A stretch of DNA of 27,684 nucleotides, from the UHGV virus genome UHGV-0027489. The stretch is one strand, 5' to 3'. Source of the stretch: a virus. The position numbers and the translations under genes were made by a program. Below, one piece after another: positions 1 through 27,684 of the stretch. The notes under the pieces were generated by a model, which had not been told where the DNA came from, did no database searches, and saw only the letters and a list, made by a program, of their open reading frames with translations. How positions within the stretch are numbered: position 1 is the first letter of the stretch; every line of letters begins with the position of its first letter.

Positions 1-13
1 AATTCTTGAAGAT

Positions 14-45
14 AAAAAACCCTCTGTAGTAACAGAGGGTTTTGT
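14..45 (-). terminator. Intrinsic, probably bidirectional, terminator downstream of the lysis cassette
   Basis: AAAAAA-CCCTCTGT-agta-ACAGAGGG-TTTT: 8-bp GC-rich stem with an A-run on one side and a T-run on the other, located just past the Rz stop (170) on the minus strand. Confidence 0.6.
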
Positions 46-169
46 TCATTCATAGTGCAGGGTCAAATCATTCCCATTCAATTATTTACGGATACCATAA
101 CCAATTGACTGATAACAACTTTCTGCAACCTGATTTTCACCGTACCGTTTTATATACCGTCACCGGAAA

Positions 170-667
170 TCAGTGCCACGATTTTTGCTTCCTCAGTGAA
201 TCGTATTGCTGTTCGCAGGATTCTCCTGCAATCCGATACTTTTCAGCCTCAGCTGCTGTTGCGTTGTAAACTCGATTGCTTTCTTCAAGCATGTCGGCGA
301 GCACACCGATGACCTTGCTGGCTGGCGTGCCAGTGGGGAAAGATCCGGTATAGTGTTCGGCGAGTCGCTTGGTTTTGTCAAGCTCGGCGCGCAGGCTGTC
401 AGCAGCGGCATTAGCATGCTCAGCATCAACACGCGCCACATCGATACGGGATTGTGCTTCACGTTCAATTTGTGTTTTCTCCTGATCACGTTGTGACCTG
501 GCCTTATCATCAGCCTGCTTCTGATCTTCCTGTGCCTGCGCATACCCGGCGTCGTACTGACGGCTACCGTGTACATTCCAGGCAACAACTCCTGATATGA
601 CCAGAACAGCAAGCACCGCCACGATAAGCAACTGTTTCCAGTATGCTTTTACGAATGCCCAGATCAT
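170..667 (-). CDS. Rz-like i-spanin (inner-membrane spanin subunit)
   Basis: 165-aa ORF directly after the endolysin, overlapping its stop; N-terminal hydrophobic segment ([18 protein letters not shown]) followed by a charged, Q/E/K/R-rich coiled-coil-like region; contains an embedded +1-frame lipoprotein ORF. Confidence 0.6.
193..441 (-). CDS. Rz1-like o-spanin (outer-membrane lipoprotein) embedded in Rz in another frame
   Basis: Alternative-frame ORF wholly inside Rz; short signal-like segment ending in lipobox L-T-A-C ([12 protein letters not shown]) followed by a Pro-rich mature part. Start is uncertain: in-frame ATGs at 441, 426, 417 and 411. Confidence 0.5.
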   Translation of the reverse strand: MWRVLMLSMLMPLLTACAPSLTKPSDSPNTIPDLSPLARQPARSSVCSPTCLKKAIEFTTQQQLRLKSIGLQENPANSNTIH

Positions 668-1293
668 ACCGCCAGCACCTTACTGGCAGTGATGTATCGC
701 GCGCGCCGGTCATCAATGCCGTTCCGGCCACCATTGATAATCAGAGTTACACGTGCAATATCGCCGGTATACTTCATGCAGCCTTTGCTGGCAAAAAACC
801 ACGCCGCGCTACGAGCCGCGTATTCGTCCTGCGCCAGCAGTTCAGGACTCTCCAGCAGGTCCACTTTCAGGCCGTTTCCGCAGTCACGATAGTTATTCAA
901 ACCGGTAATCTGGATAAGTCCGCGCCCACGGTAATTCCATCCATCGCCTGGGGCATTGTTACCCATGCGTTTGCTGTACACCAGATTGGCGATCGCTCTC
1001 TGGCGCTCAAGTGGCAATGGTGGTTCACCAGCACGACGCCCCAATGCGTTGGCCTGTCCCTGAGTGAGACGCCCAGCCCGAACGAAATTAGCCAGTCCGC
1101 TGACGCTGTAGTTGAAATTTTCCTGCAACCGGGTGAAGCCTCCAGACTCATGCCCGACCTGAGCAATAAACATTGCCAGATCTTCTGGTTTGCTGATACC
1201 AAACTCTTTCATCGCAGAAGTTATATGCGAGAACCAGCGTGCGGCCAGCGCCTCGCTAATACCAGCAGCTCGCTGGAATTGTTTAATCTCCAT
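664..1293 (-). CDS. Endolysin, glycoside hydrolase family 19 (chitinase class I-like lysozyme)
   Basis: Contains HESGGF...ENFNYS and [29 protein letters not shown] motifs that I recognise as GH19-type phage lysozyme; the 264-aa track ORF is trimmed to ATG 1293, which has a GAGG RBS and starts the conserved MEIKQF... sequence; overlaps the stop of the upstream membrane gene. Confidence 0.75.
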
Positions 1294-1591
1294 GTTTAGA
1301 CCTCGATATTTTGAAAATCTGAACAACGTTACCGCGTGTTTTAATAACCGCGGCAAGCATGACAGCATTGATAATGACCTCAGATAAATCCACAGCCATT
1401 GGCGTACGTAACCAGATTGCATAGACGACACGAACAGGAATACTAGCTGCAGCAACAATCAGGAAATAAGCAAGCCAGCCTCCCAACCTTCGGTGTTGCG
1501 ATCCATTTCTCCGGAAGGTTCCGACGCGGATTGCTATCGCAGAACAGATAACCGCATTGGCTATCAATAAAAGCAGCTCATGAGTTGTCAT
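1283..1591 (-). CDS. Small membrane protein of the lysis cassette (holin or antiholin candidate)
   Basis: 102 aa, predicted transmembrane segments, immediately upstream of the endolysin and overlapping the neighbouring genes. Confidence 0.45.
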
Positions 1592-1982
1592 CGTCTTTTC
1601 TCCCCGGGATTAAATCGCGTGGATTGTCCGAACGGTGATAGAGCCAGATACCAATACGTACTGCGACGATTGCCGACACGAACGCGCCAGCAGAGAAGAC
1701 GATCCCTTTCTCGAATGAATCCTGCGTGATAGTTGGGATCAGGCTGGCTACGCCGATAAGAATTGATGCAGTTGGTTTGTAGAAGAGAAGCCCACAGAGA
1801 AAGCTGAGCATCGACAGGAGAACCCGGCGGCGTATTGGATACTCAACGGCAGAGGTAATAAATATTACCGCCCCGGATAAAGCACCAAGAGCCACCTCGG
1901 GAGGGACACCTGCGATTACCGCAGCCAGAGAACCCATACTAAGCCACTGATTTAAAGACTCACTGGTTAGCTGGGCTGACAT
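1578..1982 (-). CDS. Membrane protein of the lysis cassette (holin candidate)
   Basis: Strongly hydrophobic ORF with several predicted TM segments and a charged C-terminus (RKDDDNS); ATG at 1982 has a GGTGG RBS (the track used GTG at 1991); first gene of the lysis block. Confidence 0.45.
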   Translation of the reverse strand: MSAQLTSESLNQWLSMGSLAAVIAGVPPEVALGALSGAVIFITSAVEYPIRRRVLLSMLSFLCGLLFYKPTASILIGVASLIPTITQDSFEKGIVFSAGAFVSAIVAVRIGIWLYHRSDNPRDLIPGRKDDDNS

Positions 1983-2169
1983 AGTGACCACCGTTTACTG
2001 TGCATAAAAACCCCCTTAGTTGGTGAGTTCATCATACACAATAAACCATATATGGAGTAAATTACCTGATGTCTAGCCACAAAAAACACAAACGCGGCAT
2101 AGAACTGAGTGACTGTGGATGGTTTAGCATTTAAAATGAAATAAATTACGTATAAAACAGGATTGAGTA

Positions 2170-3318
2170 ATGAGTTTTTTCTATGATTTTAGCGTATATC
2201 AGCTTATTGCATTCTTAATTTTTATTTTTTTTGTATTTCTTATTCCTGTGAAATCAGGGATAGTAAACAATTCACAAAACAATATTTTGTGGCTTGAAGG
2301 TCTTAGGGGTGTGGCATGTATTATGGTTTTTTTCAATCATTTTGCTTACTACTTACCTACGATAGGGATAACAAACCAAAACATTCCATATAAAATAATG
2401 CCGATATATGATAATTTTGGCTCATTAGGGGTGGAGATATTTTTCGCAATTACCGGGTTCCTTTTTTTATCAAGAATAAAAAATGTAAAAAGCGCGGATG
2501 ATTTTATGATGAAGAGAATAAAACGACTAGCACCTGCGTTTTTATTTTTTGCATTGATAAACATGGCAGTGTTTATAATATTTATGTCTGATGGAGCTAG
2601 TCTTGATGATTACAGAAAAGCACTTATTCAGCTATTAGCGTTTGGGTTTCTTGGCGGTGGAATTTTCTTCAAAGACTCATGGATACACAGTATTGGCGTG
2701 GTATCATGGACTCTGCCGTATGAATGGATTTTCTATATATCAATTGTAGCTATATCTCTTTTTTATAAAAATGAAAAATATATTTCCATAACACTGTTTA
2801 TTATTGGTATTTATACTATAGAAAAGTCTAATTTAAATACAGATATGTTTTTATTTTTCATTAGTGGTGCGGTTGGTAAAGTTGTTTACGATAATTCACT
2901 AAACCATGATAAAAAATCTTGGAAGTTGATTATATCAATTACAGCAATATTAACATTGCTCACCTGCATTTATCAAAAAGATGACGGATACGGGATTTAT
3001 AGATTTATTTTAGTAACAATATTATTCTCCAGCATTTGCTACATTAAGCCTAAGTTTCTTCAATCCAGCAACATAGTATTGATTGGTATGATTAGCTATA
3101 GCATATACCTTAGCCACCAAGCTATTATATATCTATCTTTATACGTATTTAAAATAATTGGGTTTAACCTATATGAAATAGGAATCCTTTCCTACTTCAT
3201 TATGTCAATAATTACATTTATGATTACTGTGATAATATCACTAATAACCTATAAAAACATTGAGTTGAGATTCAACTCAAAAGTTAATAGTTCGCTACAA
3301 GTCTCGCATACCAAGTAG
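2170..3318 (+). CDS. Integral-membrane acyltransferase (acyltransferase-3/OafA-like), probable O-antigen acetyltransferase for seroconversion
   Basis: 382 aa, about 10 predicted TM helices; N-terminal WLEGLRGVACIMVFFNHF region typical of acyltransferase family 3; visibly AT-rich relative to flanking phage DNA; opposite strand to the late operon; adjacent to the tailspike as in phiV10-like phages (from memory). Confidence 0.75.
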   Translation: MSFFYDFSVYQLIAFLIFIFFVFLIPVKSGIVNNSQNNILWLEGLRGVACIMVFFNHFAYYLPTIGITNQNIPYKIMPIYDNFGSLGVEIFFAITGFLFLSRIKNVKSADDFMMKRIKRLAPAFLFFALINMAVFIIFMSDGASLDDYRKALIQLLAFGFLGGGIFFKDSWIHSIGVVSWTLPYEWIFYISIVAISLFYKNEKYISITLFIIGIYTIEKSNLNTDMFLFFISGAVGKVVYDNSLNHDKKSWKLIISITAILTLLTCIYQKDDGYGIYRFILVTILFSSICYIKPKFLQSSNIVLIGMISYSIYLSHQAIIYLSLYVFKIIGFNLYEIGILSYFIMSIITFMITVIISLITYKNIELRFNSKVNSSLQVSHTK

Positions 3319-5446
3319 CCCCGCCATCAGCAGTTGACATCCGGAACACCTGAGTTCCGGATTCATTTAGTGATGGTGTATTTTTCGCAAGCGTAACAGA
3401 TCCTGTAAAGGTGATCAGTTTTGATGATGCGGAAAACACTGAAAGTGTACATTCAGTATATCCTATTGGCGGGTTACTGAGTGTCGCAACGGATATACTA
3501 ATGTTAGAGTTGCATGTTATTGAAATATAAGAAGACAATGAAAAATCAGCAACATAAGTGCTTCCTGCTGTTTCTGTTTTAATAACATACGAGATAATTG
3601 GAACACCAACTCCTTTTCTGAAAAAAGTCCTGTTAGCATGCATGTCGTCTTCTATGCCAACGAAATTTTTTGTCCCCACAGCATTTGTGAACTCTTGAGC
3701 CACCCCAGAAACATGATTTATACATTTACCAACCCATGCTGGGCTGTTTGAGTTTTCACATAAAGAAAATCCACAATTCGCACTACCTACAAGAAATGGA
3801 TATAACGCCGCAGTATAACTTGAGAGACCGGCAGAATTATAAGCATTCATGTTAACGAACGTTTGACACTGAGAGAATATATTCCCGGTAGCGCCACTAT
3901 CAACGAAGAAACCAATCCCACCATTAATATAACCATCAACAGGAGCTAAATTTGTTTTTGTGTAATCCCATTTTGATGGTGAATCTGCAAAACATTGATT
4001 AAATGAGTTGTTTATAGAATTTTGTACAACAAAGCAACATTTCATTCTTGAGTTTTGGTCGGCCACTGTATCGTCATACATTCCCCAGTTATGTACGTTA
4101 TTAAGCCTGTTATTTCCACCATTCCTAACCCACGTTCCGAATCTGAAATATCTGCCTTCACCCATACTAATATGGTGATCGCTTCCTTCTATGATGTGTG
4201 CCTGACTAAGTGGATTCGTAGGTTTTAATACGCTGATAGCATAGAATTTCATGAGGTGCACACCCATGCCTCCAGCAATATGAATGCCATGACCATCAAC
4301 GTTGGCTACGTAAATGCCATCTAACTTGTTGGCATAACCATCAGATATTTTAAATCCATTAACAGTCTTTGCGCGGGCGTCAATTAAAAGATTGCTAATG
4401 TGCCCAGCGTATTGATTACCTGTTCCTTTATCGCATTTAACAGCATACCCAGAAGAATCTGCTATGAAGTCATCCGTGAGATATACCCCTCCAAATTCTG
4501 CATCTATGCTTACATCACCGTAAACATGTAATGTTGTGTTTATGGGGTATTTCTTTCCATTTAATCTGACAACTTTGCATACAGTATTTGGTTGTATCCA
4601 GTCTGGATGCCCAGCTGCACTACTTGGAGAATGTTCCAGCCCTGTTAAAGATGCTGCATAATCAATCGCCTCCTGCAATGTTGAATACATATCAGGATTG
4701 ACGAATATAACATTTTTTAGCTCACTACCAACCGTACCACCGGCGTAATCAACTGACTTATCGAACCCTGATAATCCCGCTCCAGTAGGCTTTGCCAGCT
4801 CAATTAACACATCGGTGGCGCTACCTGATGGGGGTAGTGTTGCAAATGGCTGACCAGCGCTATCAAAAGCAACAATTTTGTTTGCCCTGGAAATCGCATC
4901 AGGAAGAGATTGAATAGCTTCCGGTGTTCTTAGTGTTTTGTTGAGGTTTGTATCTGCAACGCTATCAACATAATTTTTAGTTGCCGCATCCTGCGGGCGT
5001 GAAGGATCTCGCAGGTTTCTGATGTAGTTATTAAGAGCATCATAATAGTTAGCCACGAACGAAGGCTTTCTGAGGGCCAGACTTAACCAGCTGCGTACCT
5101 GCTGAATCAGCATAGTCAGTTTATCAAAAGCATCCTCATGCACTTCTGCGAAGAACTTACCCTGATTACGGAGATCGGTTTCCTGCGTCACCGGCAACTC
5201 ACGCGAAATGGAAATTTGGTATCCGTTTGCAAGTGCCGACATCAGTATTACATTGCCACCAGAATACCCACCAGCACCCGTAACTGTATAATCAGTATCA
5301 AGAATCAGCTCTGTGATGTTCCCGTTCAGGTCAGACACCTGAACAACCAGGTCTGATTTTCTGAAAATTCGAAAAGTATACGGAAACGATGTCGTAACGC
5401 CGTTACCTGTGTATTCGTTGTGGTCAACTTCGGTTGAGACCGTCAT
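3284..5446 (-). CDS. Tailspike / receptor-binding protein
   Basis: 720-aa ORF, last structural gene before the lysis cassette; G/N/S/T-rich repetitive middle and C-terminal region consistent with a beta-helix depolymerase-type tailspike; GGAG RBS 6 nt upstream of the ATG. Confidence 0.7.
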   Translation of the reverse strand: MTVSTEVDHNEYTGNGVTTSFPYTFRIFRKSDLVVQVSDLNGNITELILDTDYTVTGAGGYSGGNVILMSALANGYQISISRELPVTQETDLRNQGKFFAEVHEDAFDKLTMLIQQVRSWLSLALRKPSFVANYYDALNNYIRNLRDPSRPQDAATKNYVDSVADTNLNKTLRTPEAIQSLPDAISRANKIVAFDSAGQPFATLPPSGSATDVLIELAKPTGAGLSGFDKSVDYAGGTVGSELKNVIFVNPDMYSTLQEAIDYAASLTGLEHSPSSAAGHPDWIQPNTVCKVVRLNGKKYPINTTLHVYGDVSIDAEFGGVYLTDDFIADSSGYAVKCDKGTGNQYAGHISNLLIDARAKTVNGFKISDGYANKLDGIYVANVDGHGIHIAGGMGVHLMKFYAISVLKPTNPLSQAHIIEGSDHHISMGEGRYFRFGTWVRNGGNNRLNNVHNWGMYDDTVADQNSRMKCCFVVQNSINNSFNQCFADSPSKWDYTKTNLAPVDGYINGGIGFFVDSGATGNIFSQCQTFVNMNAYNSAGLSSYTAALYPFLVGSANCGFSLCENSNSPAWVGKCINHVSGVAQEFTNAVGTKNFVGIEDDMHANRTFFRKGVGVPIISYVIKTETAGSTYVADFSLSSYISITCNSNISISVATLSNPPIGYTECTLSVFSASSKLITFTGSVTLAKNTPSLNESGTQVFRMSTADGGATWYARLVANY

Positions 5447-5498
5447 GTTAAATCTCCAGATAGTCGCAGCACCCGTTGCGCCGCATATCTGGTTATTC

Positions 5499-5521
5499 TA
5501 TTACCTGCAAAACCACATATG
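5499..5521. promoter_or_regulatory. Conserved 23-bp element TATTACC-N5-AACCACATATG (copy A)
   Basis: Matches 22458-22480 at 18 of 23 positions (only the 5-nt spacer differs); sits in the intergenic region between the tailspike start and the LexA-box gene. Confidence 0.45.
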
Positions 5522-5549
5522 GATAGAAAGGCTGTAAATACGAATAGAT

Positions 5550-5566
5550 ATTACCTTTCAGGTAAT
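5550..5566. promoter_or_regulatory. Operator-like palindrome ATTACCT-TTC-AGGTAAT (copy A)
   Basis: Perfect 7-bp inverted repeat with a 3-bp spacer; a 16-bp identical copy lies at 22521-22536; both sit upstream of plus-strand moron units and ~90-105 bp upstream of minus-strand gene starts. Confidence 0.5.
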
Positions 5567-5602
5567 TTGCAAAACGTGCTGGATAGCAAACAAATTATTT
5601 GC

Positions 5603-5622
5603 TACTGTATAAATATACAGTT
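5603..5622 (+). promoter_or_regulatory. LexA (SOS) box
   Basis: TACTGTATAAATATACAGTT matches the E. coli LexA consensus TACTGTATATATATACAGTA at 18 of 20 positions (CTGT-N8-ACAG with AT-rich spacer); lies 20 bp upstream of ATG 5642 and overlaps a TATAAAT -10-like hexamer. Confidence 0.65.
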
Positions 5623-5641
5623 ATTGCATGGAGAAGATAAG

Positions 5642-5899
5642 ATGCAGCAGTATCACTATCCACTGGAAGACGGATTTACCGAAAGGATTCACACGCCGGG
5701 AGGCGTCAGGTCACTGGTGGATGGATCGCACTTGATGAAATTACTCCGGGATCTCGATAAAGATGGATTTAATGTCGATGGCCCACTTGCCGAACTGACT
5801 GCACTGATTAACTACGTCACCAGCTCACAGATGTCTATGCAGGATCTGCAAACACATCTAGACTATTGTGCCGAACAATTACGAAAACAAACCACATAA
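5642..5899 (+). CDS. Small SOS-regulated protein of unknown function (85 aa); candidate antirepressor or other SOS-induced moron product
   Basis: ATG 5642 preceded by GGAGAAG RBS at 6-nt spacing; the track's upstream start at 5519 would place the operator elements and LexA box inside the ORF, so I prefer 5642; opposite strand to the structural operon; no family recognised. Confidence 0.5.
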   Translation: MQQYHYPLEDGFTERIHTPGGVRSLVDGSHLMKLLRDLDKDGFNVDGPLAELTALINYVTSSQMSMQDLQTHLDYCAEQLRKQTT

Positions 5900-5921
5900 A
5901 GAAAAGGCCGCGAAAGCGGCC
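5897..5921 (-). terminator. Rho-independent terminator for minus-strand transcripts
   Basis: On the minus strand: GGCCGC-TTTC-GCGGCC stem-loop followed by TTTTCTTTAT; directly downstream of the stop of the 98-aa membrane gene (5931) and overlapping the 3' end of the plus-strand gene. Confidence 0.6.
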
Positions 5922-5922
5922 T

Positions 5923-5934
5923 GTGACATGTCAC
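5923..5934. repeat. Perfect 12-bp palindrome GTGACATGTCAC (copy 1 of 3)
   Basis: Exact 12-mer also at 23510-23521 and 25775-25786; lies between convergent gene ends next to the terminator hairpin. Confidence 0.6.
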
Positions 5935-6227
5935 GTCCCTTTTCTGAATGATAGCCATTCGAAAAATGATGACATTCCACCGCAGACAATAGCAAAGATG
6001 ATCCCACCAAAGAAGAGAAGGCCAGCCTGCCACCACTCCCACCGCCATACATCCACAGCGCCAACCATACCAACAATCGCTCCAACAAATGGAATATAGC
6101 TCACGATGAAAGCAATGGGGGCTGCAATTATCCAGTGCAATCCCCACCATGATTCAAGCCCAGCCATAATTGCTGCCAACTGAAAAAGACCAACGACGAT
6201 ATAAACAATGAATCCTATAGCTTGCAT
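5931..6227 (-). CDS. Small polytopic membrane protein (98 aa), unknown function
   Basis: Very hydrophobic, Trp-rich sequence with 3-4 predicted TM helices; AGGTGA RBS before ATG 6227; last gene before the terminator. Confidence 0.5.
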   Translation of the reverse strand: MQAIGFIVYIVVGLFQLAAIMAGLESWWGLHWIIAAPIAFIVSYIPFVGAIVGMVGAVDVWRWEWWQAGLLFFGGIIFAIVCGGMSSFFEWLSFRKGT

Positions 6228-6239
6228 GTAGTCACCTAT

Positions 6240-6413
6240 TTACCCAGTAAAAATAAGAGGCCTCCCCTCAATAAGGCTTGCAACAAGAACTACTCCCTGC
6301 ACAACAAAGATGAACCAGCAAATAGCTTGAGTCTGAGGGTTAAGAAAATATTTGTAGCGGTCAATAAATAACAACCCAACAGAAATTATCACACTCAAAA
6401 TAATTAAAAACAC
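6240..6413 (-). CDS. Small membrane protein (57 aa, GTG start), unknown function
   Basis: Hand-translated ORF below the track's 60-aa cutoff: GGAAG RBS then GTG immediately after the stop of the 824-aa gene; two predicted TM segments. Tentative. Confidence 0.3.
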   Translation of the reverse strand: MFLIILSVIISVGLLFIDRYKYFLNPQTQAICWFIFVVQGVVLVASLIEGRPLIFTG

Positions 6414-6422
6414 AACACTTCC

Positions 6423-8897
6423 TTATTGCGGAGTGACATCCTGAGGTCGCCACCAGTATGTCTGGTTAAACTCTTTCTTCGAACGTTGCTCCATTTTACG
6501 CAAATAGCCTGGTGAAAAATACTCCTGCATCTGGTTAAAAATCATGTGATCGAGAGCCGCCTTCAAGTACCAGAGATTTGCACCTGGCATCAGCCCCTTC
6601 CCAAGCTTAACCAGATCACCACCAGTCTGCTCACTCTTCCCTTCCACAGCATTTAACGGTATGCCCTGAGCAATCTTCACTACGTCATCAACCAGACCAG
6701 CTACCGGGCCAAGCATCGACGCCAGCGCGCCGCTTCCGTACCTAGTGTGATCTGACAATAAAAAGTCACCGTAAAGGCCAAGACCACCACCTTTCAGTAG
6801 AGCACCAAGCCAAAATTTAGCAGCATCTTCTCCTGTCATCTCGCGAGGATTACGACCAGACGCAAGGTCGTTAAGTTGCTGCGACAAAGCGCCAAGAATG
6901 GTCGTACTGGCAATAAACGTCGCAATATATGCCGCACGCCCACCAGCAGACGGCATACCCATAGCGCGTGACCAGTGACGCATAACCACCGAGATAGGGA
7001 ACGATTTAAACAGGAAAACACTTCTCGTTAATTCACCTTTCCATGTTCCACGCTGAATACCAGAACCGGTTATCAGTTGCTCACGTGCTCCCGGTGTAAT
7101 AACAGCCATATCAACTTCTTCAGTTACGGCACCGAGCAGTTTGCGCGTTGCCTCAAATTTCACGCGTTCAGGCTCACCAAGATGTTTAACTGCTGAATCA
7201 GGGATACGCATAATGCTTTCCGGTGTCAGCATCGTATTATTGCCGTTCCCCCAGTCCTCCTGTTGCGCCAGCTTCCATACGCTCCAGTCTGTGTCAGTAA
7301 TCCCTTTGCTTTTCAGGATACGAAAATCAGAATCATCGAGGCTACGAAGGTCTGGTGTCCGTGACACTACTTCTCCCAGGCTTCCCATCATGGTTACGCC
7401 ATAGGCGCGCTTGTGCGCATCTGACCATGCTGTAAGCCCACTGGCACGCATTACCGCCGTTGCAGCCCAACGAGACACAGACGGCCCCATATTATCCATC
7501 GCCCAGCGGTTAACGCTGCCAAGTAGAGATTCCATCGCCAGACCAGCGCGGCGCGCCCGCGCAAGTTCTGTACGGTTCGTTGGGTCCATAGCTTCAAGCT
7601 GGTTGCGGAATAACTGGTTCATTGGAAGGTTGGTAACCTTCGCAGACAGATACATGGTTCCAAGGTCAGAGAACGATGACAGCAACGCGGATCCGAGTCT
7701 GCTGGCAACCAACCAGTTGCGGATATTGTCAGACCATCGCGCGATGTGCGGATTCGCTACAGGCTGTGTCTTTCCGGAAATAAAGTTGTACAGATTCTCT
7801 GTGTTGTTCGCCAGCCGCTCGACTTTACCGGTTTTACTCGGGTTAGCTGTTGCCGTTTCTGCCTTCACCTGATCAAGAAGAGAGCGGAAAACATGATCGG
7901 GGTTTGGGCCATATGTTTCCACCAGTGCAATATCTTTACTGATACCTTCAAGGTGACCGACCATGATTTCCCATAGAGAGCGATCGCCATAAAGTTGCTG
8001 ATATTGCAGATAGGAATCTGCATCTTTGAAATGTATCTGTCGTGATGCATTACCACGGTTAGCACGTGCGCCGGAAATTCGCATTCCGGTATCAGTAAGC
8101 TTATTCAGCCCACCTGTAGCGATCGTGTTATAAGCCTCTCCAAGAAATGCAGACAACTCGGCATCGTTCATCAGTTGTCCATCGGCTCGGATATAATATT
8201 TGCGATCCAGCTTACCTATAACATCGCTAACCCACTTATCCTTTGATACCGCCCCAACCTTTTCCATAGAATGATGTTGAGGGATCCCCCAGTTTTCGAG
8301 ATAGCCAATGTCCCCACCAGCATCATTAAACCGGCGGCGCAGTAGATCTGTCACTTCTCTCCACGCCTTAGCACCTTTTCTTGCTTTAGCATTGCCAGTA
8401 TTTTGCCCTCGCATTTCATATACCAGGTCACGTACGCCAGCTTCATCTTCAAACAGGCCAAAAAAGCGAGGATCAACTGCTTCAAATGCCTCCTGCAATT
8501 GACTCAATGCATAATCACGAGTGGCTTTTGTTCTGGACTCAACAGAGAGGAAATTCGATTTACCGTCTGCATTAAAAGCAATAGTACGGTTAAGAGCGCC
8601 AAGTTTCCCATCAGCCCCTTGATAGCTATTGATAAATTTATCCAATCTCTGACGTGCGGCTATAGTGAGGGCCACACGACGTTTCTTTAATGCCGCTTCT
8701 CGCTGTAATTCTTCAGATGCCAATTGTGCTGCTCGATATAGCCGCTCTGATTCGGAAAGTTGTCTCCACGACATCGGGTCATCACGAGCAATGGAGCGCA
8801 TATTTCGATAAATGCGGTCTTCAATGTTCTGTATTTCTCGCTCCGTTAACGTGCGCTGCGCCGCCTGCTGGACCGCTTGTATACATTCCTGTCTCAT
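6423..8897 (-). CDS. Large virion protein (824 aa), putative internal/ejection or tail protein
   Basis: Long minus-strand ORF in the tail module, consistent codon usage; one of three consecutive 600-837-aa genes before the tailspike, as in podovirus ejection-protein sets; no specific domain recognised. Confidence 0.5.
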   Translation of the reverse strand: MRQECIQAVQQAAQRTLTEREIQNIEDRIYRNMRSIARDDPMSWRQLSESERLYRAAQLASEELQREAALKKRRVALTIAARQRLDKFINSYQGADGKLGALNRTIAFNADGKSNFLSVESRTKATRDYALSQLQEAFEAVDPRFFGLFEDEAGVRDLVYEMRGQNTGNAKARKGAKAWREVTDLLRRRFNDAGGDIGYLENWGIPQHHSMEKVGAVSKDKWVSDVIGKLDRKYYIRADGQLMNDAELSAFLGEAYNTIATGGLNKLTDTGMRISGARANRGNASRQIHFKDADSYLQYQQLYGDRSLWEIMVGHLEGISKDIALVETYGPNPDHVFRSLLDQVKAETATANPSKTGKVERLANNTENLYNFISGKTQPVANPHIARWSDNIRNWLVASRLGSALLSSFSDLGTMYLSAKVTNLPMNQLFRNQLEAMDPTNRTELARARRAGLAMESLLGSVNRWAMDNMGPSVSRWAATAVMRASGLTAWSDAHKRAYGVTMMGSLGEVVSRTPDLRSLDDSDFRILKSKGITDTDWSVWKLAQQEDWGNGNNTMLTPESIMRIPDSAVKHLGEPERVKFEATRKLLGAVTEEVDMAVITPGAREQLITGSGIQRGTWKGELTRSVFLFKSFPISVVMRHWSRAMGMPSAGGRAAYIATFIASTTILGALSQQLNDLASGRNPREMTGEDAAKFWLGALLKGGGLGLYGDFLLSDHTRYGSGALASMLGPVAGLVDDVVKIAQGIPLNAVEGKSEQTGGDLVKLGKGLMPGANLWYLKAALDHMIFNQMQEYFSPGYLRKMEQRSKKEFNQTYWWRPQDVTPQ

Positions 8898-8902
8898 TTA
8901 AT

Positions 8903-10705
8903 TTAACCTCTCAAGAAACACGCCACAGCAACATCAAACAGGCTGGAATCCTGTATTGCCTGCTCACTTTCCCTGTTCGCTTCATCCAGTACTTCACGCG
9001 CACTGCGCGATTGTGGATTACCATCATCATCCAGCACGGTGATTATCATGTCAGGTGATTCAAGCAGCGAGTCTTCAGCTATGCGCAGATCAATATCTCC
9101 TGCCGGATCTGACATCATTTTTTGTTCTGCCTGTTGCAATATTTTATCAGGCTCAAAAGGAGCTACTTCGTCTGGCGTCCTGACCTCTGCTGTTTTATAG
9201 AATGAAACAGCCTGAGCATTAAGTTCACTTTCTGCCTGCTGTCTCCGAGCCAGTTCTGCTCGAGCTTCAAAAAACTGACCGCCAGGCTCGTGCGGTGCCA
9301 ACGCGTTACGGGAAAATTCCAGGCGTTCTTGTGCCTGCCGGATTCGTTGATCAATATCGCGAAGTCTGGCCTGTTTATCTGATCGAGCACGAGACAAAGC
9401 TTTACCGCTACCGGTTGGCTCTTCTGCAAGAATTTGTGCACGCTGTTCAGTGAGATTTTCAATAATTCGTTGGCTATTAGCGATTTCAGACTGGTAAACC
9501 TGTCTATCTCCACGCGGCAAAAGCTGCGCGGCCTGTTCTTCAAGCAACCGATTTTCTATAGCGCGCGCCGTTACTCCATCATCTACAGATGACAGAGCCT
9601 CATTAACTGCCTGAGACAGCAGACTCTTGCGCCCAGGAATTTCACTGAAAGATGCAGACTCAACAATGCTGGCAACGTCTACAGGTCTCCCCTGGCTAAC
9701 ATCAGACATAGCTTTTCGCAGAGCCTGAATGTGAGAATTGCGCGAAAGCACGTTGATCGGCACGCCGGGCGCAATATCAATTTCAGCATGATGAGCGGCA
9801 TTCGCCGCCAGTGCAGCATCGATATCAACTGGTGAAAAATTTGGTGCGTTTGTAGACTCGCCGCGAGAGTTAATAAATCTGCCGACACCACCAAACGCCA
9901 CCCCAAGAACAGCATCAATAGCAATTGCCTGTCGATCCAACACATCATACTGGTTAGCCATTTCGCTATAGCCACCATCACGAAGTGTTTTTGCAGTAAG
10001 CCCACGCTGTGCCATACCGAACGCAATATTTGTACCTGCGGCATAGGCAATATCTGGCGTTGCACGTACTGCTGTTGCTGCGGCGCGTCGCACTGAACTC
10101 TCACCCGTCCGCGCAAGCTGAGCCGCCACACCTTCCGCCAGCGCACCACCAGCACGTAACCCGAGGCTCATAGGGATCAGTGTTCCGGCACCAGCAGTAA
10201 TGCCCTGCACTAATCCCGCTTCCTGCGCCGTCCTGAAATCAACACCCTGTGCTGTCAGCCGTTCAAACTCAGAAAAACCCTGTAGCGAAGTTACCGCCGC
10301 TGCACCTCCGACAGGACCACCGAGCGTTGTACCGACAACAGCCTGCCCGCCCATATCGAACAACCCATAAAGAACCTGCCCGGCGGTTCCGGTTGTCGCG
10401 GCATCAGGCGTCAGCCGCTTAACCTGCTGCTCTGCTAGTTTTCTCTGCTCGGCAACGTATGAAACTGAAGTGTCATTGAGCGAGGTGTTTTCGTTAACAA
10501 ACTGAGCAATCGGGGATACGATTTTATCCATCCCTGCCCAGAGCAACTGATCTGGCTTTGCCACCAGCCCGGAGTACAAACCAGACAATGCCGCTCCTAC
10601 AGCATTGTCGAAAAAACCAACATCGCTGTTAAAGCCAGCTGGATTTGATGCTGCTTCGTCAAGCTGCTGATTCTGGTTTACTGGATTAAGGCCAAAGTAA
10701 CTCAT
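8903..10705 (-). CDS. Large virion protein (600 aa), putative internal/ejection protein
   Basis: Ala/Gly-rich central region with a coiled-coil-like Q/E/R-rich C-terminal part; overlaps the upstream gene by 4 nt (coupling). Confidence 0.5.
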   Translation of the reverse strand: MSYFGLNPVNQNQQLDEAASNPAGFNSDVGFFDNAVGAALSGLYSGLVAKPDQLLWAGMDKIVSPIAQFVNENTSLNDTSVSYVAEQRKLAEQQVKRLTPDAATTGTAGQVLYGLFDMGGQAVVGTTLGGPVGGAAAVTSLQGFSEFERLTAQGVDFRTAQEAGLVQGITAGAGTLIPMSLGLRAGGALAEGVAAQLARTGESSVRRAAATAVRATPDIAYAAGTNIAFGMAQRGLTAKTLRDGGYSEMANQYDVLDRQAIAIDAVLGVAFGGVGRFINSRGESTNAPNFSPVDIDAALAANAAHHAEIDIAPGVPINVLSRNSHIQALRKAMSDVSQGRPVDVASIVESASFSEIPGRKSLLSQAVNEALSSVDDGVTARAIENRLLEEQAAQLLPRGDRQVYQSEIANSQRIIENLTEQRAQILAEEPTGSGKALSRARSDKQARLRDIDQRIRQAQERLEFSRNALAPHEPGGQFFEARAELARRQQAESELNAQAVSFYKTAEVRTPDEVAPFEPDKILQQAEQKMMSDPAGDIDLRIAEDSLLESPDMIITVLDDDGNPQSRSAREVLDEANRESEQAIQDSSLFDVAVACFLRG

Positions 10706-13215
10706 TGCGGAATATCTCCGGAGAATCTCTGACGCTTCTGTGTCAGATCAAGAACAACGGGAGAACCATCATCTTTTAGCAGATAACCAGTACCAAGTTT
10801 CACCAGGTACTGACTATCGCCGTAACTTTGCAAACCATACTGACCAGGCGGTGTTTTTATCCCTGTGCCAACAACTTGTTCATTCCAAGCCTGATTAACC
10901 TGCTTATCGAATTGCTCTGCAGACATTCCCCACGGCAAAAGAACATTCCCCATTCCGTTATAGTCATGCACGCCACCTGTAGCTACGTTAACAGCCTGTT
11001 TCCAGATATCATTGTCAATTTCGCCTGATACCACGCCTTTTTTCGCCATCACACCAGCGTAATAGTCCTTTGCGATCTCGTATGCCATTGATGCCCCCTG
11101 AGCATCACCAGCAAATGCATCCTTCACCATGTCAGAAAACTCAAGGCGGAGATCAGCATCTTTAGGCATCGGAATACCTTTCGCGTCATCAGTACCTTTA
11201 CGAGCCGCCGCGCCAGCAAGAATTGTCTGCGCAGCGGTTTCAGGAGACACGGAAACATCCGGATTAAACCAGTTTTTTTCTGCCAAAATACCACCTGGCT
11301 TATCCATCAGTATCCCGGCAACGGCAGCAGATGGAGCGTTGGCACTGATCTGCTGTAGTGCTGACATATACACCTGCCCACCACCAGTGCTCTGCCTGAT
11401 GGTATCGAGATATGCTGCCTGTTGGGAAACTGGAGCATCACGAAAGAAAACACCGATCTGATTGGCCTCGTCTTTGGAAAAGAACGTCAGTGGAGTGCCA
11501 TATGACTTAGCAAGGTCACTGACCTGAGCGGCACGCAAGGCAACGCTCTGTCCAAAGTTATCCTTATTGCTCATGTCGATAGGCTTTGTCTGTCCGGAGG
11601 CAAGAGAGAACTGCACAGGATCCGACTGCCGCTGCTTTATCACCTGATTTGCAGCCGAAACAACGTTGTCATAAAGAGCTGCGCGTGCCGCATACCCCTC
11701 CCCTGTTTCACCAGTATCCGGGCGTAATTGCTCAACATATGCTGTAATGCTGCTTGTCGGCATGTTGCGGAAAGGGCCTATATACTGTCCGGCGATCTGC
11801 GTATTCTTAAACTCGGTATATCGCAGGTTTCCTTCTCTGACTCCATAAGCTGCAATAAAATCAGCCTCACCAGGTGGGTTAGGAAATTCAACGCCACGCA
11901 TATACGCAGCCGTCGCATCGCGAACCTGGCTGTCAATCATCGTTTTATATTCAGCCTGCTGCTGCCGACGCAGTTGATCCGCCTGCCGCATAAAACTTGC
12001 CTGAGCCTCAGGAGATGCCGCATCGAATGCTGCATTACCGGTATAGCGTTTGGTGTTGGTTGGAATTGTTGATAAACCAAGTGCTGCACTGACACCAGCA
12101 GTTAACTGCTGATCACTGTATGGCTGGCTACCGTTCTCATGATGGATAATGGCTGCACAAAGCGCCTTCAGGGTATCAGGATTTGATGCATCGAGAGGCT
12201 CATCAGCAGAAACGCCAAGTTGTTCGCACACTGCTTTGATATACGACATAGTGTCATTTTTATCAGTAGGCGGTGCCCAGCGATTAATTATCTCGCTGAC
12301 GGTATCAATACCCTGCCGCTGATACGACATCAGGTTCCGCCCTAATGCACGAATCCCGTGTTCAGGTGTTTCAAATTTAGCAAATCTACCATCATCACCG
12401 GTCTGGCCTACCCACGGATTAGTTTTGCTATATTCGAGATTTCCGGGGTTATTGTTGCGTATGCCACGGACACGCTCGGAAGAGCCACTATCTGTTACAG
12501 CACGGCGAGCTCCAACAGCAGTATCACTTAACTCGCCATTACTTTGGATGAATGCGGTCGCATTGTTTGCCGACCACTGGGACAATGCTGCATCAGCAAC
12601 CTTCTCTTTAAACTCGATTTTCTTGGCCTGTATTTGCTCGTCGCTCCAGCCATGTGCAGCACCGTACTCCTCAATTTGCTGGAAAGTTTGCTTATTAGCC
12701 AATACGTATGCGGCATTGTCGCCATACAATGCTGCGGCATTTTTACCATTGTTCAGCAGCGTCGCCTGAAACTGACCTTCTTCGTAGGCATTAATTTGCC
12801 CTATCTCGTGCCGCCCGGCCTGCGTAGTGAACTGAATGCGCTGCTGCTGCGCCTGCTGCATGAAAGCATTACGAGCCTGTTCATCCGGCAGCGACATAGC
12901 CAGTTGTTCGACCTGAGCATCAAACTGCTGCGTATACTCATGGCCTTTTCCAATAGCATTTTTCCCTTTCAGGTTAAGCAAACCTGTTTCAGGGTTATTC
13001 AGCAGATCACTGCTTATCTGACTGAGGTTAAGAGATGCCTCCTGAGCCAGAGCGATATTGGCATGCTGTTTTGCCTGCCCCAAAACATCAATTGCCTCTG
13101 TCCCTGCCCGAACAAAAGCATCACCAATACCTGGCTGAGAAAACGTCTGCAAGCCTGCTGACTGAACTCCACGGCTCTCAACCTGGCGTCCGGATGTAGT
13201 AGGAACAACAGGCAT
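10702..13215 (-). CDS. Large virion protein (837 aa), putative internal/ejection protein, possibly with a cell-wall-active domain
   Basis: Long ORF coupled to both neighbours; position and size fit podovirus ejection proteins; any enzymatic domain is unverified. Confidence 0.5.
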   Translation of the reverse strand: MPVVPTTSGRQVESRGVQSAGLQTFSQPGIGDAFVRAGTEAIDVLGQAKQHANIALAQEASLNLSQISSDLLNNPETGLLNLKGKNAIGKGHEYTQQFDAQVEQLAMSLPDEQARNAFMQQAQQQRIQFTTQAGRHEIGQINAYEEGQFQATLLNNGKNAAALYGDNAAYVLANKQTFQQIEEYGAAHGWSDEQIQAKKIEFKEKVADAALSQWSANNATAFIQSNGELSDTAVGARRAVTDSGSSERVRGIRNNNPGNLEYSKTNPWVGQTGDDGRFAKFETPEHGIRALGRNLMSYQRQGIDTVSEIINRWAPPTDKNDTMSYIKAVCEQLGVSADEPLDASNPDTLKALCAAIIHHENGSQPYSDQQLTAGVSAALGLSTIPTNTKRYTGNAAFDAASPEAQASFMRQADQLRRQQQAEYKTMIDSQVRDATAAYMRGVEFPNPPGEADFIAAYGVREGNLRYTEFKNTQIAGQYIGPFRNMPTSSITAYVEQLRPDTGETGEGYAARAALYDNVVSAANQVIKQRQSDPVQFSLASGQTKPIDMSNKDNFGQSVALRAAQVSDLAKSYGTPLTFFSKDEANQIGVFFRDAPVSQQAAYLDTIRQSTGGGQVYMSALQQISANAPSAAVAGILMDKPGGILAEKNWFNPDVSVSPETAAQTILAGAAARKGTDDAKGIPMPKDADLRLEFSDMVKDAFAGDAQGASMAYEIAKDYYAGVMAKKGVVSGEIDNDIWKQAVNVATGGVHDYNGMGNVLLPWGMSAEQFDKQVNQAWNEQVVGTGIKTPPGQYGLQSYGDSQYLVKLGTGYLLKDDGSPVVLDLTQKRQRFSGDIPQ

Positions 13216-13790
13216 CAGTAACCTCCTATTTTGAATCGGGAGTCAGAATTCATAAAACCTGAGTTAGATAACATTGGCGTCCCACCACTAGATGTACTTC
13301 CTTTAGAGAACGGACTCCACGTCCCACCAAACATCTGGTACGCACCGTATGCCTTCAGAGGCGCAGTGAGTAAAGTTGTTGCTGCTCCCACATTCCCCTG
13401 TTTACGGGCTGAACTGGCTTCTGCTTTATAGTTGGCAGCCTGAACCTGATAACCGTAAGCCTCGCGTTGCGCGTTATTCACCGTCGTTAGCGAATCAAGA
13501 GCGCCAAACTGAGCAGTGTCACCAAATATATCCAGCGCGTTACCTGTAGATAAATCAGCGCCGGTAGCCCCCATTGTCGCTGCCTGTGTACCAAGCCGCT
13601 GTCGGGTCTCTCTGCGCCGTTGCTCAGCTTCAGCGTTACCTCTGTTTATTGCATCATTTGCCTGAGCTGTGGCTATATCTGCGTTCGCTTCTGCAACCTT
13701 CGAGGCATACTTTCCCTGTTGGTACTGGGTGTATGCCTGAATGCCACTCATGGCGAGCATTGCGCCACCAGCAATAACCGGATCGCACAT
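13215..13790 (-). CDS. Tail-associated protein (191 aa), unknown function
   Basis: ORF in the tail module; start overlaps the upstream stop and its stop overlaps the next start by 1 nt. Confidence 0.45.
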   Translation of the reverse strand: MCDPVIAGGAMLAMSGIQAYTQYQQGKYASKVAEANADIATAQANDAINRGNAEAEQRRRETRQRLGTQAATMGATGADLSTGNALDIFGDTAQFGALDSLTTVNNAQREAYGYQVQAANYKAEASSARKQGNVGAATTLLTAPLKAYGAYQMFGGTWSPFSKGSTSSGGTPMLSNSGFMNSDSRFKIGGY

Positions 13791-14254
13791 TATTTGCTCT
13801 CCATGTGAAATCTGTGGAAATTAAGACCAAGTGCACCATAAGGCGCGGCTTCTTCAAGCCTGAATCCAAGCCAGTGCAGCCATGCTTTGGCAACATGGTT
13901 TCGCTCGTCGACATAGTTTTCCAGGCGCGGATAAACTGCCAGCATCTGCTGCAATACAGGGCGGCAGTGGCGAAGAAATGTCTTCTGATATTTTTCAATA
14001 CGGCTGGTTCCGACCAGCCAGGGCGTACCATTGCCACCGATCATTGACGCCGGAGATACGCCAAACATGGTTACCAGTTCTCCGTTCGCAAATCCTGACC
14101 AGGCCATAGTCGCAGTACGCAGACCAACACGCAGCGCATCTTCGGTAGTCATCAGTGATACCGCATACAGTTCGTCAATATCAGCCTGACGAACATCCGG
14201 CAAAATCATCTGAAGATGCTCTTCGGTAGCGGGAATAATTCGAACATCGATCAT
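13790..14254 (-). CDS. Tail-associated protein (154 aa), unknown function
   Basis: ORF in the tail module, translationally coupled by 1-nt overlaps at both ends. Confidence 0.45.
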   Translation of the reverse strand: MIDVRIIPATEEHLQMILPDVRQADIDELYAVSLMTTEDALRVGLRTATMAWSGFANGELVTMFGVSPASMIGGNGTPWLVGTSRIEKYQKTFLRHCRPVLQQMLAVYPRLENYVDERNHVAKAWLHWLGFRLEEAAPYGALGLNFHRFHMESK

Positions 14255-16725
14255 CAGAATCCCCCAACAGTAAGACGAGGAATAACGGCAAGAACAGACA
14301 GCGGCAACGGGTCAAGCTGACGGATTCTTACACGTCCGTTTTTGCCCCAGTTACTGTCCAGTTTTACTTCTACTTTTCCGGTAGCGTCATCAACAGGATC
14401 ATCGTAGAACTCGAATTCACGCTGTGGATATTCGTACCATTTACCGCCGGGCGTAGTCGCCCAGATGCCGCGACTGGCATTCACAACCAGAGTAACGGAC
14501 GGGATCACCTGTTTTTTGTCCAGCAGCGTTTCCTGTCCGTTAATGTTGATATCCAGTGTTTCGAATTCAGCAGTTATTGGCAGGCCGATGTGCACTACAG
14601 CCCCCGGAGATTCCAGCGTGACGGCACCTCCGGAAACCACTTTCTGTGGTTCCACGTTCGCATCAGAGAGGATGTTTACGGTCTGGCCTTCAAGATGAGA
14701 CAAGCCGCCAAATGTCCGGCGCGCCATCTGCCAGTTCGTGGTGGCCACATTCCTGAGGGATGGCGGGACGTTCCTGTTAGCACGAACCACTACAGCGGTA
14801 TTGCTGGTTACAGAAATAATGTCGCAACGTAATTCTTTTGACACTTCATCGCCAGTATCAGGATCAGTTCCGGCATAAGGGAACTGTAGTTGCGCGCCGA
14901 CATCACTACTGGTGAAGTACGCACCACCAGAAATACTGATTGTATATTCCGCGCGGTAATCCCATTCACCAGAACCACCAGTGATGGTCATCGTTCTGTC
15001 AGACGTATTTCTTCCATCATAGCTAAGGCCAGAATCAACAAAGAAAGCATCTTCATCGCTGGTAAATAAACGGCTGGACAGTCGCTCTATGTATCTCACT
15101 GTTTGCCCGTTAACGGTTCGGTTAACGACGAAATACACCGCATCTTCATTGCCTTCGCTGATACTGCATGTGCTTTCATATTTCCCGGTACTGGATTGTG
15201 GTGCCCATGCAAAAACCTGCTGATCACGCAAATAGGTCATCACCAGCAATTTACCGTCATCACGAATGCAGAAGGCGCTGGAGTAAGGGACAATCGAGAA
15301 GCACCAGTCAACAATGCTGTGCTTCTGAAAAAGATGATTGGCAAGGATGGTCAGGTCGTTCCCCTGATAGCCGTCAACATCGAATGAGTAGGCCAGATCA
15401 CGTACAACACTGCCTTTCTCCTGGACGAACAAAGCAATATTCGCCACGGCAATTGGCGGGACGTTGCTTGAGCCATTTGATCCCTGAGAGCTGAATGCAA
15501 ATGATGATGGGGTTAACACTTTGTTCTGGTCGCCGGTGATGACGTACTCACCTCCGGAAGTCAGTGCCACCAGCGAACCAACATCAATCAGGTGACGGAT
15601 CTCATTAACCTGACGCCCGGCATAGGTGTAGATAATTCTGTCGTCATCCTGCGTAGGATTGCTTTTGCCAAAATCCTTATAATCCCCAGTACGGCTGGCC
15701 CAGATAGTCTGAGGGAACGCAGTCGATGCGGCGAAGTAAAGACGTTGTTGATAATAAACAACAGTGCCAGGATAACCATTAACACTGTTCCAGGCATATT
15801 TAGCCCATTTATAGCTGGCATTATCCTCGCCAACTACCTGCGAAGGGATATAGGAAATCACCTCGGCAGTTGCAGTAGTTCCATTTGCAGCAGTGATACG
15901 GGCAATGCCAAAACCACTGTGCAGATATTCCCACTCAATGCCAGTGTCATCATCACCGGATCCGCCCCAGCCATCCCATGATGTGCCTTCTGTATGCGAA
16001 GGGCGCAAAGTACCTGTTTTGCCTGCTGTAACGGCGCGATAGTAGTTACTATCTGCACGGCGAATATCGCCAATCGACGTACTCTTACTGGTTTCCCATA
16101 CCGGTACTGAATCCACTGCAGGCTGTTCCAGATAGAACAATTTGCCTACCTGCTCCGCGCCAAAAATAGAGGCGCTTGCCGTTAACGTAATTGTCCCGGT
16201 GCTGGCGCTGGCATAAACCGTCACTGACTCGTCAATATTGATATCTTCAAATGGCCCGTTCTTCGTTACCACATCAACCAGTTGCCAGTTGTCATGAGCA
16301 TATCGGCGCAACTCTTTCGGCGGGTATGCCGGGTGAACCAGCGTAAGCACGTCGGCGCTTTGCGTGAATTTAATTCGGAACAGATCGGCTTCAGTATATG
16401 GCGTGGCAATTTCATAAATAACATTGCTGCTGTTCAGCACCAACGCACCATCTTTGATAACGCGCATGTACTGGTGTCCGAACTCCAGAGCATAGGTCTG
16501 AACCGTCGAGAACTGGAACGGGATCAGGCGGCATTTCCGATTTGGGTATTTGGCGGCACCGACAAAACGCGTACCAGGTCGATTCTCAACGCCGCCATAC
16601 TGCCGCACGATAAAGTTATCGCACTTGCGCAATGCCACCTGGTACTTCGCCATGTCGATACGTCCGTACAACGACGGTCCAATCTCACCACCAGCAAAGC
16701 TGGGCTGGATCCAACTGATAGCCAT
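14254..16725 (-). CDS. Large tail structural protein (823 aa), putative tail hub/tube or adaptor
   Basis: Long ORF between the head-completion genes and the ejection proteins; coupled to neighbours; specific role not resolvable from sequence alone. Confidence 0.5.
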   Translation of the reverse strand: MAISWIQPSFAGGEIGPSLYGRIDMAKYQVALRKCDNFIVRQYGGVENRPGTRFVGAAKYPNRKCRLIPFQFSTVQTYALEFGHQYMRVIKDGALVLNSSNVIYEIATPYTEADLFRIKFTQSADVLTLVHPAYPPKELRRYAHDNWQLVDVVTKNGPFEDINIDESVTVYASASTGTITLTASASIFGAEQVGKLFYLEQPAVDSVPVWETSKSTSIGDIRRADSNYYRAVTAGKTGTLRPSHTEGTSWDGWGGSGDDDTGIEWEYLHSGFGIARITAANGTTATAEVISYIPSQVVGEDNASYKWAKYAWNSVNGYPGTVVYYQQRLYFAASTAFPQTIWASRTGDYKDFGKSNPTQDDDRIIYTYAGRQVNEIRHLIDVGSLVALTSGGEYVITGDQNKVLTPSSFAFSSQGSNGSSNVPPIAVANIALFVQEKGSVVRDLAYSFDVDGYQGNDLTILANHLFQKHSIVDWCFSIVPYSSAFCIRDDGKLLVMTYLRDQQVFAWAPQSSTGKYESTCSISEGNEDAVYFVVNRTVNGQTVRYIERLSSRLFTSDEDAFFVDSGLSYDGRNTSDRTMTITGGSGEWDYRAEYTISISGGAYFTSSDVGAQLQFPYAGTDPDTGDEVSKELRCDIISVTSNTAVVVRANRNVPPSLRNVATTNWQMARRTFGGLSHLEGQTVNILSDANVEPQKVVSGGAVTLESPGAVVHIGLPITAEFETLDININGQETLLDKKQVIPSVTLVVNASRGIWATTPGGKWYEYPQREFEFYDDPVDDATGKVEVKLDSNWGKNGRVRIRQLDPLPLSVLAVIPRLTVGGF

Positions 16726-17330
16726 CAGGACAACCTCGCAATGGTAAACTCATCAACCGGTGGCTGAGGTTCCTGTGATTCATTCTGGCTATGCGAGCCA
16801 GCACTAAGAATCACGCGATTGTACATATTGAGGGCAAACGTACCGAGGTCTGCATTCCCAGTCAGCGCCATGTTAATAGCTGCCGCAAGACGCCAGGCCA
16901 ACGCCTCCATAAAAATGGCATCAAACATGTTCACATCTGTAACGCGAGAGACATACTTGAGCCATGCCTGAGGCTGGTCTGTGTAGATCAACTTTCCTGT
17001 TCCGTTGGTGTCTACACCTACTTCGTACTGAACGCGCATTGCTGCTGTTGGATTGCGTACACCAGGAAGCATAATTTCAGTAATGCGCAGACAATCGGAC
17101 GGGTACTGGTACGCATATTCCCAGTCAGGCGGTGGATTGTTCGTATCTGCAAGCACCACGCGTTTGGTAGCAAAGTTCCAGTCAAAATCAGAAAGCACAG
17201 CATCACGGCAGGCCTCAAAGTGCAGCGAACATTCCCCCGCTTCCTTGCTGGCTTCCGTCAGGCTGTTAATGCTGCGGCTATTGCCAATATTGGACAGCGC
17301 ACGATTGCAGATCTCTACTACAGAGGCCAT
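16725..17330 (-). CDS. Head-tail joining/adaptor-like protein (201 aa), unknown function
   Basis: ORF in the head-tail junction region, 1-nt overlaps with both neighbours. Confidence 0.4.
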   Translation of the reverse strand: MASVVEICNRALSNIGNSRSINSLTEASKEAGECSLHFEACRDAVLSDFDWNFATKRVVLADTNNPPPDWEYAYQYPSDCLRITEIMLPGVRNPTAAMRVQYEVGVDTNGTGKLIYTDQPQAWLKYVSRVTDVNMFDAIFMEALAWRLAAAINMALTGNADLGTFALNMYNRVILSAGSHSQNESQEPQPPVDEFTIARLS

Positions 17331-17659
17331 TACTCACCCCCATTGCCGTACAGAGTTTCAGCCGCTGATTTTTCTACATCCCCGGAAACAGGAGCGATCG
17401 CCATATCAGTGATCTGCAGATCGGCGCTGCGATTAACACCATCGTCAGTTTCTCTGGCAGACAGGCCTCGAATAACAGCCTTTGCAGTTATCATCACTTC
17501 TGTTCCGACGCCCTGAGGTTGCGCCTTCAGCTTATTCAATGTGTCGTTATTAAGAGTGATGCACAGCCCCCACGGGTATTCATCGCGAGTTCTGGTTTCT
17601 CCGCTCTCATCCTGGTAGCTGTCAGTGCCGGTTTTGAGGTTTACGAGTTCCATATACAC
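17330..17659 (-). CDS. Small structural-module protein (109 aa), unknown function
   Basis: ORF preceded by a GGAG RBS; acidic sequence; position downstream of the capsid genes. Confidence 0.4.
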   Translation of the reverse strand: MYMELVNLKTGTDSYQDESGETRTRDEYPWGLCITLNNDTLNKLKAQPQGVGTEVMITAKAVIRGLSARETDDGVNRSADLQITDMAIAPVSGDVEKSAAETLYGNGGE

Positions 17660-17660
17660 T

Positions 17661-17687
17661 CCTGCAATAAAGGGGCCGAAGCCCCTT
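17661..17687 (-). terminator. Intrinsic terminator/attenuator-like hairpin inside the structural operon
   Basis: Minus-strand AAGGGGC-TTCG-GCCCCTT stem followed by TATTGC; lies in the 44-bp gap between two structural genes, a common site for partial termination after abundant head proteins. Confidence 0.4.
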
Positions 17688-17703
17688 GTCTGATCCGCGA
17701 GGC

Positions 17704-18048
17704 TTACACGCCCAGTTCTTTACGCTTATCTGCGATCTTCTCGCGGAGCGTTTCGGCTTTGGCGTTATGGTGTGGCTTCTCGTTAAAGAGCAATTCGTAC
17801 TCTTCACGGAGCTTATCCAGTTCACCATCATCTGACACATCGTTGATGATTTTGGTGCTGGTTGCTGCCATTGACACCTTTCCTGCAACTTTTGCTTTTG
17901 CCTGTCTGGCTGCATCGTTAACAGGTTCCAGTGCGCTACCAGGCTCACCTTCGTATTCGATTTCTGCCCCCTCCGGCCACAGTGTGTTATGGATATGAGA
18001 GAGGCGCAGAACGCGGTATCTTGGTTTCTCACCTGACATCGATATCAC
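17704..18048 (-). CDS. Small head-module protein (114 aa), unknown function
   Basis: ORF with a lysine-rich C-terminus; located between the putative decoration gene and the attenuator hairpin. Confidence 0.4.
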   Translation of the reverse strand: MISMSGEKPRYRVLRLSHIHNTLWPEGAEIEYEGEPGSALEPVNDAARQAKAKVAGKVSMAATSTKIINDVSDDGELDKLREEYELLFNEKPHHNAKAETLREKIADKRKELGV

Positions 18049-18049
18049 C

Positions 18050-18487
18050 TTAACCAGTTACTTTTGAGCGGATCGGATACGGTGTATTGGCATCAACATC
18101 AAGACTGATACCCGCAGTGAATTCGCCAGCCGTTAGTGGGCCAGTTGCGACGGAGTAGTTAACACGCAGATATCGCTGAACACCGGCAGGCACCTTTGCA
18201 GAAACAACTCGTTTACCTGCTGTCAGGGCGGTCTTTGCCAGTGCGCCACTATCATAAATAGTGGTCCATGAGCTGTTATTCTCACTCGTCTGCAACTGGA
18301 TGTTTACAGTTGCATCACCGCTTGCCGCGGCGGCTGTGTTAACCAGCGCCCAAAACTCAAGCGGGTAACCCACGCCGATATCACGACGTTTTCCGTCAAT
18401 TGGACCGAGATCGATTACGTCAGTAGAAGCCGCGGTATCAGTTACCGCCTGTGCTTCGGAGAACATCAACAGTTTGTCGGTGATCAT
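18050..18487 (-). CDS. Putative capsid decoration/auxiliary head protein (145 aa)
   Basis: Directly follows the major capsid gene; Ala/Thr/Gly-rich, beta-rich-looking sequence; GGAGAAAG RBS. Confidence 0.4.
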   Translation of the reverse strand: MITDKLLMFSEAQAVTDTAASTDVIDLGPIDGKRRDIGVGYPLEFWALVNTAAAASGDATVNIQLQTSENNSSWTTIYDSGALAKTALTAGKRVVSAKVPAGVQRYLRVNYSVATGPLTAGEFTAGISLDVDANTPYPIRSKVTG

Positions 18488-18501
18488 CTTCTTTCTCCAT
18501 T

Positions 18502-18523
18502 AGTGGGTCTGTTACGACCCACT
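18502..18523 (-). other. Stem-loop directly downstream of the major capsid gene (RNA stability/processing element candidate)
   Basis: AGTGGGTC-N6-GACCCACT, 8-bp stem, between the capsid stop (18539) and the next RBS; no U-tract, so not a classical terminator. Confidence 0.3.
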
Positions 18524-18538
18524 GGTTAATAACAGGCG

Positions 18539-19531
18539 TTACACCACACGGGCTTCTGTTTCCAGAAGCGCATCAGTTTCACGGATTGGTACACCACGGA
18601 ATGAAGTCCACCACTCGCCTTCTGTCTCTTTTACGCTGATCGCCAGAGATGTTTTCTCCAGAGATTGCAGATCAAGAGCCTGGCCTACAGTGCGGTTCAT
18701 GTAGAACACCGGGCGACCCATTCCACGGTTTGGAATGCGATGCAGTGCTTTAACCATCAACTTCGCAATATTTGCGGCAGAGGAAGGTTCTGAAAGATTG
18801 CTGACATCGATGTTTGCAATGCGAACAACATAACGCCAGTCACGCAGAGCAAGTCCGTTGTCCCATTTGTAATGGGTGCGATAGCCTTCGTACTTGCCGC
18901 CATTAGCATCTTCCAGTGTCACCTGGCCTTTATCTTCCATCTGGATGCCAGCCTTCTGCCCTTTCGGGAAGATGCCATGCACGGTGTTTCCGCCCCACAC
19001 CACTAACCAGATTGAGGTGTTATCTGTACCCGTGCCACCAGCATCAATGATGTTCTGAGCATTACCCGCAGACAGGCTGGAATAGCGGGAGGACAGTCCC
19101 ATAAACTGCTGAGGGTTAACGCTGGAATCACCATAAAACAGCGTCTGCGCCATCTGCTGATTCATCGCTTCAATAAATGCGCGGTCTTCAGACAGGCGGA
19201 ATTCAGCGGTATTGCCGTTCAGATCAGCCAGTGACTTATCGACTTCAGCATAGGTTTCCAGCATGCCAACGGAATCGGTTACCTGCACTGTGGTTGATTT
19301 GCTTGGCTGTACGCCATAGTTCAGCAAACGCCAGGTAGCTGAAGGTAAACCAGAACGAATGGTGGTTCGGTGTCCGGTAGGAAGGTTCCCTTCGACAAAA
19401 GGCATATCCTGAAGGATCGGGTTAGTTTGACCGAGAAGCTCGATAATCTTATCGACTTTCCCGTTTGGATCGACGCGCTTACCCCAGTCAGCCAGCGTTA
19501 GCGCAGTTAAGCCTTTAACAGCCATTGTCAT
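18539..19531 (-). CDS. Major capsid protein
   Basis: 330-aa ORF immediately downstream of the acidic scaffold-like gene and followed by a stem-loop; size and position typical of an HK97-fold major capsid protein. Confidence 0.65.
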   Translation of the reverse strand: MTMAVKGLTALTLADWGKRVDPNGKVDKIIELLGQTNPILQDMPFVEGNLPTGHRTTIRSGLPSATWRLLNYGVQPSKSTTVQVTDSVGMLETYAEVDKSLADLNGNTAEFRLSEDRAFIEAMNQQMAQTLFYGDSSVNPQQFMGLSSRYSSLSAGNAQNIIDAGGTGTDNTSIWLVVWGGNTVHGIFPKGQKAGIQMEDKGQVTLEDANGGKYEGYRTHYKWDNGLALRDWRYVVRIANIDVSNLSEPSSAANIAKLMVKALHRIPNRGMGRPVFYMNRTVGQALDLQSLEKTSLAISVKETEGEWWTSFRGVPIRETDALLETEARVV

Positions 19532-19539
19532 TTCCTCTC

Positions 19540-20241
19540 TTATTTGCCATAGAGCACTTCGGCCGCACTACGCTGGCCTTCATTACCACCGGTGACCATG
19601 CCATCTTCAGACATCGCCTTTCCGATTTTCACGAACGTTTTGACCAGATCAGGGTGATTACCCAGCCCGGTGGTGTTCAGATATTCTTTGAGTTCAGGTG
19701 TCCCGAACTGGTCAAGCGCACGCTGTGCGACGCTAAGGTTAGAAATCAACTTGTCGCCACCGATTTCTTTGTCAGCTTTTACATCCGCAGCCCACTGCTC
19801 GGTTGTTTTCTGCCAGGCTTCTGCCTGGCGCTGCTGAACACCTGCCAGAATCTTCGGATAAGCATCAACCAGCTTTTGCGCTTGCTCGTTGGTCAGGTTA
19901 AGTTCTCGCGCCACCGGCTCGAATTCCTTCAACGCTTCTGTATCCAGATCTACGCCTTCGGCAGCCTGAAACTCGTACTTCTCAGGCGCACCCTCTGGTT
20001 TATCGCCGCCCTTTTTTTCATCCTGCTTATCGTTTTCAGGCTTTTTGTCATCAGCAGGTTTATCGCCATCAGCAACAGGTTGTGGCTTATCACCTTCTTG
20101 TTGTGATGGATCACCAACTGGAGCAGGGTTATCACCTGCAGGCGCTGACGGTTCTGACGCAGCCGGAGCTGCTCCACCATCGACTGGTTGCTCATTGCAA
20201 AGACGGCGATACAGCAAACGCTCAAATAAATTCATGATCAC
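19540..20241 (-). CDS. Scaffolding protein (putative)
   Basis: 233 aa, highly acidic low-complexity N-terminal half (P/A/D/K/E-rich) and helical C-terminal half; between portal and capsid genes; 4-nt overlap with the upstream gene. Confidence 0.55.
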   Translation of the reverse strand: MIMNLFERLLYRRLCNEQPVDGGAAPAASEPSAPAGDNPAPVGDPSQQEGDKPQPVADGDKPADDKKPENDKQDEKKGGDKPEGAPEKYEFQAAEGVDLDTEALKEFEPVARELNLTNEQAQKLVDAYPKILAGVQQRQAEAWQKTTEQWAADVKADKEIGGDKLISNLSVAQRALDQFGTPELKEYLNTTGLGNHPDLVKTFVKIGKAMSEDGMVTGGNEGQRSAAEVLYGK

Positions 20242-20534
20242 TCCTGTTCACTGGCCTCTTTGGCCATCTTCAAATACTGTTCAGGGCAATGCGCCATAAC
20301 GCGCTGAAACAGTTCCAGCGCCAGATTGCGTTGCCCCTCATTAAATGCCATTGCCATAGCGTCCATCGGTGAGATAGCGGAAAACACACGGCCTTTCTCC
20401 AGCACCGACCAGACAACGCGACGCCCCTGTTCACTGCTCATGACAAAGCGAATGTCATCAATTTCACGCTGTGCCATGTCACGTTGCTTACGGGCGTTTT
20501 CTTCTTTCAGTTGATCATCTTCGTAATCTGTCAT
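20238..20534 (-). CDS. Small head-assembly-region protein (98 aa), unknown function
   Basis: ORF between portal and scaffold, overlapping both by 4 nt (translational coupling). Confidence 0.4.
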   Translation of the reverse strand: MTDYEDDQLKEENARKQRDMAQREIDDIRFVMSSEQGRRVVWSVLEKGRVFSAISPMDAMAMAFNEGQRNLALELFQRVMAHCPEQYLKMAKEASEQE

Positions 20535-22210
20535 TGTGATTGCCCACCCTGACCACTAACTGCATTCGCCATAGCTGACAAAACACTCGGATCCGAAGTT
20601 TTAGCTTCGCTTAGCGTCTTGGCGCCCTGTGCCGCCGCCATTCCCATCGCCATCATTTGTTGCTGCTGTTGCTGCTGTGCCCGTTGCTGGCGAGCCTGCT
20701 CAACCTGTTCCTGCGGAACAATGACGGTTGGAGACACTCCGGACATATCAGCGAATGCATCGATCGCCTGATCAACGTTGAGTTTGTCGAGAGCTTCTGG
20801 TTTCGCTTGCGCAAGTTGACCAATGAAGTTGACCGTAGACGCCAGACTGGACAGGCCGATAGACTTCTGCGCCTGAGCCATGACGGAAATGTATTCGACC
20901 TTCAGGGGCATGCCTTCCATCGCGTCAGGCGGTGGCGGCAGCATGTTTTTACGCACCATCATCGAGAAAGCGCGGTCAATGAGAGGATTAAGACATTCGT
21001 CGTTCAGACGCTCCAGAACCGGCCCCAACATCAGAAGCTTTTCTTCTTTCATTTCGATCACTGCTTCAACAGGCATCGAGCGGGTATTGATGTTCTGCAA
21101 CATCATGAACAGATCGACAAAGTAGGCGCTGTTAATGATTTGGCGAGTGTCCTGAATGTCTGCTACCAGATCTGCTGTACTGGGGTTAACCAGATAAGCA
21201 GGCCTGAAACCATCCTGACCAGTAATCTGATCGATATACGTGATGTCGCCAGGAAGAAGGGAGGCGCGCTGATTCTTGAGGGAAGTCGGAGCAACCATCG
21301 GCGGATTGGTGGCTTTATCAATCAACTGCGACTTGCGCTTCTGGAGAAGCTGCAATGCCTTAACAGGTCCAAGCGCCAGCATACCCGGGCATGATGATCC
21401 ATAAACATCTTCGCCGTTAACTTCCCAGCGCGGAGCCATAATTGGAAACTCATCGAATCCGGACTCACGCAACAACTTGTCGTTATCGCCACCAACCTCG
21501 TAATAAACCGATTTGAATGGCTTGTTCTTGCTATCCAGCTTCGATGTATCGCGGTCAATGTTCGGGTAAACCGAATGCATCACTTCGATCCACTTCTCGT
21601 AGGTGCCGCTTTCCCACATGCTTTTTACGGATTCGCTGACGTTATTTAGCCCGAACTCCTGAACAAGCTGACGAACAGTCATAGAGAACTTGCGAAAACA
21701 GGTGTCAACACTGCCACGAGGTGAGTTAGCCAGGTAGTAACTGCCTATCGGGAATGGCATTGTGCGAATGATGTCCTCGTCATCCTCCAGCACTGCCATT
21801 GCACCAGTGCTGTATGTGCCGAGGCTTCCGTATAACTGCGGCAGCGACTGATAGAGATTCGACTTATTGAACATATCGTTCATGCGGTTCTGCACCGCCT
21901 CAAGCCACAACTTAACAGGGCCATAATCCATCATTTCAGGATCTGGCGTAGCCAGGCGAAACCACGGACGCGCGGGGCTTGTGATGCCTGACATCATGCC
22001 GCTGGCGAGAGTGCGCGCCGCCATAGTCCCGGTCGAATCAATAATGCGTGTATTGCGTCGATCGTTACGGTTGACCTCAGAAGTCAGAAAGCGGGAACCA
22101 CGCGGGTTGATGTAATCACTCAACTCGCGCCAGTGCGGCTCAAACGACTGACGCTCGCTTTCAAGTTGTGCGAACTGTTTGTTCAATCGCTCTTTAGTTG
22201 TTTCCGCCAT
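20531..22210 (-). CDS. Portal protein
   Basis: 559-aa ORF downstream of the terminase genes and upstream of scaffold/capsid; C-terminal poly-Gln/Ala/Met low-complexity tail; RBS context GGAGTCATTGAAATG. Confidence 0.65.
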   Translation of the reverse strand: MAETTKERLNKQFAQLESERQSFEPHWRELSDYINPRGSRFLTSEVNRNDRRNTRIIDSTGTMAARTLASGMMSGITSPARPWFRLATPDPEMMDYGPVKLWLEAVQNRMNDMFNKSNLYQSLPQLYGSLGTYSTGAMAVLEDDEDIIRTMPFPIGSYYLANSPRGSVDTCFRKFSMTVRQLVQEFGLNNVSESVKSMWESGTYEKWIEVMHSVYPNIDRDTSKLDSKNKPFKSVYYEVGGDNDKLLRESGFDEFPIMAPRWEVNGEDVYGSSCPGMLALGPVKALQLLQKRKSQLIDKATNPPMVAPTSLKNQRASLLPGDITYIDQITGQDGFRPAYLVNPSTADLVADIQDTRQIINSAYFVDLFMMLQNINTRSMPVEAVIEMKEEKLLMLGPVLERLNDECLNPLIDRAFSMMVRKNMLPPPPDAMEGMPLKVEYISVMAQAQKSIGLSSLASTVNFIGQLAQAKPEALDKLNVDQAIDAFADMSGVSPTVIVPQEQVEQARQQRAQQQQQQQMMAMGMAAAQGAKTLSEAKTSDPSVLSAMANAVSGQGGQSQ

Positions 22211-22224
22211 TTCAATGACTCCGG

Positions 22225-22431
22225 TTACTGACCAAGCAGCGTTTTACCGCTGGTATTAGCGGTTGATGTGTCGCCCTGAGAACCGGTAAGCAGCGTAGAA
22301 CTACGACCAGCAGCAGCGCGACGGCGACGTGTTTCTTCGTCGCGGGCATCAACAACGGCGGCATCCTGCTCCTGTGGTGCTGCCTGAACTTCTGGTGTTG
22401 CAGGCACTGATGGTGAGCTACCCATGCACAT
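22225..22431 (-). CDS. Small hydrophilic protein (68 aa) preceding the portal gene
   Basis: ATG 22431 with a GGAG RBS in a 15-nt context nearly identical to the portal's; preferred over the overlapping 79-aa frame (22212-22451), whose translation looks non-protein-like. Confidence 0.4.
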   Translation of the reverse strand: MCMGSSPSVPATPEVQAAPQEQDAAVVDARDEETRRRRAAAGRSSTLLTGSQGDTSTANTSGKTLLGQ

Positions 22432-22457
22432 ATCAATGACTCCGTACGCAATTAAAT

Positions 22458-22480
22458 TATTACCAATTTAACCACATATG
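22458..22480. promoter_or_regulatory. Conserved 23-bp element TATTACC-N5-AACCACATATG (copy B)
   Basis: 18 of 23 identity to 5499-5521; intergenic, between the 68-aa gene start and the tRNA-region promoter. Confidence 0.45.
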
Positions 22481-22499
22481 ATTTATTTATCGTAGGTAG

Positions 22500-22537
22500 T
22501 TGACATTTAACGCACAAATTATTACCTTTCAGGTAAG
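22500..22537 (+). promoter_or_regulatory. Putative promoter (TTGACA -35) overlapping operator-like palindrome ATTACCTTTCAGGTAA (copy B)
   Basis: Consensus -35 hexamer TTGACA at 22500-22505; the 16-bp palindrome at 22521-22536 is identical to 5550-5565 and overlaps where a -10 would lie. Confidence 0.45.
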
Positions 22538-22858
22538 TAAAGGGTTCATTCCGGTTATTAACCTGACTTGCTTGTCGTTAAATTGAACAGGTGGAGTGAG
22601 CTTTTATTTTGAGCAGTACGGCGTATGGCACATGCGCCGATAGCGGTCTGGGTACGTTTAAGGGGCACCCTCCCTTGCTCGGGCAAACGAACCAGGTAGC
22701 CGGAATGTGCAAGTCAAGCGGTTTTATTCCGCGCACGGGGATTCACCATCCCGGCGATTCGGTGTGACGCCTCGGAAGAGACGAGGGTACAACGATGAGA
22801 GCATTTATGGAGCCGCGACAAAGTGTGGCGCCTTAACAGGCTAAGTGCTCTCAGCGTT
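22538..22858 (+). other. ORF-free GC-rich leader upstream of the tRNA (candidate structured RNA / tRNA precursor leader)
   Basis: About 320 nt with no ORF of 60 aa or more on either strand in an otherwise densely coding genome; several local hairpins; contains a 13-codon mini-ORF (22795-22836, MRAFMEPRQSVAP) with a GAGGG RBS. Confidence 0.25.
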
Positions 22859-22935
22859 GTGGCATTAGCTCAGTTGGACAGAGCAACCGCCTTCTAAGCG
22901 GTTGGTCGCAGGTTCGAATCCTGCATGCCACGCCA
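22859..22935 (+). tRNA. tRNA-Arg (anticodon UCU)
   Basis: 77 nt by hand folding: acceptor stem GTGGCAT/ATGCCAC, D-arm GCTC-AGTTGGACA-GAGC, anticodon stem ACCGC/GCGGT with loop CTTCTAA (anticodon TCT), T-arm GCAGG-TTCGAAT-CCTGC, discriminator G, encoded CCA. Resembles but is not identical to E. coli argU as I recall it. Confidence 0.85.
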
Positions 22936-22981
22936 GAATCACGCCTAAGGACCGTGATGCCAGAAGTTCCAGGTGCTTGGC

Positions 22982-23021
22982 GGTGATAGTTTCCCTTGAA
23001 GGACTATCACCGCACTTTTTA
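22982..23021 (+). terminator. Intrinsic terminator downstream of the tRNA
   Basis: GGTGATAGT-N12-ACTATCACC 9-bp stem followed by GCAC then TTTTT, about 45 nt after the tRNA 3' end. Confidence 0.45.
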
Positions 23022-23098
23022 CAGCAGGACGCCATTGCGATGACTTCATGCTGTAAACCCGTACAGCCACGGAAGGCATAACTCATTGCTTCCAGTTC

Positions 23099-23122
23099 GC
23101 CCGGTTCGCCGGGCATTTTTTT
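23099..23122 (+). terminator. Intrinsic terminator / attenuator immediately upstream of the 123-aa gene
   Basis: GCCCGG-TTCG-CCGGGC (6-bp stem, TTCG tetraloop) followed by ATTTTTTT; ends about 12 nt before ATG 23134 and abuts its RBS. Confidence 0.55.
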
Positions 23123-23133
23123 AAGGTGAGATT

Positions 23134-23505
23134 ATGAACGACCAGCAAATCGAAAAAGAAATCGTTGAGAAAGGCAAAACGGCACCGCGCGTTACGCCAG
23201 ACCATATCGAAGGCATTATTGCTCAGGAGGCATATTTCACAGCAGAAGATGGTGCCTTTGGCAAAGCCATAAAAGCGAAACATACTGGCGGAGAGGTAAA
23301 CTACCAGCCGCACGAATCACTTTCTCTGCTGACGTTCTGCGTCCTGGTGCTGCGCAACGGCTTCACCGTCACCGGAGAAAGCGCCTGTGCAAGCCCGGAA
23401 AACTTTGATGCAGAAATTGGTCGGAAGATTGCCCGGCAGAATGCTGTAAACAAAATCTGGATGCTCGAAGGTTACTTGCTGAAGCAGAAGCTAAGCGAGC
23501 AATAA
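23134..23505 (+). CDS. Conserved small phage protein (123 aa), possibly N4 gp49 / Sf6 gp66 family; function unknown
   Basis: AAGGTGAG RBS before the ATG; motif block NGFTVTGESACASPENFDAEIGRKIA...IWMLEGYLL looks domain-like and matches my recollection of the Gp49-like family (unverified); opposite strand to the flanking terminase and portal genes. Confidence 0.5.
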   Translation: MNDQQIEKEIVEKGKTAPRVTPDHIEGIIAQEAYFTAEDGAFGKAIKAKHTGGEVNYQPHESLSLLTFCVLVLRNGFTVTGESACASPENFDAEIGRKIARQNAVNKIWMLEGYLLKQKLSEQ

Positions 23506-23509
23506 CACC

Positions 23510-23521
23510 GTGACATGTCAC
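23510..23521. repeat. Perfect 12-bp palindrome GTGACATGTCAC (copy 2 of 3)
   Basis: Starts 5 nt after the stop of the 123-aa gene, directly before a terminator hairpin; flanks cGTGACATGTCACa identical to copy 3. Confidence 0.6.
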
Positions 23522-23525
23522 AAAC

Positions 23526-23552
23526 AGCCAGCCTATGAGCTGGCTTTGTTTT
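23526..23552 (+). terminator. Intrinsic terminator after the 123-aa gene
   Basis: AGCCAGC-ctatga-GCTGGCT stem-loop followed by TTGTTTTAT. Confidence 0.5.
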
Positions 23553-23595
23553 ATCCTCACCAGAGGATATCAACGACATTATCCCCACCAGCGGA

Positions 23596-25071
23596 TTAAG
23601 CATAGGGATCGTAATCTGTGATGGCCTTGCCTTGCTGGTTCTGCTGACCGGGAATTCGCAGACGCTTCGACACAGGGAACGCAAACGTCAGCAGTAGCGC
23701 ATCGCCTTTACCAGGAGAACGCCCAAGTCGCTCTTTGATATCTTCCTTCGGTTCGATAACGATTTTACCGTCCACTCGAACTTTGTACTCTGCCGCCGAC
23801 AGGTCGTCTGCAGTTTCCTGGTCATCCAGCATGCCGCCCAGCCTCAGCCATGTCTTACATGAGTTGAACATCTCCCCACGCTTGTTGAGCATCTGCGGGT
23901 CAGTAGACGCGCCACCGAACGGAACAAGTTGCCATGTACGACCCCAGCCGTCACCGATTGACTTCAGACCAGTTCCGTAACCGAAGTCGATGAACACTGC
24001 GTCAGCCTGGTACTGGTCTTCAAAGTCAGCGATACGCTTCGCCATAATCAGATCGTCGGTGGTCTTGTTACCAGTCCATAGCACCTTACTGTGCAGCCCC
24101 TGCCGCAGGTATATCACCGCGTCATCAACGCCTGAGTATGCCGGGTCAACGCCGATTATCACCGGAGCATGTGCAACCTGCACAGCGGTGACCACCCGTT
24201 TCATTGCCTCGTCAGTAAGTCCGGTAGGGATAAACTGCAATTCGGATGCATCCGGGAATATGCCGCGCACACGGATTTTAACGAAGTCGCTGTCTTCCCC
24301 GTAGTCATCAACCCATTTCTGCAACTGCTGTTTGTTAGTGCCTTCCACCGTCCGGCTGTCAATCTGCGCAGTTTTCCAGCGGTGTTTATATTTGCGGAAA
24401 CATTCGCGAAAACGCCCGGTGTTACGTGTAGGGTTTCCGAACGCCACCCAGATAATCTCAGTGTCTTCGTCCGTAAGCGCACCCTCAGCAACTTCCCACA
24501 CCAGATCCGCAATGTTCGACGCTTCATCGAATACCACGATGATGCGTTTGCGCTCGTTGTGTAGTCCGGCGAATGCCTCAGTGTTGTGCTCAGACCAGGG
24601 TATTGCGTCAGCCCGCCACCGCTTGTCGTGCCCAGGGTCATTGCTGTACATCGCAGTAGCGGTACAGGTAAACCAGTCTTTCGTGATAGCAAGGTTCGAC
24701 CACTTGATAATTTCCGGCCAGGTCTTCGTTCGTAGCTGGTTGTCGGTGTTGGCGGTCACCACGATCTTACAATCCTCGCAAGTGGACATGCCCCAGTTGA
24801 TCAGCATTGAGATGAATGCGGATTTACCAATACCGTGACCAGAAGCGCGTGCCAGCATAAGCGGCTGATAGCGCGTCTCTGGATTCTGCAGGTGATCACG
24901 TATCTCTCGGAACGCATCAGCCTGCCACTGACGTGGGCCGGTAGCATGTGCCAGTTCAGTCCCCTCTTCCCCCCACGGGAACGCATAGAGGGCATAGCCA
25001 AGCGGATCGTGAGTGAACCCTGCAATATCCTCGATCAACTGCTCTTCAGGAGATAACGCTGTATCTGTCAC
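23596..25071 (-). CDS. Terminase large subunit
   Basis: 491 aa; Walker A-like ASGHGIGKS near the N-terminal ATPase region, acidic nuclease-like C-terminal half; start overlaps the stop of the small-terminase gene by 4 nt; followed by the portal after the moron insert. Confidence 0.8.
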   Translation of the reverse strand: MTDTALSPEEQLIEDIAGFTHDPLGYALYAFPWGEEGTELAHATGPRQWQADAFREIRDHLQNPETRYQPLMLARASGHGIGKSAFISMLINWGMSTCEDCKIVVTANTDNQLRTKTWPEIIKWSNLAITKDWFTCTATAMYSNDPGHDKRWRADAIPWSEHNTEAFAGLHNERKRIIVVFDEASNIADLVWEVAEGALTDEDTEIIWVAFGNPTRNTGRFRECFRKYKHRWKTAQIDSRTVEGTNKQQLQKWVDDYGEDSDFVKIRVRGIFPDASELQFIPTGLTDEAMKRVVTAVQVAHAPVIIGVDPAYSGVDDAVIYLRQGLHSKVLWTGNKTTDDLIMAKRIADFEDQYQADAVFIDFGYGTGLKSIGDGWGRTWQLVPFGGASTDPQMLNKRGEMFNSCKTWLRLGGMLDDQETADDLSAAEYKVRVDGKIVIEPKEDIKERLGRSPGKGDALLLTFAFPVSKRLRIPGQQNQQGKAITDYDPYA

Positions 25072-25664
25072 TGATTACCATCCTGACGTTCTTTGAGTCG
25101 CTTCCTGGCTGCCGCTATGCGATCAGCAATTGTCACATTCACATTAACATCCAGGCGTTCTTTGAATGCGTTGACGTCGACGTGCTTACCAATCAGTTCG
25201 AGGTTCTTCACCTTGTCAGGCCATTTAATTTTTTTGAGGATTGTCTCTATCGAATCCTCGTTCATGTTCATGATGGTCGATGACAGATCAAAGCCACTAA
25301 GCGTAGTGCGCCAGATTTTCGGCCACTCGCGGATTGGCTTAAGGCTCCCATCGTCGTTGAGGATATCAATCACGTCCATCTGGTCGATCTCCACCAGGCG
25401 CATGAGAACGTAATCGGCACTGACGCGCATTCGTTTGTTGCGCTCCTCCATCAACTCGGCAATCCGTTTTTGAATGCGTTCATCGCGCATCATGACACTG
25501 GCTTTAACTGCCGCTGTATTTGGGGAGAATCCTGCGTTAATCGCTGCCTGAGTCTGGTTTTCAGGCGTTTTGATGTATGACTGGCAATAAGCCTCCTGCA
25601 TTGCTGTTAGTGGCTTAAATTGCGTTGATTTGCGTTTATAGGTTTTAGGTTCAGCAGGCATCAT
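25068..25664 (-). CDS. Terminase small subunit
   Basis: Immediately upstream of and overlapping terL; basic helix-rich protein. Start set at ATG-ATG (25664) with GGTGG RBS; the track's longer ORF uses a TTG at 25742, which would add a Thr/Val-rich low-complexity extension. Confidence 0.6.
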   Translation of the reverse strand: MMPAEPKTYKRKSTQFKPLTAMQEAYCQSYIKTPENQTQAAINAGFSPNTAAVKASVMMRDERIQKRIAELMEERNKRMRVSADYVLMRLVEIDQMDVIDILNDDGSLKPIREWPKIWRTTLSGFDLSSTIMNMNEDSIETILKKIKWPDKVKNLELIGKHVDVNAFKERLDVNVNVTIADRIAAARKRLKERQDGNQ

Positions 25665-25774
25665 AACCACCGTGGTAATAGTTACCGTTGTGGTAATAGT
25701 ACCATGCAAAATAAAGCCGCCATAGTTGGCGGCAGTATTCAAAACCCATCAAATTCATCATGCATAATCTACTC

Positions 25775-25786
25775 GTGACATGTCAC
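25775..25786. repeat. Perfect 12-bp palindrome GTGACATGTCAC (copy 3 of 3)
   Basis: At the early/late junction: overlaps the stop codon of the Cys-rich gene and lies 30-110 bp upstream of the small-terminase start. Confidence 0.6.
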
Positions 25787-26130
25787 ACTATTAATTTCGT
25801 TTCATGCCAGCCTTTAGTCACCCAGCATTGCGAGTCACCATTACACGGGCATGAATTAACGGGAACTCTCTCGCCGCACTTACCGCAAAGTTTTCTGCTG
25901 ATCGATTTTATACGCCCGCGCACACGTGCATCATCCTGGCGGATCAGCAGCGCGATGTACTCGGCCATTTCATAGGGATCGCGACCAGGGCGCCGGGCGG
26001 CGCAGTTCCGCGCCAGCATTTCCTGCTCCTGCTTATCCAGCACCAGTTCAATTTTGCGCTCACCGGCGGCGGACTGCCGAGCGCGCTGCGCGGCTTTGCG
26101 TTCTGCGGGGGATTTAGCCACGAATCGCAC
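25783..26130 (-). CDS. Basic Cys-rich small protein (zinc-finger-like C-terminus); candidate transcriptional regulator
   Basis: C-terminal C-x2-C-x8-C-x-C (CGKCGERVPVNSCPC); basic N-terminal region; last early-region gene before the terminase. The 115-aa ORF starts at GTG; internal ATGs would give 78 or 61 aa. Confidence 0.4.
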   Translation of the reverse strand: MRFVAKSPAERKAAQRARQSAAGERKIELVLDKQEQEMLARNCAARRPGRDPYEMAEYIALLIRQDDARVRGRIKSISRKLCGKCGERVPVNSCPCNGDSQCWVTKGWHETKLIV

Positions 26131-26236
26131 TCCACGCCAGATTGATTAATGACTCCCAGGTAATATAAACCCGGATACCAGCAGCCAGGCCGAAACCAAT
26201 CACCATGGCATAAAGCAGAGCGTTGCACTTGTTCAT
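26114..26236 (-). CDS. Small hydrophobic peptide (40 aa), tentative
   Basis: Hand-translated: strong AGGAGG RBS 7 nt before ATG 26236, ATGA overlap with the stop of the upstream gene; one predicted TM segment (MNKCNALLYAMVIGFGLAAGIRVYITW...). Below the track cutoff. Confidence 0.3.
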   Translation of the reverse strand: MNKCNALLYAMVIGFGLAAGIRVYITWESLINLAWSAIRG

Positions 26237-27003
26237 CACTTCACCTCCTGCGGCGGTTCTGGTAGCGGCATCCAGTGAGTTACGTCATCCAAGATATTTC
26301 CTGATAAATACGTGAAAGCTCTATATTTTTTGTAATCAATTGGATTTACAACCCAGTTCCAATATGCGGCCACGATTTCACCTTGACTAAATGCCAGTAA
26401 CATTTTGGTGTCTTCCGGCATTCGCTCACTACAGCTTATCCAACCATCCGGAGTTACCGGAGAGTTGACCTTTTCGTTGGCATCACCAAGATGGTTAACC
26501 ATCCCGAGCTTATCCTCGGGATGGTTCTTACCCTCATGTGTGTGGGAGACATTGGCACCCTGAAGCATGGCTGCGCGGCAGGAGTTCCAGCCTTGAACCT
26601 TAGCTATTGCAACAACTGCATCAGTAAAGAACATTCTCGCGGTATCTGGCTCAGGCATTTCAGCCGGCACCGCTTGCTGCGGTAACTGTGGTGCCTTCAG
26701 TGACTCCAATTCAGCGATGCGCTTCTCTGCTGCTCCCAGCTCATCCAGCAGCGCCAAGACGGTAGCCGGATTGGCTGCGGCGATGAATTCAGCATTGGCC
26801 TGCTGTTCCATTTGGAAATCTTCATCGAAACCGCTTTCAGGATGCGCTCCTTCAATTCTGCAAATGGGGATATATCCAGCAGCCTCGCGATGAATTAGCG
26901 CATCATCACCATCAAATCGGCCCTCTCCATATTCGAGCGACCACTCGCCACACGTTGCTTTTTCTGCCTTAGCACGCAGTGCCTGATAGTCAATCTTGTT
27001 CAC
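26236..27003 (-). CDS. Ea22-like / DUF551-like lambdoid early-region protein
   Basis: N-terminal NKIDYQALRAKAEKATCGEW...LLDELGAAEKRIAELE resembles the Ead/Ea22 family and the Trp-rich C-terminus (HWMPLPEPPQ) resembles DUF551, both from memory; start set at GTG 27003 (GGGAGA RBS, 14-nt overlap with the upstream gene) rather than the track's ATG 27084. Confidence 0.5.
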   Translation of the reverse strand: MNKIDYQALRAKAEKATCGEWSLEYGEGRFDGDDALIHREAAGYIPICRIEGAHPESGFDEDFQMEQQANAEFIAAANPATVLALLDELGAAEKRIAELESLKAPQLPQQAVPAEMPEPDTARMFFTDAVVAIAKVQGWNSCRAAMLQGANVSHTHEGKNHPEDKLGMVNHLGDANEKVNSPVTPDGWISCSERMPEDTKMLLAFSQGEIVAAYWNWVVNPIDYKKYRAFTYLSGNILDDVTHWMPLPEPPQEVK

Positions 27004-27292
27004 TGGTTGTCTCCCTTGCTGGGCTTTCGAATGTATCAAACTCAAACAACTTAACCACGTCATCAAACAGGACATAATCGCCATCAGAATCTTCAGTCAT
27101 GTCAGCGCCACAATCCTGACCGAACGAGTCACAACCATCCATATCAAGCTCGTATCGCTTGAGTTTTGCGATATTTGATAAATTCAGCGCCAGTACAGCC
27201 AGGTCATAAACCTCTTCGGCAGTGACATCGCTGTTCAGTCCCATTTCATGTCGATATATGATTTTTTCTACTCGTTGTTTTGTGATTGTCAT
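26990..27292 (-). CDS. Acidic small early-region protein (100 aa), unknown function
   Basis: ORF with ATGA overlap to the upstream gene; highly acidic C-terminal half. Confidence 0.4.
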   Translation of the reverse strand: MTITKQRVEKIIYRHEMGLNSDVTAEEVYDLAVLALNLSNIAKLKRYELDMDGCDSFGQDCGADMTEDSDGDYVLFDDVVKLFEFDTFESPARETTSEQD

Positions 27293-27678
27293 TTTTGCTC
27301 ACCTCCCTGTTCTTCCAGAAAAATACGCATAGCCTCAAGCATCTCTTCGGTGTCATACGGTGATAACTTGTCACGCAGGATGTGTTCAATGCTGTTAATG
27401 AACTTGCGGATTGCTTTGCGTTCAATTTCAGCCAGGAAAGCATCGGTGGCTGGGGTGTCTGATTGCAGAGACTTTGCGCGATAGTCATTCCACCCTCTTG
27501 CATACATGGGATTAACTTGCACTCCATCTTTTACGCAATATGCCTGACCTCCACGGTTGATAACCTTGATTTCGTCCATTGCGCCAGACTTCATCCCCGC
27601 ATTCTCCGCTGCCAGCGCATTAGCACGCACCAGTTGCACTTCCAGTTGCGTTGCCAAATCGCTGATCAGCTTTGCCAC
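27289..27678 (-). CDS. Early-region protein (129 aa as seen), unknown function; 5' end may lie beyond the window
   Basis: ORF begins at a GTG only 6 nt from the window edge, so the true start may be outside the window. Confidence 0.35.
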   Translation of the reverse strand: MAKLISDLATQLEVQLVRANALAAENAGMKSGAMDEIKVINRGGQAYCVKDGVQVNPMYARGWNDYRAKSLQSDTPATDAFLAEIERKAIRKFINSIEHILRDKLSPYDTEEMLEAMRIFLEEQGGEQK

Positions 27679-27684
27679 ACTGCG

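Follow-up and report, generated by a model that had tools for sequence, protein, structure and literature searches.

The 27,684-nt window (the whole stretch of viral DNA analysed here, UHGV-0027489) carries a small plus-strand gene of 85 aa that is very probably ant. Its product would be the antirepressor that operates the lytic switch in an E. coli prophage of the epsilon15-like type (Uetakevirus), being made under LexA control and acting on the phage repressor Rep. The system as such is already known, including a crystal structure, and what is described here is the E. coli copy of the epsilon15-like phage switch. An SOS-triggered antirepressor was among the options offered by an earlier sequence-only reading of this DNA, and it is the option borne out by an 87% identity to the Ant protein of phage SPC32H, by the genomic slot of the gene, by its LexA box and by the existence of a cognate Rep homologue.

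The ant gene occupies positions 5642-5899 of the plus strand including its stop codon (5897-5899), with the ATG at 5642 and not at 5643. A GGAG ribosome-binding site, read directly from the sequence at 5630-5633 (plus strand), lies 8 nt 5' of the ATG and is invariant across a nine-phage alignment of the ant-tailspike intergenic region; the 85-aa ORF and ribosome-binding site that had been proposed for this strand are retained. In tblastn searches, SPC32H Ant (AGR48758.1) aligned with the ORF over its full length at 87% identity and 35 phage records contained a match to the ant protein. The orthologue is labelled "ant: anti-repressor protein" in the SPC32H and SPC32N records, and E. coli orthologues are annotated as "hypothetical protein". 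Searching the PDB sequences returned a single match, chain E of 5d50, an "Anti-repressor protein" of 86 aa (phmmer E=3.3e-47, residues 2-85 versus 3-86), the remaining chains of PDB 5D50 being the SPC32H repressor. The protein further falls into PHROG 450 (E=3.7e-47), a family without functional label, and aligns less strongly with PHROG 1760, the "anti-repressor" family, at that family's C-terminal end (E=5.8e-7). The earlier statement that it matches no family is thus superseded by PHROG 450 and by chain E of 5D50. A Pfam search found no model above cut-off for the 85-aa protein and no P22-Ant, Bro-N or KilA-C match; DUF724 appeared below threshold (17 bits against a cut-off of 38 bits) and was discarded as noise.

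Conservation of the ORF in related phages, on which the first interpretation depended, is extensive. Every complete Uetakevirus genome examined carries ant at a fixed position, and in SPC32H, epsilon15, phiV10, BUCT554 and BUCT711 ant lies opposite in strand to its flanking genes, the tailspike gene on one side and the internal virion protein genes on the other. In SPC32H, ant is found between tsp and the gene of an 824-aa protein, in the same orientation as in the window. With a dN/dS of 0.06-0.07 relative to the orthologues of SPC32H, epsilon15 and BUCT554, for which synonymous sites are near saturation, ant is by its pattern of substitution a real gene under strong purifying selection, and on every sequence-level count the 85-aa ORF is a member of the SPC32H-type Ant family.

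The DNA of the island surrounding ant is 95-99% identical to that of Escherichia phages phiV10, TL-2011b, PAS61 and others, and the window is, as judged from these comparisons, that of an epsilon15-like podovirus (genus Uetakevirus) and not of a P22-like phage. When compared to the guaA-adjacent prophage of E. coli 2017.15.01CC (NZ_AP021890.1), it displays 99.9% identity over the first 6.5 kb and 100% across the last 2.7 kb. The tailspike gene (3284-5446, minus strand), which was recognised by matches to PHROG 1640 and other tail families and by synteny with SPC32H tsp, is divergent from ant. A 98-aa membrane protein gene (5931-6227, minus strand; PHROG 3075, E=1.6e-54) is convergent with it, and is followed by a 57-aa ORF (6240-6413, minus strand) and by an 824-aa virion protein gene (6423-8897, minus strand). 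The ORF map thereby confirms the location that had been given for the 85-aa ORF, between the tailspike and internal virion protein genes. No RNA family catalogued in Rfam was detected in the island, P22 sar-like antisense RNAs included, and a tRNA was the sole match within the window.

The sequence separating ant from the tailspike gene was aligned for nine phages from E. coli, Salmonella, Enterobacter and Klebsiella. Conserved islands emerge amid diverged DNA and correspond to the SOS box, to CTGGATA, to TG-N-TACTGT and to GGAG, as well as to an inverted repeat ATTACC-N5-GGTAAT and to a block near the tailspike start. CTGGATA, located 17 nt 5' of the SOS box, and TG-N-TAC-TGT are invariant or nearly so while their flanks diverge. 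A putative ant promoter can be placed at 5580-5608 (plus strand), with a -35 hexamer TGGATA at 5580-5585, a 17-nt spacer and an extended -10 element TGcTACTGT at 5600-5608, in which the -10 hexamer would coincide with the left arm of the LexA box. As a simple sigma-70 consensus scan upstream of ant called no promoter, both hexamers being weak by plain consensus, this assignment rests on conservation and on the precedent of the phage 186 promoter p95, for which the GenBank annotation gives a -10 TACTGT whose six bases open the LexA site. LexA bound to the ant box would be expected to cover approximately -12 to +8.

The LexA box itself was evaluated by mismatches to the consensus, by dinucleotide-preserving shuffles and by conservation. 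Located at 5603-5622, TACTGTATAAATATACAGTT has two mismatches (18/20) to the 20-nt E. coli SOS-box consensus TACTGTATATATATACAGTA and is separated from the ATG by 19 nt. With up to three mismatches allowed, no other match occurs in the 27.7-kb window, and none of 100 dinucleotide shuffles produced one. The near-consensus SOS box that had been noticed upstream of the ORF is thus real by these measures. The bare 16-nt core CTGT-N8-ACAG is not significant, with two occurrences in the window versus 0.46 expected; the spacer of the second one, at 23051, is rich in G+C (CTGTAAACCCGTACAG), and this copy was judged to occur by chance.

The LexA box is kept in 9/9 Uetakevirus phages of the intergenic alignment, and the SPC32H box aligns with that of the window. 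A wider survey took in phage records, 80 IMG/VR contigs and 8 bacterial genomes drawn from different genera, with hosts including E. coli, Salmonella, Citrobacter, Enterobacter, Erwinia, Klebsiella and others, and yielded a total of 95 loci having enough upstream sequence. CTGT-N8-ACAG was kept, 17-20 nt from the ATG and in 13 sequence variants, at 88 of these 95 loci, for which the independent evidence comes mainly from ca. 17 diverse loci since close E. coli relatives make up almost all of the 80 IMG/VR loci. Six other loci, in Klebsiella, Kluyvera and Superficieibacter, have ATGT-N8-ACAG, and the left arm of the box was lost at a single one (1/95). Across the 88 loci the arms of the box are fixed and the 8-nt spacer is variable, a pattern that would be expected of a protein-binding site.

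Comparison of SPC32H with SPC32N is informative in this regard, the two differing by two bases only across 852 nt around ant. One of these turns ACAG into AAAG in the right arm of the box and the other falls in the tailspike gene; in the window, the base corresponding to the SPC32N box mutation is C5618, which is intact. In their 2013 study, Kim and Ryu reportedly found these two to be the sole differences between the SPC32H and SPC32N genomes, and the SPC32N box mutation is said there to result in constitutive Ant and a lytic phenotype.

A candidate target for Ant was found in the NZ_AP021890.1 prophage, which encodes a 194-aa helix-turn-helix protein (WP_000836290.1). Its gene is located ca. 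5 kb past the right end of the window, the immunity region beginning ca. 3 kb past it. WP_000836290.1 matches the SPC32H Rep over its full length (5d50_A, E=4e-42) and its C-terminal domain (5d4z, E=4e-20), and a domain search detected HTH domains (HTH_3) only, with no Peptidase_S24 self-cleavage domain. Because this protein is 43% identical to SPC32H Rep whereas the two Ant proteins are 87% identical, conservation of the Ant-Rep interface is only assumed here.

In the epsilon15 record (AY150271.2), a "protein_bind repressor" annotation designates TTACC-N5-GGTAA. These operators flank the repressor gene and are also found 5' of terS, of the portal operon and of the tailspike gene. Three putative Rep operators occur in the window at places equivalent to those of epsilon15, while at least two matches were obtained in 0/100 shuffles. 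The first, ATTACCTTTCAGGTAAT (TTACC-N5-GGTAA, 5550-5566), lies 14 nt 5' of the ant -35; the second (22521-22537) lies 5' of the portal operon and corresponds to the epsilon15 site 2931-2947; and the third, TTACCGTTGTGGTAA (25681-25697), lies 5' of the small terminase gene and corresponds to the epsilon15 site 12-27. In diverse loci listed individually, the distance from the operator to the ant ATG is fixed at 88-91 nt. Since it fills the 17-nt spacer that follows a minus-strand TTGCAA, the operator at 5550-5566 most likely serves the divergent tailspike unit.

A late-promoter-like block, CATATGTGGTTTTGCAGGTAATAGAAT, is present on the minus strand at 5496-5525, 5' of the tailspike gene, and is conserved in all nine aligned phages. 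The same block, CATATGTGGTT-N5-GGTAATA (CATATGTGGTTAAATTGGTAATAATTT), occurs at 22480 on the minus strand, 5' of the portal operon, and each of the two is located ca. 45 nt downstream of a Rep operator. At the other end of ant, a hairpin GGCCGC-GAAA-GCGGCC (5905-5922, minus strand) with a 7-bp stem, six GC pairs and a tail TTTCTTTATG begins 6 nt past the ant stop (fold z of ca. -3.5 on either strand). It is considered a canonical minus-strand intrinsic terminator since TTTCTTT follows on that strand, and epsilon15 is annotated with a rho-independent terminator at the equivalent place. The convergent minus-strand terminator that had been described at the 3' end of the gene is therefore present; it closes the upstream late unit, of which the 98-aa gene is the final member, and the ant mRNA can form this hairpin too. 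Given this end at 5905-5922 and the layout of operator and block, the tailspike gene seems to form a separate transcription unit under Rep control. Accordingly, the picture of a gene embedded antisense in the late operon holds for the strand, which is opposite, but not for the embedding: ant would occupy the gap between two late units, running toward one and away from the other, and would lie inside neither.

A palindrome, GTGACATGTCAC (5923-5934), abuts the terminator and overlaps the stop codon of the 98-aa gene. Three exact copies exist in the window (5923, 23510 and 25775), always adjoining a hairpin at an operon end, and four or more matches with up to one mismatch were obtained in 0/100 shuffles. 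Three copies each are also found in epsilon15 and in Klebsiella phage BUCT711, the motif being a recurrent feature of operon ends across these phages.

Taken in sequence, the proposed switch would operate as follows. In the lysogen, host LexA would sit on the SOS box, overlapping the -10 and the start site of ant, and keep the gene silent. Upon DNA damage, active RecA would trigger LexA self-cleavage and ant would be transcribed. Ant would then bind Rep, a protein with two HTH and no self-cleavage domain, and break the DNA-binding Rep tetramer; with Rep gone from the TTACC-N5-GGTAA operators of the early promoters and of the three late-gene units, lytic growth would follow. We infer by orthology that the SPC32H mechanism holds in the E. 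coli prophage. For SPC32H, the passages of PMC7380047 that deal with this phage describe Ant as produced upon SOS induction and LexA self-cleavage and as inhibiting the repressor by protein-protein contact. Those of PMC9638917 that treat the complex have Rep binding DNA as a tetramer and a tetrameric Ant taking two Rep dimers, which breaks the tetramer, and the part of PMC9986798 concerned with the interface places the Ant contact site in the Rep tetramerisation domain.

LexA may not be alone in controlling ant, given the Rep operator located 14 nt 5' of the -35. This operator, together with the presence of GTGACATGTCAC at the 3' end of ant, raises the rather unlikely possibility of a second control layer, which might be a LexA and Rep double lock with positive feedback once Ant removes Rep, or a coupling to convergent late transcription via a GTGACATGTCAC-binding factor.

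The same operator, along with the replacement of CTGT by ATGT as left arm in the Klebsiella, Kluyvera and Superficieibacter subgroup and the loss of that arm at one locus, might also be taken to mean that the gene does encode an antirepressor but that its box is a relic, with Rep, acting through the neighbouring operator, or else late transcription converging on ant as its main control. We regard this as very unlikely: the retention of the arms while the spacer drifts in 88/95 loci is the signature of a bound site, SPC32H and SPC32N differ at just two bases of the 852-nt segment, of which the C-to-A change in the right arm is one, and the operator is positioned as the 17-nt spacer that follows TTGCAA in a minus-strand promoter pointing toward the tailspike gene.

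The identity of the product has also been questioned, the sequence-only reading having listed a toxin or an anti-defence factor besides an antirepressor. Such an SOS-induced toxin, anti-defence factor or accessory ("moron") product, standing outside the lysis-lysogeny switch, would suit a small protein that has no Pfam family and whose PHROG 450 is labelled "unknown function", the more so as relatives have an insertion hot spot immediately 3' of ant, where genes for Bro-N proteins are found and, in a number of E. coli genomes, one for a YafO toxin. These options gained no support and are highly improbable in view of the 87% identity to a protein that was crystallised in complex with a phage repressor, of the presence of a cognate non-cleavable Rep in the matching prophage, and of the fixed position of ant in every complete Uetakevirus genome examined, when an accessory gene would be patchy. 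Finally, that the true product is instead a 126-aa ORF starting at ATG 5519 is scarcely credible, for although 5519-5899 is one open frame and database clusters of 126-127 aa exist (e.g. P0002, P0015, P0026), the extension crosses the Rep operator, the promoter and the LexA box, has no ribosome-binding site and consists of DNA that evolves like non-coding DNA with isolated conserved blocks, the crystallised protein has 86 aa, and the extension is most simply an artefact since protein conservation starts at the Met of the 85/86-aa form.

The gene listed in E. coli genomes and in phages including phiV10 and TL-2011b as a "hypothetical protein" or as an over-long 126-aa ORF can with good confidence be given the name of LexA-controlled antirepressor. 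Prophages integrated at guaA would then be predicted to be induced by DNA damage via Ant and not via repressor cleavage, and a single base change in the box could render them constitutively lytic. This may be of relevance for reporter phages based on phiV10 or SPC32H, and for prophage induction by DNA-damaging antibiotics.

Several known systems can be set beside the ant locus. In P22, the immI region places an antirepressor gene beside the tailspike gene of a temperate podovirus, and the P22 Ant is much larger than the 85-aa Ant. The comparison with immI that had been drawn at the outset is valid for position and for position only: no mnt or arc was found by ant in the ORF map of the window, where ant adjoins nothing but structural genes and membrane ORFs, the protein has no P22-Ant-type domain, and the phage is a Uetakevirus. 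Control also differs, P22 ant being under the phage repressors Mnt and Arc and not under LexA (PMC7380047). Sequence homology links Ant to the Bro-N "anti-repressor" proteins of ca. 231 aa (PHROG 1760): in AEW24558.1 of TL-2011b, the last 74 residues match the entire Ant (41% identity, E=3e-15). Proteins of PHROG 1760 have an N-terminal Bro-N domain that is absent from the 85-aa Ant; their genes often occur just downstream of ant in relatives, and the window lacks one.

Small antirepressors under direct LexA control have been described in GfoA and GftA of the Gifsy phages and in AntC of N15 (Lemire et al. 2011, PMC3121763). As proposed for ant, they are encoded far from the immunity region and act on non-cleavable repressors (PMC3121763). 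The Gifsy genes differ by their genome context, a dinI-antirepressor-irsA operon in lambdoid siphoviruses, whereas no dinI-like gene adjoins ant in the ORF map of the window.

Tum of phage 186, a protein of 146 aa with a DinI-like half (PMC3121763), offers a parallel in logic: a small antirepressor is kept off by LexA and, once made, inactivates a repressor that cannot be cleaved. A homology between the two is loosely stated in a review (PMC7380047); BLASTP of the ant protein against Tum gave no alignment at E<=100. Phage 186 differs in being a P2-like myovirus. Its p95 promoter resembles the proposed ant promoter in having a -10 TACTGT that is the left arm of the LexA box, and the epsilon15 box, TACTGTATGTTTATACAGTA, is identical to that of phage 186, letter for letter.

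The closest counterpart is the SPC32H-type antirepressor, which Kim and Ryu are said to have termed structurally distinct in 2013. SPC32H was found in Salmonella whereas the host here is E. coli, the two Rep proteins are only 43% identical, and the spacer of the box reads ATAAATAT in the window versus ATGTTTAT in SPC32H, with two versus three mismatches to the consensus. Otherwise, the two loci agree in genus, in an Ant protein that is 87% identical and of equal length, in genome slot and orientation, in the distance from the LexA box to the ATG, in a Rep operator located 91 nt upstream, and in the occurrence of a Rep homologue in the prophage.

The Ant protein of this prophage shares 87% identity with that of SPC32H while the repressors of the two phages are only 43% identical, as determined by comparing the Rep homologue at L011, one of the compared loci (5870-6454), with SPC32H Rep (PDB 5d50_A). 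Conservation is far higher in the antirepressor than in its target repressor, and the two phages have identical operator half-sites, TTACC and GGTAA. In many database entries, a 126/127-aa version of ant is called from an upstream in-frame ATG (window 5519-5899, + strand; protein clusters P0002, P0015, P0018 and P0026-P0032). From that start, the frame would extend across operator, promoter and LexA box; the call was rejected as a recurrent start-site mis-annotation.

Relatives have an insertion hot spot in the slot immediately 3' of ant (L002 33420-34115, L004 1773-2477 and L009 1771-2355 among the compared loci, and also E. coli genomes). It is occupied in relatives by Bro-N genes annotated as "anti-repressor/anti-immunity", with the Bro-N protein found at this place in TL-2011b having a C-terminal domain homologous to Ant, and in some E. 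coli prophages by a toxin of the YafO family. The window carries neither a Bro-N gene nor a YafO-family toxin.

A perfect 12-bp palindrome, GTGACATGTCAC, occurs in three copies per genome in the window (5923-5934, 23510-23521 and 25775-25786, with a further copy having one mismatch at 20471-20482), in epsilon15 (L010; 2142, 19517 and 39612) and in BUCT711 (L102; 431, 18526 and 26462). All copies of the window and of epsilon15 adjoin a terminator hairpin where a transcription unit ends, and the positions occupied are 3' of terL, 5' of terS and the ant boundary, the palindrome often overlapping a TGA stop. At least four matches with no more than one mismatch were obtained in none of 100 shuffles. 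The palindrome is unchanged letter for letter from E. coli to Klebsiella phages, and the epsilon15 record has no annotation for it.

The upstream regions of the tailspike gene and of the portal operon have in common a block, CATATGTGGTT-N5-GGTAATA, found on the minus strand of the window at 5496-5525 and at about 22455-22480, with a Rep operator ca. 45 nt upstream of it. The same block is also carried by epsilon15, TL-2011b and BUCT711. It resembles a late-promoter element that has a poor -35 and that may depend on an activator.

Two other genes of the window were noted. The first is a phage-borne tRNA-Arg with a TCT anticodon, reading AGA (22859-22935, + strand); it is flanked by the terminase unit and the portal unit, and the late genes are on the other strand. 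The second is a 382-aa ORF (2170-3318, + strand) that adjoins the tailspike gene and for which the matching E. coli genome gives the annotation "acyltransferase family protein"; like oac of SPC32H, this gene probably brings about serotype conversion by modifying the O-antigen.

Finally, the SOS box has ATGT in place of CTGT as its left arm in a Klebsiella/Superficieibacter/Kluyvera subgroup (TATATGTATATATATACAGTA; L006, L007, L008, L015, L018 and L019), which suggests either a weaker LexA control or a LexA of slightly different specificity. No similarity was found between the antirepressor proteins of epsilon15 and phage 186. In phage 186, p95, the LexA-controlled promoter of the antirepressor Tum, has a LexA site (L100 5045-5064) that is identical to the epsilon15 ant box (L003), TACTGTATGTTTATACAGTA, with a TG-N preceding the box in both.

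Follow-up and report, generated by a model that had tools for sequence, protein, structure and literature searches.

Predicted Rep operators paired with a palindromic box at the heads of late transcription units in an Escherichia coli prophage of the phiV10/epsilon15 group

Results

The DNA analysed here, referred to as the window (27,684 nucleotides; UHGV-0027489), is, judging from sequence comparison, an E. coli prophage of the phiV10/epsilon15 type (Uetakevirus), inserted at guaA. Around the finding it shares 96% identity with Escherichia phage phiV10 over the tested stretch and about 79%–81% identity with the Salmonella phages epsilon15, SPN1S and SPC32H (genus Uetakevirus), and at its right end it shows 100% identity to a guaA-adjacent prophage of E. 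coli 2017.15.01CC (NZ_AP021890.1). This strain is a human isolate from Viet Nam, and in its prophage locus (NZ_AP021890.1, 3373000-3389000; L108) integrase, PerC-like, AlpA-like, RecT and Rep genes lie just past the point corresponding to the right end of the window. The window is inverted relative to the phage maps, and the late genes are therefore found on its minus strand. The genes and units relevant to this study are listed below, with module A denoting the regulatory region upstream of the tailspike gene and module B the one upstream of the gp3-like and portal genes.

Start codon at 1982, minus strand: lysis cassette
3284-5446, minus strand: tailspike gene, downstream of module A
5642-5899, plus strand: ant, antirepressor of Rep, product 87% identical to SPC32H Ant
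20531-22210, minus strand: portal gene, after the gp3-like gene and followed by the head and tail genes
22225-22431, minus strand: gp3-like 68-aa gene, the first gene downstream of module B
22859-22935, plus strand: tRNA-Arg gene, anticodon TCT
23134-23505, plus strand: N4 gp49/Sf6 gp66-family gene (PF13876, E = 8.6e-35), the last gene of its plus-strand unit
23596-25071, minus strand: terL
Start codon at 25661, minus strand: terS

An acyltransferase gene (PF01757) at 2170-3318 is the real conversion-type cassette of the window. A search of the region against Rfam returned the tRNA and no other family. An 83-aa minus-strand ORF at 22865-23116, the counterpart of annotated PhiV10p04, runs across tRNA-Arg and a terminator of the opposite strand and is probably not a real gene.

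Two elements were originally predicted to occur in the same order in the two intergenic regions, and both are present, far above chance. Block 1 (TATTACC-N5-AACCACATATG) lies at 5499-5521 and 22458-22480 with 18 of 23 positions in common, and these are the sole two matches to the pattern in the window at up to 3 mismatches (0.02 expected). The palindrome ATTACCTTTCAGGTAA(T/G) follows 28 and 40 nt downstream, at 5550-5566 and 22521-22537; when written as ATTACC-N5-GGTAAT it has no mismatch at the first site and one at the second. The distances from the palindrome to the minus-strand gene starts were also given roughly correctly; they measure 90-106 nt for gp3 (22431) and 104-120 nt for the tailspike (5446). 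Additional copies of both elements had escaped the original prediction. Two tandem palindromes (25663-25679 and 25681-25697) stand right before the terS start codon, bringing the sites in the window to 4 vs. 0.77 expected, and a third copy of the block-1 core is found at about 2031-2055, ahead of the lysis genes. The regulatory elements, with their predicted roles, are as follows.

2031-2055, minus strand: third box copy, CCATATATGGTTTATTGTGTATGAT, with a perfect CCATATATGG at 2046-2055 and then TATGAT at 2031-2036; ahead of the lysis cassette
2061-2066, minus strand: isolated GGTAAT half-site at the acyltransferase gene junction, 5 nt upstream of the lysis box
5499-5521, minus strand: block 1 copy A, CATATGTGGTT-TTGCA-GGTAATA(GAAT), box core at 5513-5522; candidate core promoter of the tailspike gene
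5550-5566, unstranded: predicted Rep operator of the tailspike unit, a perfect and conserved ATTACCTTTCAGGTAAT, between the tailspike promoter region and Pant
5580-5622, plus strand: Pant, predicted promoter of ant, TGGATA (5580)-N17-TACTGT (5603), with a LexA box over the -10
22458-22480, minus strand: block 1 copy B, CATATGTGGTT-AAATT-GGTAATA(AT), box core at 22472-22481; candidate core promoter of the gp3-portal unit
22501-22529, plus strand: sigma70-type promoter, TTGACA (22501-22506)-N17-TACCTT (22524-22529), toward the tRNA-Arg/gp66-like unit
22521-22537, unstranded: predicted Rep operator of the gp3-portal unit, ATTACCTTTCAGGTAAG, one mismatch, core invariant in 10 genomes
25663-25697, unstranded: two tandem predicted Rep operators in an 18-bp register, directly before the terS ATG (25661)

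The 17-bp palindrome ATTACC-N5-GGTAAT is very probably the operator of the phage immunity repressor Rep, an HTH protein, given the GenBank annotation of epsilon15 and positional homology to it. The epsilon15 record (AY150271.2) carries seven protein_bind features labelled "repressor / lysogeny" by its depositors, all of the form ATTACC-N5-GGTAAT, and places them before terS, gp3 (2931-2947), the tailspike gene (19895-19911) and gp43, with three more adjoining the repressor gene. By alignment, the epsilon15 sites at 2931-2947 and 19895-19911 are the positional homologues of 22521-22537 and 5550-5566 in the window. The proposal of a shared set of protein-binding operators thus agrees with an existing annotation of the homologous sites. 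The "unidentified dimeric regulator" that was to bind them is better replaced by the prophage's own Rep, a protein reported to bind as a tetramer (PMC9638917).

The distribution of the palindrome is the same in all four genomes of an operator census (epsilon15, phiV10, SPC32H and Tyrion), with clusters on both sides of rep and sites at the heads of the terS, gp3, tailspike, lysis and gp43-type units. The cognate rep gene of the source prophage is located outside the window, about 3 kb past its right end, and encodes a protein identical to phiV10 Rep. Operators flank it in L108 (3799, 4511 and 4573) and a further pair 62 bp apart is found at 1406/1468, so that the source prophage has two operator pairs with 62 bp spacing. 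SPC32H Rep is reported to bind palindromic sites as a tetramer whose DNA-binding pairs are formed across dimers, and to be removed from DNA by the tetrameric antirepressor Ant (PMC9638917). The C-terminal domain of Rep has been likened to the DNA-looping tetramerisation domain of Rco and p53, named "TetDloop" (PMC9986798). The phiV10-type and epsilon15 repressors are reported to share 42% identity (PMC9782041), and despite this divergence the two systems have one operator consensus in common.

Both plus-strand units had been taken for morons, each served by its module. Neither is a moron. A moron has its own promoter, active in the lysogen and outside lytic control, whereas ant has a LexA box on its promoter and the tRNA promoter is covered by a predicted Rep operator. 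The ant product matches chain E of PDB entry 5D50 (E = 3e-47), the structure of SPC32H Ant with Rep. The LexA box of Pant (TACTGTATAAATATACAGTT, 5603-5622) agrees at 18 of 20 positions and is the only match in the window (0.00 expected), and the -35 region of Pant is conserved in relatives. We take Pant and ant to be the SOS-triggered induction switch of the phage.

The promoter toward the tRNA-Arg/gp66-like unit shows a nearly invariant -35, an exact 17-nt spacing and a variable spacer in 9 of 10 aligned genomes (the nine enteric ones). Its -10, TACCTT, matches the consensus at three of six positions, namely the T, A and T that matter most, and the footprint of TTGACA-N17-TACCTT as a whole is that of a real promoter as judged by conservation. 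The operator at 22521-22537 also overlies the -10 and +1 of this promoter. As both the -10 and the start would lie inside the operator, Rep should repress the tRNA-Arg/gp66-like promoter in the lysogen. The suggestion that the modules act as divergent internal promoters holds for module B, which contains one on the plus strand. In the alignment of module A, a comparable -35 was sought and none was found. Between the module B promoter and tRNA-Arg lies a leader of about 320 nt (22536-22858, plus strand) that is ORF-poor and GC-rich, folds better than shuffled sequences (z = -3.06) and matched no Rfam family. An "RNaseIII" processing site is annotated in the equivalent region of the epsilon15 record.

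Block 1 itself belongs, as its orientation and spacing indicate, to the minus (late) strand. It lies gene-proximal to the operator wherever an operator exists, and it has the late-gene orientation in all three copies. Its conserved core is a second palindrome, CCATAT[A/G]TGG, flanked by AA/TT with GGTT and distinct from the operator; we refer to it as the box. The second half of block 1, GGTAAT plus AAT or AGAAT, merges a Rep half-site with a -10-like hexamer. In copy B this combined half-site and -10-like sequence is GGTAATAAT, and in epsilon15 and SPC32H the -10 of PR is likewise GGTAATAAT, made by the right half of an operator. In copy A, GGTAATAGAAT is invariant in 9 of 10 aligned tailspike regions. 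The window prophage lacks the full Rep operator that its relatives have upstream of the lysis box (2056-2170), and the GGTAAT half-site (2061-2066) remains. The loss coincides with a change of sequence at the junction with a different acyltransferase gene. With the full operator gone, the lysis promoter may have lost direct Rep control here.

The spacing of these elements is fixed toward the minus-strand late genes and not, as the original prediction had it, toward the plus-strand units. At gp3, operator start and box start are separated by 57 nt in the window, in four phages and in seven prophages (from Scandinavium, Pseudocitrobacter, two species of Citrobacter, Superficieibacter, Buttiauxella and Pantoea). 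At the tailspike the value is 45 nt in all genomes in which both elements could be located, and at the lysis unit of the four reference phages, where a full operator lies upstream, it is 48 nt. The arrangement is kept across six or seven enterobacterial genera, and the alignments show conserved islands (operator, box, GGTAAT with the -10-like hexamer, and Shine-Dalgarno) amid variable spacers. The prophages used for footprinting were drawn from a GTDB scan; a portal-protein scan of IMG/VR gave 80 near-identical loci that were uninformative for this use. In more distantly related prophages of Providencia, Arsenophonus and Pseudomonas neither motif is present, and a repeat search in the Providencia locus returned no analogous motif pair.

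A consensus promoter scan at block 1 returned no sigma70 promoter, with weak -10 candidates at gp3 and the tailspike, and a -35 element was sought in the three late units and found in none of them. The best -10 candidates, TAGAAT, TATGAT and AATAAT, lie 66, 66 and 76 nt from their operators, and the operator centers would then fall near -70, -70 and -80, one helical turn apart, by simple arithmetic on a handful of sites. Across all promoters, the centers of operator and box are about 19.5, 40.5-43.5 and 52.5 bp apart, or roughly 2, 4 and 5 turns, again for a handful of sites. The half-site of the gp3 module falls exactly on the 62-bp register of the operator pairs. We rate it as somewhat more likely than not that block 1 is the core of a late-gene promoter that has no -35; the conserved spacing and orientation toward the late genes speak for this, and the negative scan and the weak -10 candidates speak against it.

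Several other identities were considered for block 1. An IHF site was set aside on inspection as there is no match to WATCAANNNNTTR and the IHF features of the epsilon15 record do not overlap the block, and a CRP site, a sigma54 or sigma32 promoter and an NrdR box were also ruled out by inspection. A full second operator is inconsistent with its left half, GTGGTT, which is unlike ATTACC, and a DnaA box is matched at 8 of 9 positions in the gp3 copy only.

The box is also found outside the late units. In the reference genomes it occurs in the spacer of a clear sigma70 promoter before the gp43-type genes (TTGAWW-N17-TTTAAT); a second full operator, 62 bp away from the first, lies beyond that promoter. 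The box also adjoins the -35 of a promoter located downstream of the gp39 terminator. In phiV10 and Tyrion it occurs in the PL spacer as well. The strict box 10-mer is modestly enriched, with 2-4 copies per genome vs. about 1 expected, and nearly all copies are intergenic and near operators. Two small proteins are candidate binders. A 76-aa protein in the Cro position matches phrog_35 ("transcriptional repressor"), and a 112/115-aa Cys-rich protein encoded at 25700-26130 (minus strand), directly before terS, matches phrog_536 ("transcriptional regulator"). For the latter, searches of Pfam, NCBIfam and PDB yielded no relative, and its homologues are called "hypothetical" in every source.

A third palindrome, GTGACATGTCAC (12 bp, perfect), occurs at 5923-5934, 23510-23521 and 25775-25786, with a chance expectation of about 0.002 per perfect copy. 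Each copy is found where a transcription segment ends, between the stop codon of a gene and an intrinsic terminator. The stop codon of the 112/115-aa gene lies inside its copy; some 40 nt beyond, a strong terminator is followed by the two Rep operators and terS. Epsilon15 and SPC32H have copies at these three positions. In phiV10 and Tyrion the two internal copies are present, and their linear records stop before the terS-proximal position.

Relatives with an extra Bro-type antirepressor cassette have an operator 45-46 nt upstream of a box-like sequence, TTATGTGGTTTG (phiV10, 20496-20552; L087, 19230-19290; L090, 19478-19540; L091, 19121-19180). This sequence is the reverse complement of the last codons of ant (KQTT-stop), and the combination may be fortuitous or may mark an antisense promoter. 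In the window the 3' end of ant (5886-5899) is the same, but no operator accompanies it.

Discussion

The explanation that we favor, with reservations, assigns each module to a late minus-strand unit as its control region, made up of a Rep operator and a promoter core. The palindromic box would sit roughly where the -35 or the spacer of a promoter is expected, followed by the -10-like hexamer fused to a Rep half-site. In the lysogen, Rep on the strong upstream operator (at about -70 or -80) would silence each late unit, and from there it might extend to the weak half-site at the -10 or block the promoter in another way. The portal and head genes, the tailspike gene and, in relatives, the lysis genes would thus be kept directly repressed, and in module B the same operator would shut the divergent sigma70 promoter of the tRNA-Arg/gp66-like unit. 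Upon DNA damage, LexA cleavage would free Pant, Ant would strip Rep from its sites and all units would open. The box probably recruits or excludes a further factor, for which the Cro-position 76-aa protein and the 112-aa Cys-rich regulator are candidates.

Simple occlusion does not usually involve a strong operator placed as far as 60-90 bp ahead of the proposed start, and this counts against the explanation. Bridging of operator and half-site by one Rep tetramer is offered tentatively; it fits the two DNA-binding pairs of the tetramer and the recurrent 62-bp operator pairs. The lysis box is followed by TATGAT and has no GGTAAT there, and bridging therefore cannot be general.

The main competing idea concerns what binds block 1. 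The box (AACCATATATGGTT-like) may be the site of a second, separate dimeric regulator working alongside Rep, the Rep half-site being incidental; the Cro-position 76-aa or the 112-aa Cys-rich protein would then activate the delayed and late promoters in the manner of the T4 MotA box or P1 Lpa, shut the early ones, or both. We give this idea a serious chance, if a less than even one, and it is compatible with the control-region explanation, from which it differs solely in the binder of block 1. The core of the box is itself palindromic (perfectly so in several copies), it recurs at gp43-type and gp40-type promoters and at PL of phiV10 and Tyrion, nearly always in regulatory DNA near operators, the late promoters that would bear it have no -35, and both candidate binders match regulator families (phrog_35 and phrog_536). 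Such a regulator has to be set against the modest enrichment of the strict 10-mer (2-4 per genome vs. about 1), the "hypothetical" status of the 112-aa family in all sources with neither a PDB nor a Pfam relative, and a box position that ranges from about -20 to -41 relative to the -10. This variation (about -41 at the gp40-type promoter, within the spacer at the gp43-type promoter and PL) argues against an activator bound at a fixed position. A broader version, in which the box AACCATATATGGTT marks a second Uetakevirus regulon of delayed-early, late and lysis genes that is read by a phage protein and phase-locked to the Rep operators at about 2, 4 or 5 turns, with one Rep tetramer gating every late promoter by bridging to the half-site in its -10, strikes us as rather unlikely. 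If true, it would make for a flat circuit with no cascade and no antitermination.

The remaining alternatives are all improbable, to different degrees. The original prediction, that the modules are upstream control regions of the plus-strand units (ant and the tRNA/gp66-like unit), draws on the overlap of the module B operator with the -10 of a conserved plus-strand promoter and on the module A operator, which spans about -49 to -65 relative to Pant and could there influence UP-element/alpha-CTD contacts. We consider it improbable: relative to the tRNA promoter, block 1 would fall at about -45 to -67, and relative to Pant at about -94 to -116, so that the two plus-strand units share no arrangement, in contrast to the fixed spacing seen for the minus-strand genes. 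The copy at the lysis genes, too, is late-gene-proximal, and Pant already has a complete LexA-controlled promoter of its own. The late genes could also be read solely from a terS-proximal promoter by read-through or antitermination, with the operators acting as Rep roadblocks and block 1 as an RNA or processing element. The order of regulator gene, site, terminator and terS recalls lambda Q, PR' and tR', and the epsilon15 record has RNase III sites annotated in these intergenic regions. Read-through would, however, have to pass convergent units together with their terminators, the box as a palindrome in DNA is also present in the spacers of clear sigma70 promoters, and the distance from block 1 to the ribosome-binding site varies among the units (about 27, 50 and 75 nt when counted to the start codon); we hold little expectation of this alternative. 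That the similarity is a non-functional duplication remnant or a recombination boundary between mosaic modules is very improbable, even with both modules at junctions with inserted opposite-strand cassettes and the lysis operator truncated exactly at such a junction. The shared part comprises short motifs alone, the spacers are unrelated in sequence and length (28 vs. 40 nt), and motifs and spacing are kept across genera while the flanks diverge, as is typical of a protein-binding footprint. Pure chance is excluded by the match counts relative to expectation (0.02 and 0.77) and by the conservation.

Under the control-region explanation, the modules resemble several known systems in part. They are closest to the Rep operators of epsilon15 and SPC32H, with the same inverted repeat in the same places before gp3 and before the tailspike gene, and differ from these in nothing essential (a 1-bp variant at the gp3 site and the loss of the full lysis operator). 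The Rep-Ant-LexA switch is likewise matched by an Ant that is 87% identical, a LexA box on Pant and a phiV10-type Rep in the same prophage. T4 middle promoters (MotA box) and P1 late promoters (Lpa) have no -35 and carry a conserved box near -30 or -22. The candidate late promoters described here are similar in that a -10 is recognisable, a -35 is missing and a conserved short element recurs ahead of several late units, at about -20 to -30, but the box is palindromic and is also found elsewhere in early promoters, and no MotA, AsiA or Lpa homologue was identified. As with lambda OL and OR (CI and Cro), the repressor gene has multiple palindromic operators on either side, and these overlap PL and PR; unlike in lambda, operators also head every later unit (head, tail and lysis), and induction would proceed by an antirepressor and not by repressor cleavage. 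The combination of a strong distal site with a weak promoter-proximal one is reminiscent of LacI O1/O3, GalR OE/OI and Rco of pLS20. Here, though, a half-site joined to an unrelated palindrome takes the place of the proximal operator, no such half-site is present at the lysis unit, and looping is a proposal. A likeness to looping tetramers lies in the two DNA-binding pairs and the p53-like "TetDloop" reported for Rep (PMC9986798) and in the 62-bp operator pairs.

The operator system is already known and both homologous sites are annotated in epsilon15; the sites described here are new instances in an E. coli prophage. The pairing of box and operator is a modest observation of an unannotated promoter box within what is mostly ordinary phage regulation. 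Our search of annotations and literature, which did not extend to the epsilon15 genome paper and any promoters it may cover, returned no description of the box or of its pairing with the operator. Literature searches with the motif strings returned unrelated primers only, and for Uetakevirus or phiV10 promoters nothing was found beyond a prediction-level statement in the ZX5 paper.

It is worthwhile to consider what this arrangement would mean for the phage group. In a common family of E. coli prophages, the immunity repressor would be placed not at the early promoters alone but also directly at the start of each structural-gene unit, and in relatives at the lysis genes as well. The apparent "morons" would be an SOS-triggered antirepressor and a repressor-controlled tRNA unit. 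This is relevant to the interpretation of prophage induction and to the engineering of phiV10-type reporter phages. The finding opens no new class of system, and the repeated box may offer a handle toward the late-gene regulator of this phage group.

Follow-up and report, generated by a model that had tools for sequence, protein, structure and literature searches.

A conserved structured RNA of temperate enterobacterial phages lies 5′ of a tRNA-Arg(UCU) gene in a phiV10-like Uetakevirus

Related phage RNAs

GOLLD and ROOL are large ornate RNAs (Rfam; cryo-EM study PMC12286853). The element described here resembles them in several features: it is borne by phages or prophages, has several helices with pseudoknots and variable peripheral domains, has no partner protein gene and frequently neighbours tRNA genes (tRNA-Arg directly downstream in 23 and a tRNA directly upstream in 9 of the 118 unique loci). 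It differs from them by the lack of any Rfam model match (gathering score or E≤10), by its smaller size in the copy analysed (~245 nt; “variant B” copies exceed 600 nt), by its hosts (Enterobacterales) and by its location inside repressor-controlled early operons.

The put RNAs of HK022 are ~70 nt long, have two stems and are found twice per genome. Likenesses to the element are a folded RNA located just 3′ of an early promoter with terminators beyond it (mEp460 and Ayreon; T1 and T2 in the sequence analysed) and a lambdoid phage without N; a phage protein would not be needed. In contrast to put, the element has ~170-245 nt, a pseudoknot and one copy per genome, and sister phages keep the terminators without it. 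Identity with HK022 put was rejected: putL was read and has no similarity in sequence or structure, and model R1 gave no match in two HK022 stretches (L155 and L156), PL/putL region included.

DicF, c4 of phage P1 and CI of P4 are antisense or base-pairing RNAs of ~50-80 nt, embedded in polycistronic early phage transcripts and released by host RNases. The c4 and CI RNAs are matured by RNase P. The element is likewise embedded in early transcripts and might be released in the same way; it differs from these RNAs by its large pseudoknotted fold and its invariant junctions. The Rfam C4 and DicF models gave no match to the element region, and no conserved cis target was found. The ban operon of P1 carries a dicF-like region as well as the element.

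T-boxes are structured leaders tied to a specific tRNA. The element has AGA in a loop and a UGGC that could pair with a tRNA 3′ end; the resemblance concerns 3- and 4-nt motifs only. The architecture is different, the motifs are in reverse order, no terminator/antiterminator switch is present and the carriers are Gram-negative phages. The T-box covariance model gave no match at E≤10 in 22400-23140.

Phages also carry rare-codon tRNAs (argN/argO in Stx phages, P1 tRNAs). The tRNA-Arg(UCU) described here is a standard example and is itself no different; the new part is the RNA fused 5′ of it. The literature searched holds no description of this element, nor of its expression, processing or binding; it may be one of the 10,006 candidates that PMC10690425 leaves unnamed.

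Organisation of the locus

The window is the whole stretch of 27,684 nucleotides that was analysed (UHGV virus genome UHGV-0027489). It is a phiV10/epsilon15-like Uetakevirus. The features that flank the conserved RNA are sorted according to their position.

18539-19531, − strand: capsid GP7
20531-22210, − strand: portal (Head-tail_con)
22500-22528, + strand: sigma-70-like promoter read from the sequence (TTGACA, 22500-22505; 17-nt spacer; TACCTT, 22523-22528)
22522-22536, no strand assigned: operator-like palindrome TTACCTTTCAGGTAA overlapping the −10 region (repeat search)
22537-22618, + strand: lineage-specific 5′ leader (homology to lambdoid and P1 copies begins only at ~22612-22618)
22547-22557, + strand: CATTCCGGTTA in the 5′ leader, complementary to 22697-22707
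22574-22583, + strand: GTCGTTAAAT motif in the 5′ leader
22859-22935, + strand: tRNA-Arg(UCU), CCA encoded (ARAGORN; Rfam tRNA model)
22980-23020, + strand: T1, intrinsic terminator-like hairpin (13-bp stem, then ACTTTTT; terminator scan)
23099-23122, + strand: T2, intrinsic terminator-like hairpin (GCCCGG-TTCG-CCGGGC, then ATTTTTTT; terminator scan)
23134-23505, + strand: ORF of 123 aa, Phage_gp49_66 (N4 Gp49 / Sf6 gene 66 family; Pfam, E=8.6e-35)
23526-23545, + strand: T3, terminator-like hairpin 3′ of the 123-aa ORF (terminator scan)
23596-25071, − strand: ORF of 491 aa without Pfam match, counterpart of the gene that the phiv142-3 and phiV10 records call large terminase
25068-25742, − strand: small terminase (Terminase_2)

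TTGACA and ATTACC are without variation in six Uetakeviruses; owing to the weak −10 hexamer, the promoter was not reported by the consensus scanner. The palindrome TTACCTTTCAGGTAA has a second copy at 5551-5565, with four matches at ≤1 mismatch against 0.49 expected; it is also kept in A2, and its epsilon15 counterpart is annotated as a repressor binding site. Since the operator overlaps the promoter, the RNA is probably made early after infection or induction and not in the lysogen. The 5′ leader differs between Uetakeviruses and is paired with the core in the MFE fold. The 22500-22860 region has a GC content of 0.55-0.57 (0.49 for the window) and no ORF >52 aa.

A sequence-only reading had listed the promoter-like TTGACA, the shared palindrome, the GC-rich ORF-free region and the orientation of the tRNA, opposite to the packaging/head operon; all of these stand, the terminase, portal and capsid genes being on the − strand. 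It had also regarded the location between terminase and portal as unusual. The terminase-portal gap is, however, the usual place of the RNA/tRNA module in phiV10-like phages and not a one-off insertion.

Fold and covariation

The 22619-22858 segment is almost certainly a copy of a conserved structured RNA on the + strand. It is a member of a new, widespread ncRNA family of temperate enterobacterial phages and no passive tRNA leader. A core of ~170 nt (P1, P2, P3, an H-type pseudoknot and P5) is followed by a long hairpin, P6.

22619-22639, + strand: hairpin P1, 22619-22627 with 22631-22639, GCA loop (covariation)
22644-22702, + strand: P2, made of P2a (22644-22646 with 22700-22702) and P2b (22647-22651 with 22692-22696) (covariation)
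22695-22713, + strand: near-invariant 19-mer GGTAGCCGGAATGTGCAAG, spanning the P2 3′ strand and junction J2/3
22718-22732, + strand: P3, short hairpin variable in sequence and length (MFE fold)
22738-22764, + strand: H-type pseudoknot (covariation)
22770-22786, + strand: hairpin P5, CCUCG-GAAGAGA-CGAGG, conserved purine loop (covariation)
22790-22859, + strand: long hairpin P6, basal helix 22790-22803 with 22846-22859, hypervariable tip (covariation)
22795-22836, + strand: 13-codon mini-ORF (ATG AGA ... TAA), not a conserved feature

Covariation was scored in 40 diverged copies (<95% identity). P3, whose alignment is out of register, is left out of the count. Pairing is kept in 94.8% of the cells, and double (compensatory) changes are found in 12 pairs. 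The observed score was reached by 0 of 500 shuffles; slid controls pair 29-46%. The RNA is assigned to the + strand because invariant U.G pairs fix the strand.

In hairpin P1, 96.7% of the cells are paired; G-C is replaced by A-U in 15/40 copies and a U.G pair is kept in 39/40. P2b has double changes in three pairs (C-G to U-A in 12/40 copies) and an invariant U.G pair. The P2 tip (22652-22691) is variable, with a CCUUG-like loop and a length that differs by ~20-40 nt between copies. In the pseudoknot, S1 (22738-22742 with 22748-22752) has three pairs with double changes, and S2, which joins CACC within the S1 loop (22744-22747) to GGUG (22761-22764), is paired in 100% of the cells; its C-G to A-U change is found in 5/40 copies, among which at least three S1 variants are represented. 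P5 has double changes in three pairs, each in 10/40 copies, and RNAalifold independently predicted this helix too. The core junction sequences are near-invariant.

The last G of P6 is nucleotide +1 of the tRNA, preceded by U at −1. P6 has two alleles (allele 2 strands: CAACAGGTAAGAGCA / TGCTCTTTCCGTTG) and further compensated variants. Cognate strands pair at −18.3 kcal/mol and non-cognate ones at −12.1 kcal/mol; the cognate mean was reached in 0 of 10000 permutations.

Several other identities were considered and rejected. Protein coding on either strand is ruled out by frame and length statistics and by covariation: element lengths show no preference among the three classes mod 3, and any frame set by the invariant 19-mer is open in at most 17/40 copies. 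Comparison by eye gave no core or topology like those of the hammerhead, HDV-like or theta ribozymes. GGA motifs are neither enriched nor loop-centred, contrary to a CsrA sponge. A mimic of the 16S rRNA 3′ end was suggested by the resemblance of GAUUCACCAUCC to GGAUCACCUCC, yet the likeness is absent in other copies and the stretch is paired within the pseudoknot. Rfam 15 returned only the tRNA: no family matched the window copy or the whole lambdoid leader of mEp460, even at E≤10.

The sequence-only reading had left three options for the leader: a processed precursor, a regulatory RNA or a remnant of the insertion. The second is closest to the evidence; the third, including its form as degraded coding sequence, is contradicted by the covariation, the even spread of lengths mod 3 and the absence of a shared open frame. 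It had also tentatively suggested that the 13-codon ORF, whose second codon is AGA, senses tRNA-Arg as a leader peptide. This ORF exists, a GAGG is located 8-9 nt upstream of its ATG and terminators are found downstream of the tRNA, all compatible with attenuation. However, the ATG-AGA is part of the 5′ strand of the covarying helix P6, the GAGG is paired within P5, and allele 2 lacks the ATG, even where a tRNA is linked (copies L026 and L101). The peptide ranges from 3 to >30 aa among copies with no conserved sequence, and the element is mostly found without tRNA. Leader-peptide attenuators combine a conserved ORF rich in regulatory codons with alternative hairpins; this combination is not present here. 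A tRNA-precursor leader, an attenuating mini-ORF and a decayed insertion remnant are, taken together, scarcely credible.

Distribution and phage contexts

Among 5426 complete E. coli genomes, 1841 (34%) carry similar sequence; annotation of these copies is nil besides the adjacent tRNA and an occasional hypothetical ORF. Some records annotate ORFs antisense to the RNA or to the tRNA; these are likely spurious. Exact copies of the 19-mer are found in at least 120 IMG/VR contigs and, in GTDB species genomes, on 24 contigs. A second scan, made with an independent 5′ motif, gave 120 loci, 10 of which were not in the first set. Of these, five have a 19-mer with one base changed, four have it intact and one is truncated in the manner of epsilon15. 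About one third of complete E. coli genomes hold this pseudoknotted RNA, which measures roughly 170 to >600 nt and belongs to no Rfam family.

Every context examined is a phage or prophage region. Carriers include P1, the phiV10/SPN1S group, mEp460, and cdtI and Stx2c phages. Lambdoid, P1-like and Uetakevirus copies have 70-84% identity. Their three settings are unrelated to one another: the PL leader in lambdoids, the gap between terminase and portal in Uetakeviruses and, in P1, the ban operon, where the element comes after tRNA-Ile and before ban. In all three, the copy is on the sense strand of an early operon under repressor control. In mEp460, two cI operator motifs precede the element, which is downstream of the cI terminator. 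In mEp460 and Ayreon, the core is located ~35-45 nt after the operator-bearing promoter and a terminator precedes the first gene. In P1, the element is within the C1-controlled ban operon, 2.4 kb from the promoter and ~95 nt before ban, with no obvious terminator between the element and ban. The operator on the −10 region of the window copy, the cI operators of mEp460 and the C1 control of the ban operon argue for early, repressor-controlled expression.

These settings bear on the idea that the + RNA is an antisense regulator, which would pair with the late (−) transcript in the terminase-portal gap and govern how this transcript is processed or read through. The Uetakevirus unit does converge on the late operon, and the epsilon15 annotation has a late-strand RNase III site at this place. 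However, lambdoid PL leaders and the P1 ban operon have the same core with no operon facing it, and the G.U conservation and invariant junctions indicate a folded RNA rather than a linear antisense. An antisense role is very improbable.

SfV and PhiR49_1 agree with the carriers in the PL leader backbone, the terminator and the early genes, and have other cargo in place of the core; Ayreon has an SfV-type PL region with the core. Epsilon15 is a deletion derivative without core that keeps T2. One copy per phage was found in mEp460, P1 and phiv142-3 (stretches searched, 20.5 kb in mEp460 including the immunity region and the whole rightward arm); a second diverged copy, analogous to putR, was sought in these stretches and not found. 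The replacement of the core in SfV and PhiR49_1, the epsilon15 deletion and the single copy per phage all point to an accessory element.

Association with tRNA genes

A tRNA is present in only about a quarter of the unique variants (23/118 in one count); several further copies contain true T-arm relics. The tRNAs located directly downstream are all Arg(UCU), except for one odd Ile(AAT) call. P1-type copies are located 14 nt after tRNA-Ile. The tRNA-linked copies are all in Uetakevirus-type contexts and probably share one origin. An obligatory link to the phage tRNA-Arg was rejected, since mEp460 has the element and no tRNA in the 20.5 kb examined. The description of the RNA as the leader of the tRNA is thus too narrow. 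Nor is a link to the bacterial tRNA-Arg (argU) locus supported: host tRNA-Arg genes are found in 5426/5426 genomes and the element in only 34%.

In lambdoids, a tRNA-shaped domain occupies the place of the tRNA after P6. It was found at 62 non-tRNA loci (32 unique), with a closing stem GUUGUGGUG/CACCACAAC and covarying hairpins just after its 5′ strand and just before its 3′ strand. It gave no Rfam tRNA match at E≤10. SfV has this domain without core; the domain is therefore not there only to release the core.

Possible roles

The preferred, still tentative reading is that the element may be a processed, accessory, host-directed RNA. The RNA would be co-transcribed with the tRNA-Arg(UCU) from the promoter overlapped by the repressor operator and would fold during transcription. 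RNase P would then cut at the 5′ end of the tRNA or, in lambdoids, at the tRNA-shaped three-way domain, and a stable RNA of ~240-320 nt would be released. The invariant core might bind a component conserved across Enterobacterales; candidates are the machinery for transcription, translation or RNA processing, or a nuclease used in host defence. The benefit to the phage would be non-essential and moron-like. Release by RNase P is suggested by the end of P6 at tRNA +1, or at the tRNA-shaped domain in lambdoids; a helix abutting the cleavage site may, however, hinder cutting. The presence of the element in the first transcripts made on leaving lysogeny suggests a role that is probably in early host takeover, gene-expression control or counter-defence.

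The position in the 5′ part of early operons, before terminators, fits a cis role equally well. The RNA could be a cis-acting transcription elongation or antitermination element, like HK022 put or a Nus-factor-dependent rrn/nut-type leader, modifying RNA polymerase to read through the following terminators (T1 and T2 here; in lambdoids, a strong terminator before a yfdP-like gene). The element is always on the sense strand of repressor-controlled early operons, the lambdoid one is at the nutL/putL place ~35-45 nt after PL, terminator-like hairpins separate the RNA from the first ORF, and the invariant core would suit RNA polymerase or Nus binding. The mEp460 record has Q and no annotated N; the first downstream ORF has no Pfam match and no obvious Arg-rich N-terminus. 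Phages of the mEp collection were obtained as Nus-dependent isolates (PMC11893012).

The consensus of boxA is CGCUCUUA / UGCUCUUUAACAA. The P6 3′ strand of allele 2, UGCUCUUU followed by GUUGUGG, resembles boxA and a GU-rich boxC; the stretch to be compared with boxA is UGCUCUUUCC in allele 2 and UGCUCUCAGC in the window copy, and is base-paired. This boxA-like sequence is not conserved, P6 covarying as a helix (CGCCGU, GUCAUC and other versions). Moreover, the downstream terminators and genes are kept in SfV, PhiR49_1 and epsilon15, which have no core. Put elements are found once per early operon (PL and PR), whereas the element is single in each phage and absent from the PR operon. It is not similar to putL, HK022 gave no model match, and the P1 copy is far from its promoter (2.4 kb) with no obvious terminator before ban. 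A terminator census was uninformative (downstream of 41/103 loci, upstream of 51/103), the scanner missing long-loop terminators. Taken together, a cis-acting role is possible but rather unlikely.

A function tied to tRNAs is doubtful. The element would be the first genetically tractable Gram-negative case of the GOLLD/ROOL class, and would bind, sense, protect or sequester tRNA, or act as a decoy for tRNA-targeting host enzymes. Contacts with tRNA-Arg(UCU) might be made by the AGA of the P5 loop and by the UGGC tip; in the decoy version, the fused tRNA or the tRNA-shaped domain would be part of the working particle.

A T-box-like leader, sensing host tRNA-Arg(UCU) and switching downstream expression by alternative pairings, is improbable. 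The P5 loop would present the AGA codon, and the UGGC of the P1 tip complements GCCA at the tRNA 3′ end. All 40 aligned copies have AGA in this loop, altered loops included, and UGGC is near-invariant. Mutually exclusive pairings are found for upper P1 and the invariant GCACAU/AUGUGC pairing, a candidate second pseudoknot, and for the P6 base CAAC/GUUG and the closing stem of the 3′ domain; the identity of the downstream tRNAs, Arg(UCU) with the one Ile exception, also agrees. However, 3-mer and 4-mer matches are expected by chance in purine-rich loops, and AGA and UGGC hardly vary, which puts them beyond the reach of covariation. The tRNA-linked copies are probably of one origin, and P1 copies combine the same P5 loop with tRNA-Ile. 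Rfam gave no T-box match, and alternative terminator/antiterminator folds in which the core takes part were not found.

P1 and lambdoids are easily manipulated; the element is therefore practical for asking what tRNA-adjoining phage RNAs, such as GOLLD and ROOL, do.

The tRNA-Arg(UCU) and codon supply

The tRNA-Arg(UCU) proposed by the sequence-only reading is genuine: prediction tools were run, ARAGORN calls it with the anticodon tct at tRNA position 35, and it scores 73.3 bits with the Rfam tRNA model (RF00005; gathering score, 29). Its 3′ end is complete (...ATGCCAC-G-CCA, last base 22935). Its identity to host tRNA-Arg genes is ~86%.

AGA and AGG are used at 7.0 and 3.6 per 1000 codons in the phage (29 ORFs), which we take to be ~3 times the E. 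coli average, and are concentrated in tail, tailspike and accessory genes. Codon compensation by the phage tRNA is plausible; the tRNA would be ordinary cargo that decodes AGA in tail and accessory genes rich in this codon. Records of phiV10-type phages, several of which already include the tRNA, should list it as a gene, and the element should be added to RNA family libraries.

The tRNA-Arg gene and its surroundings

The window is a phiV10/epsilon15-like Uetakevirus. Its stretch 22400-23140 is 97-99% identical to phiV10, phiv142-3, TL-2011b and the O157 typing phages 9 and 10. ARAGORN calls a single tRNA, tRNA-Arg with anticodon TCT, whose gene ends in G-CCA and scores 73.3 bits with the Rfam tRNA model (gathering score 29). 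The tRNA-Arg(UCU) of the sequence-only reading is thus genuine; it was already known. The TTGACA site, the palindrome and the ORF-free stretch are likewise present as described (no ORF longer than 52 aa in 22500-22860). The description of the 320 nt as a mere tRNA "leader" needs revision: the stretch holds a separate conserved RNA element (22619-22858).

Features around the tRNA gene
18539-19531, - strand: capsid
20531-22210, - strand: portal
22225-22431, - strand: 68-aa ORF
22500-22505: TTGACA of a promoter-like site, then 17 nt and TACCTT; stretch conserved in six Uetakeviruses
22522-22536: palindrome TTACCTTTCAGGTAA; second copy at 5551-5565
22859-22935, + strand: tRNA-Arg(UCU)
23596-25071, - strand: 491-aa ORF, large terminase by annotation in relatives (no Pfam match in the window)
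25068-25742, - strand: small terminase

The palindrome search gave 4 matches with at most one mismatch (0.49 expected), and the equivalent site is annotated as a repressor binding site in the epsilon15 record. In the phiV10 RefSeq record (1966-2217), the tRNA is not annotated; ORF p04, drawn over it on the opposite strand, is probably a spurious CDS call.

Sequence family and distribution

Distant blastn with 22540-22858 as query reaches beyond the phiV10 group to phages unrelated to it. Lambdoid phages (mEp460, cdtI, 2H10, Stx2c phages, others) match 22618-22858 at ~83% identity; P1, P7, D6, SJ46 and RCS47 match 22618-22780 at ~80%. Weaker matches: Enterobacter phage Tyrion; Salmonella PAT1, 66FD and SPN1S; several Klebsiella phages; one 'Stenotrophomonas' phage. 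Invariant blocks alternate with length-variable stretches. The 19-mer GGTAGCCGGAATGTGCAAG (22695-22713) of one such block has exact matches in at least 120 IMG/VR contigs and in 24 contigs from GTDB species genomes, nearly all Enterobacteriaceae. A second scan, run with an independent 5′ motif, gave 120 loci, of which 10 were new (five single-base variants of the 19-mer, four exact, one epsilon15-like truncated copy). By blastn, the element is present in 1841 of the 5426 complete E. coli genomes, with 1921 sites on chromosomes and 554 on plasmids; apart from the neighbouring tRNA and now and then a hypothetical ORF, the sequence under it has no annotation.

With a covariance model of the core (159 positions), every searched stretch that has the element yields one copy and no more. 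The window match (22614-22789) scores 141.9 bits, and mEp460, P1, phiv142-3 and Ayreon score similarly. A full-scoring copy (152.6 bits) on a 1.7-kb contig of a Bacillota MAG is probably mis-binned enterobacterial phage DNA; a hit of 8.7 bits in an Oscillospiraceae MAG is a chance match to the 19-mer only.

Unlike the tRNA, the RNA ahead of it has no Rfam 15 family: none matches the window copy or the complete mEp460 leader (gathering score and E<=10). The element is not described in the literature searched; it may sit among the unnamed candidates of a large IMG/VR screen. The annotated CDS antisense to it in mEp460 (mEp460_037, 122 aa; 2943-3311 of that locus) is probably spurious.

Secondary structure and strand

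A hand-derived fold was tested on an alignment of 40 copies less than 95% identical to one another.

Helices of the element (window coordinates, + strand)
22619-22627 with 22631-22639: P1
22644-22646 with 22700-22702: P2a
22647-22651 with 22692-22696: P2b, enclosing a variable tip
22738-22742 with 22748-22752: pseudoknot stem S1
22744-22747 (loop CACC) with 22761-22764 (GGUG): pseudoknot stem S2
22770-22774 with 22782-22786: P5
22790-22803 with 22846-22859: P6, basal helix, 3′ of P5

Standard pairs fill 94.8% of the cells of P1, P2a, P2b, S1, S2 and P5. Both sides change in 12 of the 31 pairs (84 cells, counted per sequence), and the covariation score was reached by none of 500 shuffles. Sliding the 3′ partners by 1-3 columns lowers pairing to 29-46%. 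Five copies have A-U instead of C-G in S2, and they represent three or more distinct versions of S1. P2, S1 and P5 also emerge independently from RNAalifold, which for the 5′ part proposes an alternative, GCACAU (22628-22633) paired with AUGUGC (22705-22710). Both of these motifs are invariant, and their pairing may be a further pseudoknot or else belong to an alternative fold. Conserved U.G pairs (39/40 and 40/40 copies) would be C.A mismatches on the opposite strand, so the functional molecule is the + strand RNA, as for the tRNA. A conserved pseudoknotted RNA is thereby established.

The region does not encode protein. Whichever frame is anchored on the 19-mer, at most 17 of the 40 copies are open in it, and the lengths of the copies divide evenly among the three modulo-3 classes, which speaks against a leader made of degraded coding sequence.

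Two features of particular lineages or copies were noticed. In the phiV10 lineage, CATTCCGGTTA (22547-22557) complements TAGCCGGAATG (22697-22707) within the invariant 19-mer over 11 nt (10 Watson-Crick pairs and one G.U); other lineages lack CATTCCGGTTA, which could mask the core or be complementary by chance. 'Variant B' copies (PAT1 and loci L036, L037, L065, L075, L098) have 250-300 nt extra between P5 and P6, with additional GGAAGAG-loop hairpins; the entire RNA exceeds 600 nt.

The P6 hairpin and the mini-ORF

The tip of P6 is hypervariable (40-250 nt in other copies). Its basal helix has two main alleles, CAACGAUGAGAGCA/UGCUCUCAGCGUUG and CAACAGGUAAGAGCA/UGCUCUUUCCGUUG, besides more compensated versions. 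The mean folding energy is -18.3 kcal/mol for cognate strands and -12.1 for non-cognate pairs, and 10000 permutations never gave a value as low as the cognate mean. P6 ends in a G that is also the tRNA's nucleotide +1.

The 13-codon ORF (22795-22836), read earlier, tentatively, as a leader peptide sensing tRNA-Arg, consists of the 5′ strand and tip of P6. Leader-peptide sensing was rejected: the ATG is absent in allele 2, also where a tRNA follows (L026, L101); length and sequence differ between the peptides; and the sole Shine-Dalgarno-like GAGG ahead of the ORF is paired in P5.

Relation to tRNAs

A tRNA, nearly always Arg(UCU), follows the element in roughly one unique variant in four (a separate tally gives 23 of 118 unique loci), all in Uetakevirus-type contexts; in nine P1-type variants a tRNA lies immediately upstream. 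At 62 loci (32 unique), a separate domain replaces the tRNA. It starts with the same GUUG|UGG, has a variable middle and is closed by the stem GUUGUGGUG/CACCACAAC. Hairpin UGCGCAGGCUGAUGCGC, two nt 3′ of the 5′ strand, covaries as GCCCA/UGGGC; hairpin GCCGGAGAUCAGCACCGGY, abutting the 3′ strand, covaries as GUCGG/CCGAC. The topology appears tRNA-like ('tRNA-shaped'). The Rfam tRNA model gives this domain no score; a few element copies have true T-arm relics. The 3′ end of the RNA abuts a tRNA or a tRNA-shaped domain.

The element is not the leader of a tRNA gene: mEp460 has no tRNA gene within the 20.5 kb examined, and every E. coli genome has tRNA-Arg genes ~86% identical to that of the window, only 34% having the element. 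A leader tied to a bacterial tRNA-Arg gene is not supported either. A T-box-like sensor of tRNA-Arg, with AGA in the P5 loop and UGGC at the tip of P1, is very improbable, its basis being very short invariant motifs.

E. coli averages are ~2 AGA and ~1 AGG per 1000 codons. Over 29 ORFs of the window the values are 7.0 and 3.6, with these codons clustered in tail, tailspike and acetyltransferase genes; AGA is absent from capsid, portal and terminase genes. Compensation of codon usage by the tRNA is plausible. The Acyl_transf_3 gene (2170-3318, + strand), an O-antigen acetylase-like moron as in phiV10, has AGA for five of its seven Arg codons.

Genomic settings and accessory character

In 70 of 154 loci, a cI-type repressor gene encoded on the same strand stops ~235 nt before the 19-mer; ~39 loci lie in the Uetakevirus terminase/portal gap, and ~12 are P1-like, with ban immediately downstream. 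In mEp460, cI and its terminator are followed by two copies of an operator motif (TTGCAT..GCAA, also at OR), 24 bp apart and overlapping a promoter, then by the element; this makes up the early-left (PL) operon leader. Ayreon, whose PL region is of the SfV type, has the element beginning a few tens of nucleotides past PL. Phage P1 carries it within the ban operon, which C1 represses, with tRNA-Ile 14 nt upstream and ban ~95 nt downstream; in the window it comes 3′ of the promoter that the operator overlaps. Its position in transcription units with operator-bearing promoters is shown; from the operators at these promoters, the RNA is assigned to early transcripts that would be repressor-controlled in all three phage types. 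The ban operon of P1 (269-370, 2497-2679 of its locus) comprises three tRNAs, a dicF-like region and the element in one C1-controlled transcript.

The element is accessory in distribution. SfV, PhiR49_1, mEp460 and Ayreon share a P6-like hairpin, a GUUGUGGUGAA...CACCACAAC domain, a strong terminator, a long hairpin after it and early genes. The core model finds no match in SfV or PhiR49_1; between PL and the P6-like hairpin, SfV has orf33 with its own terminator and PhiR49_1 minus-strand genes. In epsilon15 (2046-2119 of its locus) only P1 and the start of P2 are left (31.5 bits). The deletion took everything else in the element together with the tRNA and some of the terminator-like hairpin 22980-23020 (window numbering); the hairpin 23099-23122 and the downstream gene are retained. 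The epsilon15 record has an 'RNaseIII' site on the opposite strand, partly overlapping the remnant. Related phages, described as viable isolates, thus get by without the core and have the same downstream terminators.

The preferred reading, held tentatively and at somewhat less than even confidence, is a processed, host-directed accessory RNA. RNase P would cut at +1 of the tRNA, where U occupies -1, or at the corresponding point in the lambdoid domain, and so free a stable RNA whose invariant junctions may bind something conserved across Enterobacterales. The logic would be similar to that of DicF, c4 and P4 CI RNA; the tRNA association is likened to that of GOLLD and ROOL. The main rival, a core acting in cis on elongation or antitermination, is less likely. 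Against it are the sister phages without the core, the single copy per genome, the absence of similarity to put, the P1 context and the covariation of the boxA-like strand of P6. In its favour are the position, which is that of nutL or putL, the terminators after the element, the lack of an annotated N in mEp460, and the isolation of the mEp phages as a Nus-dependent collection (PMC11893012).

Other modules were noted in these regions. The SfV-like PL backbone, with or without the core, is an unannotated series of P6-like hairpin, three-way GTTGTGGTGAA...CACCACAAC domain, terminator and long hairpin, the last preceding a yfdP-like gene (mEp460 locus 3238-3560; L158 ~1900-2130; L159; L160); no Rfam family matches it (mEp460 leader scanned). 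Hairpins with a conserved GTCGTTAAAT loop and AAAGCGC..GCGCTTTC flanking stems recur in early leaders (window 22574-22583; epsilon15 locus ~2005-2015; loci L014, L058, L077) and look like another unnamed RNA module. The palindrome copy at 5551-5565 is followed 30 nt on by TACTGTATAAATATACAGT (5597-5615), which is close to the LexA (SOS) box consensus and shortly precedes an ATG at 5629 whose ORF extends to 5899; the region looks like a putative SOS-controlled antirepressor-type unit.

What the first reader, a model, noticed from the sequence alone, without database searches (positions are those of the whole stretch)
23099..23552. Self-contained plus-strand moron encoding a conserved 123-aa phage protein between terminase and portal
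The gene has its own RBS, is bracketed by hairpin-U-tract structures, ends 5 nt before a GTGACATGTCAC copy, and is antisense to the packaging operon. The protein shows a compact conserved-looking core (NGFTVTGESACASPENFDAEIGRKIA) that I tentatively assign to the Gp49-like family of unknown function. Morons at this position often encode lysogenic-conversion, anti-defence or exclusion functions. The terminator abutting its RBS suggests regulation by read-through or attenuation from the tRNA transcript.
Basis: partly seen in the sequence, partly recalled or inferred. Interest (0 to 1): 0.5.

Follow-up and report, generated by a model that had tools for sequence, protein, structure and literature searches.

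The report
Prophage anti-CBASS sponge gene (Acb4)
The 123-codon gene between the terminase and portal genes of this E. coli prophage belongs to the published Acb4 family of phage proteins, which soak up the cyclic-nucleotide alarm signals of bacterial CBASS immunity, so the gene is real but its kind is already known.

The parts
22500..22536 (+). Candidate promoter of the + strand unit. It reads TTGACA (22500-05), a 17-nt spacer, then TACCTT (22523-28). The -10 is overlapped by the inverted repeat TTACCT-N3-AGGTAA (22522-36), which looks like an operator.
   Evidence: This is the best hexamer pair in the region at 9 of 12. Both hexamers and the spacing are kept in Salmonella phages while the spacer sequence differs. 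Klebsiella phage Kp4865-1 has TTGACC-17-TACCTT. Function is inferred, not shown.
22537..22858 (+). Non-coding leader between the promoter-like site and the tRNA.
   Evidence: No convincing ORF and no Rfam match. The fold z-score is -3.06. The blocks CCGGAATGTGCAAG and GGTGTGACRCCTCGGAAGAGACGAGG are shared with SPN9TCW and Kp4865-1.
22859..22935 (+). tRNA-Arg (anticodon UCU).
   Evidence: ARAGORN; Rfam tRNA at 73.3 bits. It is present in phiV10 and SPN9TCW and absent from VB_ST_E15 and Kp4865-1.
22980..23022 (+). First terminator-like hairpin (13-bp stem), followed by ACTTTTTAC.
   Evidence: dG -20.4, z = -3.6. A hairpin of different sequence sits at the same place in SPN9TCW and Kp4865-1.
23099..23122 (+). 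Second terminator-like hairpin, GCCCGG-TTCG-CCGGGC, then A and T7. It forms the 5' edge of the cargo socket.
   Evidence: It is 100% conserved in phiV10, phiv142-3 and TL-2011b. The Salmonella version GCCCAC-TTCG-GTGGGC keeps the stem through two compensatory pairs.
23123..23133 (+). Ribosome-binding site AAGGTGAG plus spacer. It is part of the conserved socket.
   Evidence: The same AAGGTGA-N4-ATG precedes every cargo type except the PHROG 3163 cargo, and also the 'empty' version.
23134..23505 (+). acb4 homologue, 123 aa, an Acb4/PF13876 (Gp49 / Sf6 gp66) family protein.
23510..23521 (.). 12-bp perfect palindrome GTGACATGTCAC, part of the socket. Function unknown.
   Evidence: Three exact copies against 0.10 expected. 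It is identical in E. coli, Salmonella and Klebsiella phages although the acb4 DNA of window and Kp4865-1 is only 86% identical and the adjacent terminator stems differ.
23526..23554 (+). Intrinsic-terminator-like hairpin plus TTGTTTTAT, ending the + strand unit. On the minus strand the same hairpin follows terL but has only a weak T-tract (GTTTGTG).
   Evidence: phiV10 annotates it as a rho-independent terminator.

Best explanation
The gene encodes an Acb4-family viral sponge. By homology, the protein should assemble into a homotetramer whose inter-subunit pockets bind cyclic dinucleotides made by CBASS cyclases. The likely ligands are 3'3'-cGAMP and, as in the Gram-negative-phage members tested, 3'3'-c-di-AMP. 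Binding keeps the signal away from the CBASS effector, so the phage escapes abortive infection.

The gene sits in a conserved + strand socket of Uetakevirus phages, with elements in this order:
1. promoter-like site with an operator-like repeat
2. leader
3. tRNA-Arg
4. two terminator hairpins
5. RBS
6. cargo coding sequence
7. palindrome
8. terminator

Expression most likely depends on transcription from the upstream promoter reading through the two hairpins.

Shown here: family membership, fold, purifying selection and the socket architecture. Inferred: ligand binding, tetramer formation, CBASS inhibition and the route of transcription.
For: **Family and fold**
- PF13876 covers the full model at 119.5 bits against a cut-off of 27.
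- Chang et al. define PF13876 as the Acb4 family. They solved SPO1 Acb4 with 3'3'-cGAMP as a tetramer. All 8 purified homologues bound cGAMP, and those from Gram-negative hosts also bound c-di-AMP.
- Their Table S3 lists phiV10 Q287B5, epsilon15 A0AR14, Sf6 Q716B1 and N4 A0MZD7. These are 90, 74, 79 and 49% identical to the window protein.
- N4 Acb4 is 44% identical by BLASTP at E = 6e-29. It binds c-di-AMP at 111 nM and triggers the PanDA guard system and Panoptes.
- Match to PDB 9E4W: phmmer E = 0.006, profile E = 2.5e-6, hhalign probability 95%.
- The AlphaFold2 model has pLDDT 81. The top 13 Foldseek PDB hits are all 9E4W chains.

**Pocket and selection**
- SPO1 pocket residues F48, F62 and I66 are kept as F77, F91 and I95.
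- The C-terminal 58 residues are about 98% invariant among socket alleles.
- dN/dS = 0.15.

**Context**
- The gene lies in a prophage. The 761-bp query (22850-23610: tRNA, acb4 and the terL 3' end) is 100% identical to two E. coli chromosomes, where RefSeq names the gene 'Gp49 family protein'.
Against: - No biochemical data exist for this protein or, as far as I could read, for its exact clade. The identities of the 8 tested homologues are only in figures I could not read.
- Seven of the ten SPO1 ligand-contact residues differ: K36->L65, E49->T78, V56->C85, Y57->A86, N63->D92, T70->I99, K81->M110. Ligand specificity therefore cannot be transferred.
- Tetramer formation was not modelled.
- SPO1 Acb4 did not overcome every CBASS operon in vivo.
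- Two terminator-like hairpins stand directly before the RBS, so the gene could be poorly expressed.
Confidence: 0.75

Rival explanations
1. It is an Acb4-fold sponge tuned to a different signal set, for example mainly c-di-AMP or cUA-type signals, or non-CBASS signals. Its main biological effect would then differ from classical anti-cGAMP CBASS evasion.
For: The guanine-specific contacts of SPO1 Acb4 (K36, E49) and the phosphate contacts (Y57, T70, K81) are replaced. The protein shares T78 and C85 with N4 Acb4, which binds c-di-AMP at 111 nM but cUA only at 13.7 uM. A hypervariable segment (residues about 38-65) lies just before strand beta1.
Against: All eight tested family members bound 3'3'-cGAMP. 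The aromatic and hydrophobic core of the pocket is kept.
Confidence: 0.15
2. It is a dsRBD-like RNA-binding protein that acts on phage or host RNA or on translation, perhaps linked to the neighbouring tRNA, and is not a nucleotide sponge.
Confidence: 0.04
3. It is a lysogenic-conversion or superinfection-exclusion factor expressed from the prophage for the benefit of the host.
For: It has a moron-like position on the opposite strand to the late genes, and relatives vary between presence and absence. The Salmonella phage SPN9TCW carries a membrane protein in the same socket.
Against: The protein has no signal peptide or membrane segment. The characterised family members act for the phage against host immunity. 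Two terminators separate the gene from the only candidate promoter.
Confidence: 0.04
4. It is a non-functional or unexpressed relic ORF.
For: No promoter of its own was found. A T7 terminator abuts the RBS.
Against: dN/dS = 0.15 at dS = 0.51. At least 8000 homologues exist. The ORF is intact in 39 related sequences, and the RBS is conserved.
Confidence: 0.02

Closest known systems
Bacillus phage SPO1 Acb4 (anti-CBASS 4; PDB 9E4W), founding member of the Acb4/PF13876 family
   Different: The window protein is 27 residues longer at the N-terminal side. Seven of ten ligand-contact residues differ, including both guanine-reading residues. The host is Gram-negative, so c-di-AMP binding is expected rather than avoided. 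The protein itself has not been studied.
Escherichia phage N4 gp49 (N4 Acb4)
   Same: It is the closest experimentally characterised relative I could identify: 44% identity by BLASTP, E = 6e-29. The core NGFT(V/I)TG(E/K)SAC...(F)(D/N)xE(I/L)G(R/K)K is shared, and so is the C-terminal WxLEGYLLKQ helix.
   Different: N4 gp49 has a Cys-rich C-terminal extension and sits in the N4 anti-signalling hot spot of a lytic phage. Here the gene lies in a temperate podovirus, between terL and the portal gene. The N-terminal halves are unrelated.
phiV10 p03, epsilon15 A0AR14 and Sf6 gene 66 ('Gp49 family protein' in RefSeq)
   Same: These are orthologues at 90, 74 and 79% identity. phiV10 and epsilon15-type phages carry the gene at the same locus. 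All are listed as Acb4 homologues in Table S3 of PMC11722364.
   Different: The window allele is a mosaic: its N-terminus (MNDQQIEKEIVEKGKT) matches Sf6, and its middle segment matches phiV10. None of these has published biochemistry that I could find.
Other viral signal sponges (Acb2, Tad1, Tad2, Sequestin)
   Same: The same strategy: a small homo-oligomer that sequesters immune nucleotide signals at subunit interfaces.
   Different: The folds and families are unrelated. Chang et al. report no structural homology to Acb4.
Phage morons (lambdoid sense: promoter-gene-terminator inserts)
   Same: An accessory gene inserted between essential late genes on the opposite strand. It is flanked by terminators and is missing from close relatives.
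   Different: It has no promoter of its own and no compositional contrast (GC 0.497 against 0.487 for the window). The RBS and terminator stay in place when the coding sequence is swapped, so this is a fixed socket rather than a mobile self-contained unit.

Membership tests
Acb4 / PF13876 (Phage_gp49_66) | Significant full-length match to the PF13876 model | tested here: met
   E = 8.6e-35, 119.5 bits against a cut-off of 27, model positions 1-82 of 82. All 120 listed best homologues carry PF13876.
Acb4 / PF13876 (Phage_gp49_66) | Sequence homology to the founding member, SPO1 Acb4 (9E4W) | tested here: met
   phmmer E = 0.006; profile E = 2.5e-6; hhalign probability 95%, E = 2.9e-8.
Acb4 / PF13876 (Phage_gp49_66) | Protomer fold: three antiparallel strands flanked by helices (dsRBD-like) | tested here: met
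Acb4 / PF13876 (Phage_gp49_66) | Homotetrameric assembly with four inter-subunit pockets | not testable with these tools
   Only monomer prediction is available. The interface-forming C-terminal 58 residues are about 98% conserved among alleles, which is suggestive only.
Acb4 / PF13876 (Phage_gp49_66) | Conservation of the SPO1 ligand-contact residues | tested here: inconclusive
   Three of ten are kept (F48/F77, F62/F91, I66/I95). N63 becomes D92, and in SPO1 this contact is through the backbone. K36, E49, V56, Y57, T70 and K81 are replaced. T78 and C85 match N4 Acb4.
Acb4 / PF13876 (Phage_gp49_66) | Binds CBASS cyclic dinucleotides and inhibits CBASS | not testable with these tools
   Needs EMSA or ITC and phage challenge assays. 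Shown for SPO1 Acb4, eight homologues and N4 Acb4.
Acb4 / PF13876 (Phage_gp49_66) | Encoded by a phage or prophage | tested here: met
   The window is 96% identical to phiV10 over 22200-23700, and the 761-bp query 22850-23610 is 100% identical to E. coli chromosomal prophages.
Moron (promoter-gene-terminator insert) | Absent from otherwise near-identical relatives | tested here: met
   phiv142-3 and 5 IMG/VR loci have an 88-nt 'empty' slot. Others carry different genes.
Moron (promoter-gene-terminator insert) | Own promoter | tested here: not met
   No site passes the scan between 22936 and 23133. The best match is 8 of 12, inside hairpin 1. The nearest candidate promoter is at 22500, upstream of the tRNA.
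Moron (promoter-gene-terminator insert) | Own terminator that travels with the gene | tested here: not met
   A terminator is present. It stays in place, together with the palindrome, in empty slots and with other cargos, so it belongs to the socket.
Moron (promoter-gene-terminator insert) | Base composition different from its surroundings | tested here: not met
   GC is 0.497 against 0.487 for the window, 0.541 for terL and 0.518 for the portal gene.

The most novel reading that the evidence does not exclude
The stretch between the T7 hairpin (23099-23122) and the palindrome plus terminator (23510-23554) may be a genus-wide, fixed expression socket for interchangeable counter-defence cargo. 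It would be driven by one regulated promoter upstream of the tRNA and throttled by two terminators.

On this reading, the other proteins found in exactly this position are uncharacterised anti-defence or exclusion proteins: PHROG 4846 (139-140 aa), PHROG 3163 (115 aa, faintly bactofilin-like), PHROG 27507 (127 aa) and the 168-aa membrane protein of SPN9TCW.

The invariant GTGACATGTCAC, which also sits next to the terminators at both ends of the late operon, would be the binding site of a phage regulator. One candidate is the PHROG 536 protein encoded just upstream of terS.
Probability: 0.3. Interest if true: 0.55.

Novelty: already known. Interest (0 to 1): 0.22.

Why it matters
The gene can be re-labelled from "Gp49 family / hypothetical protein" to a predicted Acb4 anti-CBASS sponge. 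A 761-bp query (22850-23610: tRNA, acb4 and the terL 3' end) has a match in 795 of 5426 complete E. coli genomes, and 223 hold at least 80% of it. Such prophages could weaken CBASS in their hosts. They could also make the phage or lysogen visible to guard systems such as Panoptes and PanDA, which fire when sponges deplete decoy nucleotides.

The practical lead is the socket. Proteins of unknown function that replace Acb4 at the same nucleotide positions in near-identical phages are cheap, well-motivated candidates for new anti-defence activities.

Tried and rejected
- **Own promoter for the gene.** The consensus scan found none between the tRNA and the ATG. My relaxed scan gave at most 8 of 12, inside hairpin 1. 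The idea was rejected.
- **Known RNA elements.** Rfam at E <= 1 over 22200-23700 and over three related loci returned only the tRNA.
- **Identity of the alternative cargos.** There were no Pfam hits and no useful PDB hits. PHROGs assigned them to families of unknown function and the SPN9TCW cargo to PHROG 11227, annotated 'protease'. tblastn of the 139-aa cargo (PHROG 4846) against phage records found four records, either annotated 'hypothetical' or unannotated.
- **Palindrome as a cos or pac cleavage site.** The phiV10 record is opened inside a copy of it. I rejected the idea because there are three copies per genome, TerL is annotated as PacB-like, and phiV10 annotates that position as a terminator.
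- **Palindrome as a sigma-70 -35 element (GTGACA).** No matching -10 was found at two of the three copies, so this was not supported.
- **Transcript data for Uetakevirus phages.** None in the vB_EcoP_ZX5 paper.
- **Which eight Acb4 homologues were tested biochemically.** This information is only in figures that are not held.
- **tRNA serving the gene.** The four Arg codons of acb4 are CGC or CGG, none AGA, so the idea was rejected.

Full report
**1. What is in the sequence**

The + strand ORF 23134-23505 encodes 123 aa and starts with ATG. It is preceded by AAGGTGAG at 23123-23130. Directly before that lies a GC-rich hairpin, GCCCGG-TTCG-CCGGGC (23099-23114), followed by A and seven T.

Four bases after the stop codon comes the perfect palindrome GTGACATGTCAC (23510-23521). 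A second hairpin with a T-rich tail follows at 23526-23554. The palindrome occurs three times exactly and once with one mismatch in the window, against 0.10 expected.

The neighbours lie on the minus strand: small terminase (PF03592), large terminase (23596-25071), and the portal or head-tail connector (20531-22210, PF12236). A tRNA-Arg(UCU) lies at 22859-22935 on the + strand. It is followed by another strong hairpin at 22980-23013.

**2. Where the window comes from**

The region 22200-23700 is 96% identical to Escherichia phage phiV10 (genus Uetakevirus, epsilon15-like). There the gene is PhiV10p03, annotated "similar to gene 66 protein from Sf6".

A 761-bp stretch around the gene (22850-23610) is 100% identical to the chromosomes of two E. 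coli strains, so the window is a prophage. RefSeq calls the gene "Gp49 family protein". A match occurs in 795 of 5426 complete E. coli genomes, and 223 of these hold at least 80% of the query.

**3. What the protein is**

Pfam places it in PF13876 (Phage_gp49_66; N4 Gp49 / Sf6 gene 66). The match has E = 8.6e-35 and covers the whole model. PHROG 322 matches at E = 8.7e-63. More than 8000 homologues were retrieved, and all 120 listed carry PF13876.

The family is no longer of unknown function:

- Chang et al. (PMC11722364) discovered anti-CBASS 4 (Acb4) in Bacillus phage SPO1. They solved its structure with 3'3'-cGAMP, a tetramer with four ligands.
- They showed that it sequesters CBASS signals and rescues phage growth.
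- They identified PF13876, with 1,331 sequences, as the Acb4 family.
- All eight purified homologues bound cGAMP. Those from phages of Gram-negative hosts also bound 3'3'-c-di-AMP, and none bound c-di-GMP.
- Their Table S3 lists the phiV10, epsilon15, Sf6 and N4 proteins. These are 90, 74, 79 and 49% identical to the window protein.

Later work supports the same function:

- N4 Acb4 binds c-di-AMP at 111 nM. It is sufficient to trigger the PanDA guard system and activates Panoptes.
- Another preprint uses PF13876 as the definition of Acb4.

**4. Independent tests of membership**

| Test | Result |
|---|---|
| Window protein vs PDB 9E4W (SPO1 Acb4), phmmer | E = 0.006 |
| Profile of 48 relatives vs 9E4W | E = 2.5e-6 |
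| hhalign against SPO1 Acb4 | 95% probability |
| AlphaFold2 model | mean pLDDT 81 |
| Foldseek vs PDB | 13 best hits all 9E4W chains, weak (E = 0.07, TM 0.34-0.51) |

I mapped the SPO1 ligand contacts through the alignments:

| SPO1 residue | Window residue | Status |
|---|---|---|
| F48 | F77 | kept |
| F62 | F91 | kept |
| I66 | I95 | kept |
| N63 | D92 | changed (backbone contact in SPO1) |
| K36 | L65 | changed |
| E49 | T78 | changed |
| V56 | C85 | changed |
| Y57 | A86 | changed |
| T70 | I99 | changed |
| K81 | M110 | changed |

T78 and C85 are shared with N4 Acb4. Family and fold are therefore established, but ligand specificity cannot simply be copied from SPO1. A cGAMP plus c-di-AMP profile, like that of the Gram-negative members, is the best inference.

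The gene is under purifying selection. dN/dS is 0.15 against the Klebsiella phage Kp4865-1 copy at dS = 0.51.

**5. Is it a moron?**

I collected 80 IMG/VR loci whose TerL is at least 98% identical. I then extracted the sequence between the T7 tract and the conserved CCTCACCAGAGG downstream. Fifty-six loci were resolvable.

| Content of the slot | Loci |
|---|---|
| Acb4 alleles, 112-125 aa | 36 |
| PHROG 4846 protein, 139-140 aa | 11 |
| The 140-aa PHROG 4846 protein plus a 127-aa PHROG 27507 protein | 1 |
| Truncated 64-aa version | 1 |
| PHROG 3163 protein, 115 aa (also in phage TL-2011b) | 2 |
| "Empty" 88-nt version with an 8-codon mini-ORF (also in phiv142-3) | 5 |

In all of these except the PHROG 3163 type, three things stay in place: the upstream hairpin with T7, the RBS with the ATG position, and the downstream TAA-N4-GTGACATGTCAC-N4-terminator. 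Only the coding sequence changes.

The same frame exists outside E. coli:

- Salmonella phage SPN9TCW carries a 168-aa membrane protein as cargo.
- VB_ST_E15 carries acb4.
- Klebsiella phage Kp4865-1 carries acb4.

In these phages the palindrome is identical, while the terminator stems differ in sequence. The upstream hairpin keeps its stem through two compensatory changes, GCCCGG/CCGGGC to GCCCAC/GTGGGC.

The gene is therefore accessory and exchangeable, but it is not a self-contained promoter-gene-terminator unit. It has no promoter of its own. Its terminator and RBS belong to the socket. Its GC content (0.497) does not differ from its surroundings.

**6. How it is probably expressed**

The only credible + strand promoter is TTGACA-17-TACCTT at 22500-22528, which scores 9 of 12. 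Both hexamers and their spacing are conserved in Salmonella phages while the spacer sequence differs. The Klebsiella phage has TTGACC-17-TACCTT. An inverted repeat, TTACCT-N3-AGGTAA, overlaps the -10 and is also conserved, which suggests an operator.

From there a transcript would pass through these elements in order:

1. a leader of about 320 nt (fold z-score -3.06)
2. the tRNA
3. hairpin 1
4. hairpin 2 with its T7 tract
5. the cargo gene

It rests only on comparative sequence evidence, and I found no transcript data.

On the minus strand, the hairpin after terL has a poor T-tract. Late transcription probably runs antisense through acb4 and the tRNA to reach the portal gene. That would fit early or lysogenic expression of acb4 rather than late expression. 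This last point is inference.

**7. Variation within the gene**

I compared 27 distinct Acb4 proteins: 24 from these sockets plus the window, phiV10 and Kp4865-1 proteins.

- Residues 66-123, which hold the sheet, pocket and C-terminal helix, are about 98% conserved.
- Residues 38-65 occur in five unrelated versions with length differences.
- The first 16 residues occur in two versions.

The window allele combines the Sf6-type N-terminus with the phiV10-type middle segment. The meaning of this mosaic is unknown. The variable segment ends just before the position equivalent to SPO1 K36.

**8. Verdict**

The finding is real. The family assignment is correct, and the suggested anti-defence role agrees with published work on this family. 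The kind is already known, and the orthologues are listed in the defining paper, so the novelty is low.

Two things are not in the papers I read:

- the fixed cargo socket with alternative proteins of unknown function
- the strictly conserved terminator-associated palindrome

Both are leads, not results.

Noticed in passing
window 5923-5934, 23510-23521, 25775-25786 (exact); 20471-20482 (1 mismatch): The palindrome GTGACATGTCAC always sits between the end of a gene and an intrinsic-terminator-like hairpin. One copy follows acb4. One lies at the end of the structural operon, next to GGCCGCGAAAGCGGCC at 5907-5922. One overlaps the stop of the PHROG 536 'transcriptional regulator' ORF (25783-26130, minus strand), about 40 nt before a hairpin with T-tract that precedes terS. 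phiV10 has copies at the same three places, and its record is opened inside one of them. The motif is 100% conserved in Salmonella and Klebsiella relatives. Its function is unknown; it may be a regulator binding site.
   Followed up: partly
slot equivalent to window 23123-23509 in L005-L084, L002, L003, L086: Near-identical phages carry other cargo at exactly this position. These are PHROG 4846 (139-140 aa), PHROG 3163 (115 aa, faint bactofilin similarity, E = 0.29), PHROG 27507 (127 aa, as a second gene), a 168-aa membrane protein in SPN9TCW (PHROG 11227), or nothing. None has a Pfam or useful PDB match. They are candidates for unknown anti-defence or exclusion functions.
   Followed up: partly
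window 23134-23505 (codons 1-16 and 38-65): Acb4 alleles in the same socket are mosaics. There are two N-terminal versions and five unrelated, length-variable middle segments. The C-terminal 58 residues are about 98% invariant. The window allele combines the Sf6-type N-terminus with the phiV10-type middle segment.
   Followed up: partly
window 22444-22536: A 46-nt block (GTACGCAATTAAATTATTACCAATTTAACCACATATGATTTATTTA) is identical in E. coli and Salmonella phages. It is followed by TTGACA-17-TACCTT and the inverted repeat TTACCT-N3-AGGTAA. ATTATTACC occurs twice. This looks like a regulated divergent promoter region between the portal operon and the tRNA/cargo unit.
   Followed up: partly
window 22537-22858; L087 about 1290-2200: The leader upstream of the tRNA is non-coding. 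It is GC-rich (0.529) and moderately structured (z = -3.06), and has no Rfam match. Blocks such as GGTGTGACRCCTCGGAAGAGACGAGG are shared across genera. In Klebsiella phage Kp4865-1 the equivalent region is about 1 kb long and has no tRNA.
   Followed up: partly
window 25661-25742: The mechanical terS ORF starts at TTG 25742 (224 aa). Relatives annotate a 197-aa protein that starts further in, near MMPAEPK. The extra 5' stretch holds a hairpin with T-tract (GCCGCCAACTATGGCGGC TTTATTTT, minus strand), that is, a terminator between the regulator gene and terS. This resembles a late-promoter/terminator arrangement under antitermination control.
   Followed up: no
window 22865-23116 (minus strand): The 83-aa ORF annotated in phiV10 (PhiV10p04) and TL-2011b (gp24) lies antisense to the tRNA-Arg and both hairpins. 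It is probably not a gene.
   Followed up: no
L085 2290-2330; 'empty' slots in L016, L020, L048, L002: The empty slots hold an 8-codon mini-ORF (MKYEFDGF) between the RBS and the palindrome. In VB_ST_E15 a similar mini-ORF (MKDEFDRF) overlaps the acb4 stop as ATGA. The deposited acb4 there appears frameshifted near its 3' end, giving 130 aa.
   Followed up: no

Follow-up and report, generated by a model that had tools for sequence, protein, structure and literature searches.

Why does one perfect 12-bp palindrome, GTGACATGTCAC, lie three times at the ends of genes in a short stretch of prophage DNA, and what reads it? We analysed a stretch of 27,684 nucleotides (the window) from an E. coli prophage of the epsilon15/phiV10 type (Uetakevirus), in which the late and virion genes lie on the minus strand. 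A word search of the window recovered the three exact copies of the original prediction, at 25775–25786, 23510–23521 and 5923–5934 (copies A, B and C), together with the extended identity claimed for two of them (cGTGACATGTCACa at 23510 and 25775; the copy at 5923 reads tGTGACATGTCACg). Chance had been judged a very unlikely origin, and this judgement stood: base composition gives an expectation of 0.0016 exact copies in 27,684 nt, and among 200 Markov-1 simulations no 12-bp palindrome reached three copies and exact GTGACATGTCAC appeared in none. The word is the sole perfect 12-bp palindrome with more than one copy in the window, and no canonical 13-bp matS site (GTGAC-N3-GTCAC) is present there. 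A one-mismatch copy (GTGCCATGTCAC, 20471–20482) lies within a coding sequence and is probably outside the system; phiV10-type relatives have it too, again within coding sequence (GTGACATGGCAC at phiV10 5306, which is GTGCCATGTCAC read on the opposite strand), and no counterpart with at most one mismatch was found in epsilon15, or at that position in SPN1S. A second 12-mer, GAGCGATCGCCA, which contains the palindrome CGATCG, also occurs three times (987, 7978 and 17392, one as reverse complement), with all copies apparently within coding regions.

Copies of the palindrome at unit ends

As had been predicted, each of the three copies either lies between genes or overlaps a stop codon. On the minus strand, copy A (25775–25786) reads G-TGA-CATGTCAC and provides the stop codon of a gene for a predicted ribbon-helix-helix (RHH), Cys-rich protein. 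It is located between this last early-right gene and the first late gene downstream, terS (25068–25664, minus strand), approximately 110 nt upstream of the latter. Read in the late sense, the palindrome is followed by an intrinsic terminator (25716–25733, minus strand; hairpin GCCGCCAACTATGGCGGC then TTTATTTT) 41 nt further on, a repressor-operator-like sequence at 25682 and terS; the epsilon15 counterpart of the terminator is annotated at 39646–39672. The true start of terS is likely to be the ATG at 25661 or 25664, as in epsilon15. This start has a GGTGG ribosome-binding site, whereas a TTG start at 25742, as in the phiV10 annotation, would put the strong terminator within terS.

Copy B (23510–23521) lies 4 nt past the TAA of an opposite-strand moron (23134–23505, plus strand; Pfam Phage_gp49_66), the 3′ end of which runs TAA-CACC-palindrome and then, after 4 nt, into the moron's own terminator (23526–23552, plus strand; AGCCAGCCTATGAGCTGGCT then TTGTTTT). 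This terminator lacks a T tract in the late sense and shows compensatory stem changes among relatives. The stop codon of terL (23596–25071, minus strand) is 74 nt away, with the copy on its downstream side. Copy C (5923–5934) overlaps the TGA of a small late-sense open reading frame (ORF) that ends within it (5931–6227, minus strand; phrog_3075), in a slot that is variable among relatives, and abuts the late-operon terminator that follows directly (5905–5922, minus strand; AGGCCGCTTTCGCGGCCT then TTTCTTT), which is kept in epsilon15, phiV10 and SPN1S with differing loops. On the far side of this terminator, an antirepressor-like plus-strand ORF (~5643–5899, phrog_450) converges on the late-operon end at copy C, and a perfect LexA box (CTGTATAAATATACAG, 5605–5620) is located just upstream of this ORF.

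From these placements it follows that each copy closes one transcription unit: copy A closes the early-right operon, copy B the terS–terL unit or the moron, and copy C the operon that runs from the portal gene (20531–22210, minus strand) to the injection-protein genes. The tailspike gene (3284–5446, minus strand) lies past copy C, and the lysis genes are at the left end of the window. A stretch of low GC content at 2001–4000 (0.31–0.36, versus ~0.51 elsewhere) takes in a plus-strand ORF of 382 amino acids (2170–3318) and the distal portion of the tailspike gene; it resembles cargo for serotype conversion or receptor binding that was gained recently.

Conservation and placement of the site

The same exact 12-mer is found at the same three syntenic positions in epsilon15 (2142, 19517 and 39612), phiV10 and SPN1S, the overall DNA identity of which to the window is ~80%; the counterparts of copy C are at epsilon15 19517, phiV10 19493 and SPN1S 19662. 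Counting the motif across close-relative genomes and loci (L003–L085) gave 140 exact copies with flanks that diverge at the motif edges, confirming that it is conserved in relatives, and hundreds of metagenomic relatives likewise retain the motif while the flanks vary up to its edges. Among 80 IMG/VR loci with close homologues of the ORF at 25783–26121, the 12-mer lies on the homologue's stop codon in 77, with a second copy after terL in most. The flanks are mosaic: downstream of copy A the sequence is of at least four kinds, and copy B has more than ten unrelated morons as neighbours, its composite (hairpin, 4 nt, palindrome) being kept beside many different ones. That the 12-mer persists amid such flanks indicates that purifying selection acts on the word itself.

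Not every copy is needed. Copy B is lacking in ~25% of close relatives, and both hairpin and palindrome are gone where a different, AT-rich cargo follows terL; in the related E. coli KC-Dl-1 prophage, copy A is the single copy in a 32-kb span that takes in guaA next to the prophage and all of the early region, and copy B is absent. Copy B is therefore dispensable, and the expectation of conservation at the junctions, borne out for all three copies in epsilon15, phiV10 and SPN1S, fails for copy B in about a quarter of close relatives. In the Salmonella phages SPN1S and epsilon15, the lysis operon ends with the gene for the Rz spanin, and a degenerate fourth copy overlaps its TGA (GTGACATGTCAT, L005 26722, and GTGACATGGCAT, L003 26618, respectively); the corresponding place in the window (~160–175) holds nothing comparable. 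The phiV10 record is linearised inside the palindrome (L004 39101–39104 joined to position 1), and the joined ends read GTGACATGTTAC, with one mismatch that may be an end-of-record sequencing or joining artefact. A role as a genome end was rejected, as this start of the GenBank record is the authors' linearisation point after the last gene.

Comparison across lineages generalizes the word to GTGAC-N2-GTCAC, with constant arms and spacing and a variable centre: AT in most phages, GC in one group and a P2-like Yersinia phage, and TG in N15 and N15-like loci. Placement was evaluated on 287 distinct contexts of the motif, with random positions from these loci as the control. An ORF of at least 60 codons ends no more than 12 nt upstream in 82% of the motif contexts (12% at random positions), and the order ORF stop, palindrome, terminator within 50 nt is found in 33% (0.3% at random); a terminator in the reverse order, rare at random positions, was seen in 0 of the 287. 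The distance between palindrome and terminator is fixed at copies B and C (0–4 nt) and variable at copy A (10–41 nt). This composite is also found in other late operons, for example where a tail gene similar to lambda gpM stops, ahead of gpL, and between the head protease and capsid genes, where a moron lies between two copies in some phages and the slot is empty with one copy in others. In one group of relatives (L065, L068, L080, L099–L105 and others), a strong promoter (TTGACT...TATACT) lies 6 nt past copy A on the regulator's stop; overlapped by a perfect LexA box, the promoter drives another downstream module.

By itself, the palindrome is no intrinsic terminator (RNA hairpin of −1.2 kcal/mol, z −0.03). 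Of the suggested role as part of a terminator or antiterminator, what remains is that the site very often lies just upstream of a terminator.

The companion gene and known systems

The gene that ends on copy A (25783–26121, minus strand) encodes a protein of 112 amino acids from a GTG at 26121 (the listed ORF starts at 26130), and is the last gene of the early-right operon, directly upstream of the packaging genes. Homologues include epsilon15 gp49, phiV10 p55 and N15 gp46, which belong to a family (phrog_536) labelled "transcriptional regulator". Structure prediction suggests an N-terminal basic helix, an RHH domain and a Cys-rich C-terminal region, and the family alignment displays a basic RKxxQRxR helix, a strand-helix-helix core and a CxxCG...P...C...GDxxCW tail in which C78 and C81 are the only two invariant cysteines and C98 is almost invariant. 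The modelled core has the strand-helix-helix fold of RHH (Arc/MetJ/CopG) proteins, and the best structural match of the model, a weak one, is MatP. The product matched no Pfam or NCBIfam family, no Pfam RHH family reached threshold, and a BFVD structure search returned only a fragment of the protein's own family.

Gene and site occur together well beyond the close relatives. Distant homologues (41–60% identity) still have the site at the stop codon and, across all loci collected, GTGAC-N2-GTCAC lies on, or at most 10 nt after, the stop in 234 of 269 family ORFs (87%). At one locus (L090) the site is 5 nt past a TAA stop; hence, the stop codon alone does not explain the conservation. N15 carries three identical copies of its version—on the stop of gene 46, upstream of the antirepressor operon and inside repA—two of which adjoin neither a stop codon nor a terminator, and the coupling holds in 49 of 49 N15-like loci. 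It is also found in the P2-like Yersinia phage, and so extends over podo-, sipho- (N15) and P2-like virion types. Vibrio phage K308, which encodes an RHH homologue, has three sites with the N2 spacing in 36 kb, one of them 19 nt upstream of terS; at 19491 (L176) it also has a canonical 13-bp matS-type site, GTGACACCGTCAC, overlapping the stop codon of its gene 0027. Gene and site are present in 661 of 5,426 complete E. coli genomes, annotated as "hypothetical protein", and the protein family was found only in phages of Enterobacterales, Vibrio and Aeromonas. A gene-blind 14-mer scan of IMG/VR retrieved 119 stretches, with the gene family within a few kilobases in 46.

One group counts against the link to the protein. 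In lambda-like tail operons (L225 5756–5769 and some ten IMG/VR loci like it) a gpM-like gene has the palindrome on its stop, ahead of an intrinsic terminator and then a gpL-like gene, and the gene for the RHH protein was not found with the motif; these contigs had no match in phage, E. coli or plasmid collections. The class of the predicted β-strand, by comparison, follows the centre of the site: xRKIELVLD occurs with AT (106 distinct proteins), TTRRDWVLE with TG (21) and LTELRxxLE with GC (5). Such a match would be expected if contacts to the centre came from the RHH ribbon and those to the arms from a conserved element; the covariation spans only about three lineages, so shared descent could also explain it.

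The arms recall a host system. The consensus of matS is GTGAC[AG]N[TC]GTCAC, with GTGACATTGTCAC as the E. coli consensus (PMC3603311; PMC8669397), and its binding protein MatP has an RHH DNA-binding and dimerisation domain (PMC12756933). The half-sites of the phage motif are those of matS, which the earlier comparison with half of a CRP or LacI-type operator had overlooked: the GTGAC and GTCAC arms are identical, the phage word equals GTGACATTGTCAC minus one central base and, in both cases, a few sites are scattered over the replicon rather than clustered in one promoter. In contrast to the 13-bp GTGAC-RNY-GTCAC pattern, the phage sites span 12 bp, two of them central, and their dyad axis falls between base pairs; searches with a 13-bp pattern would miss them. 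They lie at gene 3′ ends beside terminators, one on the protein's own stop, unlike matS, and the phage protein of 112 amino acids is predicted to have one N-terminal helix instead of the four-helix bundle of MatP and a Cys-rich C-terminal region instead of its coiled coil. No sequence homology to MatP was detected (hhalign of the family profile against a single E. coli MatP sequence, probability 0.2%; no Pfam hit). Given this and the different architecture, the phage pair is, by the tests run, not a member of MatP/matS despite its matS-like arms.

Other systems resemble the phage pair in part. The phage and plasmid RHH regulators (P22 Arc, Mnt, CopG, omega and RHH antitoxins) are likewise small and dimeric with short palindromic or repeated operators, and the antirepressor region where P22 Arc and Mnt act lies amid late genes, which is similar to the position of copy C beside the LexA-controlled ant gene. 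These regulators bind promoters, usually their own, whereas the best-conserved site here is at a gene 3′ end beside terminators, and they have no additional Cys-rich C-terminal region. The lambdoid Q antiterminators share with the phage protein a position as the last early gene upstream of the late genes, a terminator before the first late gene, and a Cys-rich, DNA-binding (here predicted) product, but there is no similarity of sequence or fold, and N15 has a separate Q-like gene besides gp46. No Q-type late promoter with an embedded binding element or pause signal is conserved at the site across lineages, although a downstream terminator is present. The family profile matches the DksA/TraR-type proteins TraR and YbiI weakly over the helix and CxxC-G-x-P region (E ~0.05–0.1, not significant); unlike in their CxxC-N17-CxxC zinc finger, the second CxxC is not conserved, and the fold lends no support; homology to TraR/DksA is kept as a weak lead. 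The CRP operator is TGTGA-N6-TCACA, and operators of the LacI family span 14–16 bp with a central CG. The phage site fits neither, with GTGA and TCAC 4 bp apart (versus 6 bp between CRP half-sites) and AT at the centre, and the mismatch of spacing and centre had been correctly recognized.

Competing readings and biological meaning

We consider it somewhat probable that the 12-mer is a conserved cis-acting protein-binding site, GTGAC-N2-GTCAC, which modulates read-through at unit boundaries, with a dimer of the phage's own RHH protein (25783–26121, minus strand) as the most likely ligand. A protein-binding DNA site is by far the best fit to the symmetric arms, variable centre, constant spacing, negligible RNA structure and lack of a conserved promoter. 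That the ligand is the phage RHH protein we propose with moderate confidence, on the basis of co-occurrence and predicted fold. The regulator site is the best supported of the three functions originally offered (regulator site, terminator part or recombination site), and the Cys-rich protein named there (25783–26130) remains the best candidate binder in view of the coupling in 234 of 269 family ORFs, N15 and the P2-like phage.

By analogy with known RHH proteins, the paired β-strands would read the central base pairs and the basic N-terminal helix (RKxxQRxR) the invariant GTGAC arms. As the site overlaps the gene's stop codon, gene and site form a compact module, which sits at the end of the early-right operon; further copies mark other units at their 3′ ends, immediately ahead of intrinsic terminators. 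Occupancy of a site would modulate the behaviour of RNA polymerase at the adjacent boundary; it could strengthen insulation and termination or, once enough of the protein is present, let polymerase read on into terS and the tailspike region. The polar position upstream of terminators suggests control of read-through, and the place of the gene, last among the early genes and ahead of those for packaging, would fit a role in timing.

A recombination or cassette-boundary site for moron exchange, either site-specific or acting through short homology by a phage RecT system, is an improbable alternative for which part of the original suggestion was nevertheless confirmed, in that mosaic joints coincide with the palindrome. 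Alignments of relatives lose similarity precisely at one or both edges of the motif, many unrelated morons share a TAA-CRCC-palindrome-terminator 3′ end, and a deletion joint just after the terL stop of one locus (L080) falls mid-palindrome (GTGACAT joined to the next terminator). The morons of two loci lie between two copies (L111, 11501 and 12115; L121, 11517 and 11975), and a third locus (L106) has an empty slot with one copy and a terminator; the two palindromes of L121 differ in their centres (AT and CA). However, a conserved island between variable flanks always resembles a breakpoint, so most of this pattern is expected for any conserved functional site. No recombinase was found linked to the palindrome, and the linked protein (112 amino acids) lacks a catalytic domain. 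Compared with known site-specific systems a 12-bp site is short (sites of the integron attC type are longer, structured and served by a dedicated recombinase), exchange between the three copies would delete essential genes, and constant arms with lineage-specific centres are better explained by dimer recognition. With no linked recombinase, dedicated recombination is a rival and not our main reading.

We also regard as doubtful that the pair is a miniature MatP/matS-type system of temperate phages of enterobacteria, vibrios and aeromonads, sharing ancestry with host MatP/matS, in which a minimal RHH protein would recognise a few matS-like sites that, being one central base pair shorter, would be orthogonal to host MatP and serve as boundary or bridging elements on phage DNA. 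If this were true, the system might be a DNA-site-dependent switch of intrinsic termination that times late genes, or might interfere with MukBEF or MatP.

Binding by a host protein is rather less probable still. MatP would be the most obvious candidate, because the sites equal matS minus one central base, with the phage engaging or evading MatP, MukBEF or ZapB. Enterobacterales, Vibrio and Aeromonas, to the phages of which the protein family is confined, are taxa that have MatP, and the half-sites are identical to those of matS; the 13-bp site on a stop codon of K308 also points in this direction. However, the spacing is always 2 and never 3 over hundreds of sites, which moves and rotates the half-sites relative to matS, and a host factor explains neither the linkage to a phage gene nor the covariation of centre and protein. 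In addition, a relative, ZX5, is reported to integrate at the 3′ end of guaA and the KC-Dl-1 prophage lies directly beside this gene, which is outside the Ter region. Finally, canonical matS has been reported to be absent from 500 prophages, which was read as counter-selection (PMC3603311).

An RNA element, that is, a 3′-UTR signal that aids transcript termination, processing or stability, is very unlikely. The site does nearly always lie 0–12 nt past an ORF stop, often just 5′ of a terminator hairpin, but its own hairpin is no better than that of shuffled sequence (z ~0), which led us to reject it as an RNA hairpin, and a 5-bp stem with a 2-nt loop is sterically implausible. Furthermore, the centre changes regardless of loop stability, perfect two-fold symmetry is kept on both strands, and some sites are in promoter-like or coding contexts (N15). 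A −35 element (GTGACA) of late or antisense promoters is the least probable reading and was rejected: in a consensus scan, the hexamer at 25786 (minus strand) and that at 5923 (plus strand) each have a weak −10 partner at a spacing of 18 nt, but the two hits are in opposite senses, shuffled sequence yields no fewer, other lineages do not keep the −10 candidates, and a terminator immediately follows copy A. An operator of the prophage repressor was rejected as the epsilon15 repressor sites are annotated as a different motif, ATTACC-N5-GGTAAT, and a pac or cos site is unlikely given three dispersed copies and, in the cos phage N15, copies that are far from cos. Three sequences of the ATTACC-N5-GGTAA(T/G/C) type, which match this epsilon15 motif, occur in the window at 5551–5567, 22522–22538 and 25682–25698, so that every late unit has one upstream (the tailspike gene, gp3/portal and terS, respectively).

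A full-text literature search for the 12-mer returned no mention, the motif is unmarked in the annotated epsilon15 and phiV10 records, and the ZX5 paper describes the repressor, antirepressor and integrase only. We therefore regard the RHH protein and its palindromic site as an apparently undescribed pair that is unusual for its matS-like arms, the copy on the gene's own stop codon and the coupling to terminators. No late-gene switch is annotated in the epsilon15-like phage records examined, and the position of the module is precisely the one in which a switch of this kind would be looked for. It is common and lacks annotation: besides E. coli genomes, it occurs in N15-like phage-plasmids, P2-like phages and Vibrio phages. 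The motif is a concrete, searchable marker for moron slots in phage genomes. With its matS arms at a shifted spacing, the site offers a handle on how RHH proteins set half-site spacing, on whether phages interact with or avoid MatP, and on whether a DNA-bound factor just upstream of an intrinsic terminator can tune termination.

Follow-up and report, generated by a model that had tools for sequence, protein, structure and literature searches.

A small basic protein rich in cysteines is encoded at the very end of the early region of an epsilon15-like phage, and the stop codon of its gene lies inside a 12-bp palindrome that recurs elsewhere in the same genome. What kind of protein is this, does it read the palindrome, and what would it do there? 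The locus comes from the virus genome UHGV-0027489, of which the whole stretch of 27,684 nt was analysed (hereafter, the window). The first-pass annotation had proposed a late-gene activator of the Ogr/Delta type, with the triply repeated palindrome as its candidate binding site. Our analysis separates these two ideas, which fare very differently.

Genomic setting of the gene and the palindrome

This region of the window matches the epsilon15/phiV10-like (Uetakevirus-type) phages of E. coli. The order of genes on the minus strand is an Ead/Ea22-DUF551 protein, a 41-aa membrane ORF, the target ORF, terS, terL and the structural genes, which confirms the earlier placement of the target as the last gene before terS. 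The features on which the argument turns are the following.

25783..26121, minus strand: target gene, encoding a 112-aa basic protein, homologue of epsilon15 gp49 and phiV10 p55 (the longest ORF would begin at 26130)
25068..25661, minus strand: terS (small terminase), Terminase_2 match at E=1e-29, with the start taken at the second ATG as in TL-2011b and epsilon15
23596..25071, minus strand: terL, directly following terS in gene order
25775..25786, no strand: palindrome copy 1, GTGACATGTCAC, holding the TGA stop of the target gene (25785..25783)
23510..23521, no strand: palindrome copy 2, in the interval between the converging 3' ends of terL (minus strand) and ORF 23134..23505 (plus strand)
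5923..5934, no strand: palindrome copy 3, holding the TGA (5933..5931) of ORF 5931..6227 (minus strand), at the end of the structural operon

In its longest reading, the target ORF covers 25783..26130 on the minus strand and yields 115 aa from a GTG. However, the real start is probably the GTG at 26121, because the homologues are almost all 112 aa long and a GGAG Shine-Dalgarno sequence stands 8 nt before this codon. The same GTG overlaps the stop of the 41-aa ORF (GTGGCTAA), which suggests translational coupling between the two genes. That small ORF (26114..26239, minus strand) encodes a hydrophobic product and is matched over its full length by phrog_5525; upstream of it, ORF 26236-27084 (minus strand) joins an Ead/Ea22-like N-terminal domain and a C-terminal DUF551 domain in a single frame, and its listed start is probably too far upstream. 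The counterparts of the target, phiV10 p55 and epsilon15 gp49, are in both phages the last gene of the early-right operon, and their records label them by similarity only, as ‘transcriptional regulator’ and ‘similar to N15 gp46’, respectively. The description of the product as basic is also borne out (pI 9.6; 23 Lys and Arg against 14 Asp and Glu).

The repetition of the palindrome is beyond what chance would give: three exact copies of GTGACATGTCAC, at 5923, 23510 and 25775, stand in the 27,684 nt, against about 0.025 expected from base composition and 0 in 100 dinucleotide-preserving shuffles. As had been noted, the stop codon of the target lies within copy 1. Copy 3 embraces the TGA of a different gene in the same register, namely that of a 98-aa product matching phrog_3075. 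Copies 2 and 3 have counterparts at 2262 and 19493 in phiV10 and at 2142 and 19517 in epsilon15, and the same three palindrome positions are found in epsilon15, phiV10 and the window despite their differing flanks. Two further candidates were set aside. A one-mismatch copy, GTGCCATGTCAC, at 20471-20482, just past the portal gene, corresponds to GTGACATGGCAC in many relatives; both it and these counterparts lie inside a coding region, and probably reflect coding conservation. The phiV10 record begins inside the palindrome, but this is no sign of a genome end, as the record starts after the stop codon of the last gene.

A basic arm, a ribbon-helix-helix core and a Cys4 module

The target belongs to a family of 728 close homologues, mostly of 112 aa, which form 149 clusters at 50% identity and are almost all unnamed. 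The profile phrog_536 aligns with residues 5-114 over positions 3-114 of 115 (E=1.2e-53), and its label, ‘transcriptional regulator’, is an annotation and not a function shown by test. Pfam and NCBIfam scans of the target protein returned no match, nor did a PDB sequence search with this single protein, and the sole Foldseek match against viral models was a fragment of the same family. The AF2 single-chain model (pLDDT 91.7) predicts the succession of a beta-strand and two helices that characterizes the ribbon-helix-helix (RHH; CopG/Arc/MetJ) superfamily, followed by a cysteine cluster.

25900..26064, minus strand: predicted RHH core, residues ~20-74, with an extended segment (19-29) and then helices 30-42 and 52-74
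25825..25887, minus strand: Cys4 cluster C79-x2-C82-x8-C91-x7-C99, residues 79-99, presumed zinc site

N-terminal to the core, residues 5-18 make up a conserved basic arm or helix, in which R13 is invariant and R8 nearly so. The residues of the predicted beta-strand are not strongly conserved, for all that the half-site of the palindrome is invariant, and the conserved residues sit instead in this N-terminal arm. A few members of the family give weak Pfam matches to RHH_5, RHH_1 or RepB-RCR_reg, and hhalign comparison of the RHH core with IncFII CopB gave a probability of 33%, which is below significance.

The cysteine motif first described, C-x2-C-x8-C-x-C, is literally present in the target, whose full pattern in the 112-aa numbering is C79-x2-C82-x8-C91-x-C93-x5-C99; it does not, however, coincide with what the family conserves. 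All 53 diverse members examined (53/53) keep C-x2-C-x6..10-C-x7..9-C, with C79, C82, C91 and C99 as the conserved cysteines and the columns of C79, C82 and C99 fully invariant, whereas C93, the second cysteine of the ‘CPC’, is an extra one that the family does not keep. Judged by this conservation, the Cys4 module presumably binds zinc. Its similarity to YbiI/TraR chains (profile E 0.03-0.05; hhalign probability 39%) is a lead only. The predicted architecture is thus a basic arm, an RHH domain and a Cys4 module, and not an Ogr/Delta finger, and such a protein is very probably a nucleic-acid-binding regulator.

The gene and the palindrome travel together

In 77 of 80 close IMG/VR loci the stop codon lies within the palindrome, exactly as it does here, and about 60% of the close relatives also have the copy behind terL. 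The sequences downstream of the gene in these relatives are of unrelated mosaic types, which diverge immediately past ...TGTGACATGTCACGA; the palindrome is therefore the last element of the gene module. The association extends to distant homologues (34-68% identical) in N15-like, P2-like, lambdoid, ZF40 and Vibrio-type phages, where GTGAC-NN-GTCAC again lies at or over the stop. It covers the TGA in N15 gp46 and Klebsiella KpLi5 (GTGACTGGTCAC, in the same register), in a Yersinia P2-like phage (GTGACGCGTCAC), in the Vibrio-type loci L090, L092 and L096 (GTGACAGGTCAC) and in the lambdoid loci L143-L157; it stands 2 nt past the TAA in Pectobacterium ZF40, 1-3 nt past the TAG in L091 and L137, and within the 3' coding end in L093. 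In the Aeromonas phage 14AhydR10PP, a variant, GTGACCGGACAC, is located upstream of the family gene. Exact copies number 1-3 per genome, against 0.025-0.046 expected, with exactly three in N15. The two extra copies of N15 (L097), at 28550-28561 and 33237-33248, are both conserved in KpLi5; one is upstream of icd/ant (anti-immunity) in a regulatory region and one is inside repA.

The half-sites GTGAC/GTCAC are invariant, while the central NN is variable even inside single genomes, a combination that fits recognition by a dimeric DNA-binding protein. Further, one copy lies within the codons for a peptide CDMSR, and its three wobble positions are fixed while the neighbouring ones vary, which argues for constraint at the level of DNA. 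A palindromic site with invariant half-sites is also consistent with an RHH dimer, whose two-stranded antiparallel sheet would read a symmetric operator. Some loci count against a strict pairing: the L109 group, the Yersinia chromosomal loci and Vibrio K308 are without a site at their own stop, sites elsewhere being kept. Nevertheless, since the gene travels with the palindrome through many temperate phages and across unrelated phage types, the target protein very probably binds it, and this part of the first-pass proposal gains considerably from the co-occurrence.

Where terminators accompany the sites, the order is fixed

All three copies in the window are neighbours of terminator-like hairpins, and the first is separated from terS by a further pair of motifs.

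25708..25733, minus strand: terminator-like hairpin GCCGCCAACTATGGCGGC + TTTATTTTG, 40 nt downstream of copy 1 and before terS
23526..23555, plus strand: terminator-like hairpin AGCCAGCCTATGAGCTGGCT + TTGTTTTATC, 4 nt past copy 2; bidirectional
5895..5922, minus strand: terminator-like hairpin AGGCCGCTTTCGCGGCCT + TTTCTTTATG, directly past copy 3; annotated as a terminator in phiV10 and epsilon15
25663..25697, no strand: two ATTACC-N5-GGTAAT-like sites between the terminator and terS, with one mismatch each; the epsilon15 ‘repressor’ motif

The hairpin next to copy 1 is conserved in phiV10 and epsilon15, with an annotated terminator there; that next to copy 2 has a weaker T-tract on the minus strand, and phiV10 annotates a terminator at 2238-2257; copy 3, read on the minus strand, is followed by 1 nt and then by GGCCGCTTTCGCGGCC and a T-run. 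The association is general: a hairpin with a T-run lies within 60 nt of the site in 52 of 144 unique contexts (36%), which are not phylogenetically independent, as opposed to 3.45% of random positions. Its order is always from palindrome to terminator (29 one-way, 22 bidirectional and 0 reversed only), with spacings in two classes, 0-8 nt and 14-25 nt, and the hairpin sequences themselves are unrelated from group to group.

The remaining surroundings are diverse. In N15, KpLi5 and the type B loci, the ribosome-binding site of the next gene comes directly behind the palindrome. In the type C loci (L058, L062, L082, L087 and L114-L174), a umuD-like ORF (MGFPSPA..) separates the family gene from the packaging genes and has the look of an SOS-controlled moron. 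The promoter that drives it, near consensus and with a LexA box (TACTGTTTAAATATACAGTA), comes directly behind the palindrome, which stops 6 nt short of the -35 hexamer. In N15 the distance from the end of the palindrome to the -35 hexamer of a downstream promoter-like hit is ~25 nt. In Aeromonas 14AhydR10PP, 10/12 sigma-70 promoter-like hits precede both variant sites by 14-16 nt, one of these promoters being the family gene's own, with the sites at ~+8 to +20. Yet other copies are inside coding regions, namely those of N15 repA and of a PL-operon gene. A weak promoter-like hit, GTGACA-18-CATGAT, overlaps copy 1 in the window; the idea that the palindrome is generally a promoter, with GTGACA as its -35 element, was rejected, as loci of the other downstream types do not keep the -10-like element.

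The late units have motifs of their own, their upstream regions sharing ATTACC-N5-GGTAAT and CATATGTGGTTT. The former, which the epsilon15 record labels as repressor-binding, is found at PL and PR and also closely precedes the terS, portal, tailspike and lysis units; the window has it at 5550-5566, 22521-22537, 25663-25679 and 25681-25697, and there are many copies in L003 and L004. This placement suggests that each late unit is under direct control of the prophage repressor. The 12-mer CATATGTGGTTT is found, with at most one mismatch, at 5510-5521, 22469-22480 and 2043-2054 (minus strand), three copies against 0.15 expected. Every copy precedes a late-strand unit and has an ATTACC site close by; epsilon15 and phiV10 show the two motifs together as well, and the 12-mer may be a late-promoter or leader element.

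Ogr and Q proteins coexist with the family

The likeness of the target to P2 Ogr and P4 Delta is that of a small cysteine-containing phage protein proposed for late-gene regulation. At the level of the family, none of the 53 members gave an Ogr_Delta hit even at E<=1, and the spacing of Ogr_Delta (PF04606), C-x2-C-x22-C-x4-C, differs from the x2, x8 and x7 found here. Alignment of the family with P2 Ogr by hhalign gave a probability of 0.3%; the Ogr sequence used did pick out a homologue in a P2-like phage (E=2e-26). That phage, the Yersinia one mentioned above, carries an Ogr homologue after gpD in addition to a family member after gpA, and its single palindrome is at the stop of the family gene, with none at the late promoter regions. 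The Ogr homologue in question is unannotated (vB_YenM_31.17, L009, 32431-32643, plus strand; tblastn E=2e-26), the record calling instead an opposite-strand ORF, gp44 (32350-32628), over it.

Similarly, N15, KpLi5 and the lambdoid group each have a Q protein together with a family member. Gene order in the lambdoid group runs from O-like and DnaB-like genes through a methyltransferase gene to the family gene, the palindrome, the terminator and ninB, with Q further on. The presence of Ogr or Q besides it speaks against the family member being the late activator of these phages. Ogr sites are partial dyads upstream of promoters, and P2 ogr is not known to sit before the terminase genes. The palindromes of the window, in contrast, are placed at 3' ends before terminators and not upstream of each late promoter. 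The coexistence with Ogr and Q, along with the other motifs upstream of the late units, argues that the palindromes are not late-promoter elements.

A possible regulator of transcription-unit boundaries

We tentatively favour, as a reading that may well be right but that we would not yet call probable, a sequence-specific boundary regulator, which acts as a roadblock or insulator to reinforce termination and may autoregulate. One RHH dimer would probably bind the 12-bp GTGAC-NN-GTCAC; gene and site would move as a cassette, in which the first site usually overlaps the gene's own stop. Of the three sites, one would stand at the 3' end of the early-right operon, ahead of terS, one at that of the terS-terL unit together with the convergent gene, and one at that of the structural operon. 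With each site immediately upstream of an intrinsic terminator, the bound protein could set how much transcription crosses the boundary, most likely as a roadblock or insulator that strengthens termination. This sign of the effect is favoured by the usual role of RHH proteins, which are nearly always repressors, by the operator-like placement in Aeromonas, by the sites inside and between genes, and by the convergent junctions at copies 2 and 3.

The closest precedents in fold are small RHH repressors such as IncFII CopB (RepA2), CopG, P22 Arc and Mnt, and omega. The present family differs from them in adding a C-terminal Cys4 module, and its site is over a stop codon beside terminators whereas theirs are on the promoter. 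Autoregulation could resemble that by LacI at O3, because RNA polymerase would stall before the gene's own stop codon is transcribed. LacI bound at O3 is reported to act as a roadblock at the 3' end of lacI, leading to non-stop mRNA and tmRNA tagging. In both cases the operator lies over the 3' end of the gene for its own regulator, and binding would truncate its mRNA; the protein families are unrelated, and the likeness is one of mechanistic analogy only.

Several observations speak against a boundary regulator of this kind. Where a terminator already works, a roadblock in front of it looks redundant. Stopping transcription at the lambdoid position would deprive ninB and Q of it, and anti-termination would account better for a site placed there. 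Moreover, the positions of the sites relative to promoters are heterogeneous, as seen in Aeromonas, the type C loci and N15.

Regulator genes immediately upstream of terS also occur in Gram-positive temperate phages, where RinA, ArpU and LtrC bind and activate the terS promoter (PMC3152322). These proteins have no homology to the present family; here a terminator stands behind the site, and the family gene is often away from terS. Searches of the literature on the family, the palindrome, N15 gp46 and epsilon15 late regulation found nothing relevant. The ‘gp46’ reported in telomere phage NAR688 lysogens (PMC12042878) was not equated with N15 gp46 and was set aside.

Alternative readings

The opposite sign of regulation has to be weighed first. 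The protein, as the last early product, could bind the palindrome at the end of its own gene and work as a late-gene switch, allowing RNA polymerase to run through the terminator into terS and terL and across the other boundaries as well, which we regard as somewhat unlikely. The same modest likelihood attaches to its phrasing as a switch for read-through in the manner of lambda Q or N, recruited by a DNA site beside each terminator. The target is the last gene before terS, and the order of palindrome, terminator and terS suits such a role, as does the constant position of the palindrome upstream of the terminator in the direction of transcription, which is expected of a factor that meets polymerase before termination. 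In the lambdoid group, the cassette and its terminator occupy the position of lambda tR2, upstream of ninB and Q, and the weak GTGACA-18-CATGAT hit over the site recalls Q-binding elements. The parallel with lambda Q, qut, pR' and tR' is one of layout, with a regulator gene followed by a cis site and a terminator before the late genes; Q proteins contain zinc as well. However, the family shows no similarity to the Q, N or RfaH families and gives no Q-family hit, in sequence or fold it does not resemble Q, and the palindrome comes with no conserved promoter or sigma-dependent pause element, the -10-like element over it not being kept in other downstream types. The relatives N15, KpLi5 and those of the lambdoid group have a separate Q besides the family member. 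At copy 2, the direction that meets the palindrome first would give only antisense terL RNA. Many sites are without a terminator (N15, Aeromonas and the copies in coding regions), the late units come with separate operator and promoter-like motifs, and the repressor habit of RHH proteins likewise points away from read-through. Were read-through nonetheless the function, which we think a minority prospect, the earlier idea of a late regulator would be right in spirit, by a different mechanism.

A wider formulation, which we rate as rather unlikely, is that of a horizontally mobile ‘terminator-control cassette’, in which a factor bound at its DNA site just ahead of intrinsic terminators decides between termination and read-through and would serve as the early-to-late switch in epsilon15/phiV10-like phages. 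That this would be a previously unrecognised mechanism, distinct from those of Q, N, RfaH and Ogr, we hold with equally little confidence.

A role in DNA transactions other than transcription, be it as a replication-fork barrier, an accessory site for copy number or packaging, or a recombination site, is less probable still. It could account for the conserved copies of N15 and KpLi5 within repA and beside the anti-immunity region, for the two lambdoid copies that flank replication genes, for the weak similarity to plasmid copy-control RHH proteins, and for the occurrence of the family gene after an integrase-like gene in two Vibrio phages. But the roughly ten-fold, directional association with terminators points to transcription; a palindrome would not produce the polar fork arrest typical of Ter sites; and no consistent link to ori, pac/cos or att is seen.

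It is improbable, too, that the palindrome serves another binder, such as a host protein or the prophage repressor, or acts as an RNA element, with the cysteine-rich protein doing something unrelated, for example at RNA polymerase through a TraR/DksA-like finger. The weak YbiI and TraR profile matches hint at the latter, as does the resemblance of a helix followed by C-x2-C-G-x-x-(I/L)-P...G...C to TraR/DksA, and the palindrome can form a small RNA hairpin of 4-5 bp. Against another binder, the site tracks the gene across Vibrio, Aeromonas, Yersinia, E. coli and phages with different repressors, and in this phage group the operators of repressor type have another motif. Against an RNA element, a stem of fixed sequence around two free central nucleotides is what one expects of DNA recognition and not of an RNA hairpin. 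An RNA switch was likewise rejected, as the most that the palindrome forms in RNA folds is a weak hairpin of its own, with no interplay or competition with the terminator. As for the DksA/TraR C4 zinc finger (PF01258; C-x2-C-x17-C-x2-C), none of the 53 members has a zf-dskA_traR Pfam hit, the second C-x2-C pair is missing and the spacing is 8+7 as opposed to 17; the family helix before the Cys4 module cannot be a secondary-channel probe, because it belongs to the RHH core.

Finally, an Ogr/Delta-type activator, with the palindromes as upstream activating sites of late promoters at which the protein contacts RNA polymerase, has in its favour the gene position, the presence of cysteines and the PHROG label, and is already largely refuted and barely credible in view of the different fold and cysteine spacing, the coexistence with Ogr and Q, and the location of the sites at the 3' ends of transcription units.

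Implications for the family and its phages

The RHH class of regulators is well known, while the addition of a Cys4 module, the cassette of gene and operator at a stop codon and the link to terminators appear undescribed. If the pairing of protein and palindrome is real, it would give a protein family that has so far merely been annotated a DNA site, a small regulon of 1-3 sites per genome and a likely role. It would also define a new architecture, RHH with Cys4, whose operator lies over the gene's own stop codon beside a terminator. The family has been detected in hundreds of enterobacterial, Vibrio and Aeromonas prophages, and its members include epsilon15 gp49, phiV10 p55 and N15 gp46, from phages used as models and reporters. 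The strict order from palindrome to terminator provides a simple, falsifiable rule, and the pairing, if real, would offer a testable handle on how early and late transcription are kept separate in epsilon15-like phages.
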